Below, in pieces: positions 1 through 64,000 of a stretch of 64,000 bases of DNA (positions are counted from its first letter, which is position 1; each line of letters starts with the position of its first letter). The position numbers and the translations under genes were made by a program. The stretch is from Mytilus edulis (lineage: Eukaryota), in assembly GCF_963676685.1 (NCBI RefSeq), contig NC_092345.1, positions 93,930,001 to 93,994,000 of the forward strand, written 5' to 3'. The notes under the pieces are model-generated. The model was not told where the DNA came from, did no database searches, and worked only from the letters and a program-made list of their open reading frames with translations.

Positions 1-3000
1 TCGAAATAAGTCACTGGACAGTGGTCAACACTGTATGTATCTAACTGATACACCTCATCGCTTTGTATACAACATACACAGATAGTTCGTATACAAGATA
101 AGGAAATGTCAAACATATTATTTTCTATCGACAAGTCTTAAGTTAACAATAAGTGCCCTTCGCCATCCTTGGCCTTGCAGCAATTACTTATATACGTTTA
201 ATGTTGCACACGATGTTTACTGACAACATCATTAATAGCTGAATCATTTCTTATATACGTAGATAAATAAACAGGTAAGACATTGAAATAATTCGCTATT
301 ATATATATTTTCTGTTTTTAATTGACTTTTAATCAACGCTTTCATTATTTCTGTGTACAGTATTTAATTTTTGTTCTCAGTTTAATATTAACCAAATTAT
401 GTGCGGTAAAGTACCAATCCACACCCTATTACTTACTTTCGTTACGCCTGTTATGTTTAATAATAGCATTTCGAGAACGCATATTCATTTTAATCTGCCT
501 TGTGGAATTGTGGACTTTAACAGTGCCACACTGCCTAACCAAAAGCCGGTAATAAGGAGTGTAAAGTCTTCACATTCTAAATGAATTCTGATGCTGACAT
601 CTAGAATCATGGGCACAAAAAAATGAAGACAAAAACAATGTCGGCAAATTCTTGCAGATATATGCACAGTAAAGCTGGCTAAAGTATTTATATTAATTTA
701 TTCTGTGGTAAATACAGAAAAGGAGAACTACGTTCTTAGTTTTTATTGTTGTATAATATCGAAATAAAAGAAAATATTATGACTACTTCATTTGTAGAGC
801 ATTGGGTATGCTATCGATGGGTATGCTATCGACTTAAGTATTTTCTTTAAAAATGAATTAACTCTGATTTGTTAAAATGTGTCTAAAAATTCAAGTTTTT
901 CGCCAAAATTGTCTAAGGGATTGATGACATGTAGGCATCTGTTCATATAGATTGATTGTTGATTGATCATAGAAAAAAATGTTATAATTCGGTACGTAAC
1001 AGTATTACAGAATTATGACTAGATTATTTGTATACGGATGATGATAGGTACATTATGATACATTTTTAAACCTTAAAGAAACCAGTGAACTTTTCTTTAG
1101 GGGACAATATTTATTGATGATAAATAACTTATGGCATGAACATTAATATCTGTCACAAAATAAACGCCCACTTATATAAACTACTGTACAACAATAATCG
1201 GTACAGGTATATGAAGCTGGCGATCCATTGATAGAGGTGTGGAGTGTCATTGGTTGTATTATCACCCAACGCGCGCACAGGCACTTGTCTCAGACATTTT
1301 TGTTCCTATATTCCATGATATATTATAACACGTGTTATATTAAGGTATAAAAAGGGGGGGGGGGGGGTGTGAGACAAGAGCATGTGAATACATACCAATC
1401 AATAATACAATTGTACGTTCTATTTTGTTCAGTTTTTATATCGTGTTTTTTTTTAAACAAAATTCTATCCAACAATTATTATACAATAGCAATACACAGA
1501 TCCTTCGGGAAAATGTACTCATATAATTCCGTCTCTCTCTTGTATTGTTAAATATCCATCAAACCAGGGTCATAGGTAAAAGATAAAAGTTCAAACATTT
1601 TGAAAGATGCCAGCATCAAATATTTGTTTTCTAACTTGAAGAAAAGAAACATGCATTCATATTCAATAGGGTGCAGTTATTACTAATCGAATGCCTTTTA
1701 TATTTTTCTGAAAACAGTTAAATTATAACCAAGGTATGAGTAATCGTAGCTAATCATATACTAGTATAAAGCAAAATTTATAAATGCTTCACAGAAACTG
1801 GTTTTCTCTATTGTCTATAATACAAAGAACTCGGACTCATGCAATAAGTATCAGATTTAAATTTATATTTTCGGTATCAAAAAGAACAAATCATGTATAT
1901 ATAAGTCTTTAAAATTCTGACAACAGGGAAATTGGAAAAAAATTTAAAAAAAAGGTTAGAATAGAGGCAGCTTCCTGTGTTGTGCTTGTACTAGTAAACA
2001 TTTTTATCAAGTGTTTCACATTGTTTTCAGTAACTTTTAGTTTTGAAATGAACAACGAACAAAAGGCGCTTAATTCGAACAAGTGTTTTGTATTTTTTTC
2101 AACAGGAAGTTTCTCACTCTTTGTTTTGTAGAAGCATTAGCTACGAGATATGAGGTATTCATGTTGTGACCTTCAATTTAACCCCTTATCTAGAGATATT
2201 ACGCATAAATAAGCGTGTTCATTTATTAAAAGGAAAAGAATGAAAGTGAAACAAGGGTATACCAATTGATTAACTGATTCGATCCACAAAAAAACTCATT
2301 CTTATACAGTTAAAACCGACGATTACCTATAATATGTAATCAAACTGCATGAGTACGCGATCTCTTTATATCTTTAGTAATGTGTATGTCGGGTTATATG
2401 GCAGTCTTTGGAGGTCACCTCGATTGTTTATAAGATGGCGTCAGACTAAAATACACACGAAACGATGATTTATATTATCGAGCCCATGCATTGTTAATTG
2501 TTTATTTTCGACTTTTTATAATTTAAATATACGTTTTAGTATGTAAATATAAAATATCAGCATTTGAGGTATATCAGTGAACACTAATTTGACAGCTTAT
2601 GCCCTTTATCTGCATGTACCTCTGTTTTCTCGTTTTTGAATCAAAACGAATTAATAGTACACGTAATCATATACCATGGGGTTGATATCTTTTTGCTTTG
2701 AAATAACTTTTAGTAACTACAGTACCCTAAAATTAAAGTGTATATATCGTGTCCTTTTGTATTTGTGCTCAGTACCGATAATATGAAATATTAAAGCCAG
2801 CTGATCTTTACACTAATTATAACCCAAATAATCCAGTCGTTATATTCCGACTCATTATCGATCGCTACATTAAGAGGGGACACTGACCGATACACTGAAT
2901 CATTCGAGCTACAATTGCGTCTTATGATGTGCTATAACCCAACTTTGTCAAGTTAACGGATTATTCGGCGTTCACAAACACAGCCAAATTCTTTTTATGC

Positions 3001-3029
3001 CTGTTCAAAACAATAAATAAAGTTTTTTT

Positions 3030-3600
3030 TATAAGTCAGGCCGTTGGTCCTCTTCTCTTTCATTGTTTCACTTTTTTGTACCTTTAATAGCATACCACAA
3101 TTCATATGTGTTAGCTATTGTTGAAGGTCTTATGGCGATCTGTGGTTTTTTACATCCACGTCGTTTAGTCTCTTGTGGAAGATTTTTTTCTCGTTGGCAG
3201 TCATACCACATTTCCCTAATTTAAATATCTGAAGCAGAAAGTGTATTAATCTCAAGTGAAAACATTGGTAAGGTCCATTTAGAACTATTCAAATCTATAC
3301 TTTAGCTTAACATTCCCAATGAAAATTCTTTCATGTACCTCTTCATAAATATAAAAATAATAAAATGTGGTATGAGTGTCAATGATACAACTCTCCACCG
3401 GAGACCAAAAGACACAGTCGAAGTTAACAACTATAAGTCATCGTAAAAATCCTCAAAACGATAAATGCAGAACTTTTCAAACTAGAAAACTAACGGTCTG
3501 ATTTATAAACTTAAAAACAAAACAATAAACGTTAGCAAAATATGATAAACACCAACAAACGACAACCAATGAATTACAAACTACTGACTTGGGACAATCA
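3030..3600. repeat. Two oppositely oriented copies of an abundant SINE-like interspersed repeat
   Basis: About 3030-3215 ends ...ttggcagtcataccacat; about 3355-3600 is its reverse complement (atgtggtatgagtgtcaatgatacaactctccac...ctgacttgggaca). The family recurs near 12091-12670, 22720-22855, 44640-44865, 46560-46690, 47450-47575 and 59190-59370. Confidence 0.7.
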
Positions 3601-3897
3601 CATAAGTTCGACAGAAAAGACGAAGCGGTTGCATGATCGAATTGCACTTGCGATGTGCAGAACTAGCCAAACGGGGAGAAAGCTATAGATTAATGATTTT
3701 AAAATAGTCTGGTTTTGGGCATTTATATCAACATGAATACAGCAGGTAGCTTACATCCGAATTAAATAAGTATATTTTTCGTTCCTTATATCCATGGAAA
3801 TACTCATACGACAGAAATGTTTTAAGAAATTAGGTCTCCTAACATACTAGTAAAAACTCTATAACAGATTTTGAATTGAATATATACTTATAGAACA

Positions 3898-4587
3898 ATG
3901 TCATATGGTCCACCTCCTTACAATCCAAACTACGGCTGTCCCGGATATGGTCCTCCACAGCCATCCTATCCGTATGGACAAGGCGGACACGGCGGCGGAT
4001 ACCCACAGCAACCGTATCCTCAACCATGTTATGCACAACAACCACAAACGTAAGTTACGATATGAATTAGCACATATTAATCATATGCAAAAGCATTTGT
4101 TTTGGAATTCTACCTAACCTAGGCAAAGAAGATTATTCAAAGTACCAACATGATTTTTACATACAGATTACATTTTGGTTGACCATACTCATTACTGTAT
4201 CATATGTCCCTGAAACAATAAAGAAACACATCTCACGTAGCCAATATCCCAACAGTGTTCGGGCAGCAGAAACATTCTGTATGTACCCCGCTATTACATA
4301 TCATCATCCATGCCGGTCTCTCTATACAGGGAAATTTTTTTTTATAAAAAAGAAAAAAAGAAAAAAGAGAGAGCAAAGTATTTGTCTATAAATTTCAGTT
4401 GGTAAATGACAATCTCTGCATATCGTTTATATGAGACATACTGGACATGCTTTTAGTTATGTTAACTTGCTTATTTTACAGAGTAGTGGTCCATGACAGG
4501 GATAAGAAGAAAGATGGCTGTCAATCATGTCTGTATGCTTTACTGGCCGTTCTTTGCTGTTGTTGTGTCTGTGATATGTTAGACTGA
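3898..4587 (+). CDS. Cysteine-rich transmembrane module (CYSTM)-family protein, paralog A, 85 aa, 2 coding exons
   Basis: Exons 3898-4049 and 4482-4587, GT..AG, phase 2. Translation MSYGPPPYNPNYGCPGYGPPQPSYPYGQGG...QQPQT-VVVHDRDKKKDGCQSCLYALLAVLCCCCVCDMLD*: P/Q/Y/G-rich N-terminus plus a C-terminal CL..LLA.LCCCC tail typical of CYSTM1-like tail-anchored proteins. Acceptor at 3892-3893; likely 5'UTR-exon donor AAG|GTATGAGT near 1733; AATAAA at 4898-4903. Confidence 0.9.
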
Positions 4588-6311
4588 TGTAAAATCATTT
4601 GTAATCAGATACTTTAAGTTATTTAAGAATATTGTTATAATTTTACACGGATAATACTTGAACTTTTTTATTCAGAGTATTTCGCTGTGGATGAGTCTTT
4701 CTTGAAAATATGATTACAAGCAAGAAGTTTAAAATACGTTTATTATATCAGTAGTTATATTGATATGAATTTAATTTAAATTCGGACTAAGACTACCTTA
4801 AATAGAGGCTTTCTTCGTGTACCACACAGAGCCGATAAATGACAACACTATGTCTGCTTACTGTTATTTTGGTATGATGGATATTTGTTTCATTATGAAT
4901 AAAACTGTATTGTATTGTATGGCTTTGTTCTCCACTTGAATGTTGCCACAAAACCGTCCTCTTTCAACAAGCATCAAAGAAAATAACCGGATATTGTTTG
5001 GTAACCGTTTCGACTCTCTTGTTTTCAGCTGTCATATAAAATTGACCATGATAATCAAAATAATTATCAAACAATTCTTCTGATTCTTACCTAGAACATG
5101 CTATTTTGAATTGCCTTCCAAATTTTAAATTGTCAAGAATAAGATGAAGTTCTGTGTGCAGTAAAAGAACCTTCAAGGTTGTTTGGTCAAAAGGTCAAGA
5201 TTAACATCAACAAGAAACTTTGCTTTATAAAAACTTTTAAATCATACTTCCCATCTTTATCTAAATGTTTATTTTTCCACAGTGGTCAAATCAAGTCTCG
5301 ACTAATGCACATCTAGTGCATGCTGACATACTCGTTCGCATTTGATTTACTACTTGGTATACTTGCAATTACATTTGTTCATTTACTAAAGCTCAGGGTG
5401 ACCTGATGACATAAAGATATTCACTTCCACGCACTTTGTTCGACATTTGTATTCACGAAAGCCTGACTTCCTTTTCGAACACCCTTCTGCTGGCAAATAA
5501 GCATAGACATACACAAAGGCAAACAGAATTATAAAAATAAGATGGAATTTTATTTCACGATCTCTAACAAAATGAATTAATCAATTAAAATAAACAAAAT
5601 GTAAAACTTAAAAAAATATCAACAAATCTTAAACATAAAACAATGACTAAAAATAAATGATAAATTGGGAAATGTTACTTTATTTTGATCTGCTATAATT
5701 TTGAATTGGAATAAAAAAGATTTCAAGAAGACACCTTTTTATTCCTTGAAATATAAAACGTAAATCATTATAAATCTATCGAAAATATCTTTCTTACTGT
5801 TGATAAAAAGGCCCTGGCAAAAAATGCCTCATTTTGAGATCTTGTCATAGTATTTATTAAAAGGTTTAATTTCTACATTCATCCATGAAATTATCAAGAT
5901 ATGTATTTGGAAATACTTATTTAAAAAAAAATCTTTTATATAATATATAGGGGGAAAACAATAGCTTCATTGTTTGTCTGTTTATCAGTTTTTTTATCAT
6001 TATATTGTCAAAATCGTATTGTTTTAGTTAAAAGGAAATCCTTTCATAACGTTTTCACAGTGACAACAGTTATTTAGATAAAATATTACATAACTTAAAT
6101 TATAGAATAGAATGAAAAATCACCTATGAAAAATATCGAGCTTTTCGTGAAATGGTTGTAAAAAAGCTAAATTAGATCTAGTTTTCCTGTAATCTTTTTA
6201 CACATTTGATTCGAATAACACCAAAAATAAACCATTAAATCAAGGAATATATACATCATCTATAGCAAAATAAAATAAAGGATATTTCGGTTTAATTTGT
6301 CCGCATATATA

Positions 6312-7651
6312 TGTCGTGTACAAGTTGCAATTTTGTACAGGTTATAACATGTACAAAAATATTGTACATGTTATAACTTGTATAATGCAAAACTACAAGT
6401 TATAACATGTACAAAAGTACCTCATACATGTTACAACCTGTACAAAATATTGCTTAAAAATGGTTTTAACTTGTACAAAATCGAAAAATAAGGATATTTT
6501 TCTATTATCGCAACAGATGATATTGACCTCAACAACATTTTCATAACTTATTTATTATTCCTTCATGTTAGTGTGTTTTTTTCCTTTTTTGAGACAGTTA
6601 ATGTCCAGGGGTCGGTATTACAAAGCATTCCTAAGACCTGTCATAAGATATATCTTAGGACATGTCTTATGATTCTCTTATGACTATTTATGGACATATC
6701 TTTATTTGATGAATTATAATTGTGAGTGTCCACTTTGAAGGCAATAGTAAAATACTTTCATTCTAGTTGACACTAAAAGACATAAGAGGATAGCCAGAAT
6801 AGATGTGTCTACAAATAAAATTGGGAATTGAAACGGGGTATGTGTCTAAAAGACAACAACCCGCCCATGGAGCAGACAACATCCAAAGGCCACAAATAAA
6901 TGCTTTCAAAGTAGAGGATATATATTTAAAACATCAAAATGACATTTGCCTCATGCCATGATCTTATAGTTTATAAACAAAAATTGAGTTATAAATTTAC
7001 ATAAGTCATGCTGAAGGCCAAAAATGTTGAAGAGTAGATCCAAAGATATTGATAATGAAGCGTGGTCCTATGAAAACTATTTCCTCTCTCTCTTGCTTTT
7101 ACATGGTAAGCATGTAAGACATTGTTTTAGTCTTTGCATGCTATAAAATTGAGAGGGAGGAGTGTTTCCCAAAATTATTAGGAATCGTTCTTAAACTTTT
7201 TTGGAAGAATTAATTACTAGTATCTAATGTAATTGTCATTGAGGAATGCAAGCTTTTAGTAAATAGTTTCACACTTATTTAAGCCATAATGGGTATAAAA
7301 CATACAATTACACGAAAATATATTTTGCCAACATAAGTCATGAAACATATATTTCTGAAACTTTTTGATCATTGTCCTCTAAAGAAAAAGACATGTTCTG
7401 GCCTATTTATTGTTGTTCTTTATGCATGTTATGCATTGGTGAATTTAAATGTATATTTTACTTCATTAAGATTTATCTTAAATTTTGTACAAGTTAAAAC
7501 CATTTTTAAGCAATATTTTGTACAGGTTATAACATGTATGAGGTACTTTTGTACATGTTATAACTTGTATTTTTGCATTATACAAGTTATAACATGTACA
7601 ATATTTTTGTACATGTTATAACCTGTACAAAATCGCAACTTGTACACGACA
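6312..7651. mobile_element. Non-autonomous TIR DNA transposon (~1.34 kb), TGT..ACA termini, possibly Ginger-like
   Basis: About 170-bp near-perfect inverted repeats (6312-6481 vs 7483-7651) built from tgtacaagttataacatgtaca-like subrepeats. TATA on both sides (6308-6311, 7652-7655) within a TA microsatellite. No transposase ORF. Superfamily is tentative. Confidence 0.8.
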
Positions 7652-8305
7652 TATATATACATTATTTGTAATTTGTACACGTTTACATAAGTTTTGAGTT
7701 ATCACATCTACGTCTTGTATAAAAAAAATAATTCCCTAAAAAGAAAATGGTTCTAAAATCTAAGAACTTTAAAGTAAAAACAAGCATGCTTTAATGAAAT
7801 GCAACACATCATAATGGATTTCGTATAGATATAGAATCGTGTATATATATTTTTTTACTACGCTGGTATTAGTTTGTCATTAAAAGTCAAAACTATTCAA
7901 AACTATTTGGTAGGAATTACGCATTGAATAATAGTCATGTATATTCAATAAAAGTATCTTTTTGTATGTATTTCGAAATATACATATAATTTTAAATCTA
8001 ACACATTAAAAACATACAGTTTTGAATTTTCTGTCCAAATCAAATTACACTTCAACCTTGTGAGCTCTATTGTATGACAAATAAATTAAAATACATATAT
8101 ACATATTGTATCTGTGTGAGTCTCTCATTTTCATTATAACAACAACAGAAAAATTGTACGAGCTTGAGCAAAGACTATATAAGAAACTTTCGTCAGATCG
8201 TTCGATATAATACCACTTTTCATTTTATAAACACAAACAGATCTTGTTGCCATTTATAATTATAACAATATGAGATGATTGGTGGACGAAGTTAGTGAAA
8301 TCTTC

Positions 8306-9356
8306 TCAGAAATCCGAACACAGACAGCAACAACACAACGCAGCTAGTAACACATATAGACATGTATCGTCACTCTTGTCTCGTCTTTCATGGACCACAA
8401 CCCTACAACAATGTCAAAACAGAAAACATGTCAAGCAGAAGTAGGAATGAAGCTTGATTAATTTATAAAACATTTGTTATCACAATTCATATTGTAGATT
8501 AAACCATTTAAAAATTCATTCAAAAATTTACTGGCTTATAAGTTTATTTCATTGTATGTAAACTTGTTACAACTTTTACTAAAAAGTTGAAACAGTGAAC
8601 TGATTGCTTAATATAATTTCACGAATGGGTTGTGTAATTTTAAGTAACCACAGTAGTGTACCGACGCTCTAACTCCGAAAGAAGCGAGACCGGATATATA
8701 ACTGTTTTTAAATGAAAAATAGCCATTTTATATAAAGACAGTGATGTTTTTCGTCAATTTTTTGGTGCTCTCTCTGCATATGTTCACCTATTGTGAAGTA
8801 ATATGTAGAATAATAAAACTAATCAAGCATTATTTTTCGATTTTCAGTTATATCAACGAGTTAAAGTTGTATGCAAAATTTTAGCAAAATCTGTGAAATA
8901 GCCCATCTAACTTGACCTTTAAATAAACTTAGTGAATACTTGCAGTTTTTGATGGGTTTTGTGTTGCTTAGTTTTCTATGTTGTGTCTCGTGTGCAATTG
9001 TCTGTTTGTGTTTCTTTTCTAGTCATATAGCGTTGTCAGTTTGTTTTTTATCTATCATTTTGGATACCCCTCTTGTATCTTTCGCCCCTCTTATAACACT
9101 GTTTGGTTCGAAGTATTTAATATACTTACGGTTGTTGGTTATATACAACGGTTGCATTTTGTTGTTGTCCATATTGTTGAGGATATCCTCCTCCCTGTCC
9201 ATATGGAAACTGTTGTGGTTGTTGTTGATGATGCTGTTGTGGATACTGTTGTGGATGTTGCTGTGGATAAGCTTGTTGGTTTGGTGGATACTGTGGATAT
9301 CCAGGTTGTTGTGTTGTTGGGGAATAAGGAGGCGGTGGTGCTGATGGGTAAGACAT
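8306..9356 (-). CDS. CYSTM-family protein, paralog B, 107 aa, 2 coding exons
   Basis: Exons 9356-9130 and 8402-8306, GT..AG, phase 2 (same intron position as paralog A). MSYPSAPPPPYSPTTQQPGYPQ...NQQP-VVVHERRDKSDDTCLYVLLAALCCCCLCSDF*. Acceptor at 9362-9361; candidate upstream UTR-exon donor GTATGAGT near 9853. Confidence 0.9.
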
Positions 9357-9444
9357 ATTACTGTAAAATAAAAATAAAAATGATAATATATATGTTAATT
9401 GACATTTAGTCTTGTTTGATAAAAACTCCGATGATTAGTTTACC

Positions 9445-9566
9445 CTACAGACAAGTTAAATATAAGATATGTAAGCATTAAGGAGCCAACCATGCAGTCC
9501 TTTCTCTACAGACAAGTTAAATATAAGATATGTAAGCATTAAGAAGCCAACCATGCAGTCCTTGCT
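9445..9566. repeat. 61-bp tandem duplication upstream of the first coding exon of CYSTM paralog B
   Basis: ctacagacaagttaaatataagatatgtaagcattaag(g/a)agccaaccatgcagtcctt starts at 9445 and again at 9506. Confidence 0.9.
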
Positions 9567-10707
9567 CTTATTGTTAAAATGTTGAGTACGTAGCGGAGAA
9601 ATAACTTATACCCAATGGCCAGTCTTTAGACTTTCTATTGAACCTACATAATGTAATTGTTGAACCAATGAGATGAGTACGTTACTACATTTATCAGCAA
9701 ATAAAGACATTACTTTATACGTATACTTTGAGAGAGTGCTATGATTTCTTCTTTTCGCTGAAAAAGGGCACAGACATGATAGTTTTAGCCCTTTTAGATC
9801 TATCTATATATATATATATATAATATACAATTTCTTATATAAAATACTCATACGTACTCTATTGACTTTCTTGTTAATAGCACGTTCAAAGTAAACACAA
9901 AATATATTAAGAACTATAAATGCTGAAAATGTTGCTTATATGTAGCGTACATTTATTAAAGAGATATACATTTATAGCTATTTTTATATCATATTCACCA
10001 TTCTCTGATACAAGCATGAAACTTCAATGTACATCACTTCGAAACAGTGTATACCTTAAAACAAACGTTCAGAGTACGACCAAACTGTAAAATCTAACAA
10101 GACGAACGAGTTCGATGTGGCAATTTCAGGTTGTCTAAAATTTTGTTTATTTTCATTTTCACCGTCAATTCATGCTTAAAAATGGTCGAATTTGTAATAC
10201 TCATTCTTTGTGCTTTTTCGACAGTTTTTGGTTATATGAAAGAACAATGTCTGTCTACTAATGACATTAAGGCCTAGTACACTAAACTCAAAATATCCCA
10301 AAACAATACGGCAAGGGCTCCACAAGGTCATTTAAAAAAAAAAGTTGGATTTAGCAAAGCATATATAGTTATCTTATTTTCATATCTATTACTAAGTTAT
10401 ATTTTTTTTAGGAAATTGTCTACTCTTACCTCATTTGTTTAAAAAAAGAAAAGAAGATACTTTTGAATTATCCTTTTTATAACGAATACATAAATTAAAC
10501 ATGAAACCATATGAATGTCACTGCTAAAAATAAATTTCTGGTTATTGGTTTGTGTGTTGACCTGCAACCAAAGAATAGTTTTAAAATAATAATTAGAGTC
10601 TTACACCAACTATTACAACAAATGACAACTCTGGTTTTTTCGGTATATAATTCAATAATTTCAGCATGTAATACTATGGAACGCCACGACTGCCTTATGT
10701 TAATAAT

Positions 10708-10970
10708 CAGCATTATACGCAGTGTTCACAGCATTATATGAAGTGATCACAGCATTATATGTAGTGCTCACAACATTATATGAAGTGATCACAGCATTAT
10801 ATGCAGTGCTCACAGCATTATATGCAGTGTTCACAACATTATACGAAGTGCTCACAACATTATATGAAGTGCTCACAACATTATATGAAGTGCTCACAAC
10901 ATTATATTAAGTGCTCACAACATTATATTAAGTGCTCACAACATTATATTAAGTGTTCACAACATTATAC
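10708..10970. repeat. 21-bp minisatellite inside the left TIR (~12.5 units)
   Basis: Unit ca(g/a)cattatatgaagtgctca with variants; explains the spurious repetitive ORFs at 10700-10986. Confidence 0.92.
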
Positions 10971-11287
10971 GTTTTTTGTTGTATGATGAGATTGATGTAT
11001 GATGAGATTTATGAATGATGGGATCATTCGGTAAACTTCGTTTTTTAGCGGAAATTACCGAATCCATAATTGGTAAATTACGGTAAATTAATGCCCAGCA
11101 ATCAAATTTAAACAGTTATTATTATATATGTGATCATTAAGGCAGTATACAATATTTAAAACGGATTGAAATAAGTAAATTAAGAAGTATGATCAATTTA
11201 ACCCAAGTTTATTCCACACCAGGGCATTTTAAACTTATTTTGAGGATTAGTTTCACCATATTCACAACTTAATATGTATATATATTT

Positions 11288-11962
11288 ACTAGAACACATC
11301 CGTGATATCGCGGGTCTGTGACTGAATTAAAGAATATGCGTAAGCCTTATTTTAGTATTGGTATTGTCATCTGATAAAGTCATGCCGATTATAAGATGAA
11401 GTTTTCTCTGCTTTTAACATCTTTCTGTTTGAACCCGTCGACCTGGAACTTGTCAATTTAATATTGGTATTATTGATTTTTTTTGGAAAACAAAAGTCTC
11501 TGGAAAGGAGTATTTTTTAATCAACAGTTTTGTCCTTTATGAGTTATGAATAAAATTGAATCTTTGATTCGCTGTTTTACGTCTAACAAATTGAAAACTG
11601 TACATGCTGTACCTATACGCCTTATTTTAAGTCCAGATTTTTATTATTCGTATTGTCATCTTAGAAAGTCATACTGATTAAAGTACTACAATCGGGAACA
11701 ATGTGACAATGATTGAATTAAGTAGTTTCAACCCTGTGATTACGACTCGTGTATATAGCAAAATCTTAAATACAGCGTTTCGTGGTACTCCTGTCAGATG
11801 CGGAACGTACAGATAATGTAATAGTTAACAGGTGAATATATTATTGGTATCGATTCGACCCGGAACTTCTTAATTATTGGCAATATTAATTATGTGGAAA
11901 ACAAAAGGGTCTGGAGTGATGTTATTTTTAATCAACAGCATGGTACTATATTAGTTATATAT
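11288..11962 (-). mobile_element. Helitron-like non-autonomous element nested in the IS3EU-like element
   Basis: Left end ACTAG (CTAG|T 3' terminus on minus) followed a few nt later by the hairpin ccgtgatatcgcgg. Internal degenerate repeats (gaaaacaaaag..tctgga..tattttt near 11487 and 11897). The 5' end is not clearly defined. Confidence 0.5.
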
Positions 11963-12090
11963 ACTCTCAGATCAGTACTTATAGTGTCTTTTTATTGTTG
12001 GGATATACAAGTACCCGCCCACATGCACGTTCACTCTATTTTCTTGTTAGATCATATGTATTTATATTTGTACCCATCTAATGAGTTAAT

Positions 12091-12670
12091 ATAAAAAAGA
12101 AGATGTGGTATGATTGCCAATGAGACAACTATCCACAAAATACCAAAATGACACAAACATTAACAACTATAGGTCACTGTACGGCCTTCAACAATGAGCA
12201 AAGCCCATACCGCATAGTCAGCTATAAAAGGCCCCGATACGACCATGTAAAACAATTCAAACGAGAAAACTAACAAGCCTTTTACAACTGATTTTCATAG
12301 TTCGTTCTTATGCTGTTCTGTTACGCCACTGTCCCAGGTTAGAGGGAGGATACCAACATCCCGCTAACATGTTAAAACCCGCCACATTTTGCATATATGT
12401 GGCCGTCCCAAGTCAGGAGGAGCCTTTATTTCAGTGGTTGTCGTTTGTTAATTAATGTGTTATATACATGTTAGTTTTTCGATCGTTTGTTTGTATATAA
12501 ATTAGGAATATTTTTCGTTTATCATTTCGGGCCTTTCTATAGCTGACTATCCGGTATGGGCTTTCCTCATTGTTGAAGGTCGTACTGTGGCCGTTTAGCT
12601 GTTTAAAATTTCTGTGATGTCATTTTGTCTCTTGTGGAAAGTTGTTTCATTGGCAAGCATACCACTTTTA
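12091..12670. repeat. Inverted pair of SINE-like repeat copies (one with a Deu/Nin-like core)
   Basis: 12091-12280 (aagatgtggtatgattgccaatgagacaac...) is the reverse complement of the 3' part of 12280-12670, which contains cccgccacat...gtcccaagtcaggag. The Nin-domain label is from memory and tentative. Confidence 0.65.
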
Positions 12671-13528
12671 TATATATACATGTATGTACCGTGCAAACTG
12701 ACGAACAAACGTAGTAAATGTTTTATTCATCCCCACAAACTCAATTTTCATAAGAGATGATAACTTTAAATGAAAATGTTAAACAGGGTCTTGAAAGGGT
12801 AAATCTTTCTATGAAAGTGTAAATTTCTATGAAAGTGTAAATTTCTATATAAGACTGCTGATCATATTTAGAAGACAATCTTAGTACTTGCCGTGCTAAA
12901 AAGCTTGTAAAAAAATGGAATAATTGATGTAAAGTTATGTTTAACACCTACAGTGAAATGCTTTAAACTGCATTTTCCATATCTGTTAGATACTTATTCA
13001 TGTAAAAATGCCAAATTCTGAAAATCGATGCCAAAAATGACTCTATCATGACATATATAAGCTAGCGTAATATGGCACCTATGTGTTATAGAAAGCTGAC
13101 TGTTTTATTTAAAAGGTAATTAAGCTTTTTAAAACTGAGTACGGACTATAAAGTGGCACCTTGCTAAATTTCTTCAGTAGGAAATGAACTCGAGAATATA
13201 TCAAACAAATTTTCCTACGATATTTCATTAAATAAACTTTTTATTATTTAACTTACATTTTGCCATTCGTATTTCTTACGACGAACAGAACTACTTCAAT
13301 CATTCACCTCTCAGTTTCATCTTTTCCTTACTTATTTCAATCAGTTTTAAATATTGTATGCTACCTTATGATAACATGATTTTAATAACTTTTTAAATTT
13401 GTTTGCTGGGCATTACCGTAATTTACCAATTATGGCTTCGGTAATTTCCGCTAAAAAACGAAGTTTACCGAATGATCTCATCATTCATAAATCTCATCAT
13501 ACATCAATCTCATCATACAACAAAAAAC

Positions 13529-13770
13529 GTATAATGTTGTGAACACTTAATATAATGTTGTGAGCACTTAATATAATGTTGTGAGCACTTAATATAATGT
13601 TGTGAGCACTTCATATAATGTTGTGAGCACTTCATATAATGTTGTGAACACTGCATATAATGCTGTGAGCACTGCATATAATGCTGTGATCACTTCATAT
13701 AATGTTGTGAGCACTACATATAATGCTGTGATCACTTCATATAATGCTGTGAACACTGCGTATAATGCTG
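13529..13770. repeat. 21-bp minisatellite inside the right TIR (~11.5 units, inverted)
   Basis: Reverse complement of the 10708-10970 array, exactly one unit shorter. Confidence 0.92.
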
Positions 13771-16700
13771 ATTATTAACATAAGGCAGTCGTGGCGTTCC
13801 ATATAATACAATTTAGATAGTTGGTACTGTCCTTTGTAATACTAAATCCAAACTGCTCTATACTTGACATACATTTCTCTAAATGAGTGACAAATACAAT
13901 TAACAATAGAACAGACTGAAGTGTGTATCTTATTAGTTAGAAACAAGTCAAGACTTGTCTTGCCTTAAACCTTTAACAATAAAAACAATAAAAATATAAC
14001 CAAATCTTTAAGTGAAACAATCCAAATACAAAAAGAAATGTAAAGATTTTACACAAAATTATTAATGAAAATATCCTAGAAGTCTCAAAAATAAATTGTG
14101 TCTATTTTTTCACTGCGACACGAGAGACATTACTTGATGGGTCACAAATAGCCACTGTCTTTTTAAAAATCTTACAAATATGCCTTCTCATTTAATTATA
14201 TCAATCGGGTGTCAAATTTCAATCAAATATATGGATACTTGAACGGTTTTTTTTAAACTTATAAAAAAGAGATGTCGCTATGCGTCATTAACAGCAACGC
14301 ACCATAAATGGATCATAAGAATCTGGAGATCATCATATTTATTCAAATTTTCCATATAATATGGCAAGTTCGAAATCGCACCAAATCTAAAAAAAAAAGA
14401 GTAGATATATAAACATGTGGCTGGTGGATTCATCTTTTCAATCACGCAGGAGACCCTACATGCACATTGATTAGACTTATAAATTTAAACACATTGTTAA
14501 GATCAGAAAGGTTTTTTACATTACATGTATGTTTCATTAGGAGTCTATTACATTCCAAATTTATATTTCATTTTCCCCATAAAATAAAACTTTCATAATT
14601 GTTCGTGCTTACGTCACAAGGAATGCATTTATAGGAAAACAAACACAAACATCGATGTCAATCGTAAATTAATAGTAAATTAATAGTAGCATAAAAATGA
14701 ACTTATCAGAATCGAATGCATGTTTTTATAATTCTATATGTTTCTTCAATTCAAATTTGCTTCAGTCAATGCTTTTATATACTCCCCAATAACATAAGAA
14801 AAGAAGACCTCAAGTCTTAAAATACTTCCATCAAGGCCGGCGTATGAAAAACAGATTCTACAAAAATAAGGTACTCAATTTTTCAAGAATTTAATGAAAA
14901 CCTTTTTTATATACACATTTATATTTCTAGAACTCATAAAGATGGGGAATCATAACATTCGAAATTGCATTTCCTTGTTCACTTTCGCTTTAATCTAATG
15001 CGTATATTTTCTACGTGTGTTTGAATATACATATATATATATTCATACTTATATACATGTATGTTGTACTTACCAAGTTCAAGTTAAATAACAAAATGTT
15101 GATAAATCCTTGGTTATATAAACGTAAGTGTGGAAATCTGTATCAATTCCGCTTTTCTTGTTACCAGAGATAAAGAATGACCACTGTCTTATTTGTGTAT
15201 TTACGTTCTATATTTCATAATACATACGTGTATTAAATCTTATGTGTCATAAACATGGGGTCATGCATTTAGTTCCTGTTTCGGCTTTAACAACCATATC
15301 AACAACTTTATTTGGCGGTTTCTTTTGAATTGGACGGATTAAAAGTTGGCCTGTGTTTTTCGTTGACTCTTATGTAATCTATTATCACTCGATTCTTTTG
15401 CTCATATAGGTTAGTAAACTTTATTCTCTGTAATCCTAATATGGTGTGTGAAGAAACAGTTAATAGATTTGTTCAGTCCGACAAACACTGATGAACAGCA
15501 AAGAATTTGATCAGAACAACGTGTGATAAAGATTAAGCCACACACTTAATCTTTTCAGTTTTATCCAATATATATTTGTCTCTGTTCTACTTTTGTATGT
15601 CTCTGAATATTATATGTTCTAAATATCTATATTCCAATGTAATATGGTTTGCTGAGAAATAAAAATATCTAAAGTAAACGTTTTCATTTATTTGTGTAGC
15701 TTAAATGCAACCGATATTTCCCCTTCCTCCTTGTATCATTTTTATTTGGAAATGTTACAAAACAAGTTATATTTAATTCTCAATGCAAAGGCTGTACATT
15801 CTGAGTCATTCTGTAGAGTTTATCAGTTGAACATTCACAGATTCTGTTCAAGATGTACGGCTTATTCAACTAGCAGAGTCATTTTAGAAAGTTGATAAAA
15901 ACCTATTGTGGAATTGAGTGTTGAATTTATCAGTGCTTAAAAACAAGTATTACCTGGCAACAGATATTGCTATTCAATTGACGGAAACTTAAATAATACA
16001 TTGCAAATTTTAAGCTTTATGTAAAATTTTGTATTGAAGGACATACAGAGACAAAACAATGAATTATTTTTATATAAAAAATTATATTAAAAAACTGGAG
16101 GAATAAATACAAGCACAATTCAAACCATAAGTTGAGAAGGAAATCGTTGAAATAATGGACACGGAAAGGACAACTGACGAAAATACAAACAACAATTAAC
16201 TGGAATAGTGTTTTAGATATATAATAAATCCTTATCCTTCAAAGTTTTAGACAATCGTACACCACACCTATCTCAGTAAACTTTTTATAGAACACTAAAT
16301 TATAAATAGGAGTACTCACTAGTCGTTTAGCAACTATGGCTTTCATTTCCTCAGCAGAGCTGCAGGATTGTGAAAATAAACATGCACGGATTGGATGGTC
16401 ATTATATTTTACAATGCACATTCATAGATATTGATTTAGCTTTTAGACGAAATTTTCAATAACAATTTCATTAGTGTTTGTATTACGCTGTGTTTAGAGG
16501 CATTTCTGGTCATTTTTATTAACATCTATCTGTTTGAAATGAAACAGTATCAAAGCATGCTTTTTTTTCGAAAATAAGAACTGCACTAGCCAGAGGTCTC
16601 AGCCTGGTCGTACTCGGTAAAACTGACACAGTCAAACTCCATTCTAACTACTCAATTGAAGGAATTATTTATTCATCGTCGGGTTTTTAGTAAGAGTATG

Positions 16701-19539
16701 AAAATAATGTATCGATGCAGTCCAAAATCGCTGCTGACCGTGCAAGAGCTGTATAACCAATCAAGGTCGTTAAAAACTTCCATGGCATTTGTTGTCCAAA
16801 ATCGTCTGCACTTATTTTAAAAACGTATGACAGAATGAACGCTGTACTTTGATACATCATAATGATCTTCCAAAATACCTATCCAAACGAAAAAGTAACT
16901 CTAAATCAGTAATGATACGTAGCAACCCTAAAGACTTCATTACAAAGAGGTATTGCTGGAAGTATTCTACCTGCATATATTCATAGCATACTAATAAGAT
17001 CAATAGATAATTAATGAATTGCTTAATTGCTTAATTGCTTAAATTAAAAAGTAAATAGAATGACATAACCTAATAAAAAGGAATGATATGAATATACCTA
17101 ATCAATAATTATATCTGGGTTTAAAGGGAACATGTTTATGTGTTATTTAAAAGCCGATAATTGTTGGATAAATTTAAATCGTTCATACAATTCATTTGTA
17201 CAGTTTCAATTGAAATAATTTAAACTGAAAAACGTTACGGAGGATTAACTCTATGGACTGCGCATGGTTTTTGGTTACATTAAAGGCGTCCTTTCCTTAG
17301 CAACATGTCCGATTTCCGGTAGTTCTTTGAAATGTGAAAATGTAAAATTAGCCGTATAAACATATAATGTTTACAAATTTACTTAATATACAAAGGATAT
17401 AGTAATAGTGATTTAATTAACCGGTAAGTCATTTGTTTACTATATGCTTTCCACTTTGAGGAACGGTGATCTCTCTTTAACATCTGACTTGCAGTCTCTT
17501 TATAAAAGATGTTTAATACTATATGTTTTTTTTCTTCAATATGTTTCAGAATAAGTTATTCTGTTGCTCTTGTTGCACACAATGTATGCCTGAGTGTATT
17601 AATAAACTTGTCAAGCGTTAAAATATAGACTTTTTTTTATAATTCTATATCGATGTGAAAAACTATTTGGGGGGGGGGGGGGGGGGGGGGGCGGGTTTCG
17701 ATGGTATTTGTTGTCTTCTACTGTTACTGTTTTGGTATCTCCTGTATTATTTTTATATGTTACTAGTTTTAATTCTTCTGGCAAGTTAACATACAAGTAC
17801 TAGTAATTTAATGTAAACAAAATATTTACAATACACGTTTTATATACATTTTAATTGACACTTGTCGTTTAAATACCTTCTTTGGAAATTAGAAATATAA
17901 ATATCTCTCTGATACAATCTGTTTAACACCTCCTCCTCAATGCGAACAGTTATTTACAGTGTGATTTACGCGTGTAATATCAAACTTATATATAAAGTCA
18001 GAATTTAAAAATTGAAAAACTTTTTCACAAAAGTCCAGTAAGAAATTTACAAAAATACAATTCTTCATAACTCCTTCTCTGACATTCAAACATTGTAATG
18101 AATTTAACCAATGGAAATATATTTCATCAGTAGCAAGACACTGACGATACAGCCCCGCATATAGACAAAATTAATATGATTTTTATAGGGTGTAAATGAT
18201 AGCAACAAGATATTACTCTGCAGTGTTAATTTGGTTCAGATTGACATTTTATGCTCTAGCATTCGATTTTCTCCGTTCCACATATCAATTGGATATTCAC
18301 GTGAGATATTTATAAGCCTTAACAAATAGAGATATTTCTATTTTCGGCAGGTTGGAGACGATGTTTGGTGATTACGAAAACGCAGTAACCACATTGTTTG
18401 AGCTCCAAAAGGCCCTATTAAAGATACTTTACTTGAAACCCCGATATAAACTACTACCTATATTTGGTACATCAGTTTGTAAACACCTTAGACCGAATTT
18501 TTGTATCCCTATATTCGGAAGAAATTTCCTAATCTTCGTTTTTATTTTTATTCTTTAAAAATATTGCACACAAAAATATTAGAAACAGGTAAATAAAAAA
18601 AGGTAGATGAATAAAAGCCGGTCCATTTTTGTCTACCCTTTCACTATGTCTTTTTCAGAAACATTTTTATATGTCGTTAAACATAATCACTTTTATGCAA
18701 TATTTGTATGAAAGAAATGCCATATATATGTATACGTCATTTGCATTAAAAAGTCGGGAGGTACGGTTGTATTGAGAAATGACATTATCTACTAAAATTT
18801 AACAGCTAAATCTTATTAAAACATTTATGCATTAGGTAAATACTTAAGAATACCATAAAAGTCAAGGTATTTAAAATCAAACAAAAACTTAGGTATATAA
18901 ACCTCTATCTTGATACCAATTACTGTATATGGTTACTTAGTACGCTATGAACGTGACCGATCTTATATCAATAACACATTGATTTTTGTCTAAGGGAGGC
19001 TTTAAAAGCTAAAACCATTTTAAAACATAAATTTGTCGCCAAGTTTCATTAAGCTTTTTTATACCTAAAAATCGAAAATACATTTATCATTTATCAATTT
19101 AAACCAACCATTCTAAAGAAATGAAAAGCTTCGTGATAATTAATTGAATTTAAAAACCCTACATAAATATCACTATTACTTAAAGGTTGAAATGATTAAT
19201 CATCAATAGTTTTAATTACCAACCAAATGTATATGAAAATACCAAACAATCCAATAATTAACAATGGGTTGCAGTTTATTTTACGCACAAGGGTGGCTTA
19301 AGATAGGAAAACAGTCGTTGTTATGTAATAATTTCTTGTCGACTATGCCCTATCTTGAATATGGTCCATCCAGACTACGTTTAGAATAAACTGTTACACT
19401 AGTACTTCTCTTTCAGTGCAGTGTTAATAATTTTAGTATTTGGTCATGCACACAAGATCATACCTGCTTTTGAGCTTAAATCATATTATAAATTATTGAA
19501 TTATGTGTTTTCATTTTCAGAATATTATAAGGGTTCACT

Positions 19540-22500
19540 ATGAGTCAGTCAGATTGCCAGTCTAGAACTAGTCCAGAGAGACTCGGAAGTGCAGCGAGTT
19601 CGCTTGGAATTGTTCCATTTGGATTCCATTCTAAAACGCAATATGACGCAAACGAAACACTAATTCAAATACGAAGTGAAAACTATGAACCAAAAGAACC
19701 TATTAAAGACAATAATATATGGAAACGGCCACCTCCGGATTTTAGACCCCAAATATTTGCCCCTAAACCTCCAAAACGTAATTCTCGTGAATCTATGCAA
19801 CCTTGGAACTATGGAACAATACCAGGACAAAGAGAGATTATAAAACGTGAACGACAAAAAGTAATCCCCCACATTCTACTTCCAATAAAGGATGACATAA
19901 CACGATTTGTGACAACGGGGAGGATAATGAGACCATTTACAGCAAAGAAAAAGTTTGTGACAGAGGGAATGTACAACCCGGGACCGTTTGCAGATATAAC
20001 AGAACACGACTTTAGAGGGGTAGGTTTTATCAAATTCAGTATTTTTTGGCAATATATTTTGCCATTTTCTCACAAACTTGCTCAATGTGTTAATGTATAT
20101 GCCTAGAATAGGGATTTTTTGTTTCTTAGGGGTCTGGAAAACCATTTGTAGCAATATTTGATTTAACACCTGACGGGAGCATATGTTGGCAGCTTTATCT
20201 TAACCATTTAAACTATTTTGCAAAGTTTGTTTAGACTTTGGTTTTATATTTTGACTTGTTTTTGTGTGAATTGCTACATCTATAATCGTATTTATATTAG
20301 TCTTAGTGGAACAGTTTTCTTTTTTTCCTCACAATCTTATAATTGAAGGTTGTATCCTTGCTTTTGCGGAGGTGTAAGTATTTTCACTGAACTAGTACAC
20401 ATGTTTATTTAGGGGCCAGTTGTGGTCCACCTCTGGGTGCGGAATTTCTCGCTACGTTGAAGACTTTCGGCTATATTCTGCTCTTTGGTCAGGTTGTTGT
20501 CTCTTTGACATATTCCCCATTGTCATTCCCAAATTTTGTTACCAATGAGACGAAAACAAAACGACACAAACTAAACCAACCAAAGACATTCATAATCTGT
20601 AAAAGTAACTCTGCTTTCACTTTCACATCCACTAATGACAGAAACATTAACATACAAGTACTAAGAATGCTATATATAGTAGTATTATAACAAAACAATG
20701 TTGGTTCGATACATTTCTAATTTCAGCATCATGTTTTATTTCCTAAATTTTAACGATATAACATTTCTTATTTTTTTTTACTTCATTAATAATTTATGTA
20801 TTATTTAATTTTTTGCAGTATCCACCTCCGAAGAAACTTGGCCTGTCAGAATTTTTATCGAAATATGACAGAGATCCATACAACTTGAAATTCCATTCAG
20901 AAAGACTGGATATAAGTAAGCACTCGAGTTTCTCTATGTAATGTACCGATCAAACGCAGTTTACTATAACTGTTTCTGTCTAAATACACAAACGAACATA
21001 TAAATCTGAAACATGACAATTTTGACTTAGTTTAGACTACTTTTATTTTGAAGCATTTTCTTGTCTCTTATATATAGATTTCAAATATCATATTTAAATT
21101 TATAAAAAAATATGATTCAAAGAGCAAGTTAAAGTTGATAAAAAAAAACATGCTTTTTACTCCGTCTGAGTTGTGAATATGATTGCTAAGTAAATTTCAT
21201 TGTACCCCCCTTTTTATATATCGTATCTAATATTGTTATCTTAATACAAGTATGTAATACAATGTACATATTTTATGAAAATTTATTTCAAATGATTAAA
21301 AAAGATAATTCTCGTAGTCTCAATGCGATTTTTCCATTTTTCCGTTTTGTACTTTACTGAGATGACTTTATTTTGCATTTTACAGTTCACGGGGCACGCT
21401 TTGACAAAGCAACGGACAGAAATATCAAAGGTCAACAGATGGCTCCGCCTAAAACACCACAGCCTCCATTTGATTCTCAACTTATCCTGGATAGAGAAAA
21501 ATGGCCAATGAAACCTGGTGAATTTACAGTAAGTATTTGCAAAATGTGTTGTATTTATATGTATTTGCGTACGCGTCGAAAAATAGTGGAACAAGAAAGT
21601 GTTTCACTTTTTTCACGTTTATATACCAAAGATAGTATCTGTCACGTCATTGGTTATATATGAACCGCCTAAATCAAATATAACATGAAAACACTGAAAT
21701 ACCGTGATTTAAAAGAAAAGTACATTTTACATTTTAAGTAAAACATTAAACAAGTTGATATACTTAAGTAATAGAAATCAAGAATAGTTTAATGTCAAAC
21801 GGGACCTTCGGACACTGTTCGTACGTTATACTGCTTATATATTTGCTGTAAATTTACTGAGGTAATTTTAAAACGACAACGACTCATATCACACATTTCA
21901 AATTGTATGGAATAAAAACTGAAATACCACGAACTTGTTTATAGCAATACAGCTCTGAAAAGTTTTTAGTATGTGTTTTGAGGTGAGTTAAATTGTTAAT
22001 TTGATATGGTGTATAGTTGGCTTATTGTTTTTATTCATTTTGTTAAATAATTTTATGATATTCATCAATTTCAACATAGTTCTACATAATTTGTCCTTAT
22101 TGACCATTATGTCCGCATAGATCCCGTCCTGGTTTAATATCAAATTTGAAATATATATTTTTTTCATATTCATTAATTCCTGCGATGAATTCAACTGAGA
22201 AATGATGTATAAATGTTAATGTGTGGACAATAAAACAATAAGATAAGTTTACTGCTTGAACTTATAATACTTTGGACACCAGTTTAATAAATGGATGAAA
22301 TCCTTCTGCACCACAACACAGTGCGCCAATGCTTCTTTCTGACTATTAGTTTTCAAAATACCTACTGTCTTTTAAAACTTAAAAAAACTCCCGACAATAG
22401 CATTAACTAATGTTGTAAATATGGCTATTCAACTTTATTTTTTCAAGTTCTAGTGGTCAACGGGTAAAAGTATAAAGATTGATGGTAGTTAACTTTGATT

Positions 22501-23243
22501 AACATATTTATATACATTCAATGGGTATCATACAATCTATAACTTTTTATATAATACTTGGATAAAAGGTACGTTAATGAAATATAATCGTTAATATTAT
22601 ATATTCTGAATAACAAAAGCTTTGCTTAGTTGGTATTGGTTTATTTTTATTTTTATTTCTACATGTGATTCGGTTAGTTATAAGTATATGAAAGAAAGTC
22701 AGTATCTTTGTCAATGTTATTTCAAAGAAAATCGCCAATGAGACAACTTTCCGCCAGTGACCGAAACACATAGAAGTTAACAACTATATATTTATGGTAC
22801 GGCCTTCATAAATGAGCAAAACCATGCCGCATAGTCAGCTATAAATTAAAGGACCCATATAACATATTTCGTGTGCATGTTACATGGCATAATGTCTTGG
22901 TCTGTCTTACAATCCTTAATTTGCAATCTGTTAACAACTTTCTTCTAGATACGAAACCGTACTGTGATCAACAACACCGTTAACTTGCCATGGTGTTTGA
23001 TGATTAATAGAATACTCTGTTCGACAATAACAGTTTCGTTATCATGATACCAACAGCCCATTTAATTAACATCCAAATGTTTATTTTAAATCTTTTTAAT
23101 AAATTTCTATTACAATTTTCCAGCGTTTTCGATTACGTCATAGACCCGCCAAAAGTGCTTTCATGGAAAGAGTATCTAACACACTGGAATCTAGATGGGC
23201 TAAAGAGAAAATGGAAGAAACTCTGGCTACTGTATCAAGCTGA
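19540..23243 (+). CDS. C7orf78-like uncharacterized protein, 279 aa, 4 coding exons
   Basis: Exons 19540-20019, 20819-20915, 21386-21528 and 23124-23243, all GT-AG, continuous frame (840 nt). Motifs IWKRPPPDF, RFVTT...AKKKFVTEGMY..G.F....HDFRGYPP..LGLSEF...Y.RDPYNLKF resemble, from memory, vertebrate C7orf78. Acceptor at 19519-19520; candidate UTR-exon donor CG|GTAAGT near 17424. Confidence 0.8.
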
Positions 23244-26200
23244 TAAAGGATATTCCTAGTGGCCATTGATTTGTATGGTTGGGAATCATGATACATCGAA
23301 AGACATTTCTCCCATATAGTGTACCCTGCAAACAAACGCAGACACGAAATATTTCGATCAATTTCGGGGTTAGGTTTTTTTATTTATGAATCTCACTCGG
23401 CTTTGTTCCCATAACTCAAAGCAGTTTTCTATAATCAGCTTTTTGCAAACGCACGACATGGTATGTGATTTTTGAAATATCGATAATTGGAATGAGACTA
23501 TCATTGTGTCCTTTTATTTAGTTACTGTGCACTTGCTTTTTTTCTTTTTGCAACTTTAAGATGTAAAGTTACATTTGTACGTAGTTTATCTCCGTACATC
23601 TACTACTTCTATTATTCATACCTTTTTTTTTTAATACACAGATTCAAAATGTTAAATACATAATTTTTGTGAATGGTTAAATAACGAGTAAAGTCAAGTA
23701 ACATTACTTTTTATGAAAGTTCTTTTATAATCAGCACTTTGTTTTGTTATATTTCGACGTTTATTTTTTAGTATTATAGTATCAAATGAAACGCTTGCTC
23801 ATAAATATAATGAATATACTCAGTGCCAATATTTGTATTTCAGTAACGTTGTGATGTGGTTGTCTTTAGGGTAAACATTCTATATCATCTGTATGATATT
23901 TTTCTTGTTTGTTTTGTATATTTATTGATTGTTTGTATATGTTAAATCTGTTTATTTCAATATTAAAATCTCTGTTTATGTTTTTACATGTATGTTTGGT
24001 ATATGTTTAGACTCTTTCTCTAGCAGAAGAAATTTAGAAAAAGAATGCGAACTCTTACATTCTAGTTAGTTCAAAGGGTTAAAAAGTGTCAAAAAATACC
24101 TTGTATTGAGACCAAATGTCCATAATAACACCAGATCAACAGTAAAAAATATCTCTTTAATGTCTATTCATACTTGAATTATACTGAACAAAAACAATGT
24201 CCAGCAGATTGTATTTACACAACTCACATCTAATGTGCAATGGATGATATGTAACAAACAACGAACAGAGGGATGGCGTTTTAAAATTTAAATTTGACTT
24301 GTTTTTTCCCCTCTTAATACGTCTAACCTTGAGTCGGATACAGCATAAAATTTATTGAATATGTGATATTGATGAGTTTCTGTCACAATATTGAAATTTT
24401 TCGATTTTCGATTTTTAATATGCTTCAACTTCGTATTCCAACTAGCGACACTTATTGGTAGACGAAACGCGTTTCTATAAGCCTTAGATCTTTGAAGAGT
24501 TTTTACAATTATAGATTTATAATATTTATTTGTTCCTGGTTCATATCTCGTTTTAAACATCACATTTAAAATATTTAGTCAAGAAATAAAAAGACCAATC
24601 TAGCAGCGAAAGCAATATTGATCAAAGGACACAAATAGAATTGTACATCATTTGATGTTTATGTTCCAATGTCCCTATATATAATATAGGCCAGGACCAT
24701 AGCGTATGTCGACCTTTTGTATTTTCATCTTGCCCGAAAAAGGCAATAGTAGTATACCGCTGTTAAATAGTCATAGATCGACTTACTTGATACAAATAAG
24801 GGTAAAAAAACCGAGGGAAACACATCAACTATAAGAGGAAAACAACGGAACAACAGAAACACTGAACTGCTACAAAAACAAACACCAACATAGATAGAAA
24901 CGAATTATTTGATTACAACTGCCATATTCCTGACTTGGTACAGACTATTTCAAGAACAAATAGTAATTTAAACATGGTGTTATGGCTATCCATCCTCCTT
25001 CTTATATGGCAATGTTAAAAATACCGCTAAAATGGCAACATTACGTGACAGGAATACAGAACACATAAATGCAAGAACACTCAGGATAGAGAAATATACT
25101 AATACACAACATAATAGTACATTTCAACATGTAAACCACAGAATAACAAATGAACACCTAAAATTAATTTACGACAGTACACAAGTAAGACACAATATAA
25201 TTATAAACTTGAGAAACACAAATGTATCAACGCCACAAAAAGTGACGTCACAAGTAAATTTTCTAAAAAGGAATAGTAGTATAAAATTGGGATTACGTTT
25301 GTTATGGTGTTATTTGATTATTTTCTAACCATACTTTATATAGAAATGTGCTATTAATGGTGTAATTATTTGTATTTCTAACCATATCAATTTTTCGTCT
25401 AAATCAAACTGTGTTAAAATAAATAAGTCCTGTGCATATAGATGCTACAAACTAAAAATCTTATAAATGAATTAGCTGACTAGTTATCTTTACTTTTACA
25501 TAAATGTAGAAAATAAAAATAGAATTAAAACCACAAACGATAAGATATATCACAATATCCAACACAATTTACGAATGAAACATCATAACTAAATACACGA
25601 ACGTTGGATGTATAAATTCCTAGACACATCTAATAGCTATGCGCATTCACACTCGGCAATGCAAACTTCATATTCAGATCACGTTCTGTACTTGACAAAA
25701 TGCATGGTTTTCATTGTATATCGTATACTGTTTTTGGTGTTCAATTGAACAGTATTTGTCAGGACTGTAACATTATAGTCTGACCCTGTCTAACTTTACC
25801 ATTGTTATGGACCCTAATATACATAATGGCAAGTTCTTATAAAAAGCAAAATCACAAAAAATACTGAACTCCGAGGAAAATTCAAAACAGAAAGTCCCTA
25901 ATCAAATGACAAAATCCAAAGCTCAAACACATTAAACGAATGGATAACAACTGTCATAATCCTGACATAGTACAGGCATTTTCTTATGTAGAAAATGGGG
26001 GATAAGACCTGGTTTTATAGCTAGCTAAACCTCTCACTTGTACGAAAGAAGCATCAAAATCCACATCGGATCAGTCAAATGTGTACGATCCAAATACCTC
26101 ATCATTCTTAACATTTGTGCAATTTTACTATCATGAAAACTAAGAAAAATAAAAAAAATAATCCCTTTGTGATAACAGTGTTCTTACATTTTTTTGTAAA

Positions 26201-26328
26201 TTTAAGTTAATTTAGTTTGTAACACTTTGTAACAAGCGTGACAGTTAAATATAAGTTTTCTGACAATTTTACAATGTAATAAAATTTTGTGAAAAGGAAA
26301 AACCACAAAAATACTGAACTTCGAGGGA

Positions 26329-27683
26329 AAGGAGTAGGTTCAGTAGGACCCCAATTTGGCCCCAAAATATAGCAGTGTTGCAAAATTGTGAAAATGTAAT
26401 CTTTTCGCTATATATTGGAAAGTAGAATGCTTCTGGTACACAAAAATGGTCTGTTCTTGACAATACAATGCACATATATCGGGTACTAACATCATTAAGT
26501 CATGCTAAATTACTGAAATCTTCACAAATTTAGCATTTTGGTTAAATTTTAGACGGTTTCCGCCTTTAATGAAAGTGGCCGCATTCGTGTTCATTCTTAA
26601 TATTAAATTGTAAGTTGCATTTGATGATTATACATAACATATATAAAGGCTGAGGATGAACATGGATGCGACCACTTTCATTTTTGACAAAAACCATCTG
26701 AAAAGTGACGATTGTTTGCATATTTGATAAATTTTTCACATTTTAGCTTGAATCGGAGGGTTTTTAATGTCATAATCAGCTAAAATCTTTCAGATAAACT
26801 AATTGAATTAATTAAAATAGACACTTAAGGTAGATCATAAGTAAATCTTTTTTGAGACAGAATTTTCTTATACTTAGCCAGAATGAAGATTTTAATATGC
26901 TCTTTTCAAAAATATAATAAAAAGTAGGGGTCACCGTGCTATTTTTCAAGCTATGAGTCGTTGAAAATTGCCTAAATTTGGTTAGATTGTTAATGGAAAA
27001 ACACAATTGTGTGCATAAAAAATAATCTATGAGATAGAATTTTGAAATAAATTGTGAAAAAGACAGGTGTTGTAATATGTTTTAAGAAAATAAGAAGAAA
27101 AAATGGTGTCACCGAACTTGTTTTCTTGCTACAAGTAAAAAGAAAAAAATTCCCTATCTGTCCAGTATAAATTTTTTACTAAAAGAGTTATCTTCCCTTA
27201 AATAGCTCATTTGAAAAAAATGATTTAAAAAGCAAAATAAAATGATATTTGTTTAATTATTTTGAATTATACAATAAATTGCCAAGTTTTCTTTATATTA
27301 TTAAACTGTCTAACCATCAAATTGCAAATCTGTCTCCAAATTTGCAGATTTAGACAAATAACTAGACCGACTTTTTACTGTGATTGTTCAATCCAAGATG
27401 GCGGTATACCATGAATCTACCTTAAGTGTTTAAAAAGTGTCCAAAAATTTTCGTTAGATAAACCTGAAAGGAGTAAGTTCAGTAAGACCCCTTTTTGGCC
27501 CCAAAATATAGCAGTTTTACAAAATTGTGGTTTCCGTCTAAAATGAAAGTGGCCGCATTCGTGTTCATTCATAATATTGAAATGTAAGTTGTATTTGATC
27601 ATGATACAAAACGTGTATAAAGGTTGTCCCTTACCGGACCTACTCCTTTAACGCCAGAATCGGCCCTTACCGGACCTACTCCT
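26329..27683. mobile_element. Kolobok-like non-autonomous element with internal repeated unit, inserted in an older interspersed repeat
   Basis: aaggagtaggttcagtag.. at 26329, repeated near 27468. Right end cccttaccggacctactcct|TTAA occurs twice (~27628 and ~27664). Host repeat is split: aaaatactgaacttcgagg at 26300-26326 resumes as aaacggaaagtccctaatcaaat at ~27687 (uninterrupted copy at 25843-26065). Confidence 0.6.
26829..27421. mobile_element. Kolobok-like MITE (593 bp), TTAA TSD
   Basis: TTAA|GGTAGATCAT ... ATGAATCTACC|TTAA. Purine (GG) termini with a TTAA TSD fit Kolobok rather than piggyBac. Confidence 0.75.
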
Positions 27684-28064
27684 TTAAAACGGAAAGTCCC
27701 TAATCAAATATCAAAATCAAATGATAAAAAACATCAAACGAATGGACAACTGTCATATTCCTGACTTGGTACAGGTATTTTCAAATGTAGAAAATGGTGG
27801 ATTGAACCTGGTTTTACCGCGCTTAACCTCTCACTTGTATGACAGTCGCATCAAATTCCATTATATTTACAACGATGCGTGAAGAAATTGTCAAAATAGG
27901 GGTACAGCAGTCATCACCATGTCACAATCTCAATAAGAACCAAAAAAACAAAAAAATATTTAACAAAGAACCATACAAAAGCATAAATCAGATTTAACAA
28001 CCACGTTTATTGCTTACTTATTTTTGTATTTCAAAATCAAGTTGTGAATGTAATTACTTGTAAA

Positions 28065-31000
28065 TTAATTGCTTTTGTTAAGTTTTGCTGTGGAATCCCG
28101 GTACTGTGCTACTTCTGCACCTTCCCAGTGTTTAACTGACAGTGGATCTAAATATCTGAAACATATTTAATAAATGTAAAAAATGACAATTTTCATGAGA
28201 AGACATGCATTTTCATATTCTTAAGTACTTTAAAGCCTCGGGACGTGAAATTAGAAAATACACATTGCTTTCTTAAATTAACAAACAAACAATAGAAACA
28301 GTGAATACAAAAAAGTTCTTTACTCTATAATACCATTGAAACACGTAAAACCATTTTAAACATTTCAATTTTTCATATCAAAGAACAAAAGCATTTAATG
28401 ACAACTAGTTAAAAGTAAAACTATTTAACATGTTAACATCATACAGTCCTACATTCACATGCTGAGAAATAATCAGCAAAACTACATTGACCCCACAGCT
28501 ATATATATATATAGCAGATCTAACATTGTTTGGTTGATGTTTAGACGAGTTGTATATATATACATATATGTATTTATACATATAAATGTATTTTGTATTT
28601 TTTGACTTGCTGACACAGTGTTATTTTGCAAAAAATGTTCATGGAAGTCATTTTTACTTTTCGTATGTATTGATAACGTATCTTGATCTTAAACTGTTAT
28701 CTTGCACAGTTTTGTATAATGTAAAATTACTTTGTTTTATTGTTTCTTTCTTATTTTTTTGCTTAACTTACGTTTTGATTACATAACTTGACACCTGTTT
28801 CTCCTTTTCCGTTAGTGGATTGTATACTGAGTCAAGGTTCTTTTTCATATTCTCTAAACTAAATGAAAAGTAATGGACATATTGTAAGGAAAATTTGATA
28901 TTGAACAATAGATACAAAATAAATATTTGAATATTCTTCAACTACATCTATGAATTGTAGAAATATATAGACTCTTGAACTCCAGAAAAGATAGTAGCAT
29001 CAATGAGTTCGATAAATAATAATTTTTCTATATTTAGTTAATTTTTGTCAAATGACAATGATTCTGTAAAGCATCAAATCTTTTAAATCCAACTTTCTTA
29101 CCTTGCAGAACTGACCAATGTTGTAGCTACTTCTTGTTGTAAAGTAAAAGCTGTTGCTATTCGGGAAATATCTACATTTTGTGCCTTCAAAGTACAAATC
29201 AGTTATACATAATAAGAATAAGATTGATTGATTGTTGGTTGCTTTACGCCGCAATAAGAATAAGGAGGCGTGTCATGGTTTTTTAATGAACAAATATCAA
29301 CCAGAAACCAAAATGACGCGGATACAATCAATTGTTGTTCACCGTGTGACCTTTAAAAGCGAGAAAACCCCAGGCATACCGTATCGTTATATCACAACAC
29401 ATTTAAAGAACAAAATAAAGGAAATCAATTGGAAATTGACTATTTGACGAAACACAGATATAAAATGAAACAGACACAAGTACAGGTCTGAGAGTACTGG
29501 TATAATTAGGTTATACCATAACAAAACATTGATTTTAAAACAGTGCAATATTTAAAACGGAAAGAATATATCTGTAAATCATATTGCAACTTAAGGAATA
29601 ATATGCGTCCTGTAAAAGTTCTCAGCAACTAGTTGTTTTCGATATTATGTAAATTCACAATATATTTACCTTACAGTACTCTGCACATTTCTTGCAAGCA
29701 TCTTTGATTTCAGGTAATGCAGGATGCCATTCTGGAGGTCCTCTATTAGAAAGTAGCCCCATACCAATAGGCGAAGCATTGACAATACCAATACCATTTT
29801 CCTATTAAAATACAATGCCAATAATATTGATGGTTCTTGTATGATACGAATTAATACTTTGAAATATTTAGTACAATGCATCCAAACTACCTCTTTGTTA
29901 ATGTTGGTATTTACTTATATGTAGCATAGTAAATATTGATATTGAGACTTTCTGAGTTTTTTTAATACTTTTTTTGTGTGCATATATCCATATTTTCATA
30001 CGACAGTTGATATACACTCGTTTGATGTGTTTTAGCTTTTGATTTTACCATTTGAATACGGACTTTTTGTTTTGAATTTTCCTCGGAATTCGGTATTTTT
30101 TTATTTTTGTTTACTGTTTTCAGTCTATAACAAATAATTTAAAATTGCCTTATACAATATTTTCCAGATAAAACATAATATAAATGTTGTTCAATAACAT
30201 AAAGTTATAAATAAGTTTAAAGAAAGATAATCTACTCTTTAACAAAGATAACATATAATAATAGAAACTCCTTTACAAAACAAAACAAAAACCCCAATCA
30301 GACTCAAGTTTGTGTTTATTACTAGTGAATGTGAAAAGAAACGCCTTTGCAGTTTAATTAAGATGCTTGGTGGAATTGTTGACCCATATCTTTGATGAGT
30401 AAAAAGAGTTTTAATACCTGAAAATATGGAATATAATCCACCAGTGAGTTATCGTGCATACATGCTCTACAGTATGTTAATACGGTATCAATCTTGATAG
30501 TACTTTTATCTATCACTGTTCTGAAAAGCGAAAAAATGATAATGAGACCATTTAACATTCCAAACAAATTTTCAAAGTTCACAATTAATATTGCAAAATG
30601 GTGTTAATAAAAAAAAGAAGTTTGCATTACAAATGAATGATACATTTCAAACTCTACCATTCTCTTCCATAACAGAGGTTTTAAGTATCATAAAGGCTGA
30701 TAGGTTTTAGTTATTTCTATTGTGTTTCTTTCCCTTTTGTGTATTTGATACAACAGAGCACAGCAACACTAGAAGTGAACACATACAGTAGCTTCTATTT
30801 TAGGATTGAGTCATGCGCTTTGTTTGAGGTAATTAGAATTACACTCAGTCTAAATGTGACAATACTGAGATGAATGAAATGTCAGGTTCGCTGCTGTAGA
30901 CGACTTGGTTTTGGCAATTTGTTGTTACTTTCATATACGTAAGGGTTCGCTTGGTATATTGTGCTGAATTCTGTATTTTCAGTTAACTTCACATCACCTA

Positions 31001-34000
31001 TCATCAAATAATGGTCGTGCTAAAGTAGTGGTTTTCTTAATTGACTGCTCAGCAGAAACAGTGATAAAAGACAACAATCGGACTGTGTCGATACAACTGC
31101 TGTTAGTGGTTTCCTCTAATAGAGTATCAACAGCCCAGCAGTCAACACTTCGGTGATGACATGAATTATCATTGATATTGGGATATTTATAAATATATTG
31201 TGTAATATTAACGGTACCAATTTTCCTGCACCAGATGCGCATTTCGACAATACATGTCTCTTCAGTGATGCTCGTGGCCAAAATAATTGAAATCCAAAGC
31301 TTATATAAAAGATGAAGAGCTATAATCCAAAAGGTCCAAAAAGTATAGCCAAATCTGTGAAAGGAATCACAGCTTTGCATGAGGGAGATACATTCCTTAA
31401 TTTATAATAATGTCTAACATTTTGTTTTTGGAGTTGTTTTAAATCTTATGATTTGCTACCCCAGGAATAGATTACTTAAGCTGTATTTGGCCTAACCTTT
31501 CAGAATTTCGACCCTCGATCAATGATTTTAATGTCCGTGCGTCTCAAGTACAAACTAAAAGCCTGATATCTTTGAGGGTTTTTTTTAATTGTCAGTGCAT
31601 TTATACGTTTGTTCCATACGAACATCCCATTATATGTAGTGTTGCTTTTCAAAGTTCTCTTTCTATTTACAATTGTTTTTATATCTGATTTAAAATTCTT
31701 GACTGAAAGCATTATTTTAGAACATGTAGTTTAAATGACGGGATATCTCGGGTAAATAAATGTTAAATTAACATACGCCTGAAAGAAAGAAAAAGATAAG
31801 CTAGAATAAAATATCTTCAGATTATCAGTACACAATTTCATATGGTAACGATATTGACTAACGCCTTTGTTATGAAATACGCACGGATACATTTAAAAAC
31901 AAATATAAAAAAACTCACCTAAAATTTTCTAAAGGATAACCTGTTATGCCAATAAACTTTGCCTTTCCACTGTCTTTGATTTTCTGGAGAGCTGGTAGTG
32001 TTTCATTGATAATTATGTCTAAATTAGGCGCAAATTCCATGTCGTGCACCTAGAATACATGTACATAACTTTTCAAGACCATACCCCTAGAATTTAATAC
32101 CAAAATATAAGTTCTATTTGCACATAGTAAAAACTCATCAAAGAAACATGATGAAAAAAGGAAATAAATTAAAAGTGTGAAGGTGCAAATAGGCATTTGA
32201 AGATTCATCCTTATCAATAAGTATAAATATCATTTAGTGATTGCATAAGGTCTATCTGTTAAGTATTTACATGTGTTAAAAACGTACACTGACCGTAGAG
32301 TATCATTACTAGTATAGAACATGTATTGCGGGTATCTCGGAATCATTTTGAAATACTGTAACTCGAATAGTTCCTGGTTGTCACTGTTGTGGTATAAAAT
32401 TCAAGAGCATTGAGGACCCAAAATCCAAAAAGTTTTGCTAAAACTCGAAATAAGGACACCTGAATAGTTTAAATTCTATTTTTGCTTTTCTCCTTTTACC
32501 AAAATCATATCCATAAATAAAGTCAACAGTAGTATACCGGTGTTCAAACAAAAACAGTTTTTTGTGTTCTAATGAAGATTTGTATTTCAATGCTCAGTAT
32601 TAGACTGTATTATGAAGTCATATATATGACAGAATTATGCAAAACAAAAATACTATTCTATTGTGTGAATCAGATCATAAACACTGTAGACAAAATCTAT
32701 GCACATTATAATTTGTACAACATTACAATTTGTACACACTATACACATTGTTAATTTTTTGGTATTTGACTTTCATGCTTACTTCTTTTGTGAAGACCGA
32801 TTGATATTGTTGGTTCCAAATGAAAGCTTTGTCTATGGCAGTGTTGAATAATCTTTTTGGTCTTTTGATAGGGGTTATCCCAGCGCTGGTTTTTTTTTCA
32901 GAGATTTTGTTTTACGTAGGAAATATTTCTCTTCATTATCAATCTAATTTAGATATAGAACTGTGATTTTTTTTATACTTCACTAAATGGAGTATGACGA
33001 AGTCAGAGTTCAAAATTTAAATAGATTGATTTACTGTGTGGATCATGCGTTCATCAATCAACCATTCTTTTGCTCTCTCTTTACAAGTTTTTTAGTCTGC
33101 CAGATGCTTGTAAATATTCACATTTCAGTGAGTGCTTGCATATAATATATCCCAGTGAACTTGATATAAAGGATACTACCGCAAGTAGAAGATATAATTC
33201 ATATCTTGATCTCGTCTTCGATATTGTCACAGATCTAGAATCTAAGACAAACGTAATAGTTTTAGCTTTCCAATTGTCAATTCACCCCGATTCATCGTCC
33301 ACTATATAACTTTTATTTTGTTTCCTAATGAACTGTTGCTAATAAGAAACAAATCCTGTGTTTTCTTGCCGCTTTCTTTACTTCCTTTTGGTTCATGACA
33401 ATTTGGTTTAGGAAGCGATCTCAGCTGATGTCTTGCATTCAACGGGACCCTGTTTTACTGAGTATTATTTTTTGTGGATGTGAGAATGCTATTGAATTTC
33501 CTATTAATCTCAATGTCGGCGGGATGATTCTACTTGCAGGTTGCTTGAGCCTGTTATTTTGGCTTATAGTATATGAGTTCAAAGTTTTCATTTATTTTTA
33601 TTCATTCTGGTCCAAAATATATATCATAAAAATATTTCCTAATCTGTTTAAATTTTCTGTTTTTATAATATTGAATCATTCGAAACACTAGTGTTTTTCT
33701 ACCACTAGTATAGATTACCAAATTTTTATTTGGCACAACTTTTTGATAATTTTTGGTTTTAATGCGTCTCAGTTCACACTTTAATAAGGCCTTTCAACTG
33801 TATTGATAAGAGCGTCACGGACCAGGATTAGGAAGGGAAAAAAACATATTTAGCAAACACATTTATATGCCTGATAACTTTAATGAAGTTTTATAACATT
33901 TACAAAATGTTTGACAATACAAATTGAAACAAAAAGATGGTCCACAACTTATATTCTCTAGAAGCTTTATAATCTAAAAACTGGTTAACATGACACAGAA

Positions 34001-37000
34001 TAGATTCTTTCCTATATAAACCGACGATCTTTTTAGAATAAAACAAATAAACACATCATTAATACCAGGATCAAAATTTTATATTTACGCCAAACGCGCG
34101 TTTCGTCTTAAAAAGACTCATTAGTGACGCTCGAATCAAAAAATGTTTGAAAGGACAAATAGAGTACAAAGTTGAAGAGCATTGAGGACCAAAAATTCCT
34201 AAAAGTTTTGCCAAATACAGCTAAGGTAATCTATTCCTCAGATAGAAAAGCCTCAGTATTTCAAAAATTCGAAGTTTTGTTAACAGTTAATTTATAATTA
34301 TGAACATATTATATCAATGATAACGCAAGTCAACACAGAAGTGCTGACAACTGGGCTGGTGATATCCTCGGAAAATCAATCTCCACCAGCAGCGTCATCG
34401 ACCCAGTGGTTGCAAATAAACTCATCATAAATACCAGGATCAAAATATTATATTTACGTCAGACGCGCGTTTCGTCTTAAAAAGACTCATTAGTGACGCT
34501 CGAATCAAAAAAATATAAAAAAGGCCAAATAGAGTACAAAGTTGAAGAGCATTGAGGACAAAAAATTCCTAAAAGTTTTGCCAAATACAGCTAAGGTAAT
34601 CTATTCCTGAGGTACAAATGAGTGAATTTAAAAGACAAAAGGTCATTTCAAGAATAGAATAAAATAAATTTGGTCTTAAAATTAAACTGGTTTTTTTTTG
34701 CTTTGTATAGTTTTGTTAATATTGAAGTAACCTTTTCACTACTATATATCGTAAAACATTTTATAAGACAGTTGTTTTTCACTCGTTTTGTTGTTATGTT
34801 TGATAATTTTTGATTTTGTCCGTTTTTATGGATTTTCTTTTACGAATTTGCCTTGCAGAAGACGGATTCAACAGGGTTACGAAAAATGTAATATTAATTC
34901 TATACATTATGAGTTCCATCGTTCGTTTCGATGGACGTTGCATTGATGTTTGTTCTTTGTTGCACTTCTGTGTTCTGTTATTTCGTTGTTTTTCTCTTAC
35001 AGTTGACGAGTTTCCATCGGGGTTGTAGTTTGTAACCAGGATTTTTTTTTCTCTCAATCGATTTATGACTTTTGATCAGCGATATGCTACTGTTGCCTTT
35101 ATTTGTACCTTTATCTTACCTGTATGATATCAATGTATTCCAACCCATGCTCTGTAAACTCTCGTCTACAATCTGTATTACCCTTTATCTTACCTGTATG
35201 ATATCAATGTATTCCAACCCAAGCCTCTATAAACTCTCGTCTACACTCTGTATTACCCTTTATCTTACCTGTACGATATCAATGTATTCCAACCCAAGCC
35301 TCTGTAAACTCTCGTCTACACTCTGTATTACCCTTTATCTTACCTGTATGATATCAATGTATTCCAACCCACGATCTGTAAACTCTCGTCTACGCTTAAG
35401 AATAACAGTACTATAGTCGTAGCGGAGACAGTAAAACGGAAATATGCGACGGTCAAATAAAAATTGACGGTGTCAACATTTTAACTACAGTACTGTTATT
35501 CCGGTTATAATGCATTACAAAAAAGAAACAATACGTTAGAGCTTGAAAAAATGTATAAATTTGACAAACAGAAAAAATCCACGAAACTTAATGAACAATT
35601 TTGGCGTTAAGGCGTCATGACTGAACGTGACGTCATACAAATGAAATCTTACTAACTGGAGGTTATTAGGTTACCTCTACGATTCAAATTCGGATAAAAT
35701 CACATTAAAACGGCGAATTAGAGTTAAGTGTTGTTTTATTTTCAATACTATTATAGTAATCAAACATTTGTTGATCCATTCAATTCAAAACGGCGGGTCC
35801 CTCTTAAGTCACGCCTGGTCAACTGTGGATTTGACGGTAACTTCTAGCCAATGAAAAAGAGTGTTACATAAAAATTGCATTATAATCTGTATTACCCTTT
35901 ATCTTACCTGTATGATATCAATGTATTCCAACCCAAGCCTCTGTAAACTCTCGTCTACACTCTGTATTACCCTTTATCTTACCTGTATGATATCAATGTA
36001 TTCCAACCCACGCCTCTGTAAACTCTCGTCTACACTCTGTATTACCCTTTATCTTACCTGTATGATATCAATGTATTCCAACCCAAGCCTCTGTAAACTC
36101 TCGTCTACACTCTGTATTACCCTTTATCTTACCTGTATGATATCAATGTATTCCAACCCACGCCTCTGTAAACTCTCGTCTACACTCTGTATTACCCTTT
36201 ATCTTACCTGTATGATATCAATGTATTCCAACCCACGCCTCTGTAAACTCTCGTCTACACTCTGTATAACCCTTTATCTTACCTGTATGATATCAATGTA
36301 TTCCAACCCACGCCTCTGTAAACTCTCGTCTACACTCTGTTTAACCCTTTATCTTACCTGTATGATATCAATGTATTCCAACCCAAGCCTCTGTAAACTC
36401 TCGACTACACTCTGTATTACCCTTTATCTTACCTGTATGATATCAATGTATTCCAACCCAAGCCTCTGTAAACTCTCGTCTACACTCTGTATTACCCTTT
36501 CTGCTCTGAAATCAAACATGTTCTCTACCTCTGGCTGATAACGTCCAACTTTTGTTGCCAAATAATAAGATTGTCTTTGAACTGATGGCAATGCCTAAAA
36601 TGATACATGTTTTTAAATGTTTTTTACACTGGGTGTGGATTCTTTGGTTTTGTGCCGAAGGTTGCTGTCTCATCGCCATATTATGCCTAAAACTTTGTCA
36701 CTTTTTTGTAGTCTTATGTAGGCAAAACGCGCGTCACTGCTGATGGACGTTTATCGTCCCCGAGGGTATCACCAGCCCAGTAGTCAGCACTTCGGCGTTG
36801 ACATGAATATCAATTATTTGATCATTTTTATAAATTTCCTGTTTACGAAACTTTGAATTTTTCGAAAAAATAAGGATTTTCTTATCCCAAGCATAGATTA
36901 TCATAGCCGTATTTGGAACAACTTTTTGGAATTTTGGATCCTTACTGCTTTGCAGCTTTGTACTTGTTTTTGCTTTATAACTATTTTGATTTGAGCGTCA

Positions 37001-40000
37001 CTGATGAGTCTTATGTAGACGAAACGCGCGTCTGGCGTAGTATATTATAATCCTGGTACCTTTGACAACTATTTTGTCAATTTGTTTTGGTTTAAAATCA
37101 ATCCTTTGTCCTTTGTCCATACTGTATAGCATTAGTTGTTGAATGTAAAAAAAACGTTGATAACATTTGGAACACAAATGCCTGCTCCTGTATCATATCC
37201 TTTGATTTGTTCTTATTATATGGTTTCATATTCCATTTAAGGAACAACAATTCAAATAATATGTATGAATGGATGCAGTTTAAAACAAGAGTTCAAATAA
37301 TGGAAAAGCTCCTTCTTAATAATAATTTGGAAAAGATATCATACACGCAATGTATTGTTAGTGTCTTTGTCTACTATCTACAATTTTTAAAAAATAATTC
37401 CATATGTATATCTATTTCGAGTTTTTTTTTTATTATTATAAACGTTTACCCAGTTGTAGTTACATAGCTGCTAAAAATTCTATAAATATACTCTTCCTTG
37501 TAAAAGATTTGCATACCTTGCCTAGAACTGTTTCTGATTTACCATGACCATACCAAGGAGCGGTGTCTATATAGTTGATTCCACTTTTAAGGACGAACTC
37601 AACAACTTTCTGTGACTCTGCATCATTAGTTTCATGAAAAACGCTGCCTAGTGAAGAAGCGCCTGTTTTGAATTACAGAAATTATTTGATTAGTATTTAC
37701 CAAATATGAGTAATCCAACCGGAAACGTATTGTGGTATGCATGATGAGTTAGATAAAAAAAATATATGATAAATCTACCACTGAATATGCGATATCAAAC
37801 ATGGATATGAATGAGCTCATCATAAATAAAAGGCTGAAATATTACATATTTCAGATGTGCGTTTCGTCTACAAAAATAAATCACTATCAATATAATAGGT
37901 ACGTGCAAGGTAGGTCGAGCAGAATGAAGTTTGGCAAATTTGCACTGTCACTGACTAGAAATAGTTATCAAAGGTACCAGGCTTATATTTTGATTCGTCA
38001 GACGCGCGTTTCGTCTACACAAGACTCATCAGTGTCGCTCAAATCCAAAAAATAAAAAAAGGTCAAATAAAGTATGAAGTTGAAAAGTATCGAGGACGAA
38101 AGTTTTTGCCAAATTTGGAAATGAATGAACTCATCATAAATACCAGGCTGAAAATTTGGTATGAAAGACACGTGTTTCATCTACAAAAAATCATTGGTGA
38201 CGCTGAAACCCAAAAATATAAAAAGGTCAAAGAAAGTATGAAGTTGAAGAGCATCGAGGACGAACGCTTTTGCCAAATCAGCTTAGCTAATTTGTTCATG
38301 GGTGGAGCATATATAGTATTTTATAAAGTTTTGTAAACATTTTATTAATAATTATGACCATATCAATGTCAATTCTTGTCTAGCTTGTCATGGACGAAGC
38401 GGTTGTAACCCAACTCATTATAGATGCCATGCTTGCAATTGTGTACGTCGGACGCGCGTGTACAACTCACAATTATAAGACATGGATTCTACGCCATAAC
38501 CAGGATAACTTTTTAAGTTACAAGATAATGAATAATACCAAGAGCGCATTTAGCTTTACAATTTAAAAGGTCCGTAGCCTATGTGTTGCTTTTAATCATT
38601 TGAAGCGTTAGTGAACTGCTATAATGTTGGAGAGTTGCTAATAAATTACGATATACTCTAACACAAATAGGTTGGGGAGCAGATCTGCTTACCCTTCCGG
38701 AGCACCTGAGAATACCCCTAGTTTTTTTGGTGAGGTTCGTGATGTTTATTCTTTAGTTTCCTATGTTGTGTCATGTGTGCTGTTGTTTGTTTGTCTTTTT
38801 CATTTTTAGCCATGGCGTTATCAGTTTGTTTTAGATTTATAAGTTTGGCTGTCCCTTTGGTATTTTTCGTCCCTCTTTTAAATAGTTTATGCTTTTGATT
38901 TTAGACTTTTTCAATTGTGATGTGATTTCCTTTGCATTTTTTCCAGATAAGGAACCGGACCAAATTCGAGGACAATAAAATCTCTTAAGCAAACATAGGT
39001 TTAGCACTTCTAGCAAACCACTTCTACAAACACGTGTTTTTCCTCACAAAACGAATAATCACCTGTTTAAATGATATATCGATATTTGAGGTATGATACA
39101 GACTTACTTCATCTTGAAAGTAAGTATAGTTAGGTGTCATGACAATACATACCGTAACTGAGAACTGATACTTTCATGCCAGTGTTGCCCAAGTCGTTAT
39201 ACCTCATCTTTGATACTGAATCCCCATCATGGAATTCCTCGACAAAAGTTTCTGGAAACCTGAAATGTTCAATTTATTTATTTAGAATCTCTATTTCCTA
39301 AAACTGCTTCATTATTCAATAGAAGTTTCTAATTGAAGAATGTACAAACCGAGAAACGTTTTAAAACGAATGCTTTATAGCTGAATGTCCATCAATGTGC
39401 ACCATCAATGGCTAGTATTACAATTTCGGTTGGGGTCAATACTGAAGAGACATGAGATGAACTTTTTACTGTTAGAGGTATTAGCTATCAATTTGTAACA
39501 ACGATCAATCATTTTCGAATCTCGCATAAATAGATTTATATCCACAGAATGACTGGATGTCCCTTAATTTACAGTTAGCTTGACAGTAAATACGATCAAA
39601 GATATTCTCTACATAAACAAAGGTCTTTCGATTGATTTTATGAAAGAAAATGGTTTGGATTGACAGGCAGTAAATTATTTGAAGTTCTAGAATTAAACAA
39701 TCTCAAGATACTGTATAAGATTGGGAGTCTCCCTTTTTATCAGTTCTAATAAGATACTAGTAACGTATGCAATGGCTCTTTTTAACTGCTTTTCGAATCC
39801 TTTATTATATGAGATAACATTTCAATATTAGAAAATAGCTTCATTTAAGGAACAATTTATCTTCTATTAAACAGCTACTTGATTAATTGTCTGTATACGT
39901 CAAGTGTTATGAATCGAATAAAACTGAACCGTTACATGATCAGGATTTGGTCAATATTTACATCTGTATACATACTGTACTTATAGGTCGTTATACGGTG

Positions 40001-41161
40001 ATGTAAACAGATTATTTTTTGAAAGATGAATATAAAAAAAAAGTTTAATAGCAAACAAAAAGAACTTCAAGGTAATTTCGAAACGGAAAGTTCTATATCA
40101 AAAAGCAACCAAAAGCTCAAACACATCAAAACGAATAGAAACAACTGTCATGTTCCTAAAGACTTTTATTTCATTACACTTATATTGCTATTCATATATC
40201 CATAATAGTTGAAATGTAAATTAAGTTGTAATTAACATACGTATAAAAATGAATAAGAAATACATATATATAGGACATAAAAATGAAGAAAAAAAACATC
40301 AACTATAGGAAATTAAATATTATGAAATGATTCTAATTTGCTTTAGTTAATAATAATGGTGTAAAAATACTTGATTAACAATGCAAAGTAAAGGAAACAC
40401 TCACATGTATGTTATATATATATTCTAATACTATTGTAAATAATGATATCCGTGTATGTCAGATTTATACATGTGTTATATGAAGCAGATGTACCGCTGA
40501 TTTTCATCAGTATATATATATATATATATTGATTTTCTGTATTTATTCTTGATGTGCTAAATTACGTTCCTTATTTTGAGTCTTACTATGTTTTAGGATA
40601 TTGATTTGTAGTGTTTATTTCCAGAATAAACCTTCGACAATGTTATATATCAACAGGTGACAAACATGTACTTCCTCAAATCTTCTCGACTAAACGGCTT
40701 ATATGACTCTCAAAATGCTGTAAAAGCTGAATTTGGCGAATACAAATACAAAACAAAACTCAGTTACAAACAGCTTTATAAATTGGGCTTTTTTCAAATT
40801 TAATAGTGTTTTGTAATCACTGCAACATTAAATGAACAACCCCCGTAAATTGTTCGGACAAATTGTTTTTGTCTATTTATATATCAGGATTCTTTTGTTT
40901 TACTGTTAGCCTCCACATGCACGTTGTCTGGTATAGTACTTTTTGTTTTTGTTTTGTATATCAGTGTTGTTTTTCTTCAATTCTGACAAACCTGCTGCTA
41001 CGTGCAGTGTTTTCGTTAACAGAAATCTGTTTTCTGACAAACACTCATGTTTCAAACATTTTCATGAAAAATGACACGTAATCAATAGTGCTGTAGTATG
41101 TTCTAGACAGTAGAATATGAAACCAAAACACAAGTTATTTTGCTTACCGTTTCGTCGTCAT
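28065..41161 (-). CDS. Aldo-keto reductase, L-galactose dehydrogenase-like subfamily, 351 aa, 10 coding exons
   Basis: Exons 41161-41148, 39259-39153, 37662-37517, 36594-36433, 32049-31919, 30520-30418, 29801-29670, 29184-29102, 28858-28772 and 28155-28065 (1056 nt, all GT-AG, phases consistent). MTTKRFPETFVEEFHDGDSVSKMRYNDLGNTGMKVSVLSYGASSLG...GINYIDTAPWYG...YYLATKVGRY...SLQRLGLEYIDIIQVHDMEF...IGITGYPL...GIVNASPIGMGLLSNRGPPEWHPA...KHWEGAEV. The AKR tetrad D/Y/K/H is intact. Confidence 0.93.
33115..33295 (+). mobile_element. Degraded Penelope-like retroelement RT fragment
   Basis: Translates as HFSECLHIIYPSELDIKDTTASRRYNSYLDL, then after a frameshift DKRNSFSFPIVN, matching the IYP.EL.IKDTT...SYLDL / DKRDDFNFPIVNF pattern of PLE RTs. 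Confidence 0.65.
34055..34615. repeat. Partial tandem dimer (369-bp period) of a dispersed repeat family
   Basis: ataccaggatcaaaat...acgcgcgtttcgtc...tgacgctcgaatc at 34062 and 34431. Related copies near 36720-37075 (inverted), 37810-38460 and 31205-31425. Confidence 0.75.
35108..36500 (-). repeat. 75-bp tandem array = last 66 nt of AKR exon 4 + first 9 intron nt (12 donor copies)
   Basis: Minus-strand unit AGG GTA ATA CAG AGT GTA GAC GAG AGT TTA CAG AGG CTT GGG TTG GAA TAC ATT GAT ATC ATA CAG|GTAAGATAA. Four donor copies at 35116-35345 and eight at 35903-36432, separated by an insertion. Confidence 0.95.
35394..35883. mobile_element. ~490-bp insertion splitting the 75-bp array
   Basis: Array sequence stops at ..ctcgtctac (35393) and resumes at atctgtattaccc (~35885). 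The insert carries inverted pairs gaataacagtact/agtactgttattc and tataatgca/tgcattata. Confidence 0.65.
38675..38880 (+). repeat. Dispersed repeat (possible Penelope-associated 3' end)
   Basis: gagcagatctgcttacccttccggagcacctgag...ggtatttttcgtccctctttt; a related copy lies at about 8940-9092. Confidence 0.5.
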
Positions 41162-41829
41162 TTTTGAACATGTATGTTTATAGAGACTTTATCGTGTTGA
41201 CAATTTGATAATCATTTTAGACATCCGGTACATTTATCTGTCTGATAACAATTTCATATTTACAGTTGTTCGCCGAATGAAGTGTACTTTAAAATAAATT
41301 CTTTAATGTGACAAAAACTAGTGTACATCTGGTTTCAATCATTATTTTAAATCAAAATAAAATTTAAGTTGGAAAAAATAATATTTAACATTTTATATAA
41401 AGCCAATCTTATTTGCTCCAATGTGTTTTTCCAACTTAAATTTTATTTTGATTTGTAAATTTAAAATATTGAAATTGATCTGACATTATCCAGTTATCTA
41501 AATCTTTTCTGTTTGCATGACCTATGCATCCAAATTTATTGTATCTTATAGTATAGTCTTATACTCTGATGATCAGTCTGATTCGGCTTGATGAAAAGGT
41601 AAACAACATCCAGCCTTTAAGTATAACATAAGACAACAAAGAAAAAAGTTAGTGGATAGTTTCACATACCTGTGAGTTGTTATAGATACCAGCGAAAAAC
41701 AAATGACATAAAAAATATAATAAAAAAAGGTAGAGCAACATTTTACAAAACAAGAAAAAAATACGGGCATCAAAATAATACAGTAAGAATACTAAAATGA
41801 AAATTTATATAAACAATGTAATGTTATTG

Positions 41830-42240
41830 TTGTTATGTGTGGCTGAATGTGGGAAGACTAGAAGAGATATGGCGGCAAACTATACACCTTTAACACTAAA
41901 AACTAGCGTATAGAACTTTTATGATATTGTGACCAGATACGATTTCCAACTTAGAACTGCTACGAGAGACTACATGTACAGGCTCACAAACACCATTTAA
42001 AGCAGGAGATGGAGTGGGTTATGTAAAATTTTGAAGTGGGACATATGGCACGATTGTTGAATCACCTAAACGTGGACACCATCAGGAAAGAGAAATGTAG
42101 ATTGTCCAAAGGAAACTTAGGATACGAATGATAGGCATAGAAAGAACAGTCATTGGATGGAGAACACGAAGAGAAGAAACCAAGCAGAAGACACTCAAAT
42201 AGAAGGTGTCTGTTCGCGTCATGTGTCCAGCGCTAACAGG
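41830..42240 (+). mobile_element. Highly degraded RTE-clade LINE 3' remnant
   Basis: Fragment WTPSGKRNVDCPKET* near 42073-42120 resembles the RTE C-terminal W.P.GKR.RGRPK.TW motif; upstream LLCVAECG resembles LLYG.E.W. Confidence 0.45.
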
Positions 42241-42705
42241 AGTTGTAATTTTTCTGTGATTAAAGCATACCAAAATGTAAAAAACTGCTTGCTTTTATCA
42301 TAGCACTTTAATTGTTGAGCATTTTTAAAAGATATAAGTCCAACAGTTACGATTCAGTCGACCTTTTCTGTTATTTAGAATCTAATTCAAGACAAGGACA
42401 AGAGGCAAATATATCTACAAAAATCCTTTAATTTATCTTTCAGATATATGAAAATGCCCTTTCCTTAGCATATTTTTTTTTATTTCCCTGTTTTCTATGT
42501 TTTCGGTTTCTTTGTTTGGGTCTATGTTCTAATAATTTGTCAAAGGGGGCATCATTGAACTATGTTGCATTGGGTTTCTGCACAGCACTAGATCAGTACA
42601 TCGGTTTTGGAAAACTATAGATATTGTATGAAATTTGTAATGACAAAACTTGAGGAATGCATCTCCTTTGTTAATACCTCCGATTCATTGTCCATGTAGT
42701 AATAA

Positions 42706-43230
42706 CTAGTATATATTTGTTTAGGGGCCAGCTGAAGGACGCCTCCGGGTGCGGGAATTTCTCGCTACGTTGAAGACCTGTTGGTGAACTTCTGCTGTTG
42801 TTTTTTTCTATGGTCGGGTTGTTGTTGAAAAAATTCTATACTAGTACAGTGATAATGGACGTCATACTAAACTCCGAATTATACACAAGAAACTAAAATT
42901 AAAAAATTAGACAAGACTAACAAAGGCCAGAGGCTCCTGACTTGAAACAGACGCAACATTGCGGCGGGTTAAGACATGTTTATGAGATCTCAACCCTCCC
43001 CCTATACCTCTAGCCAATGTAGAAAAGTAAACGCATAACAATACGCACATTAAAATTCAGTTCAAGAGAAGTCCGAGTCCGAAGTCAGAAGATGTAACAA
43101 AAGAAAATAAATAAAATGACAATAATACATAAATAACAACAGACTACTAGTAGTTAACTGACATGCCAGCACCAGACCTCAATAAAACTGATTGAAAGAT
43201 TATGTCTTCATCATATGAATATCAGGCACA
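42706..43230. repeat. SINE-like repeat copy with internal inversion
   Basis: Compared with the copy at 63298-63815, segment 42706-42826 is reverse-complemented while 42838-43230 is collinear; both breakpoints fall at (tat)actagt. Confidence 0.7.
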
Positions 43231-43836
43231 ATTGCATACTTAAACAGGGGATGATCTTAAAGCTACAAGTAGGAAAACTAGATTTCTTACCAAAATCTGT
43301 CCAGTGTGTTAAATATTTTAGGTTTTCTTTAACAACACCAGAGACATATATGTATTATATGTCTCTGACAACACGAAGGACACAACAATTCATGAATTAT
43401 AAACATTCACGATAAAATGAAAATGAGACCCAATATATAGTGTTGAACCATGTCTGTATTGAAGGTATAATTGAATAATTTTTTGAACTGTATTTATATT
43501 TTGAAAACATCATCCAGATTAACTCTATATGTGTTTAATGTTTTGTTTGAATGAAATAAACTGAAGATTTCAATTAATAACGATTATATTGGTCTTCATA
43601 ATGGGATTTATAAATAATGTTTGCGTTCAATTAATGTACAATGATTGTACTTACCTAGTCTGTTTCCCGACCGTTATTGGAATTCTTGACAATACCTACA
43701 ATAATATTTGTATATTCCGAAGTCATACTGGATATATTACGGAGGGACCAACCTAGTACTTACCATGCTTAACCTCAAAATACAATGATTGTGTGTTATA
43801 CTGATGGCATTAAAAGATAATGATGTATGCTTCAAT

Positions 43837-43958
43837 AGAATTGTTGGTGTTTTAACGCCACTTTCAAGCGCCACTTTTGGGCTATTTCGTGGCGGCCAGT
43901 CTTTAGTGGTGGAGAAAGCTTGAGTACCTGAAGAAAACCACTGACCTACGATATGGAT
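43837..43958 (-). mobile_element. Truncated SINE-like retroposon fragment with 14-bp TSD
   Basis: Flanked by ATGTATGCTTCAAT at 43823-43836 and 43959-43972. Contains ggtggagaaagcttgagtacctgaagaaaaccactgacc, a V-domain-like motif also seen near 53397-53436. Confidence 0.65.
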
Positions 43959-45299
43959 ATGTATGCTTCAATGTGTACTGATTGTTAGAAAAATGATGCT
44001 GATTAATGTTCTACATTCTTAAATATGACTATTGTAAGACTTAATATCTAAATGATTGTGTAATGTACTAATGCCCAAAATATGTGTTGATTTTATGGGT
44101 TATACTGTAGCCATATTTTGTGTGATGGCTGTATGAGTTAAATCAATGGACTTTACTTGGTTGATCTATTATTTTCAAATAAGATAATGTCATTATTGAC
44201 AATGATAATAGAACATGAAAATGAGTTTCAGATTAGACAAATCCTATCCGATCAACATTGCGCGTCTGGCGTATTAAATTATAAGTCTGGTACCTTTAAT
44301 CACTATTTACACCTTATAAAGATTATAAAAGCAAAACATAGTTGACCCATTACTTATAGTTTGACCATCTGAATACCTAAATTAATTTAAAACTCGACTA
44401 TGCTAATTAAACTTCAGGTTTTTAACTATCTGTTAGTAACAATGATTACTCTCAGATATATGCATAGTGTCTTTTAGTAGTATGGATAAGGGATTGATAT
44501 ATTTAACCTGCGACGTCTTCCCTCTGTTTTTGTTTGATGATCGATCGATCTGATCGTCTGATGCGGGAAGGGCAAACGCTCATAGACATGCATAACTCCG
44601 CCATAATTTTTCATTAATATTTGTGTCTGTCCCTTAATTGTCATGATCCAGTAGTTCAGTGGTTGTCGTTATTTCGTGTGTAATATTTATTTTTTGTAAA
44701 TCGTTTTGTTTTAGATTAGGCCATAGTTTTTTTTTCTCAATTGAATGGTTTAATATATTTTTCATTGTTTTTCCTCGTTGTTGAAGGCTGTATGGTTATC
44801 TTTGATTGCTTACATCCACATTATTTGAACTTTGGTGGATAGTTGTCCTATTAGCAATCATTCCGCGCTTTTGTGTTATTAAGTGAGGCATAGATAAATG
44901 CGACAATAGTATATCGTTGTTCAAGCGTCATCAATCGATTGAGAGAAAACAAATCCGGGTTACAAACAAAAACTGAGGGAAACACATCAAATATAAGAGG
45001 AAAATAAAGGAACAACAGGAACACTGAAGTGCAACAAAAAGAAACACTAAAATACATAAAAAGGAATTATTTGAAAACAAATGCCATATATTCCTCAATT
45101 GGTATATGAAATTTTAAGAAAAAATGGTGGGTGGAATCTGGTTTAATGACTAGATAAACCTTCCGCTTTATGACAGTGTTAAAAATATTCCATCAACGAC
45201 AGACACCACATGATATTAAAAACAGTGACGCGCTTACGTTACTAGTATGCATTCTCGAATTTTATACAATTATTTTCACAATACTCGTACAAACAATTT

Positions 45300-46370
45300 C
45301 CATTACAATGTTTTATAGAAAGCATGTCAGACGATCTTACACGCAATCACAAGTCGACATCATCCTTCTTGACATTGCAAAGAAAATCGACAACGTACCA
45401 CATCATCGCTTTTAACTCAAACTATAATAAGGAGTTAACCGTAAAAGCTACAAAGGGATTCGTGATGCAGAGCGTAATATTAGATGGAACCGTCTCCTCT
45501 CAAGTTCCGGAGCTATCTGGCGTTCATCAAGGCACAGTTCTTGGACCTCTTTTGCTTCTGACCTACATAAATGACATGCCAGAATATCAACATCATCTGA
45601 ACTATTTGCAGATGAGCGCTTTCTTTTTAGAAAAATAAAAAACCAGGTAGACCTTTTGCTTAAAGACCTAACATCATTAGAAGACTTGGAAAAACAAATG
45701 ACAAACGAGTTTCAATTCAAATAAATGCATAATAATCAGAACAACACAGAAGAACAAAGAAGTAATAGATACTTCATACAAACTTAACGGACATACTCAA
45801 GACAATGTTGATACCAGCATATACTTAGGCGTAACCATAAATAACAACCTATCCTGGGTTAGACACATTGGCAACATTTTAGGCAAAGGAAACAAAACAT
45901 TGGGGTTTATCCGAAGAAATCTGAAAGACTGCACAAATCAGTGAAAGACGCAGCTTATAAAGCAATGGTAAACCAGTGGAATATGCCTGCACAGTTTAGG
46001 ATCCATCAAGCCACAAAAAATATCAAACCATTATAACAAGTTGAGCAAAAGCAGCAAGATTTGTCAATCACAACTACACAGACCGAACACTTGGTTGTGC
46101 AACACACATGGTTAAACAATACAGTTGGAAAGCTTGAGAGGACGAATGCATATCAACAAACTATAAATGCAACATAAGATCTAGCATAGGCTATATAAAT
46201 AGATATAGACAGACAACAATATATAATCCCCAACGACAGCCAGACCAGAGGTATGGCGCTTTTAAGAAGAAAGATTAAAAAAAATGACATATATGAACAT
46301 ATATCAGGGATTGGAATCTACTTCTGTCTAACACAACATCAGCCCACAAGATAGAGGGATTCATCAAATA
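45300..46370 (+). pseudogene. Decayed non-LTR retrotransposon (CR1/L2-group) RT and 3' region
   Basis: Frameshifted fragments QVDIILLDIAKKIDNVPH, QSVILDG...SGVHQGTVLGPLLLLTYINDMP, YLGVTINNNLSW..HI, KTLGFIRRNLKDC. Confidence 0.85.
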
Positions 46371-47737
46371 AACATTTCATGATGAAGGTAAATCCAGAAA
46401 AGCACTTTGCCTTTGGACGCAAGAAATTATTAAAAGTGTTGTTTTCAATTTTTTACCAATGTAACTTTAAAATGAGGCAGAGGTCAGATGAAACATGACC
46501 CCTTATTCCATACACCAAATATATTTGATCCATCTATAGAGGTTAAGCTCCATTAACACTGTTTGGGGACAGTACAGTTTGCTGTTCAGTGTTTGTTAAG
46601 GCTCCATGTTGAAAGCAATACTTTGACCTAGTGACTTGGATGGAAAGTTGTCTAATTGGCACCCATACCACATCTACTTATTTATATGTAGACCTTGCAC
46701 GGTTTCTCATATACCAAATACAGTTATTGTTTTACTCTTTAAAATAAGTGATTCCAATGACATGATGCATCTGCATCAAGGGATTCTATTCCATAAAATG
46801 AATAGCTTCATTTGAAGCCAATATGGTCTTTTAATTGAATTTTCGGTTATATCTTTATTACATTTCTGCATAGTTTGATTTCATTACACCTATCTATTTT
46901 TGAAAATAAAATAAAATCTAATACCCATAGAGTTTTAACCATGAAAAACTTAAACTTCTGCAATAATGGCTACAATAAAATTGAGAATGGAAATGGGGAA
47001 TGTGTCAAAGAGACAACAACCCGACCAAATAAAAAACAACAGCAGAGGGTCACCAACAGGTCTTCAATGTAGCGAGAAATTCCCGAAGTTTTTCTAACAG
47101 TAAAAACACTTTAAAGACATACATACCCTTTTTTTAACAAACAGTATATATTTCTATAATAAAACACACTTTCTGTACAAGATTAATATATGACTAACAT
47201 AATTAAATTTGACACTGCACTGTTCAACTATAAGGATTCAAAAATAAATAAAAACCAATATGATTAAAATTGTGAGGCCTAGAACTTTTCAAACAACTGT
47301 TAAGGAACCGCCTGCGGTTCTTGGAGGAACACTAAGGTCTCACATCTTTAAAATGAAAATGAAATAGATATGTCAAAATCAATATACTTTATGTTTGCAA
47401 AATGCCAACTGGATTACTAAAAAAATAATCATTAAACATTAGCTTTCTGTTAGGTATGAGTCAAGGCTCTGTGTTGAAGACTGTACTTAGACCTTTAATG
47501 GTTTACAATTTACAAATTGTGACTTGGATAGAGAGTTGTCTCATTGGCACTCATGCCACACCTTCTTATATCTATTCAACACTTCATAACTTAAATCAAT
47601 GCAAAGCAATGGGTCAATCGGCATTTATGTCAAAGTTATTTACCTCTAACAAAAATAAGTAACAAGTTTATAAAATATCTTAGAGCATTATTATTTGATA
47701 AATTAAAATTGATTTTCTTTTGATATAACTGCACAAT

Positions 47738-52572
<4,835 letters not shown>

Positions 52573-52870
52573 TCGTCCTACTTTCTGTTTACTTTCTGTT
52601 TACGTCCTACTTTCACTTTAGTTGCCAGAAGTGCCGAAGTCGTAAAAACCGAAAAAAACATATTTGACCAAAATCGTATGATTCAAATGTGAACATAATA
52701 AAAAATGTATAATAATTCTTTCCTACGATTGTAGTAAAACAACTAATGGGAATAATTCATGATTTTGCTATATAAAATTCATTTACGACAAATATGTCAG
52801 CGCCCATACAAAAAAATAACAAAACATATTTTATGTAAATTTAGAGTTATCAACGTGAATAAGGTAGATA
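52573..52870. promoter_or_regulatory. Candidate bidirectional promoter between IDI1 and ANKZF1
   Basis: Head-to-head genes; IDI1 ATG at 52572. Locally CpG-containing stretch with ETS-like ccagaagtg/ccgaagt near 52625-52640. Possible ANKZF1 UTR-exon donor AAG|GTAGAT at 52863. Inference only. Confidence 0.35.
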
Positions 52871-53559
52871 TTTCTAATATAAGAAGTTGCAGATAATTGA
52901 ATATGAATAAGAACATAGTTAGTTTTATTGTTTTATTGTATTATCGGACTTAGTTACGCTGAGTAGAAATTAGCTTCTATACACAGTGGCATTGCACAAT
53001 CACCTGAAAATCATTCCTGACAGTTAATGTTATGGTCTGTTTATGATGATGCAATACACCAAACTGTATAAAAAATAGTGTTAGGTTTTTAACAGACCAA
53101 AGGACTTTCAATAAACCATATCAAAAAAGGAAGAATGAAGACAATATCAAGGTAACCGTATTTAAAGATTGAAAAAAAAACAATTAACTGCCGATAGTAT
53201 GTATGTGTGTTACTGGCAAATGCCTCCGATATACCAAGAACCCTTTGAAAGCTTTGAGGGTACAGTCGCATCCATGTACACTCCCTATATGGATTAATGG
53301 TGACGTGTATATTAATACGACAATTATTTTTAAAAGGACAATCAATCCCCACCCAACACAAAGGGAGTGCTACGACACCATGAAGTCTGTAATTATGGTG
53401 GAGGAAGCTGAAGTACTTGGAGAGAACCACTGACCACTTAGCGGAAACAGACAAACCAGAGAAATATCAGAAGATTGATCTCCAGGTCAAAGCAGGTGAC
53501 AACTTTGACCAACCGAGGCCCCCAAAGTACCCATTCTTTTTGAAACTCTGGTCTGGGTA

Positions 53560-54085
53560 CCAGAGATGTGTGTGAGAGGGTGAAAATTACCCTTCTGATG
53601 TCCTAATATTTTTAGCACCCCGAGTGAGAATCAAACTCAGGACCTTCAGCATTGTAGCCGTCGGTCTTAATCACCAGTCAGGGGTGCTACTTGTACAAGT
53701 AATTTTTCAAAACTTACTTAAACAAGTAAAAAAAAATTACGATCATCAAAATTCTCAAGTTTTGCGATGTAAAATCATGCCTTTAATGATTTTTCCCAGG
53801 TTAGCTCATAATTTTTTATTATAGTTCAATGTTTCATCTCATAAATTAAACAAAGAAACTGATTGGGCAAAGATCTTAAGTATTTGCACAAAGCCTTCAA
53901 AAATTGCTCCTTTGGGGCTTGTAAATGACCAGTGTTCTAAAGATAACAGACAACTGGGATTTTCATTGTCCATGAAATTCACTTTTATAAGTATCCTACA
54001 AATTTTTTTTTTTTTACTTCTTCAAGTAAATAAAAATTACATGTACAAGTAGTACTCCTGACTGACCACTAGACCACGAACTCAC
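53560..54085 (-). mobile_element. tRNA-derived SINE head interrupted by a MITE
   Basis: On minus: A-box-like tggtctagtgg (~54076-54066) and B-box-like gagtttgattc (~53638-53628) become adjacent once 53675-54064 is removed. Confidence 0.45.
53675..54064. mobile_element. MITE (~390 bp) with inverted termini
   Basis: cagtcaggggtgctacttgtacaagtaattttt versus aaaaattacatgtacaagtagtactcctgactg. Possible imperfect 5-bp TSD atcac/accac. Confidence 0.7.
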
Positions 54086-54456
54086 ACTAATATATAATGG
54101 ACTTTTGACTCCAGAATTATTATTGTTAGACAGGTTACCTCCTCTTTGCCTTTGATAGTAAAGCAAGAGCTAAATAAGTAAATTCATGTTTATAATCTGT
54201 ATAGTGCCAATAATGGTATATACATTGTATGACTAATTCATTTTAAAATAGTTTAAATTGCACCGATCATACATTTGATCTTACATTTTTTGGACTAGTC
54301 CTATAATATAAGACTGTGAAGATTCATACACGTATCATTTACATTAAAACGTTTTTTTATCAAACATTTGTTTTTACTATCAATGTTCGAGGTTCTGTCT
54401 TTTACATTTTCAGATTCAGTTTTGATCAGTTGTCTGAGTTAAACACAACAAAGAAG

Positions 54457-57400
54457 ATGGATTCAACAACAACATCTCCAAAGAAACTGCAGAAGAAAAG
54501 GACTCAGCAATACTCTATGTGTTTTCTATACAACACTGGAGAAGCTATGTCCAAGTTAACAGGACTGACTGTTGCTACATGTAATCCTTCTACAGAAAAA
54601 GGCAAAGCAACAACATCAACTGAAGAAACAAAGGAGGCAACAGGTAAATAGGTAAAAAAGAATGATTCTATTGTAAATGAGTATTCTATGTTACAAGTTT
54701 GTAAAAGTTAAATTTTTAACCTTGGAACGCTACTCTGAAAGTGCTAATAATACAAAGAGAGTAAAAAAATGCATTTATAATATTATCCAGTACAGTTATG
54801 TCCCCTGATTTGAGCAAATTTTTCAAATGTTAATATATGGCAAAATTAGATTATATCACTTTAAATCAATGATTACTGAGACATTGTAGACTATTTGTAG
54901 TGTTTCTCTTCAATATATATAAATCTTGAAGAATATGCAATAGATTTTAAGGCTTACAACTTTAAAAAAAAAAAAAAAAAAAAAAACTAGTTTGTTTGCT
55001 TTGTTTGCAAAAAAGACACATAATACCTTGTATAAATCAAGTAACAAATCCAAGATATTGGTACCTTATTAACACAGTTATATTGTTGCTCTGAGAATGA
55101 TCTCCCTGAAATAAATAGTGATAAACATTTAATAAAAAAGATGAAGAAGCAAAAAATATATTATTGAGTGAACGAAATTATAGAAAAATGGAATGTTGTT
55201 AGTACATATAAAATAGAAAAAGATGAATACTATTAGTTGAAGCAAGTTTAGATGGGGTTCTGTGTATTTACATTGTTTGTACAACTCTCCTTACTGATGC
55301 CATATTTTGGAATTTCCGTGACCTAAATGGTTCACGAAAATTAATATTTTTATATATAGTATAGTAATAACGATTGTCTGATTCATTGTTTTCTTGTACT
55401 GTTAATCCATGAAATTGCAAAAGAGATAATAAGAAAATTTAATTTATTTCTGTTTTTCAGTACAACAAAGACCAGATTTTACTACCGTCTCAGAAAAAAT
55501 GTCCTGTAATTACTGTGAAGCTGACTTTGAATCAAGGGAAGAACAGGTAACTACATTTATTTTACCAACAGTAATTTATTGAAAGTTTTCTAGATTAATG
55601 CTGTGTGCTTAATTAAAAGATGTTAATATAGATTAGTTTAAACATGTTTTATTTGTTTAAGTACAAATTGGATAAGACACAAGTCAAACAGACTTATGAA
55701 GTCTTCTCCATTTAACATTTATAGCAATATAATACAAAAATATATGTATGACCATGCATGTGTAGAATGGTATATCTATTTAATATACCGGTATATAAAT
55801 TGTATATATAATATGGATATATGTCAAAAGATGGAAAATTCAAGAAAAAATTAAAAAAAATACAGAAAAAAGTAAAAATAAATAAATGAGTGTTTAGAAA
55901 ACAAAAACACAAAAAATAAAATACAAAATTTAAAAACGAAAAAAAGGACAAAAATAATATAGATATATATTGTTAACTTTTTATACGACCGCAAAATTTG
56001 AAAAAATTTTCGTCGTATATTGCTATCACGTTGGCGTCGTCGTCGTCGTCCGAATACTTTTAGTTTTCGCACTCTAACTTTAGTAAAAGTGAATGGAAAT
56101 CTATGAAATTTTAACACAAGGATTATGACCACAAAAGGAAGGTTGGTATTGATTTTGGGAGTTTTGGTCCCAACATTTTAGGAATTAGGGGCCAAAAAGG
56201 GCCCAAATAAGCATTTTCTTGGTTTTCGCACTATAACTTTAGTTTAAGTTAATAGAAATCTATGAAATTTTGACACAAGGTTTATGACCACAAAAGAACG
56301 GTTGGGATTGATTTTGGGAGTTTTGGTTTCAACAGTTTAGGAATTAGGGGCCGAAAAAGGGCCCAAATAAGCATTATTCTTGGTTTTCGCCACAATAACT
56401 TTAGTTTAAGTAAATAGAAATCAATGAAATTTAAACACAATGTTAATGACTACAAAAGGAAGGTTGGTAATGATTTTGGGAGTTTAGGTCCCAACAGTTT
56501 AGGAATTAGGGGCCAAAAAGGGACCCAAATAAGCATTTTTCTTGGTTTTCGCACCATAACGTTAGTATAAGTAAATAGAAATCTATGAAATTTAAACACA
56601 AGGTTTATGACCATAAAAGGAAGGTTGGTATTGATTTTGGGAGTTTTGGTCCCAACAGAATAAGGGGCCCAAAGGGTCCAAAATTAAACTTTGTTTGATT
56701 TCATCAAAATTGAATAATTGGGGTTCTTTGATATGCCGAATCTAACTGTCATGACTGTGTATGTAGATTCTTAACTTTTGGTCCTGTTTTCAAATTGGTC
56801 TACATTAAGGTCCAAAGGGTCCAAAATTAAACTTAGTTTAATTTTGACAAAAAATGAATCAGTTAGGTTCTTTGATATGCTGAATCTAAAAATGTACTTA
56901 GATTCTTGATTATTGGCCCAGTTTTCAAGTTGGTCCAAATCGGGGTCCAAAATTAAACTTTGTTTGATTTTATCAAAAATTGAATAAATGGGGTTCTTTG
57001 ATATACCAAATCTAACTGTGTATGTAGATTCTTCATTTTTGGTCCTGTTTTCAAATTGGTCTACACTAAAGTCCAAAGGGTCCAAAATTAAACTTAGTCT
57101 GATTTTAACAAAAATTGAAATCTTGGGGTTCTTTGATATGGTGAATCCAAAAATGTACTTAGATTTTTTATTATGGGCCCAGTTTTCAAGTTGGTCCAAA
57201 TCAGGATCTAAAATTATTATATTAAGTATTGTGCAATAGCAAGTCTTTTCAATTGCACAGTATTGCTCAATGGCAAGAAATATCTAATTGCACAATATTG
57301 TGAAATAGCAAATTTTTTTTTAATTAGAGTTATCTTTCTTTGTCCAGAATAGTAAGCAAGAAATATCTAATTGCAAAATATTGTGCAATAGCAAGATTTT

Positions 57401-60400
57401 TTTTTAATTGGAGTTATCTTTCTTTGTCCAGAATCAACTTAAATCTTTGTTATATACAATATACAATGTATATTCACTTTTTACTACCAACTGATAAATT
57501 AAAATAATCTTTACCATTCAGTGATAACAAGCAGTTTTTTTACATCTTAATATTTTATGATGTATTTAAATGAGTAGTTATTGTTGCAAACTCCATTAGA
57601 AATTTTAATTGAGATTAGTTTTGGAATAAGGGAAAGGGGGATGTGATTAAAAAAATTGGGTTCAATTTTTCTCATTTGAAATTTCATAAATAAAAAAGAA
57701 AATTTCTTCAAACATTTTTTTGAGAGGATTAATATTCAACAGCATAGTGAATTGCTCTAAGAGAAAACAAAAATTTTAAGTTCATTAGAACACATTCATT
57801 CTGTGTCAGAAACCTATGCTGTGTCAACTATTTAATCACAATCCAAATTTAGAGCTGAATCCAGCTTGAATGTTGTGTCCATACTTGCCCCAACCGTTCA
57901 GGGTTCAACCTCTGCGGTCGTATAAAGCTGCGCCCTGCGGAGCATCTGGTTATAACAGTTTTTTTTTCATTTGCTTAAAAGTACTCTTAAAGGTATGTCA
58001 TGTATGAAGATTCTTTTGTTATGCTTTTTGTTGACCTGTTTATCCCTCTTTCTGTTCTTCTGTCCATATTTCAATTCCTCTGTCTTTCCTTCTATCCCAT
58101 TTTTGTTTCCTCACTTGCTTCTTTTTATTTTGAATTTGCAAAGCTCTAGCAGGGGCAAATGTGTTCTCAGACTCATTCCTCTTTTATTTAATACTATTTT
58201 TACTATATATTTTTTATTTTTTATGTTTTTATGCAAATAAATAATTAACCACACTTTATTTTCAGAAAAGACATTACAAATCAGACTGGCACAGATACAA
58301 TCTGAGACAAAGATTAAAGGGAGTCAGCTATGTAAATGAGGACAAGTTTGAAGAGCTTTCAGGTAATGACTTTACATAAATTATACATCACCTCAGAGAA
58401 CAATATGATTTATATATACAAATCAAGCTAAGACCCACCCAGTCATTATTGAAAAAACACACTAACCCCCACCTAGTCGTTCATGAAAAAGCATGACTCA
58501 TCTAGTTCTTCATTAAGAAAAATAAAAAAAAATAATAAGACTCACCTAGTCATTCATGAAAAAATACAGACTCACCTAGTCGTTCATGAAAAAACACATA
58601 AGCGAGCATTACTGGTTCCTTGAAATTTATGGATAATGCTCAATAAAAATGTGTTTTATTTAATGGAAAATATGAATCAGTGGAGGCAATAAAGCATGGT
58701 CTTAAATCAGGGCTGTGAAGATAGGCTTTCTATGTTCACAAGATATATATAATAAGTAGAGTTCATATTAAATGCAATAATTTAATATGAATGTTTCCAG
58801 GAAATATATCGAGTATATCAGGCTCTGAGTCTGACAGTGGTGAAGATGACAACCATGCTACAAGTAAACCTATTGGAATGGCTGCCAGATTCCAGAGGAA
58901 ATTAGAGGTCATAGGGACAGGAAGTAGTACAGACAGTGATACCGAGGACAGTATAATGGATGACAGAGCTCGCAAATACCCAAAGATATTCCTCAAAAAT
59001 TCTCTGGGTGACCTGATATCACTATATAGATGTGTTGTGTATCACAAAAAGGTAAGGTAGCATACCTTATAATAAGCAAAGAGATACACCTGATCCAATT
59101 TTTGATCAGATTTGTAAAAAGATATGGATGGGGTATCCATTCATGACACAAAGTCAATTCATGCACATAAAAAAAAACTCACAAAAAGCATTTTCCATTT
59201 GAATGGTTTTACACACGTCATTTTTGGGCCCTTTTTAGCTTGCTGTTCGATGTGAGCCAAGGCTCCGAGTTGAAACCGTACATTGGGCTATAATGGTTTA
59301 CTTTTACAAATTGTGACTTAGATGATAAAGTTGTCTCATTGGCACTCATAACACATCTTTTTATATCTATATATTCACATCTGACAGAATGCAAAGTAAA
59401 GAGTTAAATTTAAAAACAATTCTTTTTTAGGTTATTCCATCTAGCCATTCAGATTTAATGTCCATGGTAACAGACATTCCATTGCATATGAAGTGGGCAG
59501 TCTTGATGTCAAGTGGAGGTCATTTTGCTGGAGCAATATTTGATAGGTATGAAACAAACATTTGGACTTAGTATACAATATAAAGAGTGAGACCATTTGA
59601 ATGATTATTATATTACTTCAAAAGAAACAAAATACATGTATAGTAAAAAATTGAAATACTTGTACCTGTATGATAAAAATATCATTCACTTTGATGAAGA
59701 TTGTGAATTAGGAGTAGACAAAAACCAACAGGCATGTGTACATGGAATTGGCATGGTATTAACAATTACTGAAAAATAATCTGGAGGTCTTTTTCACATA
59801 CATTTCCCAGCAAACCTGTTTCTGCTTATACAACTTAATGTCACCCCATGTTAAAACTGATTAACAACAAAAATTAAGATAGAAGGACAAGATATTTCTA
59901 TTGGTTTTGTGCAATATCAGAGCCAATTTGGACCCAATACAACTTAATGATGAAAATGTTTGTATGTTATAACCTTTATGTAATACACTCGTCAGCATAG
60001 ACTATCTTTAAAACAAACTCATCAAAGAGACTTTTAAATTTTACCTAGGCTAATGAATCTGTGAAAAAAAAGCACCCATGATTTAGTATATATAAATAAG
60101 ATTGCAAGTTATTTCTAGATACTCAACCACTTTTCTATCAAACATTGCCCTTACATTTTCATTGTAATGTAAAATTCTAAAGAAATTGTCATACTTATGT
60201 TGTTTATTATAGGGATAACGTTATTGCCCATAAAACATTTCACCGCTACGTTGTGAGAGCTAAGCGTGGTACAGCACAGAGTAGTAGAGATAGTCAGGGT
60301 AATGCTCCTAAATCTGCTGGTGCTGCTCTACGAAGATATAATGAGTCTGCTTTACAAGAGGTATGACATAAAATACCTGTCAATCTATTGTTAGTTAATT

Positions 60401-62904
60401 GGAAAAAGTCTGTACATCATCATTTTAAATTACAATTTTTGTACCTTTTGTATTTTTAATTTGGAAAACTCGTCCTTTGCACTTATTAAATTTTGATGAA
60501 AATAATTTTGATTGCTAAAGCTTTAACCCTGTCTCTGTAAAAAGAGTCAGATATTATTTAATACAATTCTTTTTTTTTTTAAATCTTCCTTTTTAAAAAC
60601 AATTAATTCATGTTAATATATGATTTTAATGAAGAACAGCAAAAAATGCTGTTCCTTTGCTTTTTTTTATTTAAACATACTTTATGTCATGGATTGATAC
60701 CCCCATATCCTTTTTTTTCTATCAAATTTTTTCTCATAGGTATATGGACATTTTATATAACTTAAATTTTCTTCCATATTTCAGGATGTCAGAGCACTAC
60801 TTACATCATGGGATGAACATATTAAATCTTGTGACCTCATTTTCCTTAGAGCTCCTAGTTTTAATAAAAAGATATTTTTCTCCGGCAAAACACCCCCATT
60901 AGATAAAAAAGACAAGCGAATTAGAATGATACCATTTCAGACCAAACGACCAACTCATAATGAGGTTCAAAGAGTTCATCAGATGCTGGCTTCAATAGAA
61001 TCATATGGTAAGTTAAATCTAAGCTAAAATTAAGTAGATGTATCAAATGTTCTTTGTATAGTTTTATGAAGAGTTTGATATTTTCTTACATAACATTTTT
61101 ATCTCTCTAGCATCTTGAGTATTAACTTTTAATAGTTTTATAACACTGAAATCAATTGTTGTTGTACCTTGTTCCATTTTTGGGAGCAAAATTTCTATGA
61201 CACCATTGATAAAGAATTGACCTGCACAGTTTGTGTTTGTTGCATAACTTTTGTAATGTAGTACCTAGATTGACAATGCAGAAAATTCATAATGACTTTG
61301 ACTTTAAAATTTTGATTTGACAGTTTATAAACCTCAGATTTGTTCCTGAGTCGGCATACTTCTGTCAGATTGATCTATCAGTATCTATATGTCAATCTAA
61401 CACAGGCAATGATGATATATAATGAAGTAATGAAAGCCAAAAATCTCAAAATGTCATTGTCTAAATAGTGAATTTCACAGCAGAAATTGAAACACATGTA
61501 TGGGCTATTTGCCCAGCTATCCTGACAACTCTAGTTATTAAACATGAATAATTACTTTTAGGTGAAGAAGCAGGGATACAGGACTTCATTCCTCTTTCTC
61601 CACAGCTGACATTTAGTGCAGATGTTGGAAAGTTAGTTATTGTTCCAGAAGATATATCAGCCTCTCCTAGACATAGAAAAAGTAAGGACAGACTAGGTAC
61701 TTCTCCACTGACTAAACCATATGAAGAAGAGGAAGAAATACCTCGGGAAAAGGGACAAACAAAAATGGGACTTGGTAAGCTATTCTTTTCATTTTATTAC
61801 AATAATGATAAAATAATTTATGTGCATATAAAAAAAATCTCTTTCAATTACAATTCAATCATGCACTTAAAGCTCCGAGTTCAAAATAGTGTAAAACATT
61901 TGTGATTTCTAGATGTGCTGGGTTTATTTTTATATTCAGGTTTCAAAACGAGGGAGGGTATACTGATGGAATGCTTTTATTTTATTTTGTCTTTTTGCTG
62001 AAAATTCAATTCAATTCAAAACTTTATTTATAGTCGGCATGTTACATAACAAATAATCATAAGCTCTCTGAGCTTTTATAACTAACAAATACATATATTT
62101 ACATAATAATCATACACAATACAAATATTAAAACATAAAAGACAAAGAACATACATTTCATGCACATTTAGGCTACACTAATTTAAATACTATATATTAT
62201 ACACATGCATAAGCACTAAGCTAAAAAGCAACACAAAAACTAAAGCACAGCAATCACAAATTATAAAAAAGCTAAGCAAACATTCACAAAAAAGCAGCAC
62301 TATTATGTTTCAAGCTGTAACATAAAAAAGATAAAACTAAACACATGCATTGCAATGCCATGAGTTGCCATTCCATGAGTTTATTAGACTCTTGAATTGG
62401 GTTAAAGATGTTTCGGTTCTAAAATGGTTTGGCAACTCATTCCATAGTTTGGAAGCAGAATATCTGAAAGATTTCAAGCCATACCTTGTTGTTCTTACGT
62501 CAGGTATTTCAGCTAGATATTGGTATCTGAAAGAATATTTTGTTTTTTTAATATGAATTAGATCATGGAGGTATACTGGATTTTCATGATTAAAGACCTC
62601 TATTGCCATGGTTCTTAGGGCTATCTTACTCTTAAAATGAATTTGCTTATCATTATATATATATGAATTAATAGTTATTATATAAATATTGTATTTTTAG
62701 ACTATTTATTAAAAAGTGAAAGTTTTCCCACTTCTTCTGGAAATTCTACAGCAAGTGACTCAGAATTAGTAGCAGTTATGCAGACACTTAAAACAGACCA
62801 TCTCAAAGAATTTGACATGTCCAAAAAACCAAAAAGGAAGAAAAATACCAGAAAACGAAGACTTTCCTTAAAACATCAAGTTGAGCCTGGAACCAACCCT
62901 TTGG
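54457..62904 (+). CDS. ANKZF1: Ankyrin repeat and zinc finger domain protein 1 / Vms1 (RQC peptidyl-tRNA nuclease), 3'-incomplete in window
   Basis: Exons 54457-54643, 55461-55546, 58266-58362, 58801-59051, 59431-59546, 60213-60360, 60785-61007, 61562-61774 and 62701-62904, phases consistent. C2H2 finger [27 protein letters not shown]; acidic [10 protein letters not shown]; VLRF1 domain [26 protein letters not shown] (catalytic Gln), [27 protein letters not shown]. Ankyrin exons lie beyond 64000. Confidence 0.95.
55978..57951 (+). mobile_element. Non-autonomous Helentron/HINE (DINE-1/pearl-like) element carrying satellite arrays
   Basis: 5' subTIR tttatacgaccgca with partner cgtcgtata and a (cgt)n microsatellite. 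Central ~160-bp repeats (starts ~56063, 56222, 56383, 56545) and further repeat blocks. 3' subTIR tgcggtcgtataaa (57913-57926), short GC-rich stem-loop, T-rich insertion site. Confidence 0.8.
58432..58595. repeat. Five degenerate copies of gactcacctagtcgttcatgaaaaa in an ANKZF1 intron
   Basis: Copies start near 58432, 58467, 58495, 58539 and 58569. Confidence 0.75.
62004..62632 (-). mobile_element. 5'-truncated CR1/L2-group LINE 3' end
   Basis: ORF end ...[22 protein letters not shown]...[19 protein letters not shown] (62337-62609), then a 3'UTR, AATAAA and a (TTGAA)n tail on minus. Confidence 0.85.
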
Positions 62905-63297
62905 GTAAAATATATGAAGATATAAATATATTTTTTAACACATTTTAATAACTTTGAGGCACAAGTGTTGATCATTTTTATCTCAAAAAGGCAAATGAAT
63001 TTTAATATGCTTGTAGAAATTCAAATACTATTATAGAACTTACAGGACTTTTCTCTTCTCAGTTCTAAATGATTAGCAAATTTCTGCTTATTGGTGTTTC
63101 AAATTACAACAGACATGTTATAGTCCCTTGACCATCAGCCTTTCTGGGAAGTGATAAGTCAGATTACGAATCCATTATTTTTTTAATATCCATTGACTAT
63201 ATTGTTTCAATGACTAACTTTTGCATCTGATAAATCATTGCTTGGGAACAGCAAAGACTTTGTTACACAAAAACATGATTTAAATTTTGAAGTATGT

Positions 63298-64000
63298 ATA
63301 AAATTGAAAATGGAAATGGGGAATGTGTCAAAGAGACAGCAACCAGACCAAATAAAAAACAACAGCAGAGGGTCACCAACAGGTCTTCAATGTAGCGAGA
63401 AATTCCCGCACCCGGAGGCGTCCTTCAGCTGGCCCTTAAACAAATATATACTAGTCCAGTGATAATGAACGCCATACTAGTTTCCAAATTGTACACAAGA
63501 AACTATAACAAAGGCCAGAGGCTCCTGACTTGGGACAGGCGCAAAAATGCGGCGGGGTTAAACATGTTTGTGAGATCTCAACCCTCCCCCTATACCTCTA
63601 ACCAATGTAGAAAAGTAAACGCATAACAATACGCACATTAAAATTCAGTTCAAGAGAAGTCGGAGTCTGATATCAGAAGATGTAACCAAAGAAAATAAAC
63701 GAAATGACAATAATACATAAATAACAACAGACTACTAGCAGTTAACTGACATGCCAGCTCCAGACTTCAATTAAACTGACTGAAAGATTATGATTTCATC
63801 ATATGAACATCAGACACAATCCTTCCCGTTAGGGGTTTAGTATCATACCATCATAACATATATGAGAAGAACATAACCCGTGTCATGCCAACAACTGTTT
63901 TTAGAATAAATGTGTTCCGATGCAAAGACCTTATCAGTGACTCAATATTAACTCCAAAATATCGATCTTTAATGACTTGACAACAGTATCGTAATTATAT
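63298..64000 (-). mobile_element. Abundant SINE-like element (runs off window)
   Basis: ataaaattgaaaatggaaatggggaatgtgtcaaagagac...cacccggaggcgtccttcagctggccc...ggctcctgacttgggacaggc. Partial copies near 6815-6895, 20385-20540, 42706-43230, 46972-47086 and 50440-50590. Confidence 0.7.

Follow-up and report, generated by a model that had tools for sequence, protein, structure and literature searches.

The intron that follows exon 4 of an aldo-keto reductase (AKR) gene in Mytilus edulis opens with 11 extra copies of its own exon–intron boundary. In the repeated unit of 75 bp, the 3′-terminal 66 nt of exon 4 (RVIQSVDESLQRLGLEYIDIIQ) are followed by the first 9 bases of the intron, and the first unit of the array spans the boundary itself. 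Judged from its sequence, the array has the defining anatomy of the exon–intron-boundary minisatellites (the mirage or F7-IVS7 type) already described in human and amphioxus. We think it probable that the mussel array is a minisatellite of this type, that it originated by slippage, grew, received an interspersed repeat and was homogenised, and that the first donor is the one used, the array having no regulatory role. Coordinates below refer to the window, the stretch of 64,000 nucleotides that was analysed (contig NC_092345.1, positions 93,930,001 to 93,994,000 of the forward strand), which contains no N.

The model of the host gene was built by exon-by-exon comparison with XP_071158143.1, a RefSeq protein of M. 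edulis (351 aa) whose residues 5–351 are 100% identical to the translation of the exons in the window. The upstream exon for residues 1–4 lies further 5′ and was not located. The gene and the exons on either side of the array-bearing intron are:

28068 to 39261, minus strand: L-galactose-dehydrogenase-like aldo-keto reductase gene (XP_071158143.1, PF00248, plant L-galactose dehydrogenases).
About 39261–39151, 37662–37517, 36588–36433, 32049–31920, 30525–30418, 29801–29670, 29187–29104, 28860–28771 and 28154–28068, minus strand: coding exons of the AKR gene.
36433 to 36588, minus strand: exon 4 (156 nt), from acceptor ttttag/GCATTG to donor CAG/GTAAGA (PF00248 match, XP_071158143.1).
31920 to 32049, minus strand: exon 5, with acceptor tctag/GTGCACGAC at 32049; V-H-D are its first residues, the catalytic His being encoded at 32046–32044 (XP_071158143.1; HD aligned to CHD of 7smi).

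The exons match Pfam family PF00248, with exon 4 covering positions 60–107 of the family (E = 4.3e-8). In a comparison with the solved plant L-galactose dehydrogenase 7smi, XP_071158143.1 gives E = 1.6e-89, and its QVHD aligns with QCHD of the plant enzyme. On this alignment the mussel protein is a close relative of the plant L-galactose dehydrogenases in which the catalytic His is retained, and its activity is predicted. Exons 4 and 5 are separated by an intron of 4.4 kb. Their junction in XP_071158143.1 reads IIQ/VHD, which requires the donor at 36432 and the acceptor at 32049 (tctag/GTGCAC). A search with the exon peptide led to full-length relatives and to a cluster of nine Mytilus proteins that includes XP_071158143.1; at the exon 4–5 junction all nine have IIQVHD or IVQVHD (i.e. 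the first donor), and repeat-derived residues are inserted there in none of them.

Tandem Repeats Finder reports the 75-bp period in two blocks, one at 35886–36500 (8.2 copies, 98% matches, score 1174) and one at 35108–35393 (3.8 copies, 95% matches). The two are parts of a single array that has been split into eight and four donor-bearing units by a 490-bp interspersed repeat within unit 9. Numbered from exon 4 into the intron, the components are:

36424 to 36498, minus strand: unit 1, in which the 66-nt end of exon 4 runs into GTAAGATAA, with the G of the authentic donor at 36432 and an in-frame TAA at 36426–36424 (IIQ/VHD junction of XP_071158143.1).
35899 to 36423, minus strand: units 2–8, seven full-length copies of 75 nt that each contain a pseudo-donor CAG/GTAAGATAA (Tandem Repeats Finder, motif positions).
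35886 to 35898, minus strand: first 13 nt of unit 9, severed from the remainder by the inserted element (sequence, element alignment).
35396 to 35885, unstranded: the 490-bp interspersed repeat copy inside unit 9 (genome search, alignment with 11 copies).
35335 to 35395, minus strand: remainder of unit 9, with a pseudo-donor at 35343, a 1-nt deletion and substitutions (motif positions, alignments).
35111 to 35334, minus strand: units 10–12, with pseudo-donors at 35268, 35193 and 35119, unit 12 being 74 nt long (Tandem Repeats Finder, motif positions).
35108 to 35112, minus strand: distal copy of an AAAGG microhomology, whose proximal partner lies at 36496–36500 in exon 4 (sequence).

The splice signal CAG/GTAAGATAA is present in all 12 units, and the donor nonamer is intact in each. 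On the minus strand GTAAGATAA starts at 36432, 36357, 36282, 36207, 36132, 36057, 35982, 35907, 35343, 35268, 35193 and 35119; the spacing is 75 nt from 36432 to 35907, followed by a gap of 564 nt before 35343. The donor (CAG/GTAAGA) agrees with the consensus at eight of nine positions and is thus a strong site. Read in the frame of exon 4, the nine intron bases give V-R-stop (GTA-AGA-TAA). The AAAGG pentamers bracket the founding 75-nt segment, and beyond the distal one the unique intron runs on as TACAAATAAAGG. Such an arrangement is characteristic of tandem duplication mediated by microhomology. Slippage or a template switch between these pentamers, 75 nt apart, probably started the array, and the first duplication would have taken in 66 nt from the end of exon 4 and the adjoining 9 nt of intron.

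A first-pass annotation, made from the DNA letters, had described much of this anatomy. Motif positions and Tandem Repeats Finder agree with its account of a 75-bp unit made of the end of AKR exon 4 and a donor, with 12 donors in all, and comparison with XP_071158143.1 bears out both its numbering of the repeat-bearing exon (36588–36433) as the fourth coding exon and its choice of 36432 as the real donor and 32049 as the acceptor, with the His codon at the start of the exon that follows. Its reading of V-R-TAA past the first donor, ahead of the exon with the catalytic His and making a likely NMD target, is recovered in the exon frame, and the AAAGG microhomology that it reported is found at 36500–36496 and 35112–35108, in keeping with an origin by slippage. 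It had missed the 490-bp element in unit 9, the 1-nt deletions in units 9 and 12, and the array's restriction to a single locus.

The element within unit 9 belongs to a family for which a first look at the genome gave at least 1297 candidates. Family members are about 555 bp long, with a hairpin of about 75 nt at one end and termini TTAAGG...TTAGAAT, and most sampled copies lie 1–3% from the consensus. Alignment with 11 full copies shows that the copy in the window keeps both termini, and that an internal deletion has shortened its outer hairpin arm by about 60 nt. It is 13.7% diverged from the consensus of these 11 copies, whereas the 11 themselves are 1–3.4% from it. In genome searches the best other copy was 87–88% identical to the window element and none exceeded 88%, and on this ground we rejected a recent insertion from a close sibling copy. 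Insertion into unit 9 was clean, with array sequence on either side. Since the element sits inside a unit, the array is older than the insertion, and by this reasoning one or more complete distal units must already have been present when it occurred. We also rejected the idea that a transposable element had spawned the array: the unit is unique to the locus, and the element was inserted into the array and is not its source.

The units vary little. Units 1, 6 and 8 are identical, and the remaining complete units differ from them by one to three substitutions; a single nucleotide has been deleted from unit 9, and another from unit 12. Units 5–6 repeat the sequence of units 7–8, marking a block duplication of 150 bp, and a G/T variant is interleaved along units 1–8 (T, T, G, G, G, T, G, T). 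The block duplication and the interleaved variant are direct evidence of turnover within the array, and unequal exchange or further slippage would account for its lengthening. The units flanking the element on both sides are 0–3 changes from the exon copy, with one private change each in the distal units 10 and 11. With the element diverged by 13.7% and its flanking units still nearly identical to the exon, we infer that the units have been homogenised since the insertion, by gene conversion or turnover (concerted evolution). This age argument presupposes that the divergence of the element accrued largely after it inserted, in which case one would expect roughly ten changes in every 75 nt. The likely sequence of events is then that the interspersed repeat landed in one unit of an existing array, in which gene conversion or turnover went on afterwards.

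The same homogeneity could be read as the mark of selection on a cluster of U1 snRNP sites, in which bound U1 would aid the first donor or suppress premature polyadenylation within the 4.4-kb intron. Near-identity to the exon on both sides of an old element is what such selection would produce, as is a donor nonamer intact in 12 of 12 units. The conservation covers the whole unit, however, and not the donor in particular, and concerted evolution suffices to explain homogeneity, as it does in the amphioxus mirages (PMC3087553). Selection of this kind is in our judgement very unlikely, including in the light of the genome-wide counts given below.

A search for the array across the 1.37-Gb assembly returned matches at one locus only, and no second haplotype of the array was found in it. 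Being confined to one place, the array is a single-locus minisatellite and not satellite DNA. The first-pass annotation had labelled it a satellite and had seen in it a direct view of satellite birth from coding DNA; the label does not fit a single locus, and an array that predates a 13.7%-diverged element and shows ongoing homogenisation is not newborn.

Tandem arrays are error-prone in assemblies, and one amphioxus mirage was mis-assembled in the draft genome (PMC3087553), so the true mussel locus might have a single copy or far fewer copies than the assembly gives. The copies carry structured variants, however, and a complete element lies within one unit with array on both sides. The contig is also chromosome-sized, and similar arrays occur at many other loci. 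An assembly artefact is extremely improbable on these grounds.

We also considered whether the array encodes a repeated protein domain and rejected this, as every unit has an in-frame TAA and the annotated proteins lack repeated residues. The exact exon 4 read-through open reading frame was absent from the protein collection searched. An open frame of 225 aa runs through the array on the plus strand; the search returned no homologue of it, and it is taken to be a by-product of the stop-free 75-nt period.

The window holds other repeats as well. At 56063–57216 two kinds of tandem array adjoin, one with a period of 162 bp and the other of 126–261 bp (74–89% matches); by appearance these are satellite-like repeats of the ordinary intergenic or intronic sort. 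A 21-bp unit is repeated about 12 times at 10711–10969 and again at 13530–13767, some 2.5 kb away, the two consensus units being reverse complements; the pair resembles the inverted terminal arrays of a mobile element. At 49770–49859, on the minus strand, a perfect tandem duplication (two copies of 45 bp) involves a 3′ splice site, each copy comprising the site (ttccag/G) and the first 39 nt of an exon with an isopentenyl-diphosphate-isomerase-type motif. This duplication is in frame (15 codons), and a protein spliced from the upstream acceptor would be 15 residues longer.

Boundary arrays are found in several human genes: the 37-bp VNTR in intron 7 of F7 and the minisatellites of IFI6 (6-16) intron 2, CBS intron 13, LMNB2 and PDGF intron 4, in all of which the first monomer spans an exon–intron boundary (PMC1557585). 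The mussel array resembles them in this placement, in the succession of an authentic donor and a row of identical pseudo-donors, and in copy number (5–25) and unit size (37–100 bp), which are comparable. It differs in having a donor closer to the consensus, in being split by an inserted element and in its bivalve host, and each unit includes 66 exonic nt as against 4 in F7. The amphioxus mirages, found in globin and Adh3 genes, are likewise exon-boundary minisatellites of an invertebrate (units of 10–160 bp) that occur in several genes of one genome and evolve in concert within each cluster. Their length varies among haplotypes, and RT-PCR found regular splicing undisturbed (PMC3087553). A further likeness is to the Rogers model of intron gain, in which, as cited in PMC3087553, tandem duplication of an AGGT-containing exon segment reiterates the splice signal. 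The mussel array differs from the model in this cited form by having no new intron; its copies lie within an existing intron, each with an in-frame stop. A literature search yielded no report of such arrays in Mytilus or molluscs.

These precedents bear on which donor is likely to be used. In F7, LMNB2 and PDGF the authentic upstream donor alone is used, and in IFI6 and CBS the next two donors are used too, constitutively (PMC1557585). By analogy, the acceptor of exon 4 would be paired with the first donor, at 36432, in producing the normal 351-aa enzyme, and the 11 downstream copies would be silent pseudo-sites. The grounds for this splicing part of the reading are precedent and the annotated protein. 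Any later donor would bring an in-frame TAA ahead of the exon with the catalytic His, and the resulting transcripts, having five further junctions downstream of the premature TAA, would probably be targets of NMD. If there is leakage, the next one or two donors would be its source, giving exons of 231 and 306 nt in premature-stop transcripts that NMD would remove. Since the human counterparts use the most upstream donor and at most the next two, copies beyond the third are expected to matter little for splicing, a donor-choice rule that comes from mammalian cells and not from molluscs. Appreciable leakage to the pseudo-donors is conceivable, the site being a strong one and perfect-consensus pseudo-sites having started to be used in F7 minigenes (PMC1557585).

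Copy number had also been proposed, in the first-pass annotation, to tune productive splicing and enzyme dosage. Under this model the downstream donors would take a copy-number-dependent share of the transcripts, these would be truncated and subject to NMD, and the length of the array would set the level of the enzyme. All 12 donors are indeed identical and strong, each of the downstream ones would add an in-frame TAA before five further junctions, and in IFI6 and CBS the two nearest pseudo-sites are in constitutive use (PMC1557585). The annotated AKR protein nevertheless needs the first donor only, like arrays in unrelated genes across the genome favour a mutational by-product, and the choice in the human counterparts of the most upstream donor, or of the next two at most, leaves tuning by copy number unsupported. 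We regard dosage control by decoy donors as unlikely. Most likely, the array is neutral or slightly costly and is not a regulator.

The AKR locus has counterparts elsewhere in the genome. A search for three CAGGTAAG motifs at 40–70 nt spacing gave 1136 genome matches versus 381 for the reversed pattern, numbers that count matches rather than arrays and are confounded by array size. Each of the three arrays sampled starts at an open frame that looks like an exon and follows an acceptor, and its unit is composed of that exon's end and the donor. All three are on a chromosome other than that of the AKR locus:

C1:6487500–6496500: boundary array of 78-bp units, 66 or more in number, at an exon for a glycogen-debranching enzyme (Pfam GDE_C, E = 1.3e-9).
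C1:67405500–67411000: boundary array with a 65-bp unit and 31 copies, at a coiled-coil-like exon.
C1:90853800–90856200: boundary array with a 53-bp unit and eight copies.

Boundary minisatellites are common in the M. edulis genome. Their occurrence in unrelated genes is better explained as a by-product of mutation than as regulation of particular genes, and the novelty implied for the AKR array in the first-pass annotation gives way to a class with published examples and several members in the mussel genome. The roughly threefold excess over the reversed motif could be cited in favour of a selected U1 cluster, but that comparison is subject to the confounding by array size noted above. A broader reading is that mussel genomes make and keep exon-end/donor arrays above chance, either through duplication targeted to 5′ splice sites (such as transcription- or U1-linked replication slippage) or through selection for U1 clusters; the AKR array would then be an intronic control element of a housekeeping gene, and hence exon-identical across the old element. 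We consider this quite improbable and favour an unselected boundary minisatellite of the mirage or F7 type.

Taken by itself, and as far as the present evidence goes, the AKR locus is an unexceptional case of a class already described. Where identical 5′ splice sites stand in a row, nature has set up an experiment on how the spliceosome chooses between equivalent donors. In the mussel gene there are 12 of these near-consensus sites, eight before and four after a 490-bp spacer, and the same genome has many sister loci. Combined with RNA and population data, it would allow the rule that the most upstream site wins, drawn from mammalian cells, to be tested in a distant animal, and could reveal any fitness cost of boundary minisatellites.
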